Sequence record: PQ341120.1 | Direction: 5' to 3' (one strand) | DNA from: Escherichia phage EAWsc9 | DNA: 64,000 nucleotides | Shown: positions 1 through 64,000 of the stretch, in pieces | How the letters are laid out: every line of letters starts with the position of its first letter | Numbering within the stretch: position 1 is the stretch's first letter | Position numbers and translations under genes: made by a program | The notes under the pieces: generated by a model | Seen by the model: the letters and a program-made list of their open reading frames with translations, nothing else | Told to the model about the DNA's origin: nothing | Database searches by the model: none

Positions 1-849
1 CTCGTACAGACCAACAACCTTTCGGTAATCGTCAATCTTCGATTTAATCAGGAATGATTCCTGCTTTAACTTTGTGAGTTCGTGCTCGGGGTCTTCTCCC
101 AAAATTATCTCGGTCAGTCTTGTTGTTGCTTCTTCGATAGTTGCCTTGATTCCACGTGCTTCTGTAGCAAGTTCATCATACATCGTTTGCAGTCGCAACA
201 GATTATCACCTGACAATTTTCTTTGACGGTCTTCGTTGTCCTGATAGATTTTAATCTGTTGAACGATACCATCATGCTGCACATCCATTACCTGGATTTG
301 GCTATTGACTTCGCGGATAAGAGATTTGTTCAGCTTATCCATATCGGCCAGTACAGAAACCTCTAAAAGGTCTTCGACAAGCTTTCTTCTGGCAGGAGTG
401 GATAGGCCCATAAAAGGGGTATATCCAGCTGTGCCGAGTACGACAATTTGTTTGAAACTGGCGTATGACATTCCGATAAGCTGTTCAAATTCCGCTTGGA
501 AGTCTTTACTGCTGGCAGATTCATCAAGACGTTTACCGCCACAAGAGATTTCAAAAACATTGGGTTTTTGCCCGCGTTTGATATAGTATTCTTTTCCATC
601 ATATTCCATCCACAATTCAACGAGCATATCTTTTTTGTTGCTCGAGTTAATCAACTGGCCTTTCTTTACATCACGGAAAGGCTTACCGAACATAGCAAAG
701 GTAACCGCTTCAAGGAACGTAGATTTACCCGCGCCATTCTTGCCGGTGACCAGAGTTTTCTGGACTTTATCCAGTTCAACAGTAATCGGTTTAGCACCAA
801 CCGACATAATATTTTTATAGATAACTTTCTTAAGCTTAAACGTTTTCAT
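1..849 (-). CDS. 46: gp46 recombination endonuclease subunit (Rad50/SbcC-like ATPase), N-terminal part; runs off window start
   Basis: ATG at 849 (revcomp of cat 847-849); translation begins MKTFKLKKVIYKNIMSVG and contains Walker A GKNGAGKST, matching T4 gp46 N-terminus from memory; lies directly downstream of gp47 as in T4. Confidence 0.85.
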   Translation of the reverse strand, partial: MKTFKLKKVIYKNIMSVGAKPITVELDKVQKTLVTGKNGAGKSTFLEAVTFAMFGKPFRDVKKGQLINSSNKKDMLVELWMEYDGKEYYIKRGQKPNVFEISCGGKRLDESASSKDFQAEFEQLIGMSYASFKQIVVLGTAGYTPFMGLSTPARRKLVEDLLEVSVLADMDKLNKSLIREVNSQIQVMDVQHDGIVQQIKIYQDNEDRQRKLSGDNLLRLQTMYDELATEARGIKATIEEATTRLTEIILGEDPEHELTKLKQESFLIKSKIDDYRKVVGLYE

Positions 850-1058
850 GTATTGTTCTCACGAATTGTTTGTTCAGCATATTCTAGCATTTCTTCGGAA
901 GAAGCAAACACGTCGTCAAGTTCCATGGCCCATGAAACACCTTCAGAATATTCAGAAGTGACATACATAGTTCCGGTATACCAAGAACCATCCACGTCCC
1001 ATTCTACATTACCGAACCAGCCATCGCCAATATGAAAATCATGTTTATACATTTTCAT
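846..1058 (-). CDS. hypothetical small protein between genes 47 and 46
   Basis: minus-strand ORF (track 846..1070, 74 aa); start uncertain (MKMYKH at 1058 preferred); W-rich, no recognisable motif. Confidence 0.3.
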   Translation of the reverse strand: MKMYKHDFHIGDGWFGNVEWDVDGSWYTGTMYVTSEYSEGVSWAMELDDVFASSEEMLEYAEQTIRENNT

Positions 1059-1308
1059 CATTATAAGCATCCTTGATGCATGATTCAGCCATATGAATTA
1101 ATGTTTCTGGAGTATCATCTACCATTACATTAAAGCTAAATTCCACAGCCCAATCGGTGACTACATAGACTTTGATAAGTTGACCGGTTTCCCGGTCAGT
1201 GATAGCTTCAAACCAATACTTAATAGTATTCGGTTGATTATCGTCGTCAACAACATCACATTCGCGGATATGCTCAAGTCCCGCTTCATTAAAATCATAA
1301 AGTCTCAC
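1045..1308 (-). CDS. hypothetical acidic protein
   Basis: 87-aa minus ORF; stop overlaps next ORF, start overlaps gp47 stop (coupled); no recognisable motif. Confidence 0.35.
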   Translation of the reverse strand: MRLYDFNEAGLEHIRECDVVDDDNQPNTIKYWFEAITDRETGQLIKVYVVTDWAVEFSFNVMVDDTPETLIHMAESCIKDAYNDENV

Positions 1309-2324
1309 GGTTGCACCTCAAGATATAATTTGTTGGCCAATGCTTTAAGAGCTTTTGATTCTTTCTCATTGGTGTCAGGTAATGCATCAATATATTCTGC
1401 CATCATATCAGTTAAGCGTTTTATGTCTAACTCTTCTTCGGAGTCAGTCGTATCAACACTGTTATCAACCTTATTGACAACACGCAATTCATGTACACGC
1501 TTTTCTAATTCAGATTCGAACTTGGTCAGGTCTTTATCGACTTTTTCTACAATAACACGGACTGATAAGTCTTTGAAGTCGTCGTAGTTAATAGTTTCGT
1601 TTGGATAAAAAATCTTCCGATGCCAGGTGGTTTCATTCGGAATAAATTTCATCTCTTCGGTTTCTGTATCAAATTCCCAGAATCCGCGCGGGTCATTCTC
1701 ATCACCTGCTGTTAATGTCCATGGTGTCCCTATGTACTTAACGTTCGCAGCTTCCGAAATGGTATGGAAGTGCCCAGACCAAACTTGCTTGTACTTCTTA
1801 AGGAAATCGGGCTCAAGTCCGTGGGATTTCAATCCTTTATAGAAATAAAACCCGGTTAATTCCCAGTGACCGATGCAATATTCGGCACCAGAAGTTTTGA
1901 TGTGTTGATGAATGTCAGTCGCGTTCTCGTCACACATCCATGGAATCATATCAATCTGACAACCGTCAAAATCAACAGTCGTTGGCTTGTCGTAGATTTT
2001 AACATGGTCATACTTATTCAGGAGTTCAGTGATAGCATTAGGATGAATCTTATTCTTCAGATTCATGTCATGGTTCCCGACTATCGTGTGCATAGTAATT
2101 CCTGCTTCACGAAGGAGTTCCATAATCTCGCGGCTGAATTCCATTGTCTTATGCGTTACGGCCTTACGGACGTCAAAAATATCACCATATTGAATCCAGA
2201 CTTTAATTCCATTCGCTTTGGAATATGCAATCGCCTGTAAAATACCATCACGTTGAATGTTTTGAGCCCATGGGTCGTCAGCTTTGACACCTAAGTGCCA
2301 ATCACCTAAATTTAAAATTTTCAT
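1305..2324 (-). CDS. 47: gp47 recombination endonuclease subunit (Mre11/SbcD-like phosphoesterase)
   Basis: internal ATG at 2324 gives 339 aa starting MKILNLGDWHLGVK; metallophosphoesterase motifs GDWHLG, GDIFD, GNHD; length and N-terminus match T4 gp47 from memory. Confidence 0.9.
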   Translation of the reverse strand: MKILNLGDWHLGVKADDPWAQNIQRDGILQAIAYSKANGIKVWIQYGDIFDVRKAVTHKTMEFSREIMELLREAGITMHTIVGNHDMNLKNKIHPNAITELLNKYDHVKIYDKPTTVDFDGCQIDMIPWMCDENATDIHQHIKTSGAEYCIGHWELTGFYFYKGLKSHGLEPDFLKKYKQVWSGHFHTISEAANVKYIGTPWTLTAGDENDPRGFWEFDTETEEMKFIPNETTWHRKIFYPNETINYDDFKDLSVRVIVEKVDKDLTKFESELEKRVHELRVVNKVDNSVDTTDSEEELDIKRLTDMMAEYIDALPDTNEKESKALKALANKLYLEVQP

Positions 2325-2850
2325 AAGCCAAGCGCCGTTATCGCAATGCAAAATAAAATTATTGAAATGAACCCGTCAGGAGTAGAAAAGAATCCTATCC
2401 AACAAGCTCGTGTGAATGTGTAGAATGCCATGAATAACACGACATATCCTAAAAATAATACCATATACTCTCCTCAGTTGGTTCATTTTATCATCCCGAA
2501 TATAAAGCAAAAAAGGAAGCACTAGGCTTCCTTTCCAATTAATACACCATACAGAGGTTCATGAGAAGACCTGAACTTGATAGGCTTATAGGTAATAGTA
2601 CCTTCATTTTCTGCTTTAATACGAGCGGCTTCAAATTGAAGTATCATCTCGTTTTTGTCAGATTTAATCTTATCAAAATCCGTCGAATTCGTCATTCATA
2701 TGACCTCTTAAAAATCAGGATGTTCGTCTTGAAATATATTACCCAATCGTTTTAATTCGTCGGAAGTAAGAATATCTACATCATCAATAGTCATAATACA
2801 CCTCTTAAACTTTTTCGTATTCGTCTTTCATTAGCCACCTGTCCATGTTA

Positions 2851-3051
2851 TCATCGCTGCCACCACTTCTTAAGTTGATGTGAATCTACCCAAACCTTGG
2901 CTACAGGCTCAATCCGAAAAATTTCATCGGAATACTGCCCAACCATTTTATATTCGGTTTCAGTCTGCTTGATACAGATATTACCATATGAGCGAAGTCT
3001 GAAAGCGGCTCCGACAAGAAGCCGTTTAAAAGGTTTATTTACTAATGCCAT
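2851..3051 (-). CDS. hypothetical protein
   Basis: 66-aa minus ORF with ATG at 3051. Confidence 0.3.
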   Translation of the reverse strand: MALVNKPFKRLLVGAAFRLRSYGNICIKQTETEYKMVGQYSDEIFRIEPVAKVWVDSHQLKKWWQR

Positions 3052-3346
3052 TTACGATTTCCCAAATTTGTTTGCGAGTAGTTTCCCACATCAACTTAAT
3101 CAGGTCTTCCGTAACTGGTTGGCGGTAAATTCCACGCAGTTTAACTAAAGCATATTTGTATGCTTCAAAATTGTTTTCCAGCACTGCCCCTTGAGCATGC
3201 TTATTCAGTCGTGCAATTTCACGAGCATTCTTTTTCAGAATCTTTGCCGCTTGACTCTGTGCTTCGAGTGCGTTCGCTTCTTCGAGACGTTCCTGTGCTT
3301 CTTCAATCTGCTTATCGGTCAGTTGAGAAATATCTGGAGCTTGCAT
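3035..3346 (-). CDS. hypothetical coiled-coil protein
   Basis: 103-aa minus ORF, charged helical composition. Confidence 0.35.
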   Translation of the reverse strand: MQAPDISQLTDKQIEEAQERLEEANALEAQSQAAKILKKNAREIARLNKHAQGAVLENNFEAYKYALVKLRGIYRQPVTEDLIKLMWETTRKQIWEIVNGISK

Positions 3347-3347
3347 A

Positions 3348-3581
3348 TTAATCCTTGGGAGTTAACTCAATTGTAAAATATAGATTAGCATTATCCACAT
3401 GATAACGGTAATCAACGTTATTATCCGGCGAAGTAAATTCCAGATTCCGGACGTTTAAAGGGTCGATATCAATTGGAAGACCTTTTATGTCTCGCAGATA
3501 AAGTTTAATGAAATATGGGAGCGCAGTAAAGTCTTCCTCGATTTTATCTAAAAAATCGGTAATATCAAATTGATGTTCCAT
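3348..3581 (-). CDS. hypothetical protein
   Basis: minus ORF (track 3348..3599); internal start [11 protein letters not shown] at 3581 reduces overlap with gene 55. Confidence 0.3.
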
Positions 3582-4122
3582 ATAAAAAATCCAAATCACC
3601 TTCTTTATCTTTGGCGCTCTTATCAGACCCTGGCGCTTTAACTAAAGAGGATTCGTACTGTGTCATTTTGTCATAGATGTCCTGGATAAATGTTTCATCA
3701 GCCAGAGCCACCATATCGTCGTCTCGTGAATCATACACGTTATGAACGAAGTAGCTATATTTCTTTGCCATTTCTTTACGTTCTTTTTTGATACGCTGAA
3801 CGAAAGCATTGAAGCAAGCCATTGTTATGTAAGCATGTGGATTATCGTATTTTGTTTCGTCGAAGTTATGAAGACCTTTTATTGCGGCCTCAATTCCGTC
3901 TGCAATCATTTCTTGCTTCCAGGATTGGGTATATCCGGAGAAGTTGAAACGTTTGCTAAGACCTTCGGCTATAAGCATAATTGCCAGACCAATAACATCG
4001 TTCTGGCGAATAATTTTATTCGGGTCGGTGTTCGCATTCAGCTTCTGTTTCCACTCCGAAATAGCTTTCAGAAGCTCTTTATTATTTACATAGTTATTCT
4101 TGGTTAATTTAATTTCGTTCAT
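3565..4122 (-). CDS. 55: gp55 late-transcription sigma factor
   Basis: 185 aa; motif block [39 protein letters not shown] matches T4 gp55 from memory; same length as T4 gp55. Confidence 0.9.
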
Positions 4123-4170
4123 ATCGCCTCGCTTAGTATATGAATATTATATCATCCTTAATACAAAGCA

Positions 4171-4437
4171 TTAGCGAAGTAAACAGTAAGCCTGAAAGAC
4201 CTTCTCCATAATTGCCTTAAATTCATGAATGTCAATATAAGGAATAACCTCGGCATCACTAATGAATTCCATCAGGCGGTCATGTTCGTTGCGGTATTGC
4301 CCTTCATTCAGCATACTGATATGGGACTCCCAAGAGCCATACCCTTCTGCGTGCGGGAAGAATGTTATTTTCATAAATTCATCCACCCAAAACGTTCCCA
4401 GGTCCTGGACGGATATCATTGTATGATTGATGTGCAT
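4171..4437 (-). CDS. hypothetical protein
   Basis: 88-aa minus ORF in the 55-nrdH small-gene block. Confidence 0.35.
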   Translation of the reverse strand: MHINHTMISVQDLGTFWVDEFMKITFFPHAEGYGSWESHISMLNEGQYRNEHDRLMEFISDAEVIPYIDIHEFKAIMEKVFQAYCLLR

Positions 4438-4703
4438 CAGTACACCATCTGAGCAGCTTCTAAAACATCGTCAAGCTTATCAAACTGGTCAACATAATCA
4501 ATCCCACCTACTTCATCTTTGGCATACAACCAATACTGATGGAATTCATATTCAATAATAAAGTGGTCACCTTCAATCTGGAGAACACCAACATCATTAA
4601 ATTGAACTGCATAACCCGCCAGACGTACATCATTCAGGAGTTCTTCTTTCATAGTAATCATTTCCAGGTTTTTCTCATAATGAGAGAGTTTAATTTTAAT
4701 CAT
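4437..4703 (-). CDS. hypothetical protein
   Basis: 88-aa minus ORF, translationally coupled to neighbours. Confidence 0.35.
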   Translation of the reverse strand: MIKIKLSHYEKNLEMITMKEELLNDVRLAGYAVQFNDVGVLQIEGDHFIIEYEFHQYWLYAKDEVGGIDYVDQFDKLDDVLEAAQMVY

Positions 4704-4944
4704 TTAAGTAGTCCAGGAATTCGTCTAATGTCATGCCTTCCGCCCAAGCTATTTTAGGGTCAGGCATTTTCATATAAGTGGTCTTAGAGCTTATAGGAAG
4801 TATCCTGAAATCATAATGACTTCCACGTAGCCTCTTAGCCTCTTTTATAATAGTTTCACTATTAACCATCATAGATGTACGTTGGAAACCAGATAAAGCT
4901 TTAAGGACGATTATGACTGATACACCTTCTGGTAAATTATTCAT
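4696..4944 (-). CDS. hypothetical protein
   Basis: 82-aa minus ORF. Confidence 0.35.
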   Translation of the reverse strand: MNNLPEGVSVIIVLKALSGFQRTSMMVNSETIIKEAKRLRGSHYDFRILPISSKTTYMKMPDPKIAWAEGMTLDEFLDYLND

Positions 4945-5267
4945 TTCGCACCCTTAACAATTTTCAGGTCAACAAAACCTTTCTTGCGCTGGGACTTCAT
5001 ACGCTTGATAGCTTTATCAGAAACTTCTTTGTTTTCGCGCAGAAGCGGCAGACCAAACGCTACTACATCAAATTCGTTCAGGATATACTGGACAAGGCTT
5101 TCACGAATACGCGCTTTACCCATTGTCTGACCTTCTGCAATAATCAGTTTCTGTACATCGCCTTCCCACTGGTCCAGAATCTCAGGGGTAACAAAACCAG
5201 ATTTCATCAGAGTGTTAACTTTAGCAAATGCGAAATTAGCGATGATGTTAGTGATAGATGCAGTCAT
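4941..5267 (-). CDS. hypothetical protein
   Basis: 108-aa minus ORF. Confidence 0.35.
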   Translation of the reverse strand: MTASITNIIANFAFAKVNTLMKSGFVTPEILDQWEGDVQKLIIAEGQTMGKARIRESLVQYILNEFDVVAFGLPLLRENKEVSDKAIKRMKSQRKKGFVDLKIVKGAK

Positions 5268-5339
5268 GATATATTCCTCAGTCTCATTAAATTAAAATTT
5301 TATTATCCTGGGGCCATTATACCATGACCCCGTTGATTT

Positions 5340-5537
5340 TTATTGCGCTTTAGCCGCTTTCCAGCCTTCATACATCATTGCGGCTGATATCAATATTGCT
5401 CCTGAGCAACTTGAATATTTGTGATTCCAAAACCAGTTCAGAAAAACTTCGTCATCAATACCTTGAGCTATCATATTTTCAAAGAACTGACGACGAGATT
5501 CAGCAATTCGCTGTGATAATTTAGATTCAGGATTCAT
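5340..5537 (-). CDS. hypothetical protein
   Basis: 65-aa minus ORF. Confidence 0.3.
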   Translation of the reverse strand: MNPESKLSQRIAESRRQFFENMIAQGIDDEVFLNWFWNHKYSSCSGAILISAAMMYEGWKAAKAQ

Positions 5538-5676
5538 TTAAATTTTCCAGTTACCGTTTTCATCAATAAATTTAATCCAGTCATTTACTGACCACTTAGT
5601 TGTATCGCCTTTTGGAGCAGAATTTAAAGCGTATAATCCTTGTTTAAAAAGCATTCGTTTGATATTCATGTTTTCC

Positions 5677-5970
5677 TCAGCTGTAACGATAGCACTCGTT
5701 TGATTTACGTTTTGCAACAAGATGAGAAGTATTATAATCCAAATCATCCTCAACGTATACATCTTTTTTCAACTGACGAACTTCTTTACGAAGCTGGCGA
5801 TTCATTTCATTCTTAACTTCAGAATCAACACCACGCATACGCTTCCATTTGTCTGAACGGAAGATATTTTCTTCAACTTGTTCCTGACTTACACCATCAG
5901 GTGCCTGACGGCGTCCTGAATAATAAAAATCTTTTACAGACAATTCTTTGCGACGAATAGTTTTACCCAT
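5677..5970 (-). CDS. hypothetical basic protein
   Basis: 97-aa minus ORF, Arg/Lys-rich. Confidence 0.35.
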   Translation of the reverse strand: MGKTIRRKELSVKDFYYSGRRQAPDGVSQEQVEENIFRSDKWKRMRGVDSEVKNEMNRQLRKEVRQLKKDVYVEDDLDYNTSHLVAKRKSNECYRYS

Positions 5971-5972
5971 AG

Positions 5973-6227
5973 TTACCTCAGCAGTTTGTATCCAATAAGA
6001 TTTTTAATGTACTGGATATCTTTGACATCCAAATCCAACTTAAGGTCTTTCAGACGGTCACCCAGGGTCAAAAAGGTTACATGTTTCCAATTCTTCACTG
6101 GGCAACAATAAGTCTTAGAACCATTTGCAATTTCAATATTCTTATCAGTGACGGTGATAAAAATCAGGCGCTCATCATCAAGATTAAGGGTGGCGACATT
6201 TTTCATTGAATGTAATTTCAGGCTCAT
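5973..6227 (-). CDS. hypothetical protein
   Basis: 84-aa minus ORF; ATG overlaps stop of upstream small ORF. Confidence 0.35.
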   Translation of the reverse strand: MSLKLHSMKNVATLNLDDERLIFITVTDKNIEIANGSKTYCCPVKNWKHVTFLTLGDRLKDLKLDLDVKDIQYIKNLIGYKLLR

Positions 6228-6400
6228 AATTTAATTTCCTTAGCTACTGAACAAAATACACCACGGTCACAAATCATTTTAATATTAAGGTCAATTATGG
6301 TATACCACACATCCAGACTAGATATTTCAGTTACTAGAACAGCTTTGCCGTTGATTGAATAATACTGGTTGACTTTAATTTCTTTATCTTGGATAGTCAT
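6224..6400 (-). CDS. hypothetical small protein (below the 60-aa ORF-track cutoff)
   Basis: hand-translated 58-aa ORF MTIQDKEIKVNQYY...; ATG at 6400 preceded by GAGGAAAACATA and an early promoter at 6432-6461. Confidence 0.3.
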   Translation of the reverse strand: MTIQDKEIKVNQYYSINGKAVLVTEISSLDVWYTIIDLNIKMICDRGVFCSVAKEIKL

Positions 6401-6431
6401 TATGTTTTCCTCATCATTAGTTGATGGGATA

Positions 6432-6461
6432 ATGATACACCGTTCAAAGGGGCTTGTACAC
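6432..6461 (-). promoter_or_regulatory. early sigma70-type promoter (-35 GTGTACA, 17-bp spacer, -10 TATCAT)
   Basis: revcomp of plus tgtacac (6455-6461) and atgata (6432-6437); -35 lies in the loop of a GGGG/CCCC hairpin downstream of nrdH. Confidence 0.45.
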
Positions 6462-6466
6462 CCCTT

Positions 6467-6784
6467 TTAATCTTCAATTAAGTCCTGGTCATACCCCAGG
6501 GATATCAGTTTTGTTTTAAAGGCAGGAATATTGGTCATTTTTTCATCATTGACAAAAATCACCGGGTAACGAATGTTAAGGGTAGGATATCCAGCACGCT
6601 TAGCCAGAGACACGATTAAAGGCCTGTCATAAGCGATTTCAGAGCCTTGTTTGTTAAGGACTGAATAGAATGTATAAGGAAGGTTTAAGGAGCCCAGAAG
6701 GCTCCTGACGTGCATACAACCAGGGCATCGACCGACTTCTTCGGGGATACCATAGATTTCAATCTTAGTCGAGTTTTGGCCCAC
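6467..6784 (-). CDS. nrdH: NrdH-like glutaredoxin
   Basis: 105 aa; CPGC redox motif near N-terminus; position between gene 55 and nrdG as in T4. Confidence 0.7.
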   Translation of the reverse strand: MGQNSTKIEIYGIPEEVGRCPGCMHVRSLLGSLNLPYTFYSVLNKQGSEIAYDRPLIVSLAKRAGYPTLNIRYPVIFVNDEKMTNIPAFKTKLISLGYDQDLIED

Positions 6785-7064
6785 AGGAAATCACTCCTTG
6801 GTAGTTCCAGGTTTTAATAACTTCTTCATCGCTGGTGGTTGCATACGGGACATAAACCTGAATAAGGAAACCTGTGTCATCGAAAGAGAAATAAACCGTC
6901 GGTTTGATTCCATGAATCTCAGATAGAGCATAGATATCTTTAAGGTCTTCTTCTTTATCAGCAAAGAATTTCGGGTCCAGGTCACAGTCGTGGAAGTACC
7001 ATTCATCACCGAACTTGTCCCACGCGGTCCAATTAGTAGCTACATATTCTTCAAAACGTTTCAT
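6765..7064 (-). CDS. hypothetical protein
   Basis: 99-aa minus ORF, acidic. Confidence 0.35.
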   Translation of the reverse strand: MKRFEEYVATNWTAWDKFGDEWYFHDCDLDPKFFADKEEDLKDIYALSEIHGIKPTVYFSFDDTGFLIQVYVPYATTSDEEVIKTWNYQGVISCGPKLD

Positions 7065-7300
7065 TCTTTCACCTTCATCATTTTAGTAATAACACTATGG
7101 ACAGCCTGGATTCGTTTGTCGAACTCAGACCCTTCGAGGCCCTTTTCAGTACTCAGGGCACCAATCATCACAAACAGCAATCCAAATGGGATAACCAGGA
7201 TTAAAAGGCACACAATAAACAGGACAAATGTAATATTGGCCAGGATATCAGAAACAGCATTACGAAATTTATTCATATTTACCCTTAATTGATTAACCAA
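7061..7300 (-). CDS. hypothetical small membrane protein
   Basis: 79 aa with a long hydrophobic stretch ITFVLFIVCLLILVIPFGLLFVMIGAL. Confidence 0.35.
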   Translation of the reverse strand: MVNQLRVNMNKFRNAVSDILANITFVLFIVCLLILVIPFGLLFVMIGALSTEKGLEGSEFDKRIQAVHSVITKMMKVKE

Positions 7301-7390
7301 GCATTGATAAGCACTAAACTATACTGCGAATAAAATTCTGGACCAAAATGAAAAATCATATCATTTATAGTATCCATAATATAATTAAAT

Positions 7391-7861
7391 TTAATCATGT
7401 TTCCACACCCCATCGGTATTTGACCAAAGTCGCTGATTATCTGACCCTCGCCACAGTTTTTTGGTCGGAAGATTTTTCTCATACTTCCCATCAATAATAA
7501 CATCAACATATTTAAGCATTTCTAGTTGTTTAATATCTTCAAACTTATATCCTGTCCACATCCAAATGCTTTTATTTGGATAAAGATTTTTAACAGTTTG
7601 AACCACAGAGTGAATAACATCTCGGTTATCAGGATAGAGAGGGTCTCCTCCAGTTATAGTTAATCCTTCTATATAATCATTATTCAAACATTCAATTAAT
7701 TGTTCTAGTGTTTCACCAGTGAATGGAACCCCATTTCTAGCATTCCATGTTGATTTATTATAACACCCTTCGCATTTATGCAAACAACCTGTGACGAAAA
7801 GAACGACCCTGCATCCAGGGCCATTAATAAAATCACAAGGATAAATTCTATCATAATTCAT
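7391..7861 (-). CDS. nrdG: NrdG anaerobic ribonucleotide reductase activating protein (radical SAM)
   Basis: 156 aa; Cys-rich N-terminal segment GCRVVLFVTGCLHKCEGCYN; immediately downstream of and coupled to nrdD. Confidence 0.9.
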   Translation of the reverse strand: MNYDRIYPCDFINGPGCRVVLFVTGCLHKCEGCYNKSTWNARNGVPFTGETLEQLIECLNNDYIEGLTITGGDPLYPDNRDVIHSVVQTVKNLYPNKSIWMWTGYKFEDIKQLEMLKYVDVIIDGKYEKNLPTKKLWRGSDNQRLWSNTDGVWKHD

Positions 7862-9675
7862 TGGTGTTTAACCCTATGCATGATTTCTTTATTTTTGCCG
7901 AGATTAAATCCGCGCTCGTTCGGATTTCCCAAATAACCACAAGTTCTTCTTATTGTGTTCATCTTTTTAGGGTCAGTTTCTCCACAAATAGAACAAACAA
8001 ATCCGTTTTCAGTAGGAGTCATTTCATGGGTACTTCCACACGTAAAACATTTATCTACTGGCATGTTAACACCAAAATAATCTAAATGTTGCGCAGCATA
8101 ATCCCATACAGCCTCAAGACCTTTTAAGTTATTTTTCATATCAGGAAGTTCAACATAAGAAATGTGACCACCTGTCGCAATGAAATGATATGGAGCTTCG
8201 CGGGAAATCTTTTCAAACGGGGTGATATTTTCTTCTACTGAAACATGGAAACTATTAGTGTACCAGCCTTTATCAGTAACATCCTTTACACTTCCATATT
8301 TTTCAGTATCAAGTTTACAGAAGCGATAACAAAGGTTTTCAGCAGGTGTAGAATACAAGCTAAAAGCAAAACCGGTTCTTTCAGTCCACTGCTTAAGACG
8401 AGCATTCATTTTAGTCAAAATTTCCTGTCCAATATCACGACCGACAAGAATATTCAATTCGTGAATACCAATGTATCCCAAAGACACTGAACTTCTACCG
8501 TTTTTAAATAACTCAATTATATCATCATCAGGTTTAAGACGAACCCCGAATGCACCTTCTTGGTAAAGAATAGGAGCAACAGTCGCTTTAACTCCTTTTA
8601 AGGAATTAATTCTACACATCAAAGCTTCAAAACACAAATCCATTCGCTCATTGAACAATTCGATAAATTTCTGTTCATTGAACTGTGTTCCAATATAAGA
8701 ATCTAACGCAATGCGAGGAAGATTCAGTGTTACAACGCCAAGATTATTACGTCCATCAAGAATTTCATTGCCAGTCGAATCTTTCCATAAGCTCAAGAAA
8801 CTACGGCAACCCATTGGAGAAACAGGAATAGATGAACCAGTGATAGCTTTATTATTCTTAACTGAAATAATATCAGGATACATCCTTTTGCTTGCACACT
8901 CTAGAGCAAGCTGCTTAATATCATAGTTCGGGTCGTCTTTATAAAGATTAACACCTTCTTCAACGAACATAACAAGTTTAGGGAAAATAGGAGTTATCCC
9001 ATCACGGCCAAGACCTTTGATACGATTTTTCAGAATTGCTTTCTGAATCATTCGTTCAGTCCAGTCAGTTCCCGTACCAAATGTAATGGTTACAAAAGGC
9101 GTTTGTCCGTTTGAACTAAAGAGAGTATTTACTTCATATTCATAAGCTTGGAATGCATCGTATACGTCTTTTTCTGTTTTAGATTGGGCGTAATTCAATG
9201 CATCAGTGATTTGCCATTTTTCTGCATCTTCAATATGTTTTGCGTATGTACGTTTAACATAAGGAGAAAATACTTTGTCTACATTAGCAAAAGTCGTTCC
9301 ACCATATTGGTGAGAAGCAACCTGTGCAGTAATTTGTGCCATAATTGCAGTAGCAACACCAATTGATTTAGGAGTTTCAATCTGTGCGTTACCAAGCTTA
9401 AATCCGTTCTCAAGCATTCCTTTTAAATCTACTAAACAGCAATTAGTAAATGGAAGAGCAGGGGAATAATCAATATCATGGAAATGAATAATTCCACTTT
9501 CATGTGCTTTCATAATAAAAGACGCAACCATATTTTTGGCAATGTGTTTAGATACAATACCAGCCATAAGGTCCCGTTGAGTTGGAAAAACACGAGAATC
9601 TTTATTAGCATTCTCGTTTAAAAGGTCTTTATTAGTTTTATGAATCAATCCTTCAATTTCGTTTTCAATTGTCAT
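7858..9675 (-). CDS. nrdD: NrdD anaerobic ribonucleoside-triphosphate reductase (class III)
   Basis: 605 aa; C-terminal glycyl-radical motif RTCGYLG and Zn-site cysteines CFTCG...CSICG; uninterrupted reading frame. Confidence 0.92.
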   Translation of the reverse strand: MTIENEIEGLIHKTNKDLLNENANKDSRVFPTQRDLMAGIVSKHIAKNMVASFIMKAHESGIIHFHDIDYSPALPFTNCCLVDLKGMLENGFKLGNAQIETPKSIGVATAIMAQITAQVASHQYGGTTFANVDKVFSPYVKRTYAKHIEDAEKWQITDALNYAQSKTEKDVYDAFQAYEYEVNTLFSSNGQTPFVTITFGTGTDWTERMIQKAILKNRIKGLGRDGITPIFPKLVMFVEEGVNLYKDDPNYDIKQLALECASKRMYPDIISVKNNKAITGSSIPVSPMGCRSFLSLWKDSTGNEILDGRNNLGVVTLNLPRIALDSYIGTQFNEQKFIELFNERMDLCFEALMCRINSLKGVKATVAPILYQEGAFGVRLKPDDDIIELFKNGRSSVSLGYIGIHELNILVGRDIGQEILTKMNARLKQWTERTGFAFSLYSTPAENLCYRFCKLDTEKYGSVKDVTDKGWYTNSFHVSVEENITPFEKISREAPYHFIATGGHISYVELPDMKNNLKGLEAVWDYAAQHLDYFGVNMPVDKCFTCGSTHEMTPTENGFVCSICGETDPKKMNTIRRTCGYLGNPNERGFNLGKNKEIMHRVKHQ

Positions 9676-10145
9676 TTTAAACTCTTTCTAAGCTGCTTCT
9701 TAAATGAAGCCATTAATTGTGTTTTGGTGTCAGATTCATTATAAGTCATACCATTCAAAAGCATTTCCCGAATCATTTCTTCTTTCCCCAGACGACCGAA
9801 CTCTTTGGCTTTGTCTGTTACAAAATTGGGGTGAATATTGTTTTCGGTATAATCAGATTTCAGATAGACAAGCAAACTCTCTAACCATTCCAGGTAGTCA
9901 ACATCGCGACTTTTCAGACCCGAACGGCTGAACTTATGCTTCATTTGTCCTTCTGTCCCATTGCACAGATTGCATAGTAACCCGCGAACCTTACCAGCTT
10001 TTGGCCCGTTCAATTCGTGGTCATGGTCAAGATGGTTGGCCTGAACATCGGAGTCCAAATCACGGTGGCAAATTGGACACTTACCAGCTTGTGCATCATA
10101 AAGTTTTTGTTTTTCTTCTTTGTATAATTTGCCAGTCAACAACAT
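9672..10145 (-). CDS. 49: gp49 endonuclease VII (Holliday-junction resolvase)
   Basis: 157 aa; MLLTGKLYKEEKQK...HLDHDHELNGPKAGKVRGLLCNLCN matches T4 endo VII from memory, same length. Confidence 0.9.
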   Translation of the reverse strand: MLLTGKLYKEEKQKLYDAQAGKCPICHRDLDSDVQANHLDHDHELNGPKAGKVRGLLCNLCNGTEGQMKHKFSRSGLKSRDVDYLEWLESLLVYLKSDYTENNIHPNFVTDKAKEFGRLGKEEMIREMLLNGMTYNESDTKTQLMASFKKQLRKSLK

Positions 10146-10183
10146 AATAAACCCTTACCATTATTAGATAAGGGTATTTATTA
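10146..10183 (-). promoter_or_regulatory. 5' leader hairpin covering the gene 49 ribosome-binding site, with a late-promoter-like AATAAATA box
   Basis: inverted repeat accctta(10151-10157)/taagggt(10169-10175) on the plus strand; on the mRNA the AAGGG Shine-Dalgarno lies in the 3' arm; AATAAATACCC overlaps the 5' arm. Confidence 0.45.
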
Positions 10184-10356
10184 AATCTTATAAAACGCGC
10201 GGTGTAACCGTTTAAATTGACGAATCATCTTTTTAGTAGGACGAGTATACAATCCCACACAGGTGGCCATAAACTGGTCGGTAGGACTTCCTTTAATAAG
10301 AAGTTTCCAGACCTTGTCACCATTTAACTTTTCAGTATAGACTAATGCAGTTTTCA

Positions 10357-10629
10357 TTAAACAATCCTAAAACAAGGATAATGACATTCAACGTTACCAT
10401 TATCAATTATCATATACTCAGTGATACAGGTCCATGACCCTTCAATTTCTATGGTATCAAAAAGGTATTCATCTGTTTCAACAACGTCCCAAACATTACA
10501 TTCAACATCAGGGTCAAAACGTTGTCTTAACGCATGGATAACATCACCATTTTTAAATCCTGCGTCTTGAAGCTCTTTCATAAAACCTGATTGAGCAGCC
10601 GCATGAATATTAACAATTTCTAAAAACAT
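10357..10629 (-). CDS. hypothetical protein
   Basis: 90-aa minus ORF. Confidence 0.35.
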   Translation of the reverse strand: MFLEIVNIHAAAQSGFMKELQDAGFKNGDVIHALRQRFDPDVECNVWDVVETDEYLFDTIEIEGSWTCITEYMIIDNGNVECHYPCFRIV

Positions 10630-10802
10630 TAAAAGGCCTCATCAGCAAAGCGAAGTTGAGCTTCAAGCCAATGGATATAATCCGCCGCGGCAAAAATTAA
10701 AGCAGATTCTTCATCAGGTAACTTACGGGAATCCGACAGTTCATAAAGTGATTTTTCAATCAGGCGGCCTTTATGACGGCCAATTTCAATTTTGGTACTC
10801 AT
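10629..10802 (-). CDS. hypothetical small protein (below ORF-track cutoff)
   Basis: hand-translated 57-aa ORF MSTKIEIGRHKGRLIEK...; RBS TGGAG; TAATG overlap with downstream ORF; early promoter at 10843-10872. Confidence 0.3.
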   Translation of the reverse strand: MSTKIEIGRHKGRLIEKSLYELSDSRKLPDEESALIFAAADYIHWLEAQLRFADEAF

Positions 10803-10842
10803 ATCCAAACTCCATATCGATTAAATCATTGTTTGAAGGTTC

Positions 10843-10872
10843 ATTATAATCTATTTCGGAATCGTTGTAAAC
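10843..10872 (-). promoter_or_regulatory. early sigma70-type promoter (-35 GTTTACA, 17 bp, -10 TATAAT)
   Basis: plus tgtaaac 10866-10872 and attata 10843-10848; exact consensus hexamers with 17-bp spacer. Confidence 0.55.
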
Positions 10873-10919
10873 AGGTTCCTCTGGCTCGACGGTTTCCCAT
10901 CGAGCGGTATACCATGGTT

Positions 10920-11240
10920 TTATAGCGTAATCCATTCTCTGATAGTTTGGGTTACGACACGTTCTTGGAGCTTAACCAGTTCAACAGTCGGGACCATATG
11001 GTCCCAGTCGGTATGATAAGAACCGGTACGAGTTTCGTTTACAGCCACATGCACATTATGTTTTTTGCTGAAATAAATTGCCTGGCGATATTGGTATTTG
11101 CCGGTTTGTGTCCATTCGCCTAATTCAACCGGAACCAGGTAGTCCGAAAATTCAAACTCGTATGATTCAGTAAACGCATCATGGTCTTCAATGATTTCGC
11201 TTAAAACAGCATCAACATCTAATTCATTTTCAATAGTCAT
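10920..11240 (-). CDS. hypothetical acidic protein
   Basis: 106-aa minus ORF. Confidence 0.35.
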   Translation of the reverse strand: MTIENELDVDAVLSEIIEDHDAFTESYEFEFSDYLVPVELGEWTQTGKYQYRQAIYFSKKHNVHVAVNETRTGSYHTDWDHMVPTVELVKLQERVVTQTIREWITL

Positions 11241-11545
11241 TGGTCACTCCAATAGCTTGATACTTCAAAATCAGGCTCGCCGTCGTCCCAGTACCAGGGA
11301 CCCACCGGATGCCAATCGCCATGCTTATCTTCTTCATATTCTATAGATTCAAGCCCAACGTATTGCCATTGGACTTCATAAGCAGTGCCGCCGATTACAA
11401 CAGTGTTCTCACCATACGGGTTAGCCACAGCAAAGTCAATACCTTCTTCCTTTGCCAGGGCGACCATGTATTCGTATAGTTTATATTCCAGGTCGTCTTC
11501 GTTGCCATCACCCAGATAAATTGTTTGTCCGTCTAATTCACTCAT
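11237..11545 (-). CDS. hypothetical acidic protein
   Basis: 102-aa minus ORF, W/Y- and D/E-rich. Confidence 0.35.
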   Translation of the reverse strand: MSELDGQTIYLGDGNEDDLEYKLYEYMVALAKEEGIDFAVANPYGENTVVIGGTAYEVQWQYVGLESIEYEEDKHGDWHPVGPWYWDDGEPDFEVSSYWSDQ

Positions 11546-11730
11546 AATTCCACCATAAATTCAAATAACTGGTCGCGTACACAAGTATCAGTCCAACCCC
11601 ATTCGTTGGCTTCTTCTTTTAACCAATCCGGGAGATTTGCCAATACGGTTTCTTTACTAGGCGCAGGAGTATCAAACTCTCTTGCAAACTCTCTTGCGCA
11701 GGTTTTATAGGCCATATCAAATTCGGTCAT
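11542..11730 (-). CDS. hypothetical protein
   Basis: 62-aa minus ORF. Confidence 0.3.
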   Translation of the reverse strand: MTEFDMAYKTCAREFAREFDTPAPSKETVLANLPDWLKEEANEWGWTDTCVRDQLFEFMVEL

Positions 11731-11890
11731 TTAAAGTTCCAGAATGAAGCACCAACCAGAAATAAAGGCCAACAAATCATAGACGTCAGCCACCAACAAA
11801 AGTCACCTGCACCGAAATCATCTAATTTAGCTAGGGTCTTAGCATAACCAATACCGATGATAAGATACAAAATACCCAACAATAATTCAA

Positions 11891-12154
11891 TCATTTAAAA
11901 TATTCTCGCAGTTCAGTGAATCCGCCAATATGACTTCCGTCAGGAGCAAATACTTGCGGCATGGTCAAACCAATTTGAGATTCGCGACCAAGTGCAGCCA
12001 GGAGTTGGGCAATCTTCTCATCATCAAACACACCTTTTTCTGGCATAACGTTGATGAACTCGTAAGGTTGTTTTTTAACATCCAAAAAACGTTTTGCATT
12101 ATCGCAGAATACACAGCGATGAATAGATGAATCATAACCATATACTTTAAACAT
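11891..12154 (-). CDS. nrdC: NrdC thioredoxin/glutaredoxin
   Basis: 87 aa; MFKVYGYD...CVFCDNAKR with CxxC active site; matches T4 NrdC from memory. Confidence 0.8.
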   Translation of the reverse strand: MFKVYGYDSSIHRCVFCDNAKRFLDVKKQPYEFINVMPEKGVFDDEKIAQLLAALGRESQIGLTMPQVFAPDGSHIGGFTELREYFK

Positions 12155-12155
12155 A

Positions 12156-12413
12156 TTATTCCTTAATTCCTAATACTTGTTTGAAGGTCTCAGTATAATC
12201 GGGGTATTGACCGGTTTGTTCTTTATGTTTGACCATAATACCATAAACTTCTGAACGCATATTATTATATGAACGAGTTAAAGCAGATTTCAATACTGAA
12301 TAACTATCCGGAAGTTTACCGTGTTCTTTATAATAGGCCAGAGTTAATTCACGGACCGCCTTATCAGCAGTCTCAAGATATTCTTTACGCTTTGCCATTT
12401 TCGTCTCGCTCAA
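12156..12413 (-). CDS. hypothetical protein
   Basis: 85-aa minus ORF. Confidence 0.35.
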
Positions 12414-12729
12414 ATTTGTGTTTACAATGTCTGCATTTGTAACGAAGAGTACTAGTCTGCCAATGGACTAACTGGACCTGTTCAGTTCCGCATTCTGGAC
12501 AGTTTGGAACACGTTTAGAAGCACGTTCACGCCGACGAACCATAGCCATTACCATATCCCAATCAGGAACCTGACTATAATCATCACAGCCATGAATCTT
12601 TCCTAACTGCACAAGGTCAGCACCCTCAGCGTTTTCAATAAATTTTAAAAGACCTTTATTAACCCCCGCAGCGGGGGTCCATTCTGGAAATGCAGTTTCT
12701 GCAATATCTTCAGCTAAACGTTGTTTCAT
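12385..12729 (-). CDS. hypothetical protein with C-terminal zinc ribbon
   Basis: 114 aa; CPECG...CRHCKHKF four-Cys arrangement. Confidence 0.4.
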
Positions 12730-13715
12730 TTCAGCAGCTCCAGAGCCTGTTCCAGTTTATCCAGACGATTAGTTGATTCTTCCCAAAGTCGCTTGGCTTT
12801 GGTATAGTCTTCAGTTGCCTTTTTATTAACAGCAAGAGCTTTATTATACGCCATTTCCAGAGCAACAATTTCAGGCGCTTTTTGTTCCACTGGCTCATTA
12901 TTCAGATTATCAATCAGGTCTTCAAGGGTGGTTTCTTGCGGAGCATTCATAATTTCCTCACTTTTCTTTTTATAAATTTCTGCATCAGTTGGTTGTTTTG
13001 CGCATTTAACTTCGCGTAATGTCACCACAATTTTCCAACCTTTCCAACCATGAGTACTGGTGATAGGGTCTACTTTAATTTTTTCAACAGTACGCATATA
13101 ATTAAGGGCACACTGCATCTGTGAAGTAAGCGTACTCGCAGCATCAAAATACTTTTTGACATTTTCTGGAGTAGCCACTGGCGTAAAGAATCCATACTTA
13201 GCTGTAATAATTACCTGGTTTTCACCAGACTCTTTAACCTTGACCATGTGCTCAGCCAAATGGGAGATAGTGCGATAATCGCCACCCATCAGCTTTGTTG
13301 CTGATTTGATGATAGACATTTTGTTATCTCTGAATTCACGAGCCCAGCAATTTGCGAATTCAGAAACAGTATAGCCTTGATTATCAAGGTAGTATTTTTC
13401 AACATCACCAAACCAATGATATCCAATTGTACCTTTACCACGTCTGGATTCAACACCAAACTTATTAAGAAGGTCTTTATTAACTAGGTATGCCAGGACT
13501 CGGGAACCTTTAAAAGTTTTCTTGATATCATCTTTACCGGCACGACTCGCAATAGTCGCAATGTCTTTCTTGAAGCGACCGGATGCAACAATCGTCGAGT
13601 CAATCTGATTTAACCAGTAATTGATAATTAAAAGGATAGCCGATTCACCTATTAATGGTTTTACTTTTGCATCGATAGTGGTGTTAAAGGCCTGGATATA
13701 TTCGTTACGCGTCAT
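12726..13715 (-). CDS. hypothetical protein with C-terminal coiled coil
   Basis: 329 aa; no catalytic motif recognised; leucine-rich heptads at C-terminus. Confidence 0.45.
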   Translation of the reverse strand: MTRNEYIQAFNTTIDAKVKPLIGESAILLIINYWLNQIDSTIVASGRFKKDIATIASRAGKDDIKKTFKGSRVLAYLVNKDLLNKFGVESRRGKGTIGYHWFGDVEKYYLDNQGYTVSEFANCWAREFRDNKMSIIKSATKLMGGDYRTISHLAEHMVKVKESGENQVIITAKYGFFTPVATPENVKKYFDAASTLTSQMQCALNYMRTVEKIKVDPITSTHGWKGWKIVVTLREVKCAKQPTDAEIYKKKSEEIMNAPQETTLEDLIDNLNNEPVEQKAPEIVALEMAYNKALAVNKKATEDYTKAKRLWEESTNRLDKLEQALELLK

Positions 13716-13773
13716 AGTGTTCTCCTCATAAAGTAGGAATTCATTATACTCCCTCCATCCTTGGAAGTAAACA

Positions 13774-14685
13774 TTATTTTAATGCTAAAATCGCCGCCTG
13801 CAATTTATTGCGTTGTTTTTCCATGTTCTTGATGCGATTCAGAACATCCTGGATACCCTTTTTCTCATCTTCAATCAGACCGTTTAAGCGGTTGACTGAT
13901 TCCTGGATAGCATCAGCATGATAGCTCTCAATAGGCTTCATTGGTGGGTTAAAGATTTCAAGAGAGCTGTTTGGCTGGATTTTCCATTGATACATATTTT
14001 TAACTTCCAGTGGTGAAATTTTAGCCTGGTCGTAAGATTTAAACTGACCTGTAACTGCTGGGTTATATGCTGCAGTAGGGGTTTCCATTTCTGGTTCCTT
14101 TTTCTCTTGATAAGGAGCATAAGACAAAAGATATTCTTTAGTTAATTTAATATCAATGACTATAGTTTTAAGGAATTTTTCTGTTTGATGGATATAATTT
14201 GTATCTTCTTCAAACGTGTATGCTTCAACGGCATGACGCATATAAAACAGAGCAATACCCATAACCTCTTTAAAGGTATCACAAAGAGCAACATCACCCT
14301 TAGTAGTTGGCTTGAACTTAATCTGCACGCCATCGTTCTTGATATTAATAATCAAGTTATCGGAGTTAAAATTATAGTTCTTGATGTTAACCGGAGCCTT
14401 GCGAATACGAAGCCCTGCAGCCAGGATTTCCTTAATGCTCTTACGAACTGTGGCACCAAACAAAAACGCAGGGCGGCGGCAGTAATCATTCAGAGAGTTA
14501 ATTCTTACAATACGTTGTCCATACCCCTGGGTGGCAGAACCTGATTTGATTTTACCAAAGTTAACCAGAGAATTCATCGCGATAAGACGGGTTGCACGAC
14601 CTTCACGCTGTTCAAATCGAGAATATTCTTTACGTGTTTTAATTTTCATATCATAATCCAAATAATTTTTCATAGAGTTTAGCAA
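13774..14685 (-). CDS. hypothetical protein with C-terminal coiled coil
   Basis: 303 aa by ORF track; true start may be MKIKTRK at 14649; C-terminal heptad repeats. Confidence 0.45.
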   Translation of the reverse strand: MLNSMKNYLDYDMKIKTRKEYSRFEQREGRATRLIAMNSLVNFGKIKSGSATQGYGQRIVRINSLNDYCRRPAFLFGATVRKSIKEILAAGLRIRKAPVNIKNYNFNSDNLIINIKNDGVQIKFKPTTKGDVALCDTFKEVMGIALFYMRHAVEAYTFEEDTNYIHQTEKFLKTIVIDIKLTKEYLLSYAPYQEKKEPEMETPTAAYNPAVTGQFKSYDQAKISPLEVKNMYQWKIQPNSSLEIFNPPMKPIESYHADAIQESVNRLNGLIEDEKKGIQDVLNRIKNMEKQRNKLQAAILALK

Positions 14686-14866
14686 AAGGCCAGGTCACAC
14701 ACATTATAACAGCGACTACCCAGAATATAGGCCAGCAAAATGTTGTGAACGCCGCATCATACTCGTCCCCACTTTCGTAGGGACTATCAAACTTGTGGAG
14801 CAACAGGGTAGTAATAAAACCTATCACAAGATAACCAAAAATAATACTGATAATCAAAATGGTCAT
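14651..14866 (-). CDS. hypothetical small membrane protein
   Basis: track ORF 14651..14887; ATG at 14866 overlaps upstream stop (TAATATG) and has AAGGA RBS; two hydrophobic helices. Confidence 0.3.
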   Translation of the reverse strand: MTILIISIIFGYLVIGFITTLLLHKFDSPYESGDEYDAAFTTFCWPIFWVVAVIMCVTWPFAKLYEKLFGL

Positions 14867-14867
14867 A

Positions 14868-15713
14868 TTAATCCTTAAGCAATTCAATAACGTTCATCAG
14901 TTTCTGACGTTCGGCTTTCGCTGCATTGTTCAGTCCTGACAGACGGAAAATTTCATCATCTTGTTGCTGGATGGTGATGTTAAGCTCTTCAATCTGTTTA
15001 GTGAAAAGCTCAATTTGCTCTGAATATTTTTCATTGCTTCGCACTGGTACGGGTTCCATTTTAGGAGCTTGTTCTGAATGTTCTTCAGCCAGGTCTTTAA
15101 TTTTATAAAGTTTAATACGTTGACCTACTCCAGTTTCAGCATCACCAAAACTAAGAACGCCGTGTTGTTCTAATTCAGACAGGGCCAAGCGCAGATGGAA
15201 CTTCCAGTTGTCATATTGACAACCACTAAAAGTTGAAATGGTATACTCATTTTCATTTCCGGGGTGGTTAACAATATTAAAGATAATCCAATCACCTGAA
15301 CCGTTAGTCTTAAATGTCATTTGTTTATCAAGACCTTTTGCAAGACGAGCACCAAGGGCCAGTAGACGACGTTGATTAGTATTAAGGTCTTTAACAACTT
15401 CGCCAAATGACATCGCCGGGATTAAACGACCATAAAGGTCGTAGCCTTTGTTATAATTTTTAAGAATAATTTTGGCATTAGCACGAGACAACATACCTGT
15501 TTTACGAAGAGTTTTCATGACTCGGTCTTCTAAGGTAAACGAACCTTTAGTCTTGTCAAAGATTTTAGTGAAGTCATCTTTAACAGTACAAACATTGAAC
15601 TTGTCCCACATCATATATAGGACCTTTTCAACCACTTCTTTAGTGCTTGGAATACGACCGAATTTAACAACTTTTTTAACTTCAGAACGAATTTCATTAA
15701 TTGCTTGCGACAT
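14868..15713 (-). CDS. hypothetical protein with C-terminal coiled coil
   Basis: 281 aa; C-terminal heptad-like tail IEELNITIQQQDDEIFRL... Confidence 0.45.
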   Translation of the reverse strand: MSQAINEIRSEVKKVVKFGRIPSTKEVVEKVLYMMWDKFNVCTVKDDFTKIFDKTKGSFTLEDRVMKTLRKTGMLSRANAKIILKNYNKGYDLYGRLIPAMSFGEVVKDLNTNQRRLLALGARLAKGLDKQMTFKTNGSGDWIIFNIVNHPGNENEYTISTFSGCQYDNWKFHLRLALSELEQHGVLSFGDAETGVGQRIKLYKIKDLAEEHSEQAPKMEPVPVRSNEKYSEQIELFTKQIEELNITIQQQDDEIFRLSGLNNAAKAERQKLMNVIELLKD

Positions 15714-15776
15714 AATAATTTCCTCAATAGATTAATCAAAGGTCAGAACCATTATACCATCCTTGGTATAAAGCGT

Positions 15777-16301
15777 TTATGCGAGAACCGTCTTTAAACG
15801 CTCTTCAAACTTCTGAAGGAGTACCTGGCGCTCTGCTCTTTGTTTGGTATAGGTTTCAATACGCTCTGAAGTGAGATTGTATTGTTCATTAACTGATTCC
15901 CTCATGAATTCAGGAATCTCTTTACATGCTTTGATTTCATTGAACTTATCAAGCACCGCTTGTTGTTCAGCAATCAGACCATCATAATATTGGATATCTG
16001 ATTTGATGTTTTGTACATCAGATTCAGTAGGCATATTTTTCTTCGCTCTTGTCGCCTGATACTCTGCATTAGTCTCTCTTGACCAGAACAAAGAGCGATT
16101 TTTGTTGGTGTTTTTATACACATCAACAATACCTACTGAATCAACAGTCACAATCCAGTTCCAGGCGTTTTTATAAGTTTGACCACCTGATACTGTAATC
16201 TCACCCGCACAAGCAACATCATTAAAGAACTTGCTTTGTGCTTCTGATTTAAAATTACCATTATTGTAATTAATCAGATTAAAGATTGATTTGGCTTCCA
16301 T
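15777..16301 (-). CDS. hypothetical protein
   Basis: internal ATG at 16301 (MEAKSIFNL...) preceded by CTGGAGAATAAA RBS and early promoter cassette. Confidence 0.4.
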   Translation of the reverse strand: MEAKSIFNLINYNNGNFKSEAQSKFFNDVACAGEITVSGGQTYKNAWNWIVTVDSVGIVDVYKNTNKNRSLFWSRETNAEYQATRAKKNMPTESDVQNIKSDIQYYDGLIAEQQAVLDKFNEIKACKEIPEFMRESVNEQYNLTSERIETYTKQRAERQVLLQKFEERLKTVLA

Positions 16302-16337
16302 TTTATTCTCCAGTATTTGGTAACTCAGTATGGGAAC

Positions 16338-16367
16338 ATTATACGCCCATCCCCATACCATGTACAC
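16338..16367 (-). promoter_or_regulatory. early sigma70-type promoter (-35 GTGTACA, 17 bp, -10 TATAAT) with conserved leader
   Basis: plus attata 16338-16343, tgtacac 16361-16367; followed on mRNA by CCCATACTGAGTTACCAAATA...GGAGAATAAAATG. Confidence 0.5.
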
Positions 16368-16369
16368 AT

Positions 16370-16672
16370 TTAATTAAAAGTTCTTTCAGTATTTTCACCA
16401 CTGAACCAGACGCTCTTAACGGCTTGCTGGGCGCGATGTAGCTGCTCTGCCATATAAACACCAAGGGCCTCAGCCTTACGTGTCCTGTGGGCTTCTGCGG
16501 CGACTATTTGCAACTTATCCATCATGATAAGAGCTTTACATTTCTCCTTCAGAGCATATCGCTTCTTCTCTTCTGGAGTTTTGACCATTCCTCTTAACTT
16601 GTGCATTTTCAACTTAAAATGGTCAGCAGATTTCAGACATGCCTCAATCATGTCAAGTTCATACTTTTTCAT
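16370..16672 (-). CDS. hypothetical protein
   Basis: 100-aa minus ORF. Confidence 0.4.
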   Translation of the reverse strand: MKKYELDMIEACLKSADHFKLKMHKLRGMVKTPEEKKRYALKEKCKALIMMDKLQIVAAEAHRTRKAEALGVYMAEQLHRAQQAVKSVWFSGENTERTFN

Positions 16673-16678
16673 AATTCC

Positions 16679-16885
16679 TCACTTGCGACGACGTTTTGGT
16701 AATGGTTTAGGGAAGAACATTGCTTTACCTGCAGGGGTCAAAGTCACACGCAAAGCATTACCAATACCAAGGGATGCTTTAACCAGACCTTTGGCTTTTA
16801 ACTCACCAAATGCTTGACGTTGTTCAGGGTCACGAGTGTTAACCATCAGACCTTTTTCACCAGCAGCTTTGATTAATTCTAACAT
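16679..16885 (-). CDS. hypothetical basic protein
   Basis: 68 aa; ATG at 16885 behind GGAGAATAAA RBS and promoter cassette. Confidence 0.4.
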   Translation of the reverse strand: MLELIKAAGEKGLMVNTRDPEQRQAFGELKAKGLVKASLGIGNALRVTLTPAGKAMFFPKPLPKRRRK

Positions 16886-16926
16886 TTTATTCTCCGTTTG
16901 TTTATTTGGTAACTCAGTATGAAATC

Positions 16927-16956
16927 ATTATGCATCATGACCATCTGGTTGTACAC
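16927..16956 (-). promoter_or_regulatory. early sigma70-type promoter (-35 GTGTACA, 17 bp, -10 CATAAT) with conserved leader
   Basis: plus attatg 16927-16932, tgtacac 16950-16956. Confidence 0.45.
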
Positions 16957-17002
16957 ATATACTAAATAAAAATACTTAATAAAACCATAAAGGAGAAAGT
17001 TT

Positions 17003-17749
17003 ATGATTTTATCCGGAAGAACTGTTGATGAACTCAATGAAAAAGTCCAGGCTGCCTTGGCTAATAATTGGTATTTGTTTGGTTCTACTATGGTGTTGCC
17101 GAATACCCCTACAGATAGCAAAGAGCGTTTTTTCCAAACTATGTCCAGCTCGGAAACTCAGATACCGGGCCCGCCTGGGCCAAAAGGAGACCCGGGTGTA
17201 CCAGGACCAAAAGGAGACCCAGGCGGGGATGGAAAGTCTTCTTATCAGATATGGCTTGACTTGGGAAATACAGGAACTGTTGATGATTTTTTAACTGATA
17301 CAGCAGGAAAGAGGGAAAAATCCGAGGTGTTTTGGAGTGGTATAAACGTTCTATTAACTAATGGTACGACTTCAAACATAATTAGTGTTTTAAAGGGGAT
17401 TCCACCGACTGCAGGGACTCTATCTCCGTTTTTTAGAACCACTGATGATAAGTTGTGGCCATATAACCAAGACAGAAGCCTAATGTTTAAACTCAACCTT
17501 ATTGGTAATTTTGCAGGAGCCTCGCAAGCTCGAAGTATAACATTAAATTTCGTTGGAACCAACGGAAACACTTATATACAGAATCGTCCGGAAAATGCTA
17601 CAGATATTTTGTCTTTTACAACGTTCTTTAGCATTGATAAAGATGGGGCAATGGCAACCAATGGTACAGCTATAACTGTTATGCCAAATGGCGGCAACTT
17701 TACAATAACCTCTGCATTGTTAGTAGCCGAACAAACAGTGACTTCATAA
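17003..17749 (+). CDS. collagen-like repeat protein with tail-fibre-type motif and C-terminal globular domain
   Basis: 248 aa; AAAGGAG RBS 8 nt upstream of ATG; GPPGPKGDPGVPGPKGDPGGDG Gly-X-Y repeats followed by GKSSYQIWLDLGNTGTVDDFL; only convincing plus-strand gene in the early block. Confidence 0.6.
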   Translation: MILSGRTVDELNEKVQAALANNWYLFGSTMVLPNTPTDSKERFFQTMSSSETQIPGPPGPKGDPGVPGPKGDPGGDGKSSYQIWLDLGNTGTVDDFLTDTAGKREKSEVFWSGINVLLTNGTTSNIISVLKGIPPTAGTLSPFFRTTDDKLWPYNQDRSLMFKLNLIGNFAGASQARSITLNFVGTNGNTYIQNRPENATDILSFTTFFSIDKDGAMATNGTAITVMPNGGNFTITSALLVAEQTVTS

Positions 17750-17755
17750 ACAAAA

Positions 17756-17773
17756 AAGGGCCATCCGGCCCTT
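17756..17773 (-). terminator. intrinsic terminator for minus-strand transcripts
   Basis: AAGGGCC-GGAT-GGCCCTT stem-loop followed by TTTTTTG on the minus strand. Confidence 0.5.
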
Positions 17774-17967
17774 AGATTGCACTCCAAAAATTATGGAATC
17801 TTATAGTATTGATAGCCCAGTTAACAAACCCGCGAGTTTGTTTGGGAGTTGGTTTGCATATGTACTTATTGTTGATTCGTCTGCCAGTTTCCCGACAGAC
17901 TGCTTCGAGATACCAGCGCCGACCTTTATTAGGTCTTCCGTATGATAAGAAGACCTTCATTTCTTCA

Positions 17968-18978
17968 TTAACGATAATAGGAATTGTGGTTGTCAAGATA
18001 TACCTCTTCAACAAACTTGTCCCAGAACTTCATGTCTACCTTATCAGGCATACCATTCTTAGCAGCCTGGATGGCCAGAACTTCAACTAAATCGACAGTA
18101 TCTTCAAGAAGTTCTTGAACTTCTTTAAATGGCAATTCACCAGCTTTAATCAGCTTAATGATAGAGGCTTCACGCAATGGGAATACCAAGTCACCCGTTT
18201 GGTAGATTTCCATCAATTGATACCCTGCACGATAAGCATGGCTCAGTGCTTTCCAATCAATACCTTCGTTAGCTTCTGCTTTACGAGCACGTTCACCATA
18301 TTCGGCGTCGAGTTTATTCAGAGATTGCTTGAGCTCGATTAATGACAGAGTAGTTTGGTATTTACGACCGAGGACAGTATAGAACGTTTGAGGACCTGTT
18401 TTCTCATGGTTATGAAATACCCATTCGCAGAACTCGTTTTCAGGGAGTCTGTGTTTGATATCTTCTACCTTAGTACGTCGTTGCTTAGCGGAACCATCTT
18501 CTTGATAGTCAACCCATTGTTCAGGAATCTGGTTAACAATTTCCAATACACCACGCAGTGCAGCCAATCGAGAACCTTTAACACCATATTTGGAAGCTTG
18601 CTTACGGACGTACCCCAAATAGGCTTTCATGTTAGTTGTATAGAACCGTGAACGGTTGTCCTGAATAAACTTCCATACATCTGGTAAATCGGATTTGACT
18701 ATCAGGTCAGCCGGGGTGTGAATCATATCCAGAGCAACGGTTTCGCCATCAGCCGCCAGTTTAAAGAAATATTTCAGACTATAAAGTTCATGGTCAACAT
18801 CATCTTTTGTATTTTTGGTAGCCGTGTTATTCGTGTTCAGGTTGGTATGGTTCATCGCGGTTCCGAGCAGGATATCTCGCGGATGAGGAACAAAGATTTC
18901 TTTAAAATCGACATCAGATTCCGGGGTACTTGTTCCATAAAGATGGCTACCGAAGTAGCCTTTCATAATAGCTTTCAT
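17968..18978 (-). CDS. Pol-beta-superfamily nucleotidyltransferase-fold protein
   Basis: start at 18978 (ATGA overlap with upstream stop) gives 336 aa; N-terminal GS-x10-SDVDF matches the hG[GS]x9-13Dh[DE]h signature. Confidence 0.5.
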   Translation of the reverse strand: MKAIMKGYFGSHLYGTSTPESDVDFKEIFVPHPRDILLGTAMNHTNLNTNNTATKNTKDDVDHELYSLKYFFKLAADGETVALDMIHTPADLIVKSDLPDVWKFIQDNRSRFYTTNMKAYLGYVRKQASKYGVKGSRLAALRGVLEIVNQIPEQWVDYQEDGSAKQRRTKVEDIKHRLPENEFCEWVFHNHEKTGPQTFYTVLGRKYQTTLSLIELKQSLNKLDAEYGERARKAEANEGIDWKALSHAYRAGYQLMEIYQTGDLVFPLREASIIKLIKAGELPFKEVQELLEDTVDLVEVLAIQAAKNGMPDKVDMKFWDKFVEEVYLDNHNSYYR

Positions 18979-19427
18979 TCTTTGTCCTCGAAGTGGATTA
19001 CTGGGCACATCTTAGATTTACGAGCTTTGATATATTGAATGAAAACATTTTCTTTAATTTCCTTTCCTTCACGTTTAGCTTTAATGCGTTCCCATTCTTT
19101 TTCTTCTTTACGTAAATCGTACCAGGCCCATAAATTCATTAGACCATACATTAGACCAAATGCTACCGTCAGAATAAGAGCCAGTGTAGCTAGTCCTAAA
19201 ATAAACCCTAAGCCTAAACCGACCGGGGTGCTTAATACAAAGAAATGCTCTAATACACCTGCACCCGCGACAGTTAATCCAAAAACCATACTACCGATAA
19301 AAACGGCACAAACAAAACAAGCCCAAACCATTTTCCAGAAATAAGCACACAAAGAGTGTGGACGAGAATGACGGTCATAAAAACGGTCGTGGAAACGAGC
19401 GTGCCATGAGTTTGTATTGATAATCAT
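18975..19427 (-). CDS. hypothetical membrane protein
   Basis: 150 aa; two to three hydrophobic helices followed by a charged tail. Confidence 0.4.
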   Translation of the reverse strand: MIINTNSWHARFHDRFYDRHSRPHSLCAYFWKMVWACFVCAVFIGSMVFGLTVAGAGVLEHFFVLSTPVGLGLGFILGLATLALILTVAFGLMYGLMNLWAWYDLRKEEKEWERIKAKREGKEIKENVFIQYIKARKSKMCPVIHFEDKE

Positions 19428-19438
19428 AATAATTTTCC

Positions 19439-19999
19439 TTAAGAGTTCATAGTTGGGATAACAGAGTTCAGATAAGAGACTAAAACTTTTAGCTCGTCCT
19501 TAGTAAATACCACTTCACTTTCGCCGTCATGTCTTTGGACAATAGATAACAGGTCACGGCCGTTATGTTGATGCACAGTTAATTCAGTATTATAATCTAG
19601 TTCCTCTTCATCGCCTTCAAACGTTTCACTAGAGCGAATCAGTGCATCTTGTCCCGGAACTTTCCATTCAACTTCCGGTTTACATTCTTCCTGGAAGAGT
19701 TTGAAAATACAATCAAAGAATTTATCAGAATCGCTAATGCTCAGGCATTCTATACCATTTTCCAGATTAAACCCATTTTCATTTTTATAGATATAAGCGT
19801 ATAGCTCATCGTTAATATCGACAGGAGCACTATTACGTCCATTGAGATAGTCAGCTCTATCCAAAACCATTAAATCATAAAGTGGTTTAATATCTTGGAT
19901 AGTCAGTACGATTTTATCGTCTTCTTGGCAAAGCTCGATTGCGTTATTAACCACTTCAGCAGTCAGTTCGCCAAACAATTCAGTTGTTTCAATAATCAT
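19439..19999 (-). CDS. hypothetical acidic protein
   Basis: 186-aa minus ORF. Confidence 0.4.
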   Translation of the reverse strand: MIIETTELFGELTAEVVNNAIELCQEDDKIVLTIQDIKPLYDLMVLDRADYLNGRNSAPVDINDELYAYIYKNENGFNLENGIECLSISDSDKFFDCIFKLFQEECKPEVEWKVPGQDALIRSSETFEGDEEELDYNTELTVHQHNGRDLLSIVQRHDGESEVVFTKDELKVLVSYLNSVIPTMNS

Positions 20000-20009
20000 T
20001 TTCTGTTCC

Positions 20010-20294
20010 TCAACGGTTATGTTTTAAAATACTATAAAGCGCTTCTACTTGGCTTGCATCCAGGTAAATAACATCATCATCTTGCTCAATGGAAATCCCA
20101 CCGGTATTACCTTTAACAAAATTACATTCGCATACTTCAACTGGGCGGTATACGTCACCAACTGGATGCTCAGGCTCCAGAACAATCACACCATTTTCAG
20201 AATTACCGCTTGGGTCATATAACATTACATTTTCCTCACTAACCACGAAAAGAATAAACCGATTAAAATAGGACCTATAATCATTGTTGACCAA
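20010..20294 (-). CDS. hypothetical protein
   Basis: 94-aa minus ORF. Confidence 0.35.
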   Translation of the reverse strand: MVNNDYRSYFNRFILFVVSEENVMLYDPSGNSENGVIVLEPEHPVGDVYRPVEVCECNFVKGNTGGISIEQDDDVIYLDASQVEALYSILKHNR

Positions 20295-20316
20295 GCCCAG
20301 GGTTCTAAGTAATAAA

Positions 20317-20574
20317 TCATCTCATGCTCCTGTGCCAACAATTTCTTGGTTCACGTTTAAAAATTTCATCATGCATTGATTGACAACCAACACAATATAT
20401 CACACCTTTAATCGCTTGTCTCCGCGCTTCAGGAATTTTTTCGTCGCAGTCAAAACAGAATTCAGCAGACTCCCTTTCAACTGCAACTTGTGCTCGTGCG
20501 TGAACGATAGCGGCTTGGACAACCGCTTCCATCTCTAACTGTTCAGCACCATCTTTTGCAAATCCAACAGCCAT
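20317..20574 (-). CDS. TraR/DksA-family C4 zinc-finger protein
   Basis: 85 aa; CFDCDEKIPEARRQAIKGVIYCVGCQ = CxxC-x17-CxxC; TAATG coupling with upstream ORF. Confidence 0.55.
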   Translation of the reverse strand: MAVGFAKDGAEQLEMEAVVQAAIVHARAQVAVERESAEFCFDCDEKIPEARRQAIKGVIYCVGCQSMHDEIFKREPRNCWHRSMR

Positions 20575-20756
20575 TATTCTTTCAACTCATTCAGATAAGC
20601 AATTAATTCTTCTTTAGAACTATTCAAATCACGCTTGCACTGTTCTATTCCAGAATATGAATAACCTTCACAATATTCAACAGCCAGGTCATTGGATGCA
20701 TTTTCAATGTGCCAGGCGAGTTTGATAATTTTTTCAATCTGTTCAGTAGTTAACAT
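20574..20756 (-). CDS. hypothetical protein
   Basis: 60-aa minus ORF. Confidence 0.3.
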   Translation of the reverse strand: MLTTEQIEKIIKLAWHIENASNDLAVEYCEGYSYSGIEQCKRDLNSSKEELIAYLNELKE

Positions 20757-20994
20757 AATATCACCAGTATTTTTTGATGGTAGAAATTAATTCTTGGACT
20801 TGAGTAGTCTTCAGCTTACACCCACAACCCTTTAAGGTATCTTTAAGGAGCCATGGTTCCTTGAGCTCATCCTTTTCCAGGCGAATTCTATATCCGCGGT
20901 AATCAGCAAATATGCTTCCGTCATCAAATATCTTAATTTCAAGAATATGATTATTGGTTTCATATTCTTGAAACCATGGTATTTGTAAGTTTCA

Positions 20995-21201
20995 TTATTC
21001 CACCACATATGATAATGAGAAAATTGCTGATGAAAGATGGGTAGCATCTTCTTCACACAGTTCAAATGGAGCTTTCTGTAAGAGTTCAACCACTTCTTCA
21101 TCAGTGGCACTGTCCATAAAGATTGCATAATCATTAAGATAGATAACAACCTCATCACCAGTATTAACTGCATCAATCTTGATATTTTTAATTCTCATCA
21201 T
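20995..21201 (-). CDS. hypothetical acidic protein
   Basis: 68 aa; ATG at 21201 behind GAGGAGAAC RBS and promoter 21227-21256. Confidence 0.35.
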   Translation of the reverse strand: MMRIKNIKIDAVNTGDEVVIYLNDYAIFMDSATDEEVVELLQKAPFELCEEDATHLSSAIFSLSYVVE

Positions 21202-21226
21202 GTTCTCCTCAGTAGTTGATGGGATA

Positions 21227-21256
21227 ATAGTACACCCTTTTTATGAGGATGTAAAC
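21227..21256 (-). promoter_or_regulatory. early sigma70-type promoter (-35 GTTTACA, 17 bp, -10 TACTAT)
   Basis: plus tgtaaac 21250-21256 and atagta 21227-21232. Confidence 0.45.
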
Positions 21257-21266
21257 CCCCTAAATG

Positions 21267-21296
21267 AAAAAAGGTCCACCCGAAGGCAGACCTTTT
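21267..21296 (-). terminator. intrinsic terminator
   Basis: minus strand AAAGGTC...GACCTTT stem followed by TTTTCATTT, just downstream of ORF 21300..21683. Confidence 0.5.
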
Positions 21297-21299
21297 GAA

Positions 21300-21683
21300 T
21301 TACTCTAGTGTTAACAGATACTTAGTCTGAAAGAAAACTCCAACGATATCGTCCAGAGTCGATTGAATAGCCTTAGGTACAACTTTATAGACTCTTTCCG
21401 AGCTTTTAATCATTTCATCTAAAAACAAAATTGTATCTTTCGGCAAGTCCGAGGCGGACGGTAATGCAGCTTTGTATTGTTTCCCGCTGTAACCTAACCA
21501 TTGCTCACTGAACTGGTCGAGTGGACCTTGGATTTCTGTGAAGTAGAAATCATAAGCTTTATGGCGGGCGTAACTTTTGGTTTCAAGATGGGCAGATTTA
21601 AAATAAGCCAAAGAGACTAACAACCACCCAATATATGAATCCACCTCAGACCCACGACCCGTTACGAAATCATCAAATTTCAT
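21300..21683 (-). CDS. hypothetical protein
   Basis: 127-aa minus ORF downstream of rI. Confidence 0.4.
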   Translation of the reverse strand: MKFDDFVTGRGSEVDSYIGWLLVSLAYFKSAHLETKSYARHKAYDFYFTEIQGPLDQFSEQWLGYSGKQYKAALPSASDLPKDTILFLDEMIKSSERVYKVVPKAIQSTLDDIVGVFFQTKYLLTLE

Positions 21684-21966
21684 CTTCCAATTTTACCTTC
21701 ATTAATTTAGCGTATTCGACTGCAGCAGCACGGCCATCAATTTGACATGTGATTTCATTTACACATTGGCTCTTATTGTTCCATTCAGTTTTAATAAAAG
21801 CCCAAAATTGTTCGGACTGCTCGACGCTTGGTTCTTTGAATTGCGAATAGATTTGCATCGCACTATCTGCATACTGGGTAAATTTACCATCTGTCGCAGA
21901 GGACATATTTGGGCCTAAACAGCCCATTAGTAATAGACTTAGAGAAAGTCCTCGAATAAGGTCCAT
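21673..21966 (-). CDS. rI: rI lysis-inhibition regulator (membrane/periplasmic)
   Basis: internal ATG at 21966 behind AAGGAG gives 97 aa; signal-anchor LSLSLLLMGCLG; SVEQSEQFWAFIKTEW...GRAAAVEYAKLMKVKLE resembles T4 RI from memory; same length as T4 RI. Confidence 0.65.
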   Translation of the reverse strand: MDLIRGLSLSLLLMGCLGPNMSSATDGKFTQYADSAMQIYSQFKEPSVEQSEQFWAFIKTEWNNKSQCVNEITCQIDGRAAAVEYAKLMKVKLEDEI

Positions 21967-22040
21967 AAAGGACTCCTTATTGTTGGTCATGATTACGCTT
22001 TGCAGCCTTAACATAGCGGAATACTAGTTAGTAACTGTAT

Positions 22041-22316
22041 TTATAATCTTTTAAATTTGAAGCAATACATTGCAAATAAATCAGAAAAATGTCTATCAAC
22101 CCATATTCTTTGCACTGGACTAGTAACAGTCAGCATATAATGTGATTTTTGTAAATTTATTCCATTTTTATTCGGGCATTCTTTATTAACAGAATGGTAC
22201 GTGCTTGCTACTATTTCAATTTCCCTTTCATATCTCTCGCTATCTGTTTGTGTGGGAATAAATGCAATTCCAGCAATAACAAAAATAGAGATATACGTCC
22301 AAACCTTGTATACCAT
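22041..22316 (-). CDS. hypothetical membrane-anchored protein
   Basis: 91 aa; N-terminal hydrophobic helix YISIFVIAGIAFI. Confidence 0.35.
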   Translation of the reverse strand: MVYKVWTYISIFVIAGIAFIPTQTDSERYEREIEIVASTYHSVNKECPNKNGINLQKSHYMLTVTSPVQRIWVDRHFSDLFAMYCFKFKRL

Positions 22317-22323
22317 GCGAACC

Positions 22324-22896
22324 TCAGCTTGTTAATTCGAGCCAATGTTTTCTGCATAAAGATACGTACGATTCATTCCCACCGACTAACACTTGCTCGC
22401 CGTCCTTTACAGCAGCACCGTCGATTACTCTCGCGGTCATGGTTGCTTTCCGGCCGCAATGACAGACGCCCTTTAATTCAACCAGTTTATCCGAAATAGC
22501 CAGAAGTCTGGCTGAACCGGGAAATAATTGACCCCGAAAATCTGTTCTTAACCCGTAACACATAACGGGGATATTGTAATTATCAACCACTTGAGCTAAC
22601 TGGTCAATTTGCTCTGGTAACAAAAATTGAGCTTCATCGACCAGGACACAGTGGATATCCTTTTGAGACTCGGCCCATTTATAGAATTCAAACAGGTTCA
22701 TGTCGGCCGTTACCAGGTTTGCTTCCTGGCTAATACCAATACGTGATTTAATTTCAGATTCCGAGTCCCGATTATCAATAACAGGTTTTAGCAAAAGCAC
22801 GCTCATTCCACGCTCTTTATAGGAATAAGCTGCAGTCAGCAATGAAGCTGTTTTGCCTGCATTCATTGCTGCGTAATGATAAATTAAACTCGCCAT
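22324..22896 (-). CDS. tk: thymidine kinase
   Basis: 190 aa; P-loop NAGKTASLL, VDEAQF, and C-terminal CHCG...C zinc site typical of TK1-family kinases. Confidence 0.9.
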   Translation of the reverse strand: MASLIYHYAAMNAGKTASLLTAAYSYKERGMSVLLLKPVIDNRDSESEIKSRIGISQEANLVTADMNLFEFYKWAESQKDIHCVLVDEAQFLLPEQIDQLAQVVDNYNIPVMCYGLRTDFRGQLFPGSARLLAISDKLVELKGVCHCGRKATMTARVIDGAAVKDGEQVLVGGNESYVSLCRKHWLELTS

Positions 22897-22905
22897 ATCA
22901 CCTTC

Positions 22906-23091
22906 TTAAAGCGTATTCACATAAGCTATTAATTCGTTTTCTTTCGCATCAAATCGATTAGCAAATTCTTCTTGCTGTTCGGGAGATAGCGGGCCATATT
23001 CATCGTAAAAAGCGTTTGCTTCTGCATGCTCTTCTAAAAGCTCATGGATAAGCTCAAACAATCTACTTTTCTGACTAATACTTAAACTCAT
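22906..23091 (-). CDS. hypothetical protein
   Basis: 61-aa minus ORF. Confidence 0.3.
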   Translation of the reverse strand: MSLSISQKSRLFELIHELLEEHAEANAFYDEYGPLSPEQQEEFANRFDAKENELIAYVNTL

Positions 23092-23294
23092 TTCGGTTCA
23101 CCATATCGCACAAATTTAGGATGTTCGCAATAACCAGAATGAAAACCTTCGCCTTTATGGTTAATGCACCCTTTATTGGAACAGTACCACCAGTAATCGA
23201 ATTCGCAATTCATTTCATCATTGCATAAAGCTGCGATTACTGGCCATTCGCATTTTTCACATTTGGCCGTTTTAAGAATTCGGGCTTGGCTCAT
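23088..23294 (-). CDS. hypothetical Cys-rich protein
   Basis: 68 aa with CEKCEW...CNDEMNC...CSNKGC...CEH pattern. Confidence 0.3.
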   Translation of the reverse strand: MSQARILKTAKCEKCEWPVIAALCNDEMNCEFDYWWYCSNKGCINHKGEGFHSGYCEHPKFVRYGEPK

Positions 23295-23453
23295 AATTCA
23301 ATTCCGTCCATAGCCAAAATTCTTTTTCGTTGGGCCTTGAGAGCTTCATTAGCCCGGTCATAATCTTCTTGACTACCGCTAGGCTGTAAAGCCGCTACTT
23401 TTTTGGCCAAGTGAATAAGCTTATCCAAGTTTTCAACAATACGTTCTTGTTCT

Positions 23454-23918
23454 TCATTCAGTCTCATAATCCACCACTATTAAATCAATATCAGGAGTAA
23501 ACATGTCGATTAATTTAGAAACCTTTTCCCAATCTCCACCTGCAATACCACAACCAATGCGAGGAATGTAAATTACCGGTTTAAACAAAAGGGTTTCTGC
23601 TTGTAGATTTAATTCTATCATACAATTTACTAAAGCACCATAATCAAGATTAGGGCCCGGTTCATATTGGGTGTACAAATTATAACACATACCAAACCCA
23701 GTAGGTTTATGTTTAAAAACAATAGACATATCGCCTAATTTATCACGAGAACCATATTCAGTAGTGGTTTTATCTATTTCTAAAACTTTTGGATAAGCCT
23801 TCGCCAACTGTCCAGCTACACCAGAACCCATTGTGTGGAAGCAGTTGCAACCATGAGCAATAATATTGCCTTGAAGAAAGAGGGCGACGATATCGCCCTT
23901 AATATACTGGGTAATCAT
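23454..23918 (-). CDS. macrodomain (ADP-ribose-binding/processing) protein
   Basis: 154 aa; IAHGCNCFHTMGSGVAGQ and IPRIGCGIAGGDW align to the two glycine-rich macrodomain motifs of YmdB/MacroD-type proteins. Confidence 0.55.
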   Translation of the reverse strand: MITQYIKGDIVALFLQGNIIAHGCNCFHTMGSGVAGQLAKAYPKVLEIDKTTTEYGSRDKLGDMSIVFKHKPTGFGMCYNLYTQYEPGPNLDYGALVNCMIELNLQAETLLFKPVIYIPRIGCGIAGGDWEKVSKLIDMFTPDIDLIVVDYETE

Positions 23919-24274
23919 TTAGAGTTCAATCCTCTATTATATGAATCCACTAACCTGTCAACCATACTGGTGCAGGCCGCCTTATATTTTGCACTTGAAA
24001 GAATGCAATCCATTTCAAATAATTTCTTTTCATATTTGTTGGATAATACATTCTTTTTCAAAAGTGTATGTTCAACATCATTTTGACCATCTTTATATGC
24101 CGCGGTGAGCTTGGCGCTGAACTGGATTACACAATCCACATTGCTTGGTGCGCAATAATCTTTAGCCGTCCTCGTTGCATATTCTATGATGCTGTTGTTG
24201 TCATCGCTCTGTACTGAAGCTATTCCTCCCATGCTGAATACTAACCCTATGGCTAAAGTGATAACTCTTACCAT
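23915..24274 (-). CDS. hypothetical secreted/periplasmic protein
   Basis: 119 aa; N-terminal signal-peptide-like segment MVRVITLAIGLVFSMGGIASV; four Cys. Confidence 0.4.
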   Translation of the reverse strand: MVRVITLAIGLVFSMGGIASVQSDDNNSIIEYATRTAKDYCAPSNVDCVIQFSAKLTAAYKDGQNDVEHTLLKKNVLSNKYEKKLFEMDCILSSAKYKAACTSMVDRLVDSYNRGLNSK

Positions 24275-24276
24275 TT

Positions 24277-24819
24277 TTAATCCACCGTTTTTAATAGGCC
24301 TCGTGATTTTAAGTAGTTAGCTTTTTCTAGGACCTGTGAAGCATACGTATTACCAGCTTTCACATTCCATCCTGCGTTATATGATGATAGTGTTTTCCTT
24401 ATATCCCCCTTATGAATATTCAACCAGTATGAAAGCTCAATGTAAGCCCAGCGTGCACTGTTCTCTCTCTTGCTTATCATTTTGATTATTTCTTTATCTG
24501 TCATTGTCCACCCAACCTGTTTCACGCGTTCGCGCACGGTTGGAAGATAATTTTGGAATATACCATATGCATGATGCTTATCTTTATTTAATCCAGTATT
24601 AATCCCAGCAGAACTCTCCTGCCAGGTTAAACCAGCCATGATATATCCCAAACCATTATGTTGGTGCGGATTTTCTTTGTACTTACCATTTTTCTGGAAC
24701 TGTTCTCCAAACGCATAAGCATATTGGAGGTTTTCCATTTGTTCATTACTGAAAGTAGGCTCTACGCTATGGGCAGACATACTAACTGTCAATAGTAAGG
24801 TGGCGATTACTTTTTTCAT
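24277..24819 (-). CDS. secreted lytic transglycosylase (SLT-domain) protein
   Basis: 180 aa; signal peptide MKKVIATLLLTVSMSAHS; SLT motifs WQESS, YGIFQ, SYNAGW. Confidence 0.55.
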   Translation of the reverse strand: MKKVIATLLLTVSMSAHSVEPTFSNEQMENLQYAYAFGEQFQKNGKYKENPHQHNGLGYIMAGLTWQESSAGINTGLNKDKHHAYGIFQNYLPTVRERVKQVGWTMTDKEIIKMISKRENSARWAYIELSYWLNIHKGDIRKTLSSYNAGWNVKAGNTYASQVLEKANYLKSRGLLKTVD

Positions 24820-24829
24820 GAATTCCCCA

Positions 24830-25288
24830 TTAGATATAAATCACTTTTGTGCTAATTTTTCCTTCCAGACGATTAGAGTTAACAAACGCCATACGACAAC
24901 ACATGGTCGGAGACTTCCCAGGAATAGCGGGGTTAACTGTCATTCCTAACCATAGGTTCTTGTCCGTGATTTCCAGACGAAGTGGACGGTAGTTCACATT
25001 CGGGTCAATTTGTGCTTCAACTTCCGGGAGTGGTTTCATCTCCAAGAATTCAACGATTTCTTTTACATGTGGTGTGATTTTTCCAAACAAGTCAAAAACA
25101 TATTGTTCATCAATTTCACGTTGGATTGCACGGTCCAACAGGTGCGGACTGTACTTAATGAAGAATGCTTCAAGGCCTGCTTCTTTACAAGCCTTGTTGA
25201 TAGCATTATTAATTTTGAGGAACTCCGTTTCAAAAATGCGACGAAGTTTATTGCGGCGAATGTAAACACTTGAATCGATAGTAGTCAT
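24830..25288 (-). CDS. regB: RegB site-specific endoribonuclease
   Basis: internal ATG at 25288 behind AAGGAG gives 152 aa; VYIRRNKLRRIFETEF...KYSPHLLDRAIQREIDEQYVF matches T4 RegB from memory. Confidence 0.85.
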   Translation of the reverse strand: MTTIDSSVYIRRNKLRRIFETEFLKINNAINKACKEAGLEAFFIKYSPHLLDRAIQREIDEQYVFDLFGKITPHVKEIVEFLEMKPLPEVEAQIDPNVNYRPLRLEITDKNLWLGMTVNPAIPGKSPTMCCRMAFVNSNRLEGKISTKVIYI

Positions 25289-25344
25289 GATTATCTCCTT
25301 TTGTTTGATGGGATAATCATAACTCATTTCAATCTGCTTGTACA

Positions 25345-25924
<580 letters not shown>

Positions 25925-25928
<4 letters not shown>

Positions 25929-26143
25929 TTCACTTCCTCATCAGATGCAGTATCATATTCTACCAAACGAAGGCCATCATATCCGCCACGAACAGAGATA
26001 TACGTACTCGGATAAACAATTTCTTTACCATTCCATTGGCCACCGTCCCAACATTCCATAAAGCCTTGTTCGCCCTGTTCGTGGAACCAGTCAACAAACA
26101 GCTTCAGAGCTTCTTCAGAACCTTCAATTGTCAATTTAGACAT
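25925..26143 (-). CDS. hypothetical protein
   Basis: 72-aa minus ORF. Confidence 0.3.
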
Positions 26144-26432
26144 ATTTTTTCCAATCAGAAATCATATGAATCTCTTGGTCATAAGTCAAGAGACTACGAG
26201 TAATAATACCCTTACAAGGCCCAGAGATGAACTCGAGAGTAAAGTAAGGAACCTGTTTCATTAATCGGATACTTGGAGCATGACATCTAAAACGAGAGCC
26301 CTTAAAGGGCCCCGACATGAATACATATTCTAATGGATAGAAATAAGCATATTCAAAATTTGTAGTAAGGTCCTCTCTTCGGACCTTACGTGAGAAATAG
26401 CAGAACTCAAAAAGTTCTTCATCAGTCATCAT
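26136..26432 (-). CDS. hypothetical protein
   Basis: 98-aa minus ORF. Confidence 0.35.
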   Translation of the reverse strand: MMTDEELFEFCYFSRKVRREDLTTNFEYAYFYPLEYVFMSGPFKGSRFRCHAPSIRLMKQVPYFTLEFISGPCKGIITRSLLTYDQEIHMISDWKKYV

Positions 26433-26956
26433 TGCATTCCTATCACAAAGAACAGTGGCAGAGGTTTAGAACCTTGGCACATAAATTTATTCATCATTGT
26501 CTGATAAGCTTCATAGAACTTATCCATCGCTGGTAGGCGAATAGGCTCTTCAATAATAATCAATAATCGGGTAACAGATAGTCCACGGTACTTGTGAAAA
26601 TTATCTTCGTCTAAAAATGAACGAACAGTATCATATACAACAAACCCCGGTCGTTCAACATTAAGATGTGGTTGAGCTTTAGAAACCCGTTTTATTATAT
26701 TACAGATTTCTCGTGAGCGATGCGAAGAACTCGACATAACAATCACATCATTACCCTTAGAAACCCAATCCACAGCAAACTGTGCAATGGCACTTGTTTT
26801 ACCTGTTTGTCTTCCGCCGTCAAGTCTAAGAGTACCAAACTCTTGCATTCTTGAAGCGGGTTCATACCAGGCGTATTGGTCTGAATCTAAGCGTTCAATG
26901 GCGCGTTCAGCGAAGGCGTGCATTAAGGTTAGATAAATTGGAGTTAAAAATTTCAT
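26429..26956 (-). CDS. P-loop NTPase-like protein
   Basis: 175 aa; Walker A-like GGRQTGKTS. Confidence 0.4.
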   Translation of the reverse strand: MKFLTPIYLTLMHAFAERAIERLDSDQYAWYEPASRMQEFGTLRLDGGRQTGKTSAIAQFAVDWVSKGNDVIVMSSSSHRSREICNIIKRVSKAQPHLNVERPGFVVYDTVRSFLDEDNFHKYRGLSVTRLLIIIEEPIRLPAMDKFYEAYQTMMNKFMCQGSKPLPLFFVIGMQ

Positions 26957-27105
26957 AGTTGTCTCTTAATTGTGGGGCCGTTCCTTGGCACATTAATTCA
27001 TCCCTTTCTGCATTTACCCATTACCGCACTTGGGCTCGACCTTATTACAGGTTGGTGGGAGTCCCTCACAGAATTGTGAGGTCCAGGTTGCTCCCCATTT
27101 AATTA

Positions 27106-27366
27106 TTACGCTTTACCGCCGGAAACAATACCAAAGGTCTCAAAGTCCCATTCAATATCATCAACATCAACTTTCTTACCAGCAACCACGAATGCGATTT
27201 CGCGACGTTTTGCATAGGTGACAATTTCTTTACCATCACCACCAAAGAAAGAATAACCATTGCGCTTCATGGTGCCAAAGTCTTCAGCATCGCCAGCAAA
27301 GGCGCGAACTTTAAAAGCACCAGTAGGAGCTTTGGCTTCTGTGATAAATTCTTGATAAGTTTTCAT
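27106..27366 (-). CDS. internal-protein-like protein with N-terminal capsid-targeting sequence
   Basis: ATG at 27366 gives 86 aa starting MKTYQEFITEAK; 5' DNA end nearly identical to those of the 40042 and 40353 genes. Confidence 0.55.
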   Translation of the reverse strand: MKTYQEFITEAKAPTGAFKVRAFAGDAEDFGTMKRNGYSFFGGDGKEIVTYAKRREIAFVVAGKKVDVDDIEWDFETFGIVSGGKA

Positions 27367-27414
27367 TTTATATTCCATTGTTTGGTTGATAAAATCATTA
27401 TACAACCTTTTTAG

Positions 27415-27831
27415 TTAAGCGTACACAGCTTTCCCATAGTATTTGTACCAGGTAGGCTTTTGAGAAATTTTCTCATTCAGTCTGGCTTGACTGATTTCAA
27501 TTGACCAGATTGATGGTTGATAATCATTCTTCCATTCATCAGGAATATCAGTTAAATCTTGGGTAGAAATATCTTTTATGTTAAACCCTCGCTTTAAACA
27601 TTCCGCAATAAGTTCTTGATGCCGGTTTTTAAGGAACAAAAGCTTATCATAAAAGAAGGTGACATGACCAGTCCCTAAAAGGAAAGATGATGGGATTTTA
27701 AAGTCAGACACCTTTTTACCATTTTGCACATGCTTACGAACAGCGCCAAAAACGCGAGGAAGTTCACGATATTCAGCCATAAGATGTTGGTCAGCGAGTT
27801 CAGATACCAGGGTTAAATTAATGCGAGTCAT
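27415..27831 (-). CDS. denV: DenV endonuclease V (pyrimidine-dimer DNA glycosylase)
   Basis: 138 aa; [35 protein letters not shown]...[11 protein letters not shown] near-identical to T4 DenV from memory. Confidence 0.92.
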
Positions 27832-27857
27832 GTTTGTTCTCCGTAGTTGATAGGGTC

Positions 27858-27887
27858 ATTATAACCCTATCATTTGGAGATGTACAC
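27858..27887 (-). promoter_or_regulatory. early sigma70-type promoter upstream of denV
   Basis: plus attata 27858-27863 and tgtacac 27881-27887, 17-bp spacer; overlaps palindrome gatagggt...accctatc. Confidence 0.45.
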
Positions 27888-28375
27888 TAATATGCGTCAA
27901 AAGTTCCGGTGCGGAAAGTTTCAATAACTCGTTTAGCCCGGTTCGGAGTCTGGACTTTATACCATCTTGAGTCTGCCAGTTCCTTGGCAGCCGCTTCCCA
28001 TGATTTAGCCTTCAGCAATCGCATACCCTTAGGAAAACCAGCAACACCAGCAACACCCATCTGGAATACCATATTAATGAGTGCACAACGACGAACTTCA
28101 TCAAGTACATCATAAACAGGTTTTAAGACAGGATGTCTCAAGATTCCGGCTTTAGCCTTTTCGACCGAACGGTTAAACAGTGTTTCGGCTTCGTGCTGGG
28201 TTATACGACCATTACAGACGCGACCCATGAGCTTATCGAGCTCGGCGCGAGCAACATCTTTTGATGGGTTCTTAGTTATCAGTTGCCCGATACCAATGGT
28301 CCAATAGCCTTCAGTATCTTTATACAAATCCAACTTACAACCTTCATCTATGCGTAACATTTCGAATATATTCAT
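27887..28375 (-). CDS. e: lysozyme (endolysin, T4 e-type)
   Basis: 162 aa; [12 protein letters not shown]...[13 protein letters not shown] with catalytic E11/D20/T26 context; matches T4 lysozyme from memory. Confidence 0.92.
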
Positions 28376-28403
28376 AATACCCCCTTATATAGGGGTATTT
28401 ATT
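28376..28403 (-). promoter_or_regulatory. 5' leader hairpin covering the e ribosome-binding site, with a late-promoter-like AATAAATA box
   Basis: plus aatacccc(28376-28383)/ggggtatt(28392-28399) inverted repeat directly upstream of the e ATG; AATAAATA on the mRNA strand at 28396-28403. Confidence 0.5.
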
Positions 28404-28860
28404 ATCCGAAAATTTGAGTCATTACCTTGTACATCGATTTGCCCATCACATACTGCCATTGACTCGGTTTAATCAGAGCAAATGCATCGAACTCTGGAAC
28501 CGAACTACCATCCGGAAAGGTATGATAGGCAGAGCATTTACTATGTCTGAACTGCTCATGCTCGACCGGAACCGTGTACAAAAACAGGTGAAGATTTTTG
28601 TTATCTGAATAACGGAACTCACCTAAGTCTTTTAAGAATGCTGGGTCGTATTGGGTAAACCCGGTTTCTTCTTCGGTTTCACGGATAGCCGCTTCAATCG
28701 GGGATTCACCAGCTTCAACATGACCCTTAGGGATGTCCCATTTGTGTGCAGGCATACCTGGTTTACGAGAACCAGTCACACGACCCATGAATAACTCTTT
28801 ATCTTCAGTCATGAAAATAATGCCGGCGGATAATTCTTTCACCTTGTTTTTCTTACTCAT
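28402..28860 (-). CDS. nudE: NudE Nudix hydrolase
   Basis: ATG at 28860 gives 152 aa; Nudix box GHVEAGESPIEAAIRETEEETG. Confidence 0.75.
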   Translation of the reverse strand: MSKKNKVKELSAGIIFMTEDKELFMGRVTGSRKPGMPAHKWDIPKGHVEAGESPIEAAIRETEEETGFTQYDPAFLKDLGEFRYSDNKNLHLFLYTVPVEHEQFRHSKCSAYHTFPDGSSVPEFDAFALIKPSQWQYVMGKSMYKVMTQIFG

Positions 28861-29089
28861 CGTCACGTTTCCATGATTGGTTAAAAATATCACTCATTAA
28901 AAATTCAAGTCTATTTTCCAATGAAGGGCTTTCACTACTAGAAACTTGAACCATATAGTCAGCAATAGGTCGGAACATATCCAAGTCAGTTTCTAAATCA
29001 TCTTTGATTTTCTCTTCTGATGTACCTGTATCATAGGAATACAGATAAGAATCGCATGACTCAGATTTAATATAAATTGCAATACTCAT
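28853..29089 (-). CDS. hypothetical acidic protein
   Basis: 78-aa minus ORF. Confidence 0.3.
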   Translation of the reverse strand: MSIAIYIKSESCDSYLYSYDTGTSEEKIKDDLETDLDMFRPIADYMVQVSSSESPSLENRLEFLMSDIFNQSWKRDDE

Positions 29090-29673
29090 TTACGACATTC
29101 CTCAATAAAGGAGTTCAATGTATTTTTCTTAGTGATATCGTCATATACCTTTTTAACTTTAGAAATACGAAAAGGTACTTCAATAACCATAGTCCATAAA
29201 AATGATGCAATAAGCCCAGCGAGAGCAGTAGAAAAGCACGCACCCATTACAGCTACTGGTGCTTCATTTTTGCCTGTCAAGAAAAACCACAGGAATGGTA
29301 AAAATAAGATTCCAGCCCAGGCATAAAACCTGGAACAAATTAACTTATCAAATTCATCACTCCAGGTACGAAATCCATATTTCTTGCTATAAGAAATTAA
29401 TGGGTCGGGTGTCTGTTCTTTGAGCGGTTCTGGTTGATGCCCATTAATGATGTATCCCATTTTATATTCCTTAATTAAAAGCTCTTTCACATGACGATTG
29501 CATCGCGACCAATCAACATTTTCCACCTTGATTCCTTCATCACCATCATCAAGGTTCGCCCAATATTTTTTGGTAATCATAAATTCGTCTCTTGATACAA
29601 TTATACCTGCATTTTCTGCCCGGCGGATGAAGTTTACATCAACACCCATGCAGCCGGGTTCATAAAGGGCCAT
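29086..29673 (-). CDS. hypothetical membrane protein with C-terminal FIEECRK motif
   Basis: 195 aa; hydrophobic helices in the C-terminal half; ends ...TLNSFIEECRK. Confidence 0.4.
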   Translation of the reverse strand: MALYEPGCMGVDVNFIRRAENAGIIVSRDEFMITKKYWANLDDGDEGIKVENVDWSRCNRHVKELLIKEYKMGYIINGHQPEPLKEQTPDPLISYSKKYGFRTWSDEFDKLICSRFYAWAGILFLPFLWFFLTGKNEAPVAVMGACFSTALAGLIASFLWTMVIEVPFRISKVKKVYDDITKKNTLNSFIEECRK

Positions 29674-30365
29674 TACCAGCCCTCCATGGGGAATTCCAGA
29701 TATACTTGAGCATTAACGCGGATTTCATTGGTAACTTTATTAACACGGTCAGTTTTACGAGATACGCGACCAAACCAACGCCAACCGTTACTAACTGTTT
29801 TTGTTCCAGTATGCCATGTCTGCCAGTTGAATTCACATAATGTGCGGTCAGGAGCTTCTTGAACTAAAAGTTCACCTGCCTTGATTTTTTCCAGAACTTC
29901 CTGGTGCCACTGGCGATAGATAAGTTCGCCATCAGGAATCTGACTGAATTCTGCAGTTCCAAGAGCAAAATTAGTAGGGCAAACAGAAGCGTTAACCAGA
30001 CCCAGGATGTGTTCAGAATGGTAACGAGGGTTATCATAATCAGGTTGTCCTGCTGTAATAAAATGTTGTCCTGCTGGAATATCTGGACGTGGTACATCAT
30101 CATGGTGATACCCAGGGATAGCGGGATACCAACCAGGCATCAACATATGGACGCGAGAATCAAACACCAAATTATCAGGACCATCAGTCCATTCTTTTGG
30201 TAGGTTATCAAGAAAACTGCGCGTGATTGGGCCACCATGCTTATGCGCAAATTCTGGATAGCAGTTAAAGAACATAGGCTCATTTTTGATTTGGTCATTA
30301 CTGATATCTTGAGCAAATTGACCAACTTCACGCATTTGACTATTAAAAGTTTTTGAACTATTCAT
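29673..30365 (-). CDS. hypothetical protein, His-rich
   Basis: 230 aa; several His/Asp clusters (YHHDD, HSEH) that could bind metal; fold not assigned. Confidence 0.4.
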   Translation of the reverse strand: MNSSKTFNSQMREVGQFAQDISNDQIKNEPMFFNCYPEFAHKHGGPITRSFLDNLPKEWTDGPDNLVFDSRVHMLMPGWYPAIPGYHHDDVPRPDIPAGQHFITAGQPDYDNPRYHSEHILGLVNASVCPTNFALGTAEFSQIPDGELIYRQWHQEVLEKIKAGELLVQEAPDRTLCEFNWQTWHTGTKTVSNGWRWFGRVSRKTDRVNKVTNEIRVNAQVYLEFPMEGW

Positions 30366-30424
30366 AATATTTTCCTCATTGATTGTGGGACCATTGTGTC
30401 ATAGTCCCACTTGGATGTACACAC

Positions 30425-31384
30425 TTATTTTTCGAAAGGACGAATTAAATGTTGGTTAGCTTTGAAACGTTTAACATAGTCTTCGTGCCCCAGGGTGTTG
30501 TACATATTAACCACTTCCTGATAATGTTCCCAAGCATACTCGCGGAACCATCCAGAAGTAATGGAGGTGCAGACTTTTTCCAGAGCAATATGGAAGCTCA
30601 CGGATGGAGAGATATTGAACTCATTGGGAACCTGCGAACGCTCCAGAGCGAGTACACATGCTTCTTCATAAACCCCTGCCAGTTTAATAATCTCAGGGAG
30701 TGCTTCAAATTTTTCACGCGAGGTCATAACTTCTGAATCATCCTTCATATAGAACTTATATGCAGGCTTATCAGCAAGCGCCACAGCCTCGTGGATGGAG
30801 TCATGGTCAAGGGTATAGATTGTATCATTAAAGAAAGTTTTCTTGCCCACGTCTAGTTTAGGGTGACTATATGACAATGTTTCTGCCTGGCGCTGCAGCA
30901 TGATTTTATGCAGTTCGTCATTAAGAACAACACCCTTATTGCGAAGGTAATTAATATGACTCATTGTCTTCAGGAAGAATGGATTGTTCTTCAGGTAACG
31001 ATGAGACAGTTTAATTGCCAGACAAATATCAGGAGTCGCCCAATAGAAACCTGTAAGACGGTCTTTCTTAATATGATTTTCAGCGTATTTCAAGAGACGA
31101 TAACTTGAGGTGAAATCTTCATCTTGAAGCTCACCAGTAATTTCTCGTACGTTAGTCAGGGCACGGACAATATAAGCTTCAAAATAGGTTTCTTTTCCAT
31201 TGTACATACATTTAAAAGCTTGGACATCAGGGTTATCCACAGGAACATGAGCACCGAACATACGTGCTTTAAAGTGGTTCCAGGAGCCCTGGTCAGCGAT
31301 AAAGTCCCAATCAGAGTTTTCAATTTTCTGACTTTCAATCAGACCAGCGTTATGTAATGCACGAGAACCAATAACTAACATCAT
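30425..31384 (-). CDS. hypothetical protein with possible nucleotidyltransferase-like N-terminus
   Basis: 319 aa; N-terminal IGSRAL...x17...SDWDF loosely resembles a GS...DxD nucleotidyltransferase signature; weak. Confidence 0.4.
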   Translation of the reverse strand: MMLVIGSRALHNAGLIESQKIENSDWDFIADQGSWNHFKARMFGAHVPVDNPDVQAFKCMYNGKETYFEAYIVRALTNVREITGELQDEDFTSSYRLLKYAENHIKKDRLTGFYWATPDICLAIKLSHRYLKNNPFFLKTMSHINYLRNKGVVLNDELHKIMLQRQAETLSYSHPKLDVGKKTFFNDTIYTLDHDSIHEAVALADKPAYKFYMKDDSEVMTSREKFEALPEIIKLAGVYEEACVLALERSQVPNEFNISPSVSFHIALEKVCTSITSGWFREYAWEHYQEVVNMYNTLGHEDYVKRFKANQHLIRPFEK

Positions 31385-31397
31385 AATATTTTCCTCA

Positions 31398-31565
31398 TTA
31401 GTAAAGACGAGTTACTTCATATTTTCCAATTGCCGATTTTTTCGCTTCAATTCGTGAGGCAGCAAGATTGGCGGCCTCTAGTGAAGAAAATTGAACCACT
31501 TGAGAAGTATTCTGTCTTACTCCACCTTGCGGGTGAGTGACAAAAACAATAAGAATATTATACAT
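31398..31565 (-). CDS. hypothetical small protein (below ORF-track cutoff)
   Basis: hand-translated 55 aa MYNILIVFVTHPQGG...; RBS GAGGAAAATATT identical to the two downstream genes. Confidence 0.3.
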   Translation of the reverse strand: MYNILIVFVTHPQGGVRQNTSQVVQFSSLEAANLAASRIEAKKSAIGKYEVTRLY

Positions 31566-31575
31566 AATATTTTCC

Positions 31576-31776
31576 TCAAATAATACCGTATGCGTAAATA
31601 TCTCTTTTAATGCAGGAAACTACTTCTTCCAAAGAATCACAAACACGTTCTGTGGCGCCTGCGTAATCACCACTGATGGTTACTTTAATGCCATCAGAAA
31701 CTTCCTGGAGATTAACCTCCAGTTGGTTGACTTTGGCTTCGTTCAGAACTTTGATTAATTCGTTTGCGATAGACAT
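31576..31776 (-). CDS. hypothetical protein
   Basis: 66 aa; AGGAGA RBS. Confidence 0.35.
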   Translation of the reverse strand: MSIANELIKVLNEAKVNQLEVNLQEVSDGIKVTISGDYAGATERVCDSLEEVVSCIKRDIYAYGII

Positions 31777-31840
31777 TTTTATTCTCCTGTTCTGATAACG
31801 TGATTGTCATCAGTTGATAGGAGTATAGTAACACAGTTTT

Positions 31841-32170
31841 TTAGACTTGTATACTGCTTCTACAATATTCTAAAAATAATTTATCGTTGTTTACCTTATC
31901 CCAACGACGCCAAGATGGATTCCAGACCAGAGCGTTGTCACCGCAATCATTGAGCTTAAAGTGGTCGTAGTACATAGCTATATGTCTGGTTTCGTCACCA
32001 GAGAACCCCAGTATATGCTCACCGTGGGTATGATACATATGATGATGCATTGAGAGGTCGCATTTGTAAAACATCTCACGTTTACCACGAACGAACAAGA
32101 AGGCTTGCTCATTCATATAGAATTCTTTATCTGTTTTCAAAAGATATTTGAATACCGAATCTTTATGCAT
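31841..32170 (-). CDS. hypothetical His-rich protein
   Basis: ATG at 32170 behind AGGAGG gives 109 aa; SMHHHMYHTHGEH cluster. Confidence 0.35.
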   Translation of the reverse strand: MHKDSVFKYLLKTDKEFYMNEQAFLFVRGKREMFYKCDLSMHHHMYHTHGEHILGFSGDETRHIAMYYDHFKLNDCGDNALVWNPSWRRWDKVNNDKLFLEYCRSSIQV

Positions 32171-32200
32171 AATTCCTCCTACCACATCCTTGTGATTAAA

Positions 32201-32428
32201 TTATTTTCCTAACGAAATACGAGTAGGTTTTTTACCGAAATATTCTTCATAGGAACCATCTAAACGACCCGCTTTAGACCGACAATACGAATCATACTTT
32301 TTGTAATAAGTCAACTCGTTATTATAACGTGGATGTCTATCAGCCATAATAATACTTAATGGCCAACCTTTGGCATAATCACGAAGACCATTTATTTTAC
32401 GAATATATCTTTTCTTTAATTTTAGCAT
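32201..32428 (-). CDS. hypothetical basic protein
   Basis: 75-aa minus ORF. Confidence 0.3.
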   Translation of the reverse strand: MLKLKKRYIRKINGLRDYAKGWPLSIIMADRHPRYNNELTYYKKYDSYCRSKAGRLDGSYEEYFGKKPTRISLGK

Positions 32429-32646
32429 GAGCTCGGGTACCAGATTTTACCGTCGGCGCGGGCAACGAAGGTACGACCAGCTTCTTCGCCGTAACAAGAG
32501 CTATTCAGCCAATCTTCAAGACGAACTTCACCGTCATAATCATCTAGCTCAACACCAAAATCCTGAGCAGAAGCCATATCTTTTACTTTCTTATACAGGG
32601 CAGCCAGTTCAAGAGCAGCTTTTTCTAATTCGTTAATATCAGTCAT
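32422..32646 (-). CDS. small protein, C-terminal W-Y-P-S-S-C tail family member D
   Basis: 74 aa; TAAGGAA RBS; ends ...GKIWYPSSC. Confidence 0.45.
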   Translation of the reverse strand: MTDINELEKAALELAALYKKVKDMASAQDFGVELDDYDGEVRLEDWLNSSCYGEEAGRTFVARADGKIWYPSSC

Positions 32647-32656
32647 TTTTTATTCC

Positions 32657-32854
32657 TTAGCATTCGTAAGAGGAGGACACCCAAGAGGTACCACTAATTG
32701 TAATACAACCATTATAAAGCGTGATATGTCGTTCTAAGTCACGAACACCATCAATGTAGATATCAGCTTCTTCGCGTTCTTCTTTACAAATCTGGATAAC
32801 ATTTTCAATAGCTGCCGCGGCAGTACGGATTGCACAATCTAATTCACGAGACAT
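32657..32854 (-). CDS. small protein, C-terminal W-V-S-S-S-x-x-C tail family member C
   Basis: ATG at 32854 behind AAGGAA gives 65 aa; ends ...SGTSWVSSSYEC. Confidence 0.45.
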   Translation of the reverse strand: MSRELDCAIRTAAAAIENVIQICKEEREEADIYIDGVRDLERHITLYNGCITISGTSWVSSSYEC

Positions 32855-32862
32855 AACATTCC

Positions 32863-33144
32863 TTAACATTCAGCAGAAGAGGACACCCAACCACCATTTT
32901 CCAGGTCAGTTGTATAGTCATGAGTATTAACAATAGCCCATTCAGGATGACCATGTTCTTCCCAATGAGCAAGGTCAGCTTTCAGGGCGCCAGGAGAATA
33001 ATAGTCACCGCCCATACCGCGAGCAGGGTATATATTAAAATGAGTCTCATATTTGTCTGCAATTTCCTCGGCACGACGAATAGCTTTATGGATGTCATTT
33101 ACTGCGTTAGCCAGTTCTTTATTTTTACGGTAATCATTCATCAT
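32863..33144 (-). CDS. small protein, C-terminal W-V-S-S-S-x-x-C tail family member B
   Basis: 93 aa; ends ...NGGWVSSSAEC; shares EEIADKY segment with member A. Confidence 0.45.
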   Translation of the reverse strand: MMNDYRKNKELANAVNDIHKAIRRAEEIADKYETHFNIYPARGMGGDYYSPGALKADLAHWEEHGHPEWAIVNTHDYTTDLENGGWVSSSAEC

Positions 33145-33153
33145 AACGTTTCC

Positions 33154-33444
33154 TTAGCACATTGCCGAAGAGGAGACCCAAGCACCAACTGTAACGACAC
33201 CGTTTTCAACTTCACCGCCGTTGTTTTCAATTTCATCTTTAAACCACTGGGAGCACTCATAACCGACAGGATAATATGTACGGCCTGAACCATAATCACC
33301 GGTACCGAATTGGATACCATATTCATCTGCGATTTCTTCACAGTGTTTTTCAATTTCAGAGGTCTTATTTAGAAGAGAATAGATGGCTTTTTCTGCAGAT
33401 TTCTCATCATAATACTTGGGGATAGCAATTTCAATTTTATTCAT
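33154..33444 (-). CDS. small protein, C-terminal W-V-S-S-S-x-x-C tail family member A
   Basis: 96 aa; ends ...VGAWVSSSAMC; AAGGAA RBS. Confidence 0.45.
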   Translation of the reverse strand: MNKIEIAIPKYYDEKSAEKAIYSLLNKTSEIEKHCEEIADEYGIQFGTGDYGSGRTYYPVGYECSQWFKDEIENNGGEVENGVVTVGAWVSSSAMC

Positions 33445-33794
33445 GATTTACATTCCTTAATAAAGGTTTCAAGGTCATTACGTTTTGTTTTGTCTAGGAA
33501 CTTATTATACTCAGCCATTGCTGAAGCATATCTCTTCCGACTAGGAGCATTCACGGCGTTTGTGTGACAAATATCATACACAACCGGGATAAAATAAGCC
33601 ACAACAGCCGGAGCGATTATCATAAAGAAACCCATCTCAATGGGCATGACTCCCTCGATTGCAGCCATAACCGTGGTCATTACCAGACCAACCAAACCAC
33701 CGAGCATACCGGTGACAATTCCCAATAATAAATTGCCGCCAATATCATATTCAGCCAATTGATAAACATGTGATGCAAGACTAGGCCGTTCCAT
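33441..33794 (-). CDS. hypothetical membrane protein with C-terminal FIKECKS motif
   Basis: ATG at 33794 behind AAGGAGG gives 117 aa; two hydrophobic helices; ends ...LETFIKECKS. Confidence 0.4.
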   Translation of the reverse strand: MERPSLASHVYQLAEYDIGGNLLLGIVTGMLGGLVGLVMTTVMAAIEGVMPIEMGFFMIIAPAVVAYFIPVVYDICHTNAVNAPSRKRYASAMAEYNKFLDKTKRNDLETFIKECKS

Positions 33795-34140
33795 TACGAA
33801 CCTCCTTAATAAATTCTTCGGCACATTTAATTTTGTGCTCTTCTTGTAGGGAAACACATTTTTGTTCCCACTCTTTAACTCGCCCACGATATCCTTTATT
33901 CATATGATTTTGATGCCACACATTTATCAATATCATACTCAGGACCGTAATAAAAGGAGCTGCGATTATTAGCGCCCAGGCAACTCCAACACTAATGATA
34001 TCCATATCCCCGCAAAGCACCATCATTATAACCCCAACGATGCACATGGACAAAGCTCCAAATGGAGGCATAAGGTCTTTATCAATCTTGTCTGCGTATA
34101 CAAATTTTTCTGGTTTACTTGGCAGATATAGCGTTCGCAT
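33781..34140 (-). CDS. hypothetical membrane protein with C-terminal FIKEV motif
   Basis: track ORF 33781..34176; start MRTLYLP at 34140 preferred; hydrophobic helices; ...CAEEFIKEVRNGTA. Confidence 0.35.
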   Translation of the reverse strand: MRTLYLPSKPEKFVYADKIDKDLMPPFGALSMCIVGVIMMVLCGDMDIISVGVAWALIIAAPFITVLSMILINVWHQNHMNKGYRGRVKEWEQKCVSLQEEHKIKCAEEFIKEVRNGTA

Positions 34141-34687
34141 TTTGAACCCCTTTAGCATATTCACGACATTCAGCAATAAAACGATTAAGCTTACGTTTCC
34201 GTTTACGACCCTCTAATGTGTACTCAGCCGCCAAATCAAGAAGCTCATCTTTATCATAATTTTTAATATCAGTATAAGTTGGGCGGCGGTCAACCATTCC
34301 AAAGTGGTCACCATTTTCCAACATCAAATAACACACCAAATGGTCATCATCGTCCGCATTAATAAGCTGCTTATAATCACTTGGTTCATTTAACGCATAC
34401 ACAGAATAACTCAGCCCAGCGAATTCCACTCGTTGAATACCCAGATTTACGTCAATAATTTCCAAGGCATCTGCAAAAGAAAGGTCTTCAGCTAAAGCAA
34501 AAATAAAAGGCAATTTGGTAGTATCGCCGCGACTTGTTGTTCTTCTTAAGAAATCATTGGAATAACCCAAGTCGCGGCGGATTCTATAAAGAACTGTGTT
34601 AGTTTCAGTGGCAAGACCACTACCGCCAAACCATTCCACATTTGATAAAAGATTATCATATAAAGTCATAATTTTCTCCTCTCCCAA
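34115..34687 (-). CDS. hypothetical protein with C-terminal FIAECREY motif
   Basis: 190 aa; ends ...KLNRFIAECREYAKGVQNANAISAK. Confidence 0.4.
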   Translation of the reverse strand: MGEEKIMTLYDNLLSNVEWFGGSGLATETNTVLYRIRRDLGYSNDFLRRTTSRGDTTKLPFIFALAEDLSFADALEIIDVNLGIQRVEFAGLSYSVYALNEPSDYKQLINADDDDHLVCYLMLENGDHFGMVDRRPTYTDIKNYDKDELLDLAAEYTLEGRKRKRKLNRFIAECREYAKGVQNANAISAK

Positions 34688-34711
34688 TTAGGGGGCTTTG
34701 CCCCCTTTATC

Positions 34712-35305
34712 TTACTTAAGTGAATTGATGTATTCTTCAATGTCAGCGGACGTGGTATCCACACCAACCTGTGGACCTTTGAAGGTTTCAACACGCATCA
34801 AGGTGTCTTCAATATCAATCTTAGTCAATGCAGCGATTTCAACAACATCATCTGCAGTCGCAATACCCAGGGCAGATACCTTACGGGTTTCGCGGATGTA
34901 TTCCAGTTTAACAGCTAGTTCCTGACGAGAATCATCCAGCTCTTTAACTTTCAATTTAATTTCATTACGCATTTCAACATAATCGTCTGCCTTCTTACGA
35001 AGTTGTTTAGCAGTGCGACGATACAGGAGACCCAGTTTAGCATGGACCTGGACATCCGCACCATCAGCAATCAGTTTGCGGATTTCACGCTCTTTTGAGG
35101 CGGCAAGTTGGTCTTTTTCATTCGCTAACTCGCGGATGCGTTTTTCTTCATTAACAGACTTAACGTGGGCGGTCTGGAGCTCAGTAATCTTGTCAATCAG
35201 GGTAGACGCCGCTTGAGTATATTGGTCTTCAATAGACAGGTTTTTTGCCATTGCAGTACCCAGTTTGGAGCGGATGAATTCAACAAGTTTCTTTAAAGTA
35301 TTCAT
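34712..35305 (-). CDS. coiled-coil protein, possibly PspA/IM30-like
   Basis: 197 aa, long charged heptad-rich helices; similarity to PspA judged by eye only. Confidence 0.35.
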
Positions 35306-35377
35306 GGTATTTCCTTCAGTTGGTTAATGTTTTATTATCCAGGGAACATACTATCATGTTCCCATTAAAGCACTAAT

Positions 35378-35683
35378 TTAGATTTTGTTTTCCTGCACAC
35401 CATAATAAAGTTCATCAGACACAATATCCAGGATGCGGCGAACATATTCATCATGGTATTGGCAGTCAAAATCAAATGCAACAGTAGTTTCCGCTTCACG
35501 AGTGAATTTAACTTGCACATTCAGGTGATTAACAACGTTAGTTAATTTATCAGTAAAGAACTCTTTTGCTACCGCCTGTTGGACTTGCACTTTAAACTTG
35601 GTGTTGCGAATCATATTTTCAGCAGATGCGAAATTACCAGTTTTATCAAAGTCAACAAGCGCCAGGTTGATGATGAATTTCAT
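35378..35683 (-). CDS. hypothetical protein
   Basis: 101 aa; ATG at 35683 behind CACTGGAGAATAAA leader cassette. Confidence 0.35.
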   Translation of the reverse strand: MKFIINLALVDFDKTGNFASAENMIRNTKFKVQVQQAVAKEFFTDKLTNVVNHLNVQVKFTREAETTVAFDFDCQYHDEYVRRILDIVSDELYYGVQENKI

Positions 35684-35724
35684 TTTATTCTCCAGTGTTT
35701 TATTTGGTAACTCAGTATGGAATC

Positions 35725-35754
35725 ATTATGCCTTAAAGCAGGGGGCTTGTATAC
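35725..35754 (-). promoter_or_regulatory. early sigma70-type promoter (-35 GTATACA, 17 bp, -10 CATAAT) with conserved leader
   Basis: plus attatg 35725-35730 and tgtatac 35748-35754; -35 in loop of GGGGG/CCCCC hairpin. Confidence 0.45.
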
Positions 35755-35766
35755 CCCCTTTTTGAA

Positions 35767-36234
35767 TTAAATTTCAAATTCTTTGCGGAAGTTGGAAGCA
35801 TAAGACTGAACTGATGCTTTGTTGAATCCAAACTCACGCACAATCATATCAATAACAGCTCTGCGAGCAGCACCATTAGACATATTAACAGTTTTGAACA
35901 TATCATAGCATAAATCTTTGTTGCTCATACCGGAGCGTTTAGGTGCCTTACGTTCAGCTTTTGGTTCAGCTTTTGGTTCAGCTTTTGGTTCAGCTTTAGG
36001 AGTAGGTTTAACTTCTGGTTTAACCTGTCCATCATTCAGACCTTTAAAAATTTTACCTGCCAGAGTTGCCAGTTTAGCAGCTTCGCCACGAGTGATACCA
36101 AATACTGCCGGGTTAAATGAAATACCTTCAGCTGCCAGACGTTTGAAGAACATACGTGCTGCGGATTGTGCTTCAGCTTCAGAAGAGTTGTTTAATGCCA
36201 GCTTAACGTACTTAACCAGTTTTGAAGTTTTCAT
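35767..36234 (-). CDS. hypothetical protein with (PKAE)4 tandem repeat and conserved C-terminal domain
   Basis: 155 aa; PKAEPKAEPKAEPKAE encoded by 12-nt direct repeats; C-terminal DGAARRAVID...VQSYASNFRK shared with ORF 36317..36742. Confidence 0.45.
   Translation of the reverse strand: MKTSKLVKYVKLALNNSSEAEAQSAARMFFKRLAAEGISFNPAVFGITRGEAAKLATLAGKIFKGLNDGQVKPEVKPTPKAEPKAEPKAEPKAERKAPKRSGMSNKDLCYDMFKTVNMSNGAARRAVIDMIVREFGFNKASVQSYASNFRKEFEI
35953..36000 (-). repeat. four tandem copies of a 12-nt coding repeat (plus-strand ttcagcttttgg)
   Basis: direct repeats read directly from sequence; encode P-K-A-E on the minus strand. Confidence 0.8.
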
Positions 36235-36316
36235 TTTATTCTCCAGTGTTTTATTTGGTAACTCAGTATGGGATAATTATACACTATCCCACCTGGAAGT
36301 AAAACACTTTTCTCAA

Positions 36317-36742
36317 TTATTTTTGAGCTTTGCGGAAGTTGGAAGCATATGACTGAACAACAGTCTTTTTGATATCATAGGTGTTAACCAGAACATCAAT
36401 CAGGGCGCGGCGAGCTGCACCATCTGCCATATCAATTTCTGCAAATGCCTGGAAGCAAATGTCACGAGCATTACCAGATTTGGACTGGATTTTTTCTTCT
36501 TTAACTTCTTCAATTGGGAATTCAATCATTTCAGCTTGGATTAATTCAATGATAGATTCTTTTGACTGTTTGGTGTTTACCTTCAGTTCAGAATTAAGGG
36601 ACTTAGCGATGGCAACAATCTGGGTTGAAGTCAGATGAATAAGTGCATCTTCACGAATGCAGATTTCACATACTTCGTCGGCAACCATTTTGTTAGTGAT
36701 GCGGGTAACAGAGAATGCAGAAGTCAGGGTCAGGAAGTTCAT
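36317..36742 (-). CDS. hypothetical protein, paralog of 35767..36234 C-terminal domain
   Basis: ATG at 36742 behind TTTGGAGAAATAAA gives 141 aa; C-terminus DGAARRALIDVLVNTYDIKKTVVQSYASNFRK. Confidence 0.45.
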   Translation of the reverse strand: MNFLTLTSAFSVTRITNKMVADEVCEICIREDALIHLTSTQIVAIAKSLNSELKVNTKQSKESIIELIQAEMIEFPIEEVKEEKIQSKSGNARDICFQAFAEIDMADGAARRALIDVLVNTYDIKKTVVQSYASNFRKAQK

Positions 36743-36793
36743 TTTATTTCTCCAAAGTTTTGTTTGATTCAGTGTGTAACTCAGTATGGAATC

Positions 36794-36823
36794 ATTATGC
36801 ATCCAGTCAATTCGGATGTACAC
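36794..36823 (-). promoter_or_regulatory. early sigma70-type promoter with conserved leader
   Basis: plus attatg 36794-36799 and tgtacac 36817-36823, 17-bp spacer. Confidence 0.45.
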
Positions 36824-36841
36824 TACTTTTTGAAGAAATAT

Positions 36842-36868
36842 TAAAAATAAACCCGCCGAAGCGGGTTT
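36842..36868 (-). terminator. intrinsic terminator
   Basis: minus strand AAACCCGC-TTCG-GCGGGTTT followed by ATTTTTA. Confidence 0.55.
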
Positions 36869-36870
36869 GA

Positions 36871-37425
36871 TTAGTTCTTATAAAAGCGGAACGGATTTAT
36901 ATGAAAGGCGAGCATAGCCTTAGGGATTGGTCGGGACAGAAGACTCTTGAGCTTCCAGCCACAATAAACACGCAGATAAAAGGTGATTCCACCGACCTTA
37001 AGATAAGGAACAGAAGCAAAAACACCCCAGGCATTATCCGTCCACATCCAGAGCCAGCCATGGTGAGCTTTGTCTGGGGAGCCGGATTCAACATCAGGAT
37101 TACCTTTATAATGGAATTCTGAATTGCAATCACGACCAAGCTTGTGGTAAGCAAAATTGTATGCTTTATTTCGCCAGAGCCAGGCTACTCGTTGGAAGTA
37201 AACACCTAACGGCCATTTTCGGATTTTTGACCAACGTTCGACATGACCCCGGTCACCATCAATCGGATTGTCATATGTCATCATCCAATCAAATCCGAAC
37301 GGAAGTTTACCAGTCTTTTTATTATGGAATGGAACTACAAATGGAGCCAGGATAACGGCCAGAATCATGGAGATAAAATCCAGCGGAACTAACAGAATCC
37401 AACTCAAATATTTTAACAGTTTCAT
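36871..37425 (-). CDS. hypothetical membrane-anchored protein, Trp-rich
   Basis: ATG at 37425 (AAAGAG RBS) gives 184 aa; N-terminal TM helix LSWILLVPLDFISMILAVILAPFVV; flanked by terminators on both sides. Confidence 0.45.
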   Translation of the reverse strand: MKLLKYLSWILLVPLDFISMILAVILAPFVVPFHNKKTGKLPFGFDWMMTYDNPIDGDRGHVERWSKIRKWPLGVYFQRVAWLWRNKAYNFAYHKLGRDCNSEFHYKGNPDVESGSPDKAHHGWLWMWTDNAWGVFASVPYLKVGGITFYLRVYCGWKLKSLLSRPIPKAMLAFHINPFRFYKN

Positions 37426-37447
37426 ACGTTTCTCTTTAGTTGATTTA

Positions 37448-37477
37448 TAAAAAAGCCCCAACCTTTCGGAAGGGGCT
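37448..37477 (-). terminator. intrinsic terminator followed by late-promoter-like TATAAATC
   Basis: minus strand AGCCCC...GGGGCT stem then TTTTTTATAAATC (plus gatttata 37442-37449). Confidence 0.5.
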
Positions 37478-37514
37478 ATACCTTGTCGGGGTTCCACCTG
37501 CAAGGCAAGTGTTC

Positions 37515-37898
37515 TTATCCGCGAGCGAATGCCATTGCAGCGCGTTCGTTGGCACGGTCGGTGATGTTCAAGAATTTATCACGAGCAATTTCGATTGGGG
37601 CGCCGACCCAGTCAGCAGCACCATTACCCGGAGACTGTTTAGGGCGAACCATATAAGTTGAAACTTTGGAACCAGCTAGTTTGGCACCTGGCGCCGCGGC
37701 ATTTTTAACGTCTTTAGCTTTGATGCCAAACCCAGTTACGATACCCCAAGAAACGCCATTAACTGGTTTCTTGAACATAACACGGTCACCAATTGAAACA
37801 CCGGCTTTTTCTGGAGCCACTAAAGAAAATTTACCAGCTTCAGTCAGTACGGATTCGGTGATGGTATTGCGATTTAAAAATTCTGCATATGTAAGCAT
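37515..37898 (-). CDS. internal-protein-like protein with degenerate capsid-targeting sequence
   Basis: 127 aa starting MLTYAEFLNRNTITE; exact late-promoter box TATAAATA upstream. Confidence 0.5.
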   Translation of the reverse strand: MLTYAEFLNRNTITESVLTEAGKFSLVAPEKAGVSIGDRVMFKKPVNGVSWGIVTGFGIKAKDVKNAAAPGAKLAGSKVSTYMVRPKQSPGNGAADWVGAPIEIARDKFLNITDRANERAAMAFARG

Positions 37899-37920
37899 TT
37901 TGTTTTTCCATTATTAGGGT

Positions 37921-37928
37921 TGTTGTTA
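37921..37928 (-). promoter_or_regulatory. late promoter box TATAAATA
   Basis: plus tatttata = minus TATAAATA, about 25 nt upstream of ATG at 37898. Confidence 0.5.
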
Positions 37929-38131
37929 ATATTTATATTCCATAGTACCGGATGCACCATCCGCTCGGATTTCTCATACTACCGGACGCACCGTCCGCTC
38001 TGGAAAAACTCCGTTAAAAGGGTGCGCCGTTTCAGCTGTGGTAGTAAAGAACCAGAACACAGTAAAACTGTGGGAGGAACTATACTTCAGGGAACTTCAG
38101 TCCGACGACTTACCGGTAGCGACCCGGTTTC

Positions 38132-38371
38132 TCATTCAATTGTAATAGCTAATTTGACTTTAACAACCTTATAATTGGAATCAAGGTCATTGAATTCCAT
38201 AAAATTTGTTGCTAATCTGCGAGTCGGGAAACTTAGATATTTATTATGCTCAGGTGGAGCAGTTAATGCAAACCATGGGACTTGTTTATCATTTTCATCA
38301 AACTCATCAAAGCTATAAACCAGCTCGTTGTTGGTTATATCCATAACTGCATATGATTCACTAATAACCAT
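38132..38371 (-). CDS. hypothetical protein downstream of tRNA genes
   Basis: ATG at 38371 behind GAGGA gives 79 aa; the longer track ORF would overlap tRNA-Arg. Confidence 0.3.
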   Translation of the reverse strand: MVISESYAVMDITNNELVYSFDEFDENDKQVPWFALTAPPEHNKYLSFPTRRLATNFMEFNDLDSNYKVVKVKLAITIE

Positions 38372-38386
38372 AATATCCTCGGTAAT

Positions 38387-38463
38387 TGGTCGGGGTGGTG
38401 GGATTCTAACCCACAACCTACGGTTTAGAAGACCGTTGCTCTATACAATTGAGCTACACCCCG
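38387..38463 (-). tRNA. tRNA-Arg (anticodon UCU)
   Basis: hand-folded cloverleaf: acceptor CGGGGTG/CACCCCG, D stem GCTC/GAGC, anticodon stem ACGGT/ACCGT with loop CTTCTAA, T stem GTGGG/CCCAC, encoded CCA; T loop TTAGAAT and D loop without GG are atypical. Confidence 0.75.
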
Positions 38464-38539
38464 GGTGGCCCCATCCGGACTTGAACCGGAAACCTGCCAG
38501 TTATGAGCCGGATGCTCTAACCAATTGAGCTACAGGGCC
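38464..38539 (-). tRNA. tRNA with anticodon CAU (Ile-lysidine or Met type)
   Basis: hand-folded: acceptor GGCCCTG/TGGGGCC, D arm GCTC-AATTGGTTA-GAGC, anticodon loop CTCATAA, T arm TCCGG-TTCAAGT-CCGGA; one mismatch in anticodon stem; abuts tRNA-Arg. Confidence 0.7.
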
Positions 38540-38544
38540 TAAAA

Positions 38545-38814
38545 TTAAATTACAAATCCAGCGGGAGCATTATCATCTTTAGCCATGTGCTGAATTGTAT
38601 GATAAGTCATTTCTTCTGGTGCAACCAGATAAGCCGCTGCGTTAACCAACGGGATTAATTTGACTTTATTAAATGTTGGACAACCAATTGACATAAAGGT
38701 TTCGCCTGTTGGATGCTGAATTTCGCCAAATTGACACTCATACGAAATAGAGCAACGTTTGGTAGTGGTTGTCTTTGTTTTAGGGTCGTAAAAAGCTAAT
38801 TTTAATACTAACAT
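38545..38814 (-). CDS. hypothetical protein
   Basis: 89-aa minus ORF ending 6 nt before the tRNA pair. Confidence 0.35.
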   Translation of the reverse strand: MLVLKLAFYDPKTKTTTTKRCSISYECQFGEIQHPTGETFMSIGCPTFNKVKLIPLVNAAAYLVAPEEMTYHTIQHMAKDDNAPAGFVI

Positions 38815-38934
38815 AACACCTCAAGTAAAATTAAGTAAAGTAAGTTTGATTAATAGCACATGCTATTATGAAAGGTTCTTTGAGGGAAGAACCTTTGGTA
38901 ATAGAGGGTACTTATTAATAATAACGCGTTTTTA

Positions 38935-39417
38935 TTAAAGCATATCAAGCGCTTTAACAGATGGGATTTGGATTTCTTCTTCGATTATATATAGCTTAAC
39001 ATAAGAAATTACACGCATGAAATCGCCATCATATTCGCAAGCCATACCAAGGAGCTCAGTAAGGGCTTCATTCAAATAGTATGCTTCTTCATCATTATTC
39101 AGCAAGGCTTCTAAGTCTTGGATACCAAGAACTTTATCCAAAAATTCATAAGTCAACTGGCCAGATTTTACGCCAGATGCAATGTGGGCGATAACCAAGT
39201 GTTTAACTACATCCCATTCTGAATTACCACATTTATTGCAGTTATTGCAATGCGAACCATGGAAAAGTTCCAGGATATATTTGTACTGTTGGATTTCTTG
39301 TTCTTCTACACCAAATACCGTTTGGGTTTTATAGTTGTCACCATCATTTTCCCAGGTTTCAATTTCAATCACATAACCTTTAGGGATGGTCTGACCAAAT
39401 TTGATATTCATTCGCAT
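38935..39417 (-). CDS. hypothetical protein
   Basis: 160 aa; CNNCNKCG cluster. Confidence 0.4.
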   Translation of the reverse strand: MRMNIKFGQTIPKGYVIEIETWENDGDNYKTQTVFGVEEQEIQQYKYILELFHGSHCNNCNKCGNSEWDVVKHLVIAHIASGVKSGQLTYEFLDKVLGIQDLEALLNNDEEAYYLNEALTELLGMACEYDGDFMRVISYVKLYIIEEEIQIPSVKALDML

Positions 39418-39797
39418 GTTCCTTCATCAACAATAGTATGCGTATTGGCATTAACAATCTGCCACCAGTCAAAACGGTTGGAACCATAACAAGGCTTCTT
39501 CTCGTTTTCTTTAATGATATCACGCAGTTCATCTTCAGTCGCAGCCTTTGCGATTAAGTCAGCATAACCGCCACGAGGATAATAGCTATCACCAGCAAAG
39601 AGCAAAAAGTTTGTTTTGATATTCTTGAATTCTTCAAGAGTAATAACTGTTCCACCCGGTTGAACAATATCTACATAACTATATCCTAATTTCTGTGCTT
39701 CATTTACCGCTTCGAGCAGGGTGTCGTGTGCCCACCCAATTTGACAATCTGGTTTTTCAGATGGGTTTGCCTGATAATCCGCATACACTTTATACAT
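39408..39797 (-). CDS. hypothetical protein
   Basis: ATG at 39797 behind AAAGGTGAG gives 129 aa. Confidence 0.4.
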   Translation of the reverse strand: MYKVYADYQANPSEKPDCQIGWAHDTLLEAVNEAQKLGYSYVDIVQPGGTVITLEEFKNIKTNFLLFAGDSYYPRGGYADLIAKAATEDELRDIIKENEKKPCYGSNRFDWWQIVNANTHTIVDEGTCE

Positions 39798-39798
39798 T

Positions 39799-39984
39799 TT
39801 ACTCACCTTTGGAGATTTTATCCATAACGAAAGAGATTGAACCAATTAAAAATGCAACTACTAAAGAGATTATATTCTCAGAAGTTGAAAGCATATTCAA
39901 CATAAAGCCAGCAAACATGCTAAAACCAAAAGCGGTAACAGCAACAAGGGCAGTAACATTTCTAATTAATTCGCAACGTTTCAT
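39799..39984 (-). CDS. hypothetical small membrane protein
   Basis: 61 aa, two hydrophobic helices. Confidence 0.3.
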   Translation of the reverse strand: MKRCELIRNVTALVAVTAFGFSMFAGFMLNMLSTSENIISLVVAFLIGSISFVMDKISKGE

Positions 39985-40041
39985 TTTATTCTCCTCAGTA
40001 GTTGATGGGATAATTATACGCTATCCCATTCAAAAGTACAC

Positions 40042-40296
40042 TTATTTTTTAGGGATACGATAGTAACGCATCTCAACATCTTTCTGCTTGTGCCACTTTT
40101 TGATAAGGTCTTCAGAACCTTTAATGGTAACGATGTCATAGCGACCATCATGCGATACTTCAGCACTTAACTGCATGAAGTTGTCTAGTGAACGGCGCAA
40201 TTCCTCATTAGAAAAACTACCACGCGGGGAACCAACATAAGCAAACTCAACTTTTGCATCTGCGGCTTCGTTAATAAATTCTTGATAAGTTTTCAT
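40042..40296 (-). CDS. internal-protein-like protein with capsid-targeting sequence
   Basis: 84 aa starting MKTYQEFINEAADAK. Confidence 0.55.
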   Translation of the reverse strand: MKTYQEFINEAADAKVEFAYVGSPRGSFSNEELRRSLDNFMQLSAEVSHDGRYDIVTIKGSEDLIKKWHKQKDVEMRYYRIPKK

Positions 40297-40352
40297 GTTG
40301 TCTCCAGTAGTTGATGGGATAATTATACTGCAGTTATCCCATCGCGTATACT

Positions 40353-40595
40353 TTATTTTAAGTCTTCCAGACGTTTTTTCATCTTGGTGCCATTCTTAGC
40401 AATTTCGCCAGCATCAGAACAAAGAGCGAGGAGAGCTTTAACTTTACCCTGGTCGCCTTTAAAAGATGATGCATCTACAGAATCAGCAAGTTCTTTGATA
40501 CGTGCAAACAGGCGCTCTGCTTCAGCAAGGGCTTGGCCAAGTTTAACTTCCATACCATGGGAAGATTCTGTTATAAATGTTTGATAAGTTTTCAT
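40353..40595 (-). CDS. internal-protein-like protein with capsid-targeting sequence
   Basis: ATG at 40595 behind GGAGA gives 80 aa starting MKTYQTFITESS. Confidence 0.55.
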   Translation of the reverse strand: MKTYQTFITESSHGMEVKLGQALAEAERLFARIKELADSVDASSFKGDQGKVKALLALCSDAGEIAKNGTKMKKRLEDLK

Positions 40596-40611
40596 GTTGT
40601 CTCCAAGCCAT

Positions 40612-40632
40612 AAAAAGGGGATAATTATCCCC
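40612..40632 (-). terminator. intrinsic terminator between two internal-protein genes
   Basis: palindrome GGGGATAATTATCCCC followed by TTTTTAT on the minus strand. Confidence 0.45.
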
Positions 40633-40640
40633 ATTTGTTA

Positions 40641-40940
40641 TTACATCTTACTACCACGAATTACGCCATAAGCGGCGAAGTCGTCAGTGATATTTTTAGG
40701 GGTGTTCTTACCAGTTTCAATGAAGGCAATGCTTGATTTCTGACTAAAAGAGGTAATTTTGTTATAGTTAGAGTCAAGGAAGGTATAACCATTTTTACGC
40801 AACTGGTCAAAGTCTTCAGCGTCGCCTTTACCTTTGAAGTCAACCCATTTGTAGGTGTTTTTCTTCTGAAGGCCCAGAGGCCAGGTTTTTGCTTCTGCTA
40901 GGTAATTGTTTTCTACCAAAAATTCATGAAAAGTTTGCAT
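40641..40940 (-). CDS. internal-protein-like protein with capsid-targeting sequence
   Basis: 99 aa starting MQTFHEFLVENN; shares GDAEDF...NGY[ST]F block with ORF 27106..27366. Confidence 0.5.
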   Translation of the reverse strand: MQTFHEFLVENNYLAEAKTWPLGLQKKNTYKWVDFKGKGDAEDFDQLRKNGYTFLDSNYNKITSFSQKSSIAFIETGKNTPKNITDDFAAYGVIRGSKM

Positions 40941-40948
40941 TTGAAATC

Positions 40949-41221
40949 CTATTTTAAATAAATTGCATATTTTTTATAACCAGCCGTCTCATGACGGAGA
41001 CCCTTGTCATTGGCAAAACGCTCAATGTTATTAATTTGGTTCTGGTCAAGTTCTGAAATGTCAAACGCGAAAAAGTTGCGTTTGTTGCCAATTGTTATAT
41101 GGTCAGTTAAGTCAATGCTATACAGGTGATTGATATTGTCAATCATAGCTTTGACCGCTTTACTAATTTTTACTTCTTCATTCAGTTGTGACTCGTTGAA
41201 AAATTCATTGAAAGTTTTCAT
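40949..41221 (-). CDS. internal-protein-like protein with capsid-targeting sequence
   Basis: 90 aa starting MKTFNEFFNESQ. Confidence 0.5.
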   Translation of the reverse strand: MKTFNEFFNESQLNEEVKISKAVKAMIDNINHLYSIDLTDHITIGNKRNFFAFDISELDQNQINNIERFANDKGLRHETAGYKKYAIYLK

Positions 41222-41229
41222 AAGAAACC

Positions 41230-41562
41230 TTATTTATAAAGTTTTGCCAGTTCTTTACGTCCGCGAGCAGACATAATAAATTGTTCATCGCCAATTTTAA
41301 AATAAGCCATACCGCCGTCAACAGCGATACCAATTTCTTTAGTACCTTCTTTGCCTTTCCACTTGCCACCAGATTTCAGGACAGCTTCAACTGCAGCTTT
41401 GGAATATTTGGACGTTTGAAAACGTTCATTACCAATCTGAAAGAAAACACCATCTGCATTTTTGGTTAAACCAAATTTCAGAGAGCCTTCACTATCATCA
41501 ATTGATTTGGTCTCATTGATGGCGGATTCGGCTAAAAACTCGTTGTAAGTTTTGATGTTCAT
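41230..41562 (-). CDS. internal-protein-like protein with capsid-targeting sequence
   Basis: 110 aa starting MNIKTYNEFLAESA. Confidence 0.5.
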   Translation of the reverse strand: MNIKTYNEFLAESAINETKSIDDSEGSLKFGLTKNADGVFFQIGNERFQTSKYSKAAVEAVLKSGGKWKGKEGTKEIGIAVDGGMAYFKIGDEQFIMSARGRKELAKLYK

Positions 41563-41597
41563 ATTAACTCCGTTTGTTCATTCGTTGGTGTAGGAAC

Positions 41598-41626
41598 ATA
41601 ATACTGTACCTACACTTATTTGTACA

Positions 41627-41627
<1 letters not shown>
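41598..41627 (-). promoter_or_regulatory. early sigma70-type promoter (-35 GTGTACA, 17 bp, -10 TATTAT) heading the internal-protein array
   Basis: plus ataata 41598-41603 and tgtacac 41621-41627. Confidence 0.45.
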
Positions 41628-42317
<690 letters not shown>

Positions 42318-42318
<1 letters not shown>

Positions 42319-42995
42319 TATATTACCTTATTAATTTTATCAAAAAGTTCTTCGAGTGTGCCATTGTTTTTAATAACAATGTCACTAGCTAGTGGTGGAA
42401 GTCCAGCTTCCGTAATGTGTGTATCGGTAGAATGATTTGCTTCATCGCGTTCTACAAAGATTATTGTAGCACCCATCGCCCGAAGCGAATCAAGTTCGTT
42501 CTTTTGACGAACATCTGGGACAACGTAATATTTATATCCAGAATAGAGGTTGTCAAGATAATCGCACGCAAAAGTTTTAATCCAAAACATGCTGTCGAAC
42601 TCTGTACAAACGATGTCAGTTCCAAGGGTCTGCATGAAACGTCTAACTGTCCAGGGCTCAACATTATTTAGTGTGTGAAATTCAATGATTTTACGAACCA
42701 TATCTGGATTCGGAAGGTCAAGATTGTATTGTTGTTTCAACCATTCAAGAGCATCAACCAGAAGAATATAAGCTTCGGTGTTGTTCATTATCAAGGTTTT
42801 TTCACGGTCATAACCTTGTCCATCAAAATTTTCCAGGGTCAAATTGTGTGGCAGGTCTTGACGAATCCACGCTTTATAAAGCGCTTCTTTAATCGGACCT
42901 GCAAGCTGCCACTTTGTTCCGTTTTGACTAATAACATAATCAGCAGTCGTATCTTTACCACTGCGTTTTTTGCCCACAATCGCAATTAATTTCAT
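42318..42995 (-). CDS. 1: gp1 deoxynucleoside monophosphate kinase
   Basis: 225 aa; P-loop GKKRSGKDT; position between 57A and gene 3. Confidence 0.8.
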
Positions 42996-43591
42996 ACGTT
43001 TCTCATAGATGGATGCATTGACTTAGACCTGATTTCCTGTTGCATTGCTGCATTACTATCAATCTGTGGTCTACCTTCTATTATTATACCATCAATTTCT
43101 ACAGCAAAAGACTTAAAGTTAAAAGTTGCTGTTGCATTGATAGCCGGGTCAGAATCTTCTTTATATGAGTACTGAATCTCTGACAGGTCGGACGGCCATG
43201 CTCCATAGTAATGGATTGACATGACAATTTTGTCCTTGTTGTTATCTAAGATATGAAGCGTGACCGCTTCGGGGCGACCCTTCGGATGCCATGCTTTTGA
43301 TTCGTGTGTGATGTAGTTGTTGAGCGAGAGCATCCATTTATAAATGTCAAGCCATGCTCTTAGGTCTTTGTCACACAGAAAGTTAACAATCAGCGGGTCG
43401 AATTCTATTGTACTACCAGGAAGGCTGGAGCGATTTATACCTTGTGTTCCGCCCGGAACATCCGTCACAGGAATGTGAACTCCAGGGAGGGTAACGTCTT
43501 GAACGTTGAGTTTAAAGGTCTGTGTGAGGTTTGAATCGCTTACCTCTAATATAAAGTTAGTCGTGTTAGTTTGATTATATAAACCTGACAT
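42992..43591 (-). CDS. 3: gp3 tail completion / sheath stabiliser
   Basis: internal ATG at 43591 gives 199 aa and avoids overlap with gp2; assignment by T4 gene order. Confidence 0.65.
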   Translation of the reverse strand: MSGLYNQTNTTNFILEVSDSNLTQTFKLNVQDVTLPGVHIPVTDVPGGTQGINRSSLPGSTIEFDPLIVNFLCDKDLRAWLDIYKWMLSLNNYITHESKAWHPKGRPEAVTLHILDNNKDKIVMSIHYYGAWPSDLSEIQYSYKEDSDPAINATATFNFKSFAVEIDGIIIEGRPQIDSNAAMQQEIRSKSMHPSMRNV

Positions 43592-43676
43592 AATGCACCT
43601 TGTTTGCTTTAAAACAATCAGTGTTATAATGGTTCTAGACCTTTTGTCCTTACCAATAACACTGACCGATAATAGA

Positions 43677-44501
43677 TTATGAATTTCTCCATACTTTCTG
43701 TGAAGAGAATCTTTTGCCTTTCGACATAAATTGTTGCAACGGAAGCATAACAACGTTTGCCCAGTCGCTGGGCTTGATTTCAGTGATAGTACCTTTTATA
43801 TTGCCAGGTATATATGCTTTAATCATCTGGTCAGCCCCTTTAAATCCCTTCACCTTTGACCAATCAATCTTCAGATGAGTCTTGTTCGTAATCGTAGGAG
43901 TATTGGCATATTGCTTAAGAAGTTCCTCAAGGAACTCTTGACGCGCCTTCGGTGGAATATAGTGCAAGTTCAAACCATACATCAAATTGTGCTTACCTAG
44001 CCCAAGATAAATGATTAACGGATATTTGTCCCAGTACGGAAGAGTATCCTTATGCTTTGCATCATAGATATAAGCATAAAGTTTACCTGGTTGAGGTTTA
44101 GCCGTTACGTGGCCACGAACTGATTTCTTAATTGTCTCTGCGAACCATCTGGCGGATTTGGTGTTGCTTGCAGCGCCTTCGTTAGCAATCTTATCTCTTA
44201 TGCTCTTCCTAAAGCTATTCACCATTATCAGCTGGCGTTCAGCCTTCGTAAGTTTACCAGCAGGTTTCTTTTTGAGCTTGGATACTTTATAAGCAGTCTG
44301 AATTCTTGAATGATACCTCGACATGCTTTTGGTAAAGGTCGAATAGTTGATTCCTTTCTCTTCAGCAAACTTCTTCGAGGTCATTCCTTTTTCTTTTGCT
44401 GTATAAAATTCAACCCCTATCTCAACCCATTGTTGTTCGGATTTACTGGGTTTCGGACCTGGTTTATCTGCAGATTCATTGATAAATGTAAAAATACTCA
44501 T
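43677..44501 (-). CDS. 2: gp2 DNA end-protector protein
   Basis: ATG at 44501 gives 274 aa (T4 gp2 length from memory) with ATGA overlap to gp4 stop. Confidence 0.75.
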
Positions 44502-44947
44502 CCTTTCCATCCTAATTTTTTCAGTGAGTTTTCAGTGATTATCCTGAACGTTATACCCATTTTATCTGCGGTAGCTTGCGCAGCTTTCCATTTGTCAGAG
44601 TTAACACTCCAGGTGTACATCTCGTTAATAAATCTCTTTTTACTCGCGGCTGTATTATTAACTGGCTTGGTTGGAGGTCTTGTTTCTTTTAATGGCTTAA
44701 CTTCGAAAAAGAACTGTTGTCCTGTATCAAACTTAACCCAGAAATCCATATAATATCTGCGCTTTTTCCCTTCAGCATTGCAGAAGTATGGAATAATCAC
44801 AGTCTCAGAGCCCCATTGAACAACGTTCGGATGGTTGTCGAGCCATCTCATCAACCAAGCCTCCCAGCTTGACCGGTATTGTATTTTCTTCCAGTCGCCC
44901 TTATATTTTTCTATATTAGTGGGCTTAAATTTCCCGGAGTATGCCAT
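44498..44947 (-). CDS. 4: gp4 head completion protein
   Basis: 149 aa; [18 protein letters not shown]...; position and size as T4 gp4. Confidence 0.8.
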
Positions 44948-44995
44948 ATAGCCTCCTAATAAATATTGATATACTTATTTATAAATGGAGGCTTT

Positions 44996-45598
44996 ATGCT
45001 TTTTTCATTTTTTAACCCAATTGATTATGATGCTAAAACAATCAGAAAAAACTCGGCATCATTAACGAAAGAAGATGTCTTAAGCATCCCAATGACTGAC
45101 ATCTTCAGAAACTATCGTGCGTATTTTGATAAGGTTGCGGTTAATTATACACCGAAAACATATTACATCGCCGGAGCTCCGAGACCTGAAGAACTTGCAT
45201 ATCAGCTCTATGGTAATACTCAACTCTATTGGGTTCTCCTTATGCTTAATAATATCTATGACCCGTATTATGGTTGGATATGTTCACAAGAATCATCATA
45301 TCAGGCATCAATTCAACGCTATTCGAATATAGGTGGTAATCAGGTCCTTTATCATGTAAATGAAGACGGTGAAAAATTCTGGAATCTTGTTTCTTATCCT
45401 GATAATCCATACATATGGTACGATAAAGGTGATAAGAACAAATTATACCCACAGTATGAAGGCCCATTAGCTGCAGTGGATATCTACGAAGATGCTATTC
45501 GCAAAAATGAATATAAACGAGAAATAAAGATAATCGACCCTAATGATATCGAATCATTTATTTCGGCATTAATCCGCGAGATGGAGAAGGCGCTATGA
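44996..45598 (+). CDS. 53: gp53 baseplate wedge protein
   Basis: ATG at 44996 behind TGGAGG gives 200 aa starting MLFSFFNPIDYD; MTDIFRNYRAYF and YPQYEG blocks match T4 gp53 from memory. Confidence 0.85.
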   Translation: MLFSFFNPIDYDAKTIRKNSASLTKEDVLSIPMTDIFRNYRAYFDKVAVNYTPKTYYIAGAPRPEELAYQLYGNTQLYWVLLMLNNIYDPYYGWICSQESSYQASIQRYSNIGGNQVLYHVNEDGEKFWNLVSYPDNPYIWYDKGDKNKLYPQYEGPLAAVDIYEDAIRKNEYKREIKIIDPNDIESFISALIREMEKAL

Positions 45599-47337
45599 TT
45601 AATATGTCAGATAGTGTAAGTTGGTTCGTCGGTGTTGTCGAAGACCGAATGGACCCACTTCAACAAGGTCGTGTTCGCGTCCGGGTATGGGGTATGCATC
45701 CATATGAGAAATCACAAGGGCCTGTAAAAGGTATCAGAACTGAAGACCTGCCATGGATGTCCGTACTGATGCCAACATCATCTGCATCGGTTTCCGGTAT
45801 TCAAACTGCCATGACTGGTATGGTACCAGGGACTCAGGTATATGGTCACTTTTTGGACAAGTGGAAGCTCAATGGATTAGTCCTTGGTACATATGGCTCA
45901 GCATCAAGACAGAAGGCAAACACAACAGAAGGTTTTAGTGACCCCACAGGGCAATATCCGCTTTATGTGGGCAATGATGCTGCTGCGCTTAACCGAGGCG
46001 GTGAGGTCGGTTATGATGACACTTCAAACGTAATACAAGATGCAAACACTGATGTAGGTATTAATCCAGACGGGTTAGATTTAAGCCAAGTTAAGCCTGA
46101 TGATAATCCTAATTTCACAATAGAAAACATGCTTCACCGCGATGAAGGTCTTCGTCTGAAAGTATATTGGGACACTGAAGGTTATCCTACTATAGGTATA
46201 GGACACTTAATTACACCACAACCTATTAGAGATATGAATCAGATAAACAAAATATTATCTAATCAAATAGGCCGTGAAGTTAAAGGTAACCCTGGTGCAA
46301 TATCAATGGACGAGGCTTCTAAGTTATTCCAAGAAGACCTTAAAAAAGTCCAAAATGATATAGGCAGGCATAGCGTTGTAGGTCCGGTTTACAATAAAGA
46401 AAACCGTTCAAGACAAATGGCTCTTGAAAACATGGCTTTCCAAATGGGATTAGGTGGACTTGCTAAATTCCGTGGAATGCTTAGTGCAATGTTAATAGGC
46501 GATTATAAAAAGGCATTTGAAGAAGCTCGTAATTCAGTATGGTTTAACCAAACTAAAGGGCGTGCATCAAGGGTATCAATGATTATCCTTACCGGTAATA
46601 TGGAATCATATGGTATTATGGCTCCCAAAGAAAGGGAATTTAATGGGCGTTCTTATAGGATGATTCAAACCTTTGCAGCCCCTACAAATTCCGACCCGGC
46701 CGACCCGTGGACTCCAGAAGATACGAGGATTCTATTTAAAGAGCCAGAATCAAGTTACAAGGGCGAATATCCTTATGTGCAGACAATGCAAACTGAAGGC
46801 GGGCATATTCAGGAATTCGATAACACTCCAGGACAAGAACGTTATCGATTGATTCATCCGACCGGTTCCTATGAGGAAGTTGCACCAGATGGTCGTAAGA
46901 CTTCGAAGACGGTAGCCGATGGCTATTATATGACCCAGGGTGATTCAAACACTTATGTTGGCGGGAATAATAAAGTCAACGTTGGTGGTGATGAAACCTA
47001 TTACAATATGGCTAACGTTCGTCGTCAGACCGATGGAAACGAAACCATCCATATTCGTGGTAACGAAGAGAAAACTGTAGAAGGTAATGGAACACTCAGA
47101 GTTAAAGGCAACGTTACTGTTATTGTTGAAGGAAATGCTGATGTTACTGTTAAGGGTGATGCGACTACCTTAGTAGAAGGTAATGAAACTCGCACGACTA
47201 ATGGTAATTTAAACTGGACTGTAAATGGTACCGTATCTTGGACTTGTGCAGGTGCTTGGTCCGAGACTATGGCTTCAATGAGTTCTATTGCATCTGGTCA
47301 ATATACTATTGATGGTTCGAGGATTGACATTGGCTAA
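45595..47337 (+). CDS. 5: gp5 baseplate hub/spike with lysozyme domain
   Basis: 580 aa; internal T4-lysozyme-like domain RDEGLRLKVYWDTEGYPTIGIGHLI; C-terminal VxGxxxVxV beta-helix repeats. Confidence 0.92.
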   Translation: MINMSDSVSWFVGVVEDRMDPLQQGRVRVRVWGMHPYEKSQGPVKGIRTEDLPWMSVLMPTSSASVSGIQTAMTGMVPGTQVYGHFLDKWKLNGLVLGTYGSASRQKANTTEGFSDPTGQYPLYVGNDAAALNRGGEVGYDDTSNVIQDANTDVGINPDGLDLSQVKPDDNPNFTIENMLHRDEGLRLKVYWDTEGYPTIGIGHLITPQPIRDMNQINKILSNQIGREVKGNPGAISMDEASKLFQEDLKKVQNDIGRHSVVGPVYNKENRSRQMALENMAFQMGLGGLAKFRGMLSAMLIGDYKKAFEEARNSVWFNQTKGRASRVSMIILTGNMESYGIMAPKEREFNGRSYRMIQTFAAPTNSDPADPWTPEDTRILFKEPESSYKGEYPYVQTMQTEGGHIQEFDNTPGQERYRLIHPTGSYEEVAPDGRKTSKTVADGYYMTQGDSNTYVGGNNKVNVGGDETYYNMANVRRQTDGNETIHIRGNEEKTVEGNGTLRVKGNVTVIVEGNADVTVKGDATTLVEGNETRTTNGNLNWTVNGTVSWTCAGAWSETMASMSSIASGQYTIDGSRIDIG

Positions 47338-47371
47338 TATACTTCCGATGAGCACTGACCTAGGAGACTCC

Positions 47372-47869
47372 ATGGAAGGAGCCTCAATCGATGTTACGTT
47401 TACAGCTCAATTAGAAACAAACGAAACATTAGTCGAAATAAATATAACTGAATATGAGGCCACCCCTGGCGTTAATGTTGAGGGAAATCATCTTTATGGT
47501 GTTTATGAATCCGTGTTCGGATTTGCAGATGATGCACTTAAATATCGGCTTAATGCTGAATTTAAAACTGCTGGTTCATGGGAAGACCTTCCTACCGATA
47601 AGAGTACTCAATTGTATCTCTGGAGGGCCCCATCGAGCCTCCAGAAGGTCTTTTCATACACGGTAACCCTAACCTATGATTTTCAAGAAGAGAGCTCTGG
47701 TGGAGACACAGGGAACTCTGGTGGCAGTAATAGCCGTACAGGTAATGAGACCGACCCACCTCCTGCTCCAGTAAGAAAGACAATGACAAAAGTTTACACA
47801 AAAACTATCGTTGGCAACTGGTCAAGATGGGCCGATAAATTGCGTTCATACGTATACGCGAGGGATTAA
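47372..47869 (+). CDS. 5.1: gp5.1-like protein
   Basis: ATG at 47372 behind AGGAG gives 165 aa; located between gp5 and the PAAR gene; function unknown. Confidence 0.5.
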
Positions 47870-48162
47870 TGGCTGGATTAAGTTTTAATCAATGTGTTAC
47901 AGCAGGCCACGAAGCATGGCCGCCGACTGTAATTAATGCAACTCAAAGTAAAGTATTCACCGGGGGAATTCCAGTATTAGTTGCTGGAGACCCTATTACC
48001 GAGCATACCGAAATTAAAAAACCATATGAAACCCATGGTGGAGTAACACAACCGCGTACATCAAAGGTATTTGTTACTGGTAAGAAAGCTGTTCAAATGG
48101 CAGACCCGATTTCATGTGGTGATACTGTGGCTCAAGCCTCATCAAAAGTCTTTATAAAATAG
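47869..48162 (+). CDS. 5.4: gp5.4 PAAR-repeat spike tip protein
   Basis: 97 aa, same length as T4 gp5.4; PAAR-like [11 protein letters not shown] and SCGDTVA segments. Confidence 0.7.
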
Positions 48163-48170
48163 GAAATAAA

Positions 48171-50117
48171 ATGGTTACTCCTACGAATTACCAATTAACA
48201 AGAACCGTTAACGCTATCCCAAAAGTATTTGTGGGAGCTACGTTTGAAGAAATTAAAAAGAATATCATCGACTGGTTATCAAGCCAGGATGAATTTAAGG
48301 ATTATGATTTCGTAGGTTCGCGAATGAATATCCTGATTGACATGCTTGCATATAATACATTGTATATGCAGCAGTTTGCTAACACGGCGGTTTACGAATC
48401 ATTTATCGGAACTGCAAACTTAAGGTCTTCAGTTGTTCAGGCTGCACAGGATAATGGTTATCTTCCATCTTCTCGCTCAGCTGCAAAGACTTCGGTTATG
48501 TTGACATGTTCTCATGCTCTGCAACCATCGAATATTGAAATCCCACGAGGAACTAAATTCCTGGCCTATGCTCGTGATACATCAGCTGACCCTTATGTTT
48601 TTGTTACCACGGAAAACGTTATCGCGGTTAAAGATATTAACAACCAATATCTTCCGATTGTATCTCTGGCGCAGGGTCGTATTATTCGTACAGAACTTTT
48701 ATATGACCCGAAACAACCTATTCTTATCCGCGACCCGGATATTGACCGCAAAGAAGTTAAGTTATATGTGAATGGTGTTGAGTGGGATGACTGGACGAAC
48801 AAATCAATGGTTCATGCTGGTTCGACTTCCACCATATTTTATATGCGTGAAACAATCGATGGCTATACCGAATTTTTCTTTGGTGAAGGTGAATCCACCA
48901 AATCTGTGGCCGGTGGCGTTATGGAAGCCAACTATATTGGCGGTCTTAAACCCGTGCAAGATTCAACAATTGTTATTGAGTATCTTCGTACTTCCGGGGC
49001 AGATGCAAACGGCGCTGTCGATTTCAGTTATGCTGATACGTTGTCTTATATCACAGTGGATAAGATTACTGAAAACTACAATAATGACCCTGATTATGTC
49101 GGTGCTGATGGTGGTGGTGACCCAGAAGATATCGAACGTATCCGTGAACTGGCTGTTGTTAAACGTGAAGCGCAGATGCGTGCTGTCACCGGAACAGATT
49201 ATGATACCTTCGTATCCGAAAGATTTGGCTCAATCGTGCAAGCTGTGCAGACGTTTACAGACGCTAATAAACCCGGGTATGCGTTTATATCAGTTAAGCC
49301 TAAATCGGGCTTGTATCTCACTGCAGTGCAGCGTGAGGACATCCAGAACTACCTTAGCGAGTTCAACGTATCAACAATTACACCATCGGTAATTTCTCCG
49401 GATTATTTGTTCCTTAAACATAATATCAAAGTGTCTTATGCGCTGAACAAATTGCAAGAATCTGAACAATGGTTGCAAGCACAAATCATTAATCAGATTG
49501 ACCGTTATTATATTGATGAAGTTGAAATCTTTAACAGAAGTTTTGCTAAGTCAAAAATGCTTACATACGTGGATAATACCGACCATAGTATTCTTGGTTC
49601 GTCTGCAACCATTTCGATGGTGCGTGAGGTCCTGAACTTCTTTAAGACTCCGGAATCCGGCATTAAATACTATAACCAGTATGGCAACCGTTCAGTCGAA
49701 TCAAGCGAATTTGAATTTGTTCCGACTACGGGTGAAGCCTATAACGTTCGCATTGTTGCAACTGATAAAGATTCTCGTGGTGATGGCAAAATGGTAATTG
49801 GTCCATTCCGTCCGGGTGATGTTATCGAAAACGTAAACATCCAGCCTTACCTACAAGATGACTTTAATAAAATGGAAGCTCCGGCTGACCAAACAGTTTA
49901 TTACGCAATTGGCGAAATTGACTATTACTCTGACTATATTTTTTGGGATATCGCCGCGATTGGATTGACCTCCGAGCGCTTTGAAGTTCAATCAATCGAA
50001 CTTTATGCAAGTCCCAACCAAGATAATATATACACGCAAGATGGTTCACTGATTGTATTTGAGAATGACCTTCGTCCGCAATATACAAAGATTGACCTTG
50101 AACCGATTACACTATAA
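48171..50117 (+). CDS. 6: gp6 baseplate wedge protein
   Basis: 648 aa; position and size as T4 gp6. Confidence 0.85.
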   Translation: MVTPTNYQLTRTVNAIPKVFVGATFEEIKKNIIDWLSSQDEFKDYDFVGSRMNILIDMLAYNTLYMQQFANTAVYESFIGTANLRSSVVQAAQDNGYLPSSRSAAKTSVMLTCSHALQPSNIEIPRGTKFLAYARDTSADPYVFVTTENVIAVKDINNQYLPIVSLAQGRIIRTELLYDPKQPILIRDPDIDRKEVKLYVNGVEWDDWTNKSMVHAGSTSTIFYMRETIDGYTEFFFGEGESTKSVAGGVMEANYIGGLKPVQDSTIVIEYLRTSGADANGAVDFSYADTLSYITVDKITENYNNDPDYVGADGGGDPEDIERIRELAVVKREAQMRAVTGTDYDTFVSERFGSIVQAVQTFTDANKPGYAFISVKPKSGLYLTAVQREDIQNYLSEFNVSTITPSVISPDYLFLKHNIKVSYALNKLQESEQWLQAQIINQIDRYYIDEVEIFNRSFAKSKMLTYVDNTDHSILGSSATISMVREVLNFFKTPESGIKYYNQYGNRSVESSEFEFVPTTGEAYNVRIVATDKDSRGDGKMVIGPFRPGDVIENVNIQPYLQDDFNKMEAPADQTVYYAIGEIDYYSDYIFWDIAAIGLTSERFEVQSIELYASPNQDNIYTQDGSLIVFENDLRPQYTKIDLEPITL

Positions 50118-50136
50118 GCCTCTTCGGAGGCTTTTT
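50118..50136 (+). terminator. stem-loop plus T-run between gp6 and gp7 (possible attenuator)
   Basis: GCCTC-TTCG-GAGGC followed by TTTTT immediately after gp6 stop. Confidence 0.4.
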
Positions 50137-50145
50137 AAGGAAACC

Positions 50146-53100
50146 ATGATGAGTGTTAAAGCCCCTTATGTAACCAGCTTACGGATTGATAAACTATCTG
50201 CTAACCAGGTTAGCATAAAATGGGATAATGTTGGCGCCAACTTTTATTATTTTGTTGAGATTGCTACGACAAAAGAAAATGGTGTTGCTATTCCAGAAGA
50301 AAATCTGTTATGGAGGAATTTAGGTTATACTCCAGACAATGAATGGTTCGAACAAGATTTTATTCGTCCAGTATCATTTTACAAAATGCGTGTTGCTGTT
50401 GCAGCAATGGGTTTTGAACAATCTGATTGGGTTTATACCGAAGAATTTGAAACCTTTGCAACTAACGCATACACATTTGAGCACATGCGTGAATTTACAT
50501 TAACAAATAAATTCATCGAAGAAAAATTTACAAACAATAACCAAGCTTATATCAACTTTAATAATGATGCAATTATGGCATCGCTGATGTCTGAAGATTT
50601 TAGCTTTACTCCTGCGTATTCTCATTTGTCTTCAATTTCAAACTATGTATTAAAAGAAGACCAATATCACGAAATTCAGGGTAGTATTCAGCCGGTGTGT
50701 AATGATGTTAATCGTACAATGATTGCTGAACTTGGTGGCGTACTGTATTTGTTTGAACGATTCCAGACAACTGTCAAAGTCTCCAATGATAAAGGGCAGA
50801 ACTGGTATTATGTAAAATTGTTTAATGACCGTATCGGTAACCCGGTATCGCGCACAATTTATTATCAATCAGATACGACAACTTACGTACTCGGGTATGA
50901 CCGAATTTTTTACGGCCGCAAATCAAGTGACATAAGATGGTCTGCTGATGATGTTCGATTCAGTTCCCAGGATATAACATTTGCAAAAATTGGTTCGGAT
51001 ATCAATCTTGGATTTGATATTGAAATATTTGGCACATACGCAAGACTTCCTGCTTATATCTCGACAATTGCTGAAGCAATCACTACGACCGATTCCATGA
51101 TTTACGTTGCCGGGCGCGACCGCGTGTACAAAGCTAAATCTTCTGATGCTCCAATTGATAATGACCCCAACTCCCCAACATTCGGTGAAAAATTATTTGA
51201 AGCTGGATATAGCACAATAAGTGGTAACCCAAAAGCTGTTTGTTATAAGATGGATTCAATTGACGGTGAAGTATTTGCATTAATCACGGGGGAAGTAAAA
51301 GAAGAGCGACAAGACCCGACTAAACCTGAAAACGTTGTCGATTCGTTATCTAAGGGCGTTTATAAATTAAATGCTGACACCGATACATGGACACGAGTTT
51401 TTGGTAACACAGAGGATGAACGTCGACGTATTGAACATGGTTACACAAGCATGTCAACCGACGGAATTGAACTTTTTATCAGTTCAAGCAACTTCCGTTA
51501 TTCCGTAGAGCCGGATACTGAACTCCCTGCTAAGTATCCTGAAGAAGTTAATGAAGCAGTCAAATATGTGTATGACGAACAATGGATACATGACAAGCAT
51601 TATTTGATGATGAGTTTTAGGTCGAATAAAGATTCAGGTTGGGAAGAGTTTAAACCTGGTCGTATGTCATATTACGCTGAACCGTTCTTTAACTGGTCTC
51701 GTCGTGATGATACTCGTTGTTGGATTACCACATCAGACAGAGCTCTGGTTGTATATAATGACATGCTATATCAAAAGATTATCGATACCTTTGGTGGTTC
51801 ATCGCCTGAACGTATTGTACACGAATACTGGAATAAAGGTCAAGTAAAAGTTACTTCTCCTAACATCGAATTCAATGGCTTTAAAAAATACGCCTCGGGT
51901 ATTATGTTACACAAAAATACTGGAGAGCTTATTGGTTATTTTGAATTTGACTATCGTAAACGTGATGAAGTTAGATTAATCTGGAAACCGAAAGAAGTTA
52001 TGTTCACTGCAGAATTACAGAACCAGGAACATGATATTCCATGGACCCCAGATAATGACGAACAAGAGAAAGACCCAGACTTGCGTCCTCTTTTAACAAA
52101 GATGGTTCCGGATAGTTATTTGCTCCAGGATAGCAACTTCGAAAAATTCTGTGAATATTATTTGCAGTTTATCAGTGATGGCTCTGGTACCTATTATAAC
52201 AACCTTTTGAACTTGATTCGCAACCAGTACCCGCGCGAGGAAGATGCATGGGAATACCTTTGGAGCGAAATGTACAAAAGAAATATATATTTGTCAAAGA
52301 CCAAGCGTGACGAAGTAGTTCGTTTCTTTGAAGCAAGACAGTCTGATTTTTGGGCCACTAAGGGTACTGAAGCATCCTATAAGTTTTTGTTCAAATTGTT
52401 ATATAATGAAGACGTTGAAATCGATATTGAATCCAAGAACGGAACCGAGTATGACATAATCGTCGAATCTGATAACATCAGCGAAGATATTGTTGGACAA
52501 ACAATTTACACACCAACTGGTCGCAGTAACGTTACTTATATGGAACGTGACTACAAACAGGGTAAATTGAGATGGCGTATCACGATTCATAACTTACTTG
52601 GTCGCTTTATTGTTGGGCAAGAAATTAAATCCGAAAGGACTTCCTTTGAAGGTATGATTGTTCAGGGTGTTCGTGGGAAAGAATTACTTAGCAACAACAT
52701 CGATTATATCAACCGAAATCGTTCTTACTATGTAATGACCATTAAATCAAGTCTCCCAACATCTCGTTATCGTAATGACGTATTGCGATTTGTTCATCCG
52801 GTTGGATTTGGATTCGTTGGAATTACATTATTGACAATGTTTGTTAATGCTGGTCTGTCATTAAAACATACAGAAACTATTATCAATAAACTGAACAACT
52901 ATCGTTGGTCGTCTGGTATTCCGTCAGAATGGTGCGACCGTATCGCAGTTATTGGGGCCGATGGAAACATTGAGCATAGTCCTGTTACAGGTGAAGCAGT
53001 ATATAATATTGCTCCTAATGCAGGTTTACCATTCCCATTACCAGCAGATTACGATGCCGAAAACGATTTTTCGGATTTTCATGGGACTCTCCCGTCTGAA

Positions 53101-53244
53101 CGTCGTAAAAAATACAGTCCATTGTTTGACCAGTCTGCCGTGACTTTTGCTAACTGGCGCAATTTGGTTAATCAACGTCTTAAGGATGATATTGGTAATC
53201 CACGCGACCCGAAAGACCCCACACAGGTAAAGGTAAATGAATAA
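50146..53244 (+). CDS. 7: gp7 baseplate wedge protein
   Basis: internal ATG at 50146 (AAGGAAACC upstream) gives 1032 aa, the T4 gp7 length from memory. Confidence 0.85.
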   Translation: MMSVKAPYVTSLRIDKLSANQVSIKWDNVGANFYYFVEIATTKENGVAIPEENLLWRNLGYTPDNEWFEQDFIRPVSFYKMRVAVAAMGFEQSDWVYTEEFETFATNAYTFEHMREFTLTNKFIEEKFTNNNQAYINFNNDAIMASLMSEDFSFTPAYSHLSSISNYVLKEDQYHEIQGSIQPVCNDVNRTMIAELGGVLYLFERFQTTVKVSNDKGQNWYYVKLFNDRIGNPVSRTIYYQSDTTTYVLGYDRIFYGRKSSDIRWSADDVRFSSQDITFAKIGSDINLGFDIEIFGTYARLPAYISTIAEAITTTDSMIYVAGRDRVYKAKSSDAPIDNDPNSPTFGEKLFEAGYSTISGNPKAVCYKMDSIDGEVFALITGEVKEERQDPTKPENVVDSLSKGVYKLNADTDTWTRVFGNTEDERRRIEHGYTSMSTDGIELFISSSNFRYSVEPDTELPAKYPEEVNEAVKYVYDEQWIHDKHYLMMSFRSNKDSGWEEFKPGRMSYYAEPFFNWSRRDDTRCWITTSDRALVVYNDMLYQKIIDTFGGSSPERIVHEYWNKGQVKVTSPNIEFNGFKKYASGIMLHKNTGELIGYFEFDYRKRDEVRLIWKPKEVMFTAELQNQEHDIPWTPDNDEQEKDPDLRPLLTKMVPDSYLLQDSNFEKFCEYYLQFISDGSGTYYNNLLNLIRNQYPREEDAWEYLWSEMYKRNIYLSKTKRDEVVRFFEARQSDFWATKGTEASYKFLFKLLYNEDVEIDIESKNGTEYDIIVESDNISEDIVGQTIYTPTGRSNVTYMERDYKQGKLRWRITIHNLLGRFIVGQEIKSERTSFEGMIVQGVRGKELLSNNIDYINRNRSYYVMTIKSSLPTSRYRNDVLRFVHPVGFGFVGITLLTMFVNAGLSLKHTETIINKLNNYRWSSGIPSEWCDRIAVIGADGNIEHSPVTGEAVYNIAPNAGLPFPLPADYDAENDFSDFHGTLPSERRKKYSPLFDQSAVTFANWRNLVNQRLKDDIGNPRDPKDPTQVKVNE

Positions 53245-54241
53245 TTCATCTGTAGTTTATCGTTCGATAATTACCTCGAAATTTCGAACTGAAAAAATGT
53301 ATAACTTTTATAAAATGATTGGTAATGAGCCCGACCAAAATACGATGTATGTAACATTCGGTCGTGCTGAACCCTGGGCTTCGAATGAGAATGACCCAGG
53401 GTTCGCCCCTCCTTATCCGGTTGATACAGCACAAGGTGTTGAAGATACTTGGACCAATATGATGGGGGCAGTCAAAGTTTATAAATCAATGCTTGATTGT
53501 GTTGTCCCACGTAAAGACTGGGGCGATATCAGATATCCTAATCCGCTTAACTTCCAGGTAGGGGAAATTGTTGTAGCTAACAGTGCTCCATATAACCGAA
53601 CTGATGTTGGTAAAGGTTGGATGGTTTATCGTTGTGTAGATGTTCCTGATGTTGGGACTTGCTCCATTTATTCCATTATCAATAAAGAAGAGTGCTTAAA
53701 ACTCGGTGGTAAATGGACGGCGGAATATAACTCGACGAGAGCTCCAGCAGGGACTGGCGACACTGAAGGACGAGTTGATATGGGCGATGGTTATCTCTGG
53801 GAATATTTGTATGAGATTCCGCCTGATGTATCCATCAACCGTTGTACTAACGAATATATTGTTGTTCCATGGCCTGAAGAAATCGAAGAAGACCCATCAC
53901 GTTGGGGTTACAAAGACAATATCAGCTGGCAACAAGATGATTTCGGTTTAATATATAGAATCAAAGGATATACAATCAGATTTAAAGCATTTATGGATTC
54001 CATTTACTTCCCAGAATTCAGTCTCCCGGGAAACAAAGGCTTCCGACAGCTGTCGATTATATCCAACCCACTTGAAGTTAAAGTGCATCCTAATGACCCA
54101 AATATCAAAGCAATCAAAGAATACTACGATGCAATTGATTTGGACCGTCATTCTGGGGAAATGATTTATATGGAAAACCGCCCACCAATTATTCGTGCAA
54201 TGGACCAGACAGAAGAAGTTAACATTATTTTTGAATTCTAA
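53237..54241 (+). CDS. 8: gp8 baseplate wedge protein
   Basis: 334 aa, same as T4 gp8; start overlaps gp7 stop. Confidence 0.85.
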   Translation: MNNSSVVYRSIITSKFRTEKMYNFYKMIGNEPDQNTMYVTFGRAEPWASNENDPGFAPPYPVDTAQGVEDTWTNMMGAVKVYKSMLDCVVPRKDWGDIRYPNPLNFQVGEIVVANSAPYNRTDVGKGWMVYRCVDVPDVGTCSIYSIINKEECLKLGGKWTAEYNSTRAPAGTGDTEGRVDMGDGYLWEYLYEIPPDVSINRCTNEYIVVPWPEEIEEDPSRWGYKDNISWQQDDFGLIYRIKGYTIRFKAFMDSIYFPEFSLPGNKGFRQLSIISNPLEVKVHPNDPNIKAIKEYYDAIDLDRHSGEMIYMENRPPIIRAMDQTEEVNIIFEF

Positions 54242-54243
54242 CT

Positions 54244-54267
54244 AGGGACCTTCGGGTCCCTTTTTTA
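54244..54267 (+). terminator. intrinsic terminator after gp8
   Basis: AGGGACC-TTCG-GGTCCCT followed by TTTTTTATT. Confidence 0.6.
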
Positions 54268-54270
54268 TTC

Positions 54271-54278
54271 TATAAATA
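54271..54278 (+). promoter_or_regulatory. late promoter box TATAAATA upstream of gp9
   Basis: exact TATAAATA about 28 nt upstream of gp9 ATG. Confidence 0.55.
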
Positions 54279-54305
54279 TAGCTATATCAATAACGAGGCT
54301 TACCT

Positions 54306-55175
54306 ATGATTAATCAAACCCCAAAATTATTAGTAGACATCGGCGAGATTGGTAACGCCAGCACCGGTGATATTCTATATGAAGGCGGTCGTAAACTGAA
54401 CGTGGATTTAGACAGTTTGTATAATACATTCGGCGACCAGCGTCTGTACTCTGTGAACAATGGAGAAAACTCCCAGGTACTTCATGCGACTGGCTACTAT
54501 CAAAAAGCCACAAATATCATCGAATGGAACTCGACTGTTGCTCTCGGTTCTATGCGAGACGTCAATACTTCCGAAGGTGTTATCACTGCAAGAATTGCAA
54601 AAGGTAAAGCAGGCGAAGGTGTTATCTTTATTAACTCCAATGGTTCATTATCCACCTCGATGCCTCTGGAAGTTGAACTACAAGGCACGGATTCATTCCT
54701 GACCGCTGCAACGAACAAAATGAAATTTACTCAGCCTTATACAAAAATTACATTGTGGTGTATTGACGATGCTAACGGCGTAGGGACCTGGGACTACAAA
54801 ATTGAAAGTATGTTTGGTAACCAATCTGTATTGCTCGACAAAACATACAATATGAGCTCGGTTGTTCGTGATATTCCAATCGCTTACCGCGCAGATTATA
54901 AAACTATCAAATTGATGCTCACGGCTATTTCAACAGACGAAACTAAATACAAAGCATCAGAAATGTTACTTTACATCGACCTTAAGGACCGCAAGGTATA
55001 TAGCACAGAATACGCTGTAATCAGACGTGGACAAGCTAACGACGATGATGAGATATATGCTATCGATTTTAGAATTGATAACCAGGACATCATACAGGCG
55101 GCTATAAGCTCACCCACTGCCATGAAGCTCGCTATTAAAGTAATTTCCGCCCAAACAATCGGAGTACCGGTATAA
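54306..55175 (+). CDS. 9: gp9 baseplate wedge / long-tail-fibre socket
   Basis: 289 aa; GEIGNASTGDILY and HATGYYQK blocks match T4 gp9 from memory. Confidence 0.88.
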   Translation: MINQTPKLLVDIGEIGNASTGDILYEGGRKLNVDLDSLYNTFGDQRLYSVNNGENSQVLHATGYYQKATNIIEWNSTVALGSMRDVNTSEGVITARIAKGKAGEGVIFINSNGSLSTSMPLEVELQGTDSFLTAATNKMKFTQPYTKITLWCIDDANGVGTWDYKIESMFGNQSVLLDKTYNMSSVVRDIPIAYRADYKTIKLMLTAISTDETKYKASEMLLYIDLKDRKVYSTEYAVIRRGQANDDDEIYAIDFRIDNQDIIQAAISSPTAMKLAIKVISAQTIGVPV

Positions 55176-56986
55176 TGAAACAGAATTTAAAAATTGGCAA
55201 TATGGTTGATGATGGTACGGGTGATTACCTTCGTCTCGGCGGTCAAAAAATAAATAATAACTTTGATGACCTTTATTATCAGCTAGGGGACGGTGAAAAT
55301 CCCCATGCAGCTGGTGCATGGAAAACTTGGACTACGCAAGAAGGCACCGAGTTGTCCGCTGTTATGGGCCGAAGCTATACCATCGATACATCAGCCGGTG
55401 CAGTTCGAGTCGTCCTCCCGAAAGGAACAACACAAGAATATAATTATGTAATTCGTTTGCGTGATGTGTTTGCTACCTGGCAAATCAACCCGGTGACAAT
55501 TGTTCCTGCAGTCGGGGATACGATTAAAGGCTCACCGAATCCAGTAGAAATTAAACGCAACTTAGCCGACCTTGAACTTGTATATTGTTCACCGGGTCGT
55601 TGGGAATATATCGATAATAAACAAGTCGATAAAATTTCAAATAACGACGTTGCCACAGTTGCATCCCAACAGTTTATTGCCACCGAAGGACAAACTGACT
55701 TTATCAATGTGTTTGGTGCTATTCCATATAGCATATCGAACTTAGAAGTCAAACATCGTGGTAACGACCTGTTTTATGGTAAAGATGATATTTTCGACCC
55801 GGTGAATGCTGAATTTGGTTCCCCTGGTGCAAACCCTGGTGAAATCGTTGCGCTTGATGGTAAAAGCATCCGTCTGAAAATGCCATGTGCTGAAGGTGAT
55901 ACTGTTATCATCCGAACATTTAATGATGGTATTGCTCAATGGCGTAGTTCGTATAATCGTCGTGATATACTTGTTCGTAGTCAAGACAGGACCAAAGAAA
56001 CAACAATTAATGGTTCTTTGATTGTTACAGATTTGACAACCAAACACACCTTTACAATTGAAGAACTTGGTATTTCTCCTGGTAGCCCAATTAACCCAAA
56101 CGCATGTCAGGTATTCATTAACAGTATTTTGCAACATCAAGCTGGTACTGCGGGAACTCCAGTATTTTATTGTGAAGGTGCACAAGGTTCTACTGCTGCA
56201 GAATGTAGTGCAAATGGTGGTAGCTGGTCTGAATCAAACCAGGATTATTTGCTGCAATTTGATGATGATAACCGTATCGAAGGCATTAGCATTTACCGTG
56301 AATTTGAAGATGGTGATATTCTGTCGGTCATTTGGTACAATAACGATATCGGTACAACTATGACCATGGATGAAATCCGTGATGAGACTGATACTCTTTA
56401 TGTTTCTCAGGGAAATACGTTGAGCCTAACCGGTCGTGTGCGTATTACAGATTTTGATAATCCGTTTGCACCAAACGTTGAGCCAGTCGGTCTTCAGGAA
56501 GTTGTTCCATCTTCTGTTGGCGCTATCTTTGAATTATTCTATCCGGTCGGTACAATTTACGAAAATACTGTTAACCCAAATAACCCGGTTACTTATATGG
56601 GATTTGGTTCATGGAAACGTTTGAAAGAACGTGTAATTGTTGCCTGGTCAGACGACCCTGCCTCAAACTTCCATACAAACAATAATGACCTGGATTCTGG
56701 TGGTAACCCACAAGCGACAGCAGGTGGTACAGGTGGTAGCGTTGAAGTTCATATTAAAGATATAAACGTACCTAAACTTGAAACTGATGAGAAGGTTTTA
56801 GTTGTTGATGATAATGGCCCGATTGTTGTCGGTGGTTGTCAGGTAGACCCGGATGCACAAGGTCCAGCCTATACCAAATACAGAGAAGACAAAGCCACCA
56901 TTAACCAGGCGCAAGACCCTCAAGCTCAACCGGTTTATACAATGCCTCCATATTTGATTGCTCATCGCTGGGTAAGGATTGCTTAA
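55175..56986 (+). CDS. 10: gp10 baseplate wedge protein
   Basis: 603 aa; TAATG coupling to gp9; size as T4 gp10. Confidence 0.85.
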   Translation: MKQNLKIGNMVDDGTGDYLRLGGQKINNNFDDLYYQLGDGENPHAAGAWKTWTTQEGTELSAVMGRSYTIDTSAGAVRVVLPKGTTQEYNYVIRLRDVFATWQINPVTIVPAVGDTIKGSPNPVEIKRNLADLELVYCSPGRWEYIDNKQVDKISNNDVATVASQQFIATEGQTDFINVFGAIPYSISNLEVKHRGNDLFYGKDDIFDPVNAEFGSPGANPGEIVALDGKSIRLKMPCAEGDTVIIRTFNDGIAQWRSSYNRRDILVRSQDRTKETTINGSLIVTDLTTKHTFTIEELGISPGSPINPNACQVFINSILQHQAGTAGTPVFYCEGAQGSTAAECSANGGSWSESNQDYLLQFDDDNRIEGISIYREFEDGDILSVIWYNNDIGTTMTMDEIRDETDTLYVSQGNTLSLTGRVRITDFDNPFAPNVEPVGLQEVVPSSVGAIFELFYPVGTIYENTVNPNNPVTYMGFGSWKRLKERVIVAWSDDPASNFHTNNNDLDSGGNPQATAGGTGGSVEVHIKDINVPKLETDEKVLVVDDNGPIVVGGCQVDPDAQGPAYTKYREDKATINQAQDPQAQPVYTMPPYLIAHRWVRIA

Positions 56987-57651
56987 TGAAAACATTAACG
57001 AATAAAAAGGCTGGAGTAATTTCCCGCCTTGCTAGTTGCTTAGAATTTCAAAATACATCAAAAAATATTACGGCTGTCATGGGTCAACGAGCAATCGGCG
57101 GCCCATCTGCAACACAAACAACCGAGGGTATTTTTTATCCAACAGTTCAGAGCGCAATAGATGATATTGCGTTTCGATATGAGCTTCCGGTTGGCAGTGT
57201 AATTACTAATACGAATAACCTTTCTCCTGCGGCAATCAGTCAGTCGGATAAAATTAAATTTACCGGGTCTATTTCTGGTGCTGGAGTTGGTGATACTGTT
57301 TTATTTTTCATTTTTGGTATTCCAGTTGAGGTTATTGTCGGGGATTCGGCTGTATTAGTTGCTTCCAAGGTTAACGATGCTTTGTTAGCGGCTGTTGCTG
57401 ATAGTTTAATTGTGTCAAGCTCTGCAATTGATAGTGTAGACCAGTCTATATTAAATATTACATATAACGATTATCAAAACCATAATTTTGCACCTTTTGC
57501 TCAATATGGTTGTACGCTTAGCCAGACTATTATACAACAACCGCGCGGTGGTTATGGTTCCTGGGAATATCTTGGAACTTCAACCCAGACATTATCAGGT
57601 GGCACAGCAGATGGCGCAATTTCACTTTACCATTATAAGCGAGTATCGTAA
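56986..57651 (+). CDS. 11: gp11 baseplate wedge / short-fibre attachment
   Basis: 221 aa; size and position as T4 gp11. Confidence 0.85.
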   Translation: MKTLTNKKAGVISRLASCLEFQNTSKNITAVMGQRAIGGPSATQTTEGIFYPTVQSAIDDIAFRYELPVGSVITNTNNLSPAAISQSDKIKFTGSISGAGVGDTVLFFIFGIPVEVIVGDSAVLVASKVNDALLAAVADSLIVSSSAIDSVDQSILNITYNDYQNHNFAPFAQYGCTLSQTIIQQPRGGYGSWEYLGTSTQTLSGGTADGAISLYHYKRVS

Positions 57652-59201
57652 TGACAACGACTAACACGCTAAAACACATTAGCGATAAATCCGAATATAA
57701 AACATTCGACCCGACGGGAACAGCTTTCCCGTCGACTGTTACCAACGTGCAAGAGGCTTTAGGGTCTCTTAATAAAATTGCGTTAGATGGATATATCCCA
57801 GCCTCATCCGAAACGACCGCAGGACTCATCAGGCTAGCCACCACACAAGAAGTTATTGATGGTATTAGTCCAGACTCTGCTGTCACCCCAGCGACCTTAA
57901 AAGCTCGTTTAGACATTCCTACGCAAGCTACAGAAACTTATGTAGGTATTACCCGTTATGCAACCAATGCCGAAGCAATTGCCGGGACAGTAACCGATGC
58001 AGCTATTGTTCCATCTTCATTAAAAGCAACAATTGATAATGTTTTTACTGTTCGTGTTGGTACTGAAAATAACCTGGGTGTTCTTCGTATTAGTACCGAG
58101 GATGCAGCTTTAGCTGGCACAGATGACACAACCGCTATGTCTCCGTTGAAAGTTGCTCTGGCAATTGGCAAAGCAACAGCGGCGCTTCCAACTTATTCAA
58201 CTGCCACACAAACTGTTTCTGGTTTAGTACGAATTGCTACAAATGCTGAAGTGCAAGCAGGAACCCTGGGTGACGGTGTAGCAATTTCTCCAGCAGGTTT
58301 AAATGCTCGTACAGCAACACAAGACCGCGCTGGGATTATTCGTCTTGGTAATCAGTCAGAGATTAATAACAGTGCTGATGGTGTTGCGGTAACTGGCGCA
58401 ACTCTTAATGGTCGTGGAGCCACAACCGATAATCGCGGCGTCGTTAGATTAACTACTCAGGCTGGGGTTGCTCCTGGTGGTGATGGTGCCGGTGCACTGG
58501 CTTGGAATGCTGATGTAATCAACACTCGCGGTGGTCAACGAATTAATGGAAGTCTTTCTTTAGATTATATTTCCACCGGCAATTTTGATTCCAATACAGC
58601 TCATATGGGCGGTCAATTACTTTCTACACAGCGTTATGCTTCTGAACGGGTTCCGGTTGGAACGGTGATGATGTTCGCAGGTGATAGTGCTCCTCCTGGC
58701 TGGATTATGTGTCACGGCGGCACCGTTAATGGTGACCAATTCCCTGACTATCGAAATACTGTTGGAACTCGTTTCGGTGGCGATTGGACCAACGTCGGTA
58801 TTCCTGATATGCGTGGTTTGTTTGTTCGTGGTGCTGGTACCGGTGGACATATTCTGAATAACCGCGGTCAAGATGGTTATGGCAAAGACCGTTTGGGTGT
58901 TGGTTGTGATGGTTCATGGGTCGGTGGTGTACAAGCTCAGCAAATGTCATATCATAAACACGCGGGTGGTTGGGGTGAATACCAACGTAACGAAGCTCCA
59001 TTTGGTGCATCAGTTTATCAAGGTTATCTGGGTACAAGAAAATATGCAGACTGGGATAACGCTTCATATTTTACTAACGATGGATTTGAACTCGGTGGCG
59101 GCAGAGATGCTTTAGGTACGTTAAACCGTGAAGGTCTTATTGGTTATGAAACTCGCCCATGGAATATGTCTTTAAACTATATTATCAAAATTCATTACTA
59201 A
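57651..59201 (+). CDS. 12: gp12 short tail fibre
   Basis: 516 aa; repeat-rich N-terminal region and C-terminal receptor-binding region with WIMCHGG and HKHAGG segments. Confidence 0.9.
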   Translation: MTTTNTLKHISDKSEYKTFDPTGTAFPSTVTNVQEALGSLNKIALDGYIPASSETTAGLIRLATTQEVIDGISPDSAVTPATLKARLDIPTQATETYVGITRYATNAEAIAGTVTDAAIVPSSLKATIDNVFTVRVGTENNLGVLRISTEDAALAGTDDTTAMSPLKVALAIGKATAALPTYSTATQTVSGLVRIATNAEVQAGTLGDGVAISPAGLNARTATQDRAGIIRLGNQSEINNSADGVAVTGATLNGRGATTDNRGVVRLTTQAGVAPGGDGAGALAWNADVINTRGGQRINGSLSLDYISTGNFDSNTAHMGGQLLSTQRYASERVPVGTVMMFAGDSAPPGWIMCHGGTVNGDQFPDYRNTVGTRFGGDWTNVGIPDMRGLFVRGAGTGGHILNNRGQDGYGKDRLGVGCDGSWVGGVQAQQMSYHKHAGGWGEYQRNEAPFGASVYQGYLGTRKYADWDNASYFTNDGFELGGGRDALGTLNREGLIGYETRPWNMSLNYIIKIHY

Positions 59202-59209
59202 GGACCAAA

Positions 59210-60835
59210 ATGATTAATAAACTCAGTCTCAAAGAACTGCCGTATAGCATCGGTATTCCAGACGAAGGTCAACAGAGAATTCGTTGGATACAAAACGGCG
59301 ATTGTATGACTGCGGCCAGTACCAAATATGGTCATGATGGTAATTTGAACGCCGCTGCAGTTGGCGTTCAAACAAACGTAGATACACTCGACGACAACTC
59401 AAATGCATCTAAAGAAAAAATAAACGAAATTATTGATAACGTCAATAATATTCAGGAAGCTTTGAATATAACAACTAACACGGAAGTTGTTAAACAAATT
59501 GAAAAAAACCGTACGGATATTCTTGACCTTGATGAACGTCAATTTAATACCGAATTGTTATCAAGCGAAACATCTGAAGACCTTAAAAAGTTAAAAGAAG
59601 ATGTTGGTGTTTATGACCCGTTAACCGATTCATATTATCGCACAGTTCGTAATGACCTCGTATGGATTAAAAATGAATTAGGCCAGTATGTCGACCAAGA
59701 TATAAATGGTCTCCAGGTTATCGGCAATCCGTCAAAAGGCATGAAACGCCGCATCATCGATAACAGTTCGGCTATTGTTGCCCATGGAGTTCGTATTAAG
59801 ACTCTTGAAGATAACTATCATGATTCTGATGTTGGTTCTCTTAACGTAAAAGTAATTAAAATTCGTGAAGAATTAGGTGAGTCTACTTTAGCAACAGGTA
59901 AACCGGCTGTATTTGTTCGACTGAATACTCTTGATGGTAAAGCAGTTGAAATTGACGAAGATATTGCCAACATTCAAGAAGCTATTGGTTTTGGTACCGG
60001 ACTTGCAATTACAACTCGCGTTGAAAATCTTGGTGGACGTGTTTCGGTCAATGAAACAGATATTGCGAATATCAAACCAAGACTTGCTAAGGTTGAAGCT
60101 GATATCGGCACCGCTCTGGAACCGTTAACAATTAATGGTCGAATCAGTGCTTTGCGCTCGGATGTTAATGGCTTACAGGTTGTTGTTGGTCAGGATTCAA
60201 GCTCTGGTTTACGCGGAACCACTGCATGGCTTTCTCAGAGAATCGGTACAGAGCAATCTCCGGAGCCAAACACTATCACGTATAAGTTGAATGCGACCAC
60301 TACACTGGCTAACGAAACTGCATCAGGCCTTCAGGATGTACAGGCCGAAATCGGTACAAATAACACTGGTATGAAAGGCTCTATTTTGACTTTAACTAGC
60401 CAGATGAATGGTACAAACCCTAACGGTGCTACCGTGGCTGAACGTGGTGTTCTTCCGGTTGTAATTAACTTGGATATGCTGATGGCGTCCAAGCTGAACG
60501 ACGCACCATTGGACAATAAGTTATATGGTCGCAAGCAAGGAAACTGGACTGAAATTATCGATACCAAAACCGAGATTGATGCAATTAAACTCGATACTGC
60601 AAAAATTGCACCATTAACCACTCGCGTGACAACCCTTGAAGGTACAGTAACTCCGCTCCCTGGTCGCCTGGATGCGGCTGAGGCGAAGATAACTACTTTA
60701 GAAGGTAAAGTATCAGCCTTAGAAACAGAGCTCGCCAAAAGGCCTCCTGTCGCTCCTGCAGCTGATGGTCTCCCTTATGTGCTCGTTGATAACGCATGGG
60801 TTCTTTTGTCTACATTTGTGACTGTTGGACCATAA
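59210..60835 (+). CDS. wac: fibritin (whisker) Wac
   Basis: ATG at 59210 behind AAGGA gives 541 aa; N-terminal LPYSIGIPDEGQQRIRWIQNGD and foldon-like C-terminus ...VLVDNAWVLLSTFV match T4 fibritin from memory. Confidence 0.88.
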   Translation: MINKLSLKELPYSIGIPDEGQQRIRWIQNGDCMTAASTKYGHDGNLNAAAVGVQTNVDTLDDNSNASKEKINEIIDNVNNIQEALNITTNTEVVKQIEKNRTDILDLDERQFNTELLSSETSEDLKKLKEDVGVYDPLTDSYYRTVRNDLVWIKNELGQYVDQDINGLQVIGNPSKGMKRRIIDNSSAIVAHGVRIKTLEDNYHDSDVGSLNVKVIKIREELGESTLATGKPAVFVRLNTLDGKAVEIDEDIANIQEAIGFGTGLAITTRVENLGGRVSVNETDIANIKPRLAKVEADIGTALEPLTINGRISALRSDVNGLQVVVGQDSSSGLRGTTAWLSQRIGTEQSPEPNTITYKLNATTTLANETASGLQDVQAEIGTNNTGMKGSILTLTSQMNGTNPNGATVAERGVLPVVINLDMLMASKLNDAPLDNKLYGRKQGNWTEIIDTKTEIDAIKLDTAKIAPLTTRVTTLEGTVTPLPGRLDAAEAKITTLEGKVSALETELAKRPPVAPAADGLPYVLVDNAWVLLSTFVTVGP

Positions 60836-60836
60836 C

Positions 60837-60858
60837 AAAAGGGCTTCGGCCCTTTTTT
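60837..60858 (+). terminator. intrinsic terminator after wac
   Basis: GGGC-TTCG-GCCC followed by TTTTTT. Confidence 0.6.
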
Positions 60859-60860
60859 CG

Positions 60861-60868
60861 TATAAATA
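60861..60868 (+). promoter_or_regulatory. late promoter box TATAAATA upstream of gp13
   Basis: exact TATAAATA 19 nt upstream of gp13 ATG. Confidence 0.55.
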
Positions 60869-60886
60869 CAGTAAAGAGGAAAACAT

Positions 60887-61825
60887 ATGGCAACTGAATC
60901 ATACAACCCGAAACAATTAAAAGATGCAATCCTTCGACGTCTTGGTGCTCCAATTACGAATATCGAAGTTACGACCGAACAGGTCTATGATTGCATCCAA
61001 CGTGCATTAGAATTATATGGCGAATATCATTATAATGGTTATAACAAAGGTTATCAGGCTTTTTATATCGGTCATGATGACGTTTCACAACAGAAATTTC
61101 GCGATGGTGTTTTCGATTTAAAAGGCCGTAATATTTTTGCAGTAACGCAGATTATTCGTACTAACGTCGGTTCATTAACTTCGATGGATGGTCAAGCTAC
61201 ATATCCATGGTTCACAGATTTTGTTCTGGGACTGGCCGGGATTAACGGTGGAATGGGTAGCTCATGTAACAGCTTTGGTCCAAATGCTTTTGGTGCAGAC
61301 CTTGGTTATTTTACACAGCTTATGCAATACCGTTCAATGATGCAAGACCTGATGGTTCCGCTGCCAGATTACTGGTATAATGACGATACCGAACAACTTA
61401 AAATTATGGGCAACTTCCGCCAGGGAGATGTGATTGTAATTGAAGTTTATACCAAATCGTATAACGGTGTGGATTCAATGGTAGGCAATACAGCTGGCTA
61501 TGGTTTTGCTTCGGCTGATTGTGATAATCCGTGGAATGCAGGCGCACAGTGGGATAACCCGGCGCGCAGAATAAGCGGTATGAGAGCCGGTGAGGACCTT
61601 GGACTTCAAGATGGTGCATACAACAACCGTTGGGTGAAAGACTATGCCACAGCGCTCGTTAAGGAAGTTAACGGCAACGTATTGGCTAAACACCAGGGGA
61701 TGATGATGCCAGGTGGTACCACGGTTGATGGTGTTCGTTTAATTGAAGAAGCTCGTATGGAAAAAGAACGTCTCCGCGAAGAACTTGACCTGCTGGATGC
61801 ACCGACTCCTATATTGGTGGGCTAA
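60887..61825 (+). CDS. 13: gp13 neck protein
   Basis: 312 aa; AAGAGGA RBS; position and size as T4 gp13. Confidence 0.85.
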
Positions 61826-62610
61826 TGGCTACTTATGACGCAAGATTATTCGCCCGGCTCGAAGACGGGACCGGGTATGACAATACCAATGCTACAGAGA
61901 TATTGAACCCTTATGTAAACTTTATGCATCATGAAAATACCCAGACTTTAGCCGATGCTATTGTTGCTGAAAGTATTCAGATGCGCGGAATGTCTCTCTA
62001 TTATATCCCAAGACAATTCGTTAAACCGGATTTATTATTCGGTGAAGACCTCCAGAGTAAATTTGATAAAGCATGGAAATTTGCTGGATATCTGGATACG
62101 TTCGATGCATATCAGGGTGATGGTTCTATCTTTAGTAAATTCGGTATGACTGTGAACGATGAAATTACAATATCGATTAACCCTAATCTGTTTAAACACC
62201 AATGCAACGGAACTGAACCTATCGCCGGGGATTTGATTTATTTCCCTCTCGATAACAGTCTGTTCGAAATTACGTGGGTGCAGCCTTATGACCCATTCTA
62301 TCAGGTAGGTCAAAATGCTATCCGTAAAATCACCGCGAGCAAATACATTTACTCCGGAGAAGAGCTTAAACCCGAATTGCAACGGAATGAAGGTATTAAT
62401 ATTTCAGAATTCAGCGAGCTCGATTTACAACCAATCCACAATATTGATGGCCTTACAGATATCAGCGATATCCCTTATGCTGAATCCAATGAGATTAACG
62501 CAGAAGCATCTGAATATGTTAAACCATATTTTGTGCAGAATGGTCGTGGACTTGAGGCTCCTCCGAAGGCAAAACAGGATAGCTTTGACGATAGTTTCTT
62601 TGATGAATAA
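61825..62610 (+). CDS. 14: gp14 neck protein
   Basis: 261 aa; TAATG coupling to gp13. Confidence 0.85.
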
Positions 62611-62653
62611 ATACATTTATTAATGCGCCCGAACTGGGCGCCTGGAGGTTACT

Positions 62654-63529
62654 TTGTTTGGGCATTTTTATAATTCGTCTCTGCGTCGCTATATCGTTTT
62701 AATGGGCGATTTATTTTCCCATGTACAAGTGGCCAGAACCAGAGAAGACACTGGACTTAAATATATTAAGGTCCCTATTTCTTATGCTTCAAAAGAAAAA
62801 TTCATGATGCAGCTTGGAAAATGGACCGCTATTCAGAATACACCGACTCCTGACATGTCACCACAAGAACGTGCTGCTCAGAAGGCTAAAATCGAGACCG
62901 TATTGCCCCGTATGAACCTACATATGGTTGACTTGATGTATAATGGGCAATATAAAACGGCTCTCCAGAATCACACACAAGCGCGATTTGCTAATAACGA
63001 CCCTCGCAAGCAGATATCTCAATATTCTCCTGTGCCGGTCAAAATGATTTTCGAGCTTGGAATATATACAAGGCATCAAGATGATATGTTCCAGATTATC
63101 GAACAAATCATGCCTTACTTCCAGCCACATTTTAATACAACCATCACTGAACTTTACACGAATGAAATTACGTTCGAACGTGATATAAGAATCGTATTAC
63201 AGTCCATAGCAATGGATGAGCAAATTGAAGGTGATGCAATGACTCGTCGTAGACTCGAATGGTCCATTATGTTCGAAGTTAACGGTTGGTTATATCCACC
63301 GGTCAAGGAAGTAGCCGGGGAAATCCGTACTATCTATCTTGACTTCTTTGCAAATTCCAGAGAGCTTGCACCGGAGGGCAATTTCGAATCTGTTGACTCG
63401 GAAGCTGTTCCACGAGACGTCGACCAAGAAGACTGGCAAGGTGAATCTGTTCAAACATATTCGCAGGATATTCCTGTACCGGTTGACCCAGCGCCGCCAG
63501 CCCCAAGAAAAAATAGGGTACCACTATGA
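62654..63529 (+). CDS. 15: gp15 tail sheath stabiliser / tail terminator
   Basis: 291 aa; [22 protein letters not shown] matches T4 gp15 N-terminus from memory; apparent TTG start 5 nt after GGAGG. Confidence 0.85.
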
Positions 63530-64000
63530 GTGAACTTGATATTAACAAATTGATGGATATAACAGACCTCCCCGGAATTGCCGGGGAGGAAGTTACTGCA
63601 TACGAACCTCTCGTATTAAAAGAAGTCGAAAGCAATCCAAATAACCGTACGCCAGACCTTGAGGATGACTATTCTGTTGTTCGTAAAAACTTGCACTTCC
63701 AACAGCAGATGTTGATGGATGCAGGTAAGATATTCCTTGAAGCAGCTAAGAACGCCGAATCGCCGCGGCATATGGAAGTCTTTGCAACTCTTATGGGGCA
63801 AATGACTACCACGAACAAAGAGCTGTTAAAACTTCATAAAGAAATGAAAGAAATCACCGCTGAACAAATCGGCACAAAAGGTGGTACACCATCACAGACA
63901 AATATTGAAAATGCAACTATTTTCATGGGGTCTCCTGCTGATTTGATGGATGAGGTTGGTGACTCATACGAAGCTCAGGAAAGACAAGAGAAAATAATTA
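63526..64000 (+). CDS. 16: gp16 terminase small subunit, N-terminal part; runs off window end
   Basis: ATG at 63526 overlapping gp15 stop (ATGA); [22 protein letters not shown]...RTPDLEDDY matches T4 gp16 from memory. Confidence 0.85.

Follow-up and report, generated by a model that had tools for sequence, protein, structure and literature searches.

The window that we analysed, a 64,000-nucleotide stretch of Escherichia phage EAWsc9 (PQ341120.1), comes from a Gaprivervirus (VR7-like) T4-type coliphage, and the region from 40042 to 41562 is very probably its polymorphic ipI ("internal protein") locus, composed of five independent cassettes that each encode one small internal protein. The five adjacent open reading frames (ORFs) lie on the minus strand and each opens with a T4-type capsid-targeting sequence (CTS; Table 1). 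We regard it as nearly certain that their products are CTS-tagged internal proteins. A sequence-only reading of this DNA had already described five consecutive minus-strand CTS genes of 80-110 aa, and we confirmed both their coordinates and their N-termini. The biology is already established and that earlier interpretation is a rediscovery: papers citing Repoila 1994 credit it with the polymorphic IP locus, the CTS was described by Mullaney and Black 1996, and cassette shuffling is covered by the papers on promoter/hairpin elements (PeSLs; Arbiol et al. 2010, PMC2839356; Comeau et al. 2014, PMC4122927).

Table 1. Features of the ipI slot and its flanks, and the two candidate genes outside it. 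A slash within a leader marks the predicted cleavage position.
Coordinates	Strand	Feature	Details
41627..42082	-	57B, left flank of slot; Acb1 anti-CBASS phosphodiesterase	Pfam PF23474 Acb1, E 1e-59; syntenic with T4 57B
41563..41626	-	Early-promoter-like element between 57B and first cassette	TGTACA, 17-nt spacer, TATTAT, hairpin over -10 box; promoter scan match 41626-41598; fold -13.1 kcal/mol
41230..41562	-	Putative internal-protein gene, body family C, 110 aa	Leader MNIKTYNEFLAE/S; second [LI]xE site INE-17
40949..41221	-	Putative internal-protein gene, body family B (ip9), 90 aa	Leader MKTFNEFFNE/S; phrog_7673 'internal head protein', E 2e-56
40641..40940	-	Putative internal-protein gene, body family E, 99 aa	Leader MQTFHEFLVE/N; phrog_2667 'internal head protein', E 6e-21
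40596..40640	-	Hairpin between cassettes E and F	GGGGATAATTATCCCC then TTTTTA; terminator-like site 40632-40617; fold -10.5 kcal/mol
40353..40595	-	Putative internal-protein gene, body family F (ip5), 80 aa	Leader MKTYQTFITE/S; phrog_3499 'internal head protein', E 2e-41; ip5 in ECML-359
40297..40352	-	PeSL-like element	-35-like TATACG, 17-nt spacer, TATAAT, RBS GGAG; fold -13.4 kcal/mol, z -2.5
40042..40296	-	Putative internal-protein gene, body family A, 84 aa	Leader MKTYQEFINE/A; phrog_8111 'internal virion protein', E 2e-15
39985..40041	-	PeSL-like element, right-hand slot boundary	Between last cassette and trna.4; sequence, repeat, fold
39799..39984	-	trna.4 homologue, right flank of slot	phrog_1692, E 7e-34; trna.4-like in relatives' annotation
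37515..37898	-	Candidate seventh internal-protein gene, IpI-like long leader	MLTYAEFLNRNTITE/SVLTE/A; last match of loose N-terminal pattern
27106..27366	-	Putative internal-protein gene, second ip locus, body family E	Just downstream of denV; leader MKTYQEFITE/A; phrog_2667, E 9e-22

The array fills the ipI slot, which runs from 57B to trna.4; by synteny, the same slot in T4 holds a single cassette, ipI, in place of the five found here. Both the array and 27106-27366 occupy ip-locus positions (57B-trna.4 or the e/denV region), whereas 37515-37898 does not. Four of the five array products belong to PHROG families named 'internal head protein' or 'internal virion protein', and ip5, ip6 and ip9 are names already in use at the locus in GenBank relatives, among which ECML-359 is 98.8% identical to the window over the locus. 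The gene directly upstream of the array encodes the anti-CBASS enzyme Acb1. None of the seven proteins scored above threshold against Pfam or NCBIfam, PDB sequence searches with the five array products and that of 37515-37898 gave nothing below E 0.025, and an Rfam scan of 37400-42200 matched two tRNAs and nothing else.

A strict CTS pattern matched six ORFs in the window, namely the five array genes and the one starting at 27366, and none in 200 shuffles. With a looser pattern and a minimum ORF length of 50 aa, exactly seven ORFs matched, compared with 0.03 per shuffle; every one is on the minus strand, and the match is always at the ORF start. The five array genes and 27106-27366 also match M-K-T-[YF]-x-E-F at the N-terminus. 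Position 4 is aromatic and position 7 is Phe in all seven genes (41230-41562 being counted from K-T-Y), and published work on the CTS assigns targeting to residues 4 and 7 and processing to residues 8 and 10. At positions 8-10, I/L-x-E is found in 27106-27366 and in four of the five array genes; 40949-41221 has F-N-E there, with Phe instead of Ile or Leu at position 8, and a second site, L-N-E, at 13-15. We infer that [LI]-x-E is the cleavage-site motif of gp21 in these leaders and predict cleavage accordingly.

That the motif is the T4 capsid-targeting sequence, as had been proposed, is borne out by the T4 leaders, the literature and the synteny of the slot. T4 IpII and IpIII both start with MKTYQEFIAE/A, and T4 IpI starts with MKTFKEFTSTTTPVSTITE/A, a 19-residue variant ending in ITE. 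According to published work, ten N-terminal residues of IPIII are enough for packaging, even of foreign proteins, and gp21 removes the propeptide. The AF2 model shows the leader as a short helix of low confidence; a linker (pLDDT <50) containing the predicted cleavage site separates it from the folded body. The gp21 protease and gp22 scaffold of ECML-359, whose genes lie beyond the 64-kb window, are 88% and 73% identical, respectively, to those of T4.

The individual array genes differ in detail. The leader of 41230-41562 is a CTS with two extra residues in front (MNI-KTY), and the gene is 'hypothetical' in the annotation of relatives and of 'unknown function' in PHROG. Gene 40949-41221 starts 8 nt past the stop of the upstream gene and is annotated as ip9 in ECML-359 and VR7. 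Two genes, 40641-40940 and 40042-40296, are without annotation in ECML-359. The former deviates from the leader consensus at Gln2 and Phe4 and has a second cleavage-type site, LAE-16. In a family E profile search of 1.84 billion representatives, the true relatives were small CTS-bearing proteins only; SprB-like and IPT/TIG-like long repeat proteins, with 5-11 stretches each, were judged repeat-summation artefacts and rejected. The latter is, on sequence comparison, a divergent Ip6 allele (47% identical to VR7 Ip6); alleles at least 90% identical to it occur in 14 phage records, and the wider family in 245. For 40353-40595, the mechanical ORF extends to 40634, the extension lies within the hairpin, and an RBS (ggagacaac) precedes the ATG at 40595.

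Two more genes of this type had been proposed outside the array. One of them, 27106-27366, stands and matches the strict pattern; 37515-37898 matches the loose pattern only and is a weaker candidate because it has no E at position 10. The array bodies had also been described as unrelated to one another apart from one pair; a single related pair does exist, but it consists of 40641-40940 and 27106-27366, which are paralogues (36% identity over 61 aa, E 3e-14, all-against-all BLASTP), and none is detectable inside the array. In ~30 T4-like loci, one to four CTS genes flank denV, and none was found beside DenV in 48 jumbo-phage and environmental loci. Gene 37515-37898 is outside both canonical loci, past trna.4 by ~1.9 kb and on the downstream side of an rnaD homologue, and carries cleavage-type sites at 13-15 (I-T-E) and 18-20 (L-T-E), comparable to ITE-19 of T4 IpI. 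It is an orphan, with 15 Gaprivervirus records at ≥99% identity and nothing else among 5.8 billion proteins, and it matched nothing in PHROG, Pfam or the PDB. A TATAAATA box is located 32 nt upstream of it, at 37930-37937; such late-promoter boxes show no enrichment across the window (7 observed, 5.7 expected), and their counts are therefore no evidence alone. Another box, at 41231-41238, was rejected as the promoter of 40949-41221 since it is too near that gene's ATG.

Some of the genes (41230-41562, 40949-41221, 40353-40595 and 37515-37898) might no longer function as internal-protein genes, and instead encode cytoplasmic early proteins or be decaying cassettes in which the leader is a mere recombination footprint. 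The deviations in the leaders would fit such decay, namely the MNI prefix of 41230-41562 and Phe8 of 40949-41221 (position 8 being a processing determinant), as would the terminator-like hairpin upstream of 40595 and, for 37515-37898, the lack of Glu10, of relatives and of a place in the two canonical loci. However, the ORFs are all intact and the array DNA is 94-99% identical in relatives, the K-T-Y-x-E/D-F-x-x-E core is kept in eleven family C homologues, and three of the suspect genes have an alternative [LI]xE 5-6 residues downstream, as in T4 IpI. Likewise, the leader of 37515-37898 resembles the long T4 IpI leader that ends in ITE, and by chance only 0.03 matches to its pattern are expected. 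We consider the loss of function in these genes unlikely.

If the genes are functional internal-protein genes, they would be transcribed from sigma-70-type early promoter/hairpin elements, probably with added read-through from the 57A/57B unit late in infection. The first ~10 residues (consensus MKTYQEF[IL]xE) would bind each protein to the scaffolding core while the prohead assembles, after which the gp21 prohead protease would cut behind the Glu of [LI]-x-E and leave a mature body of 70-100 residues free in the head. The bodies would then be ejected into the cell with the DNA, and each would most likely neutralise one specific host defence protein. Gene structure, motif, synteny, family membership, cassette breakpoints and a conserved gp21/gp22 pair in a near-identical phage are what we observed; packaging, cleavage, injection and an anti-defence role are what we infer for these proteins.

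By analogy with the characterised members, it is probable that these internal proteins act against host defences; that their targets are GmrSD-family enzymes is conceivable, but on balance doubtful. Each of T4 Ip1, Ip2 and Ip3 blocks its own GmrSD type IV restriction enzyme, and it was proposed in the same study that the accessory proteins of both Ip loci all target GmrSD variants (Silas 2025, PMC12373910). The earlier reading of the products as candidate injected anti-defence effectors agrees with this. In published work, Ip4-Ip10 of T4-like phages gave no reproducible inhibition of eight active GmrSD systems. This set includes the Ip5, Ip6 and Ip9 families, to which three array genes are assigned by the annotation of relatives, so that for these families a limited test has already gone against the GmrSD hypothesis. 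All-against-all BLASTP and clustering detected no significant relatedness of the bodies to T4 Ip1, Ip2 or Ip3, and neither the five array products nor that of 37515-37898 gave a sequence match to the solved IPI* structure.

The product of 41230-41562 is predicted to adopt a Whirly/PUR-like fold, which is a new detail. The model is of medium confidence (pLDDT 76.7), and sequence identity to Whirly, PUR and MRP1-MRP2 proteins is 8-13%. Proteins of this fold usually bind nucleic acid (single-stranded), although SsgB has the fold and is not a nucleic-acid binder.

Historically, internal proteins were viewed as having a structural or physico-chemical role, and the products of the array could be packaged to condense or neutralise DNA in the head, or to aid ejection, without being specific inhibitors of defences. 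A basic pI (8.8-10.0) is predicted for five of the seven mature bodies, ~1000 internal-protein molecules are embedded in the DNA of T4 heads (published work), and both the fold predicted for family C and the published lack of anti-GmrSD activity of Ip4-10 would be compatible with such a role. Yet generic charge leaves unexplained why clustering yields ~27 unrelated body families over both ip loci and why cassettes turn over among phages that are 94-99% identical. Furthermore, the other two bodies are near neutral (pI 6.5 and 6.8), and all three characterised T4 internal proteins are highly specific enzyme inhibitors. We regard a structural role as quite improbable and favour specific inhibition of host defences.

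Three sites in the slot have the full PeSL composition of putative promoter, stem-loop, Shine-Dalgarno sequence and start codon (41563-41626, 40297-40352 and 39985-40041), and one, 40596-40640, has the hairpin only. The arrangement at 41563-41626 is the same as that upstream of T4 ipI. At 40297-40352, a 10-bp stem (GATGGGATAA/TTATCCCATC) spans the spacer and the -10 box, and the element fits the T4/PST PeSL consensus TTTACW-N17-TAYWAT (PMC4122927); a 31-nt direct repeat of it, 90% identical, is found upstream of trna.4. The hairpin-only site resembles a terminator, or else a 'half' PeSL left by degradation. Gene 40353-40595 has this terminator-like hairpin upstream and no recognisable promoter of its own. 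This phage (at 42529) and T4 share a late-promoter box within gene 1, upstream of 57A.

Among 31 related loci, the slot contains one to five real ORFs drawn from at least 12 unrelated body families, and only two ORFs (in L010 and L021) lack a CTS start. Cassette order is C-B-E-F-A in the window, C-B-E-I-A in VR7, C-B-F-A in L004 and C-B-E-A in L005. Content thus varies between close relatives, and the fact that L004 naturally lacks cassette E, and L005 cassette F, indicates, indirectly, that ip genes are non-essential. Compared with L004, homology stops at 40911, the last base of the CTS of E, and returns at 40595, the ATG of F. Compared with VR7, it stops at 40564, just past the CTS of F, returns at 40359 (F stop/PeSL), continues to 40250 (47 nt into A) and returns once more at 40055 (A stop). 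In L007, the body of 40353-40595 is fused to an IpI-type long leader, MKTFKEFAAKTTITE/SSHGMEV. The breakpoints coincide with PeSL-like elements, and because they fall at the 3' end of the CTS segment and at the stop codon/promoter-hairpin, they support the earlier proposal that cassettes are exchanged within the targeting sequence. We propose that each cassette carries portable homology on both sides, the 30 nt that encode the CTS at its 5' end and a PeSL at its 3' end, by which bodies could therefore be inserted, deleted and swapped between related phages.

The 5' ends had also been thought nearly identical at the DNA level, which is true of three of the seven genes and not of the others: ATGAAAACTTATCAAG is exact at 40296 and 27366, and has one mismatch at 40595, three at 40940 and more than three at 41221 and 41562, while the 40-nt 5' ends within the array are 88% identical in one pair and 63-71% in the rest. 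A set of 90 distinct 30-nt CTS sequences encodes 45 peptides; ACT, ACA, ACC and ACG are all used for Thr3, and Tyr4, Ile/Leu8 and Glu10 likewise vary synonymously. It is barely credible that the shared 5' sequence is selected as nucleic acid (for example as a translation-initiation enhancer or recombination site) with no peptide signal, even though a 16-mer including the ATG is common, exactly or nearly so, to three of the genes and recombination breakpoints map to the shared segment, since most pairs of 5' ends are so dissimilar, a 10-residue peptide packages foreign proteins (published work), and the abundant synonymous change led us to reject selection at the DNA/RNA level only.

With its CTS, its [LI]xE motif, its position between 57B and trna.4 and a second locus beside denV, the array resembles T4 IpI-IpIII and the T-even ipI locus (Repoila et al. 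1994; Mullaney and Black 1996; Bair et al. 2007; Silas et al. 2025, PMC12373910), and as in T-even ip loci, the genes are small and vary in number and kind between close relatives. It differs from T4 in that the bodies are unrelated to those of IpI, IpII and IpIII and in that the second-locus gene is downstream of denV, the T4 genes ipII and ipIII being located between e and denV. The array also resembles PeSL shuffling (PMC2839356, PMC4122927), in which cassettes are bounded by promoter/hairpin elements to which the indels of relatives map; indeed, these papers give the IP locus as their earliest example. In contrast to the PeSL systems, exchange here has its 5' boundary within the gene, at the segment encoding the CTS, and no PeSL is present at two of the junctions (41222-41229 and 40941-40948). 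The stem, placed just upstream of the promoter in the papers, here overlaps the spacer and -10 box. Finally, like anti-CRISPR and other anti-defence arrays, the locus comprises small, unrelated, fast-turnover genes at a fixed site beside an anti-defence gene (here Acb1), but membership is marked by a delivery peptide tag and not by a shared regulator such as Aca.

There is a modest chance that 41230-41562 and 37515-37898 represent internal-protein families that nobody has recognised, the former an injected duplicated Whirly/PUR-like protein and the latter a clade-restricted IpI-type orphan. If so, some internal proteins would act on nucleic acid instead of inhibiting GmrSD enzymes, and the family C protein might protect the DNA or DNA ends on entry, or decoy nucleic-acid-sensing defences; as for the orphan, it would mean that the CTS can tag genes elsewhere than at the two canonical loci.

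Although no new principle emerges, the window offers a compact, well-delimited set of six to seven candidate injected proteins beside Acb1, in a type of phage that is used in therapy collections. Such effectors can be sought by a simple sequence rule, the presence of a CTS, and the mapped cassette boundaries are places where foreign payloads could be swapped in. Only three of the roughly 27 body families in our survey have a known target. In T4-like phages, the loci for internal proteins are recognised as a hot spot of counter-defence, and since the tagged proteins would arrive with the DNA, they could act before any phage gene is expressed.

Five consecutive minus-strand ORFs with N-termini of the capsid-targeting sequence (CTS) type are present at 40042-41562, as the sequence-only reading had claimed. 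This observation is confirmed, and the interpretation of the products as internal proteins (Ip) is supported. The array locus is 98.8% identical to that of Escherichia phage ECML-359 and 93.8% identical to that of vB_EcoM_VR7 (both Straboviridae, Tevenvirinae, Gaprivervirus). It is flanked by 57B and trna.4, with 57A, gene 1, gene 3, and gene 2 further upstream, and places five genes in a slot where T4 has the single gene ipI. In many GenBank relatives, 57B is still named "RNA ligase" or "hypothetical". Four of the five array products belong to PHROG families termed "internal head protein" or "internal virion protein", and the PHROG of the family C product is labelled unknown function. Relatives carry gene F as ip5 and gene B as ip9, and gene A is related to ip6 (47% identity with VR7 Ip6). 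In the GenBank annotation of ECML-359 (locus L001; OL631482.1), the counterparts of genes A and E and of the ORF at 37515-37898 lack a CDS. The mechanical ORF of gene F reaches 40634, the extra part falling within an intergenic hairpin; the ribosome-binding site ggagacaac precedes the ATG at 40595, and likewise that at 40296.

Features of the internal-protein array and its surroundings (a slash marks a predicted gp21 cut; homology breaks are listed in the direction of transcription)
Feature	Coordinates	Strand	Length	N-terminus or detail
Gene C	41230-41562	minus	110 aa	MNIKTYNEFLAES
Gene B	40949-41221	minus	90 aa	MKTFNEFFNES
Gene E	40641-40940	minus	99 aa	MQTFHEFLVEN
Gene F	40353-40595	minus	80 aa	MKTYQTFITES
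Gene A	40042-40296	minus	84 aa	MKTYQEFINEA
denV-locus gene	27106-27366	minus		family E
Seventh candidate	37515-37898	minus		MLTYAEFLNRNTITE/SVLTE/A
57B	41627-42082	minus		upstream flank
trna.4	39799-39984			downstream flank
Box in gene 1	42529-42536			TATAAATA
Cys-rich ORF	38935-39417	minus	160 aa	HCNNCNKCGN
tRNA region	38387-38539	minus		Arg-TCT, Met-CAT
rnaD homologue	38020-38135	minus		non-coding
Tandem repeats	37941-38000			two of 26 nt
Break, L004	40911 to 40595			stops at last base of E's 30-nt CTS; restarts at ATG of F
First break, VR7	40564 to 40359			stops just beyond F's CTS; restarts at F's stop/PeSL
Second break, VR7	40250 to 40055			stops 47 nt into A; restarts at A's stop

The identification of the leader as a T4-type CTS agrees with the T4 sequences themselves, as IpII and IpIII begin MKTYQEFIAE/A and IpI begins MKTFKEFTSTTTPVSTITE/A. 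For head incorporation, the 10 N-terminal residues of IPIII suffice; residues 4 and 7 matter in targeting and residues 8 and 10 in processing, and the propeptide is taken off by the prohead protease, T4-type enzymes of this kind cutting after Glu. The propeptide of T4 IpI comprises 19 residues, given a precursor of 95 aa and a mature form of 76 aa. The packaging machinery genes lie outside the window; gp21 and gp22 of ECML-359 are 88% and 73% identical to those of T4. A strict leader pattern matched six ORFs in the 64-kb window, namely the five array genes and the denV-locus gene, and none in 200 shuffles. A looser pattern, in which Glu10 was not required, matched exactly seven ORFs (≥50 aa), each on the minus strand and each at the start of the ORF, where shuffled windows averaged 0.03; the seventh was 37515-37898.

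Three array leaders deviate from the consensus. Gene B has Phe at position 8 and gene E has Gln2/Phe4. Gene C carries a two-residue prefix (MNI-KTY, 41554-41562); the codon at the ancestral start position is ATC, and the ATG used lies two codons upstream with its own GGAG before it. Since all 11 of 11 homologues begin M-KTY, this suggests that the ancestral ATG mutated to ATC and the upstream ATG took over. In three genes, another [LI]xE site follows five to six residues further down (INE-17, LNE-15, LAE-16), reminiscent of T4 IpI.

The 5' ends had been described as nearly identical at the DNA level, which holds for three of the seven genes and not for the remainder, because the 16-mer ATGAAAACTTATCAAG is matched perfectly at 40296 and 27366 and with a single mismatch at 40595, but with three mismatches at 40940 and with more than three in the two remaining array genes. 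Similarly, the bodies (the mature parts after the leader) had been called unrelated apart from one pair. A single related pair does exist, but it is not within the array, where no two bodies show detectable relatedness; it joins gene E to the denV-locus gene (36% identity over 61 aa, E 3e-14; both in phrog_2667).

With 57B as anchor, 28 further loci were fetched from viral contigs. Between 57B and trna.4 there are one to five real ORFs, nearly all beginning with a CTS or close variant (e.g., MKSY, MQTL, MMTF), and at least 12 unrelated body families are represented. DenV as anchor gave ~30 T4-like loci in which denV is flanked by one to four CTS genes; the negative control, 48 DenV loci from jumbo phages and environmental sequences, had none. 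Both loci pooled comprise ~27 true body families, and in this clustering none of T4 IpI, IpII, and IpIII joined a family of the window. The 90 distinct 30-nt CTS sequences encode 45 peptides, with Thr3 using all four codons and further synonymous variation at Tyr4, Ile/Leu8, and Glu10; the leader is under selection as a peptide.

Same-genus phages differ by whole cassettes. Along transcription the window reads C-B-E-F-A, VR7 and the related locus L006 C-B-E-I-A, L004 C-B-F-A, and L005 C-B-E-A. From the breakpoints against L004 and VR7 (see table), it follows that only the body is exchanged, with boundaries at the CTS-coding segment (5') and the stop codon/promoter-early stem-loop (PeSL; 3'). 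Breakpoints in the CTS-coding segment support the proposal of cassette exchange by recombination within the targeting sequence. In the T4-like contig L007 (IMGVR_UViG_3300010279_000005, 6529-6786), the body of gene F (SSHGMEVKLG...) follows an IpI-type long leader, MKTFKEFAAKTTITE, a natural leader swap on one body and the converse of body exchange. The recombination idea is not new, being credited to 1994 work in PMC4122927. The array is a textbook feature, namely the polymorphic internal-protein locus that was described for T-even-type phages in 1994; the functional definition of the tag, the shuffling mechanism, and the anti-restriction roles of the T4 members are already known, and part of the array is annotated in near-identical GenBank genomes.

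Upstream of C lies an early-promoter-like element, TGTACA-17-TATTAT, with its -10 box inside a hairpin, the same arrangement as upstream of T4 ipI. Genes B and E each start 8 nt past the preceding stop codon with no promoter in the gap. Downstream of E, a terminator-like hairpin, GGGGATAATTATCCCC, is followed by TTTTTA, and no promoter was recognisable at it. The F/A and A/trna.4 junctions carry near-identical elements (TATACG or TGTACT, a 16-17-nt spacer, TATAAT), each with a 9-10-bp GGGATA/TATCCC stem and then ATCAACTACTG(A)G-GAG, which fit the PeSL description and the T4/PST consensus TTTACW-N17-TAYWAT (PMC4122927). Gene 1 contains a TATAAATA box, upstream of 57A, that T4 also has at the equivalent position; it could offer a route for late array expression via read-through.

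Of the two further CTS genes proposed, the denV-locus gene stands, as a strict-pattern match. The corresponding vs.8-denV interval of ECML-359 has no annotated CDS and is ~370 bp longer; VR-group relatives have two to three CTS genes there versus one in the window. The other, 37515-37898, matches the loose pattern only and is plausible but unproven as a seventh internal protein. Its leader is much like that of T4 IpI, without Glu10 but with ITE-15 and LTE-20. The gene is an orphan: 15 Gaprivervirus records contain it at ≥99% identity, no other occurrence was found in the phage collection or among 5.8 billion proteins, and it matched nothing in PHROG, Pfam, or PDB. It is located ~1.9 kb past trna.4 and shortly after the rnaD homologue, with a TATAAATA box 32 nt upstream of its ATG. 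The rnaD homologue corresponds to the small stable "species 2" RNA of T4, is identical to it over roughly the initial 40 nt and in the 3'-terminal CACAGC.GAAACGGCGCACC, and matched no Rfam family. Between it and 37515-37898 are the two tandem repeats (88% identical, 34 nt apart), each a short GC-rich hairpin, GGAYG-GTG-CRTCC, then GGTA(G/C)TATG; these may be promoter/hairpin elements. The tRNA region has only two tRNA genes (T4 has eight), and the Cys-rich ORF lies between them and trna.3.

The body of gene C contains a significant internal duplication, and its AF2 model (overall pLDDT 76.7, body 82-89) has a bbbba x2 topology. The best Foldseek match was PURA (E 4e-3), a medium-confidence resemblance to Whirly-type folds, which usually bind single-stranded nucleic acid. 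The modelled leader forms a short helix of low confidence, and the linker after it, where cleavage is predicted, has pLDDT <50, as would fit a detachable tag. For family E, the model was weak and gave no match.

That T4 IPI is an anti-restriction protein is established in the literature, IPI* being an inhibitor of GmrSD, a type IV restriction enzyme, from E. coli CT596. Two other GmrSD variants are blocked by Ip2 and Ip3, which do not cross-protect, and ip4-ip10 gave no reproducible inhibition of further active GmrSD systems; the same authors propose that all accessory proteins encoded at the two Ip loci are directed against GmrSD variants (Silas et al., 2025, PMC12373910). Because of this published Ip/GmrSD work, the suggested anti-defence role is the best-supported inference for the array products. 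The gene directly upstream, 57B, matches Pfam Acb1, an anti-CBASS phosphodiesterase (E 1e-59); the ip array therefore directly adjoins a known anti-defence gene, which fits the anti-defence reading.
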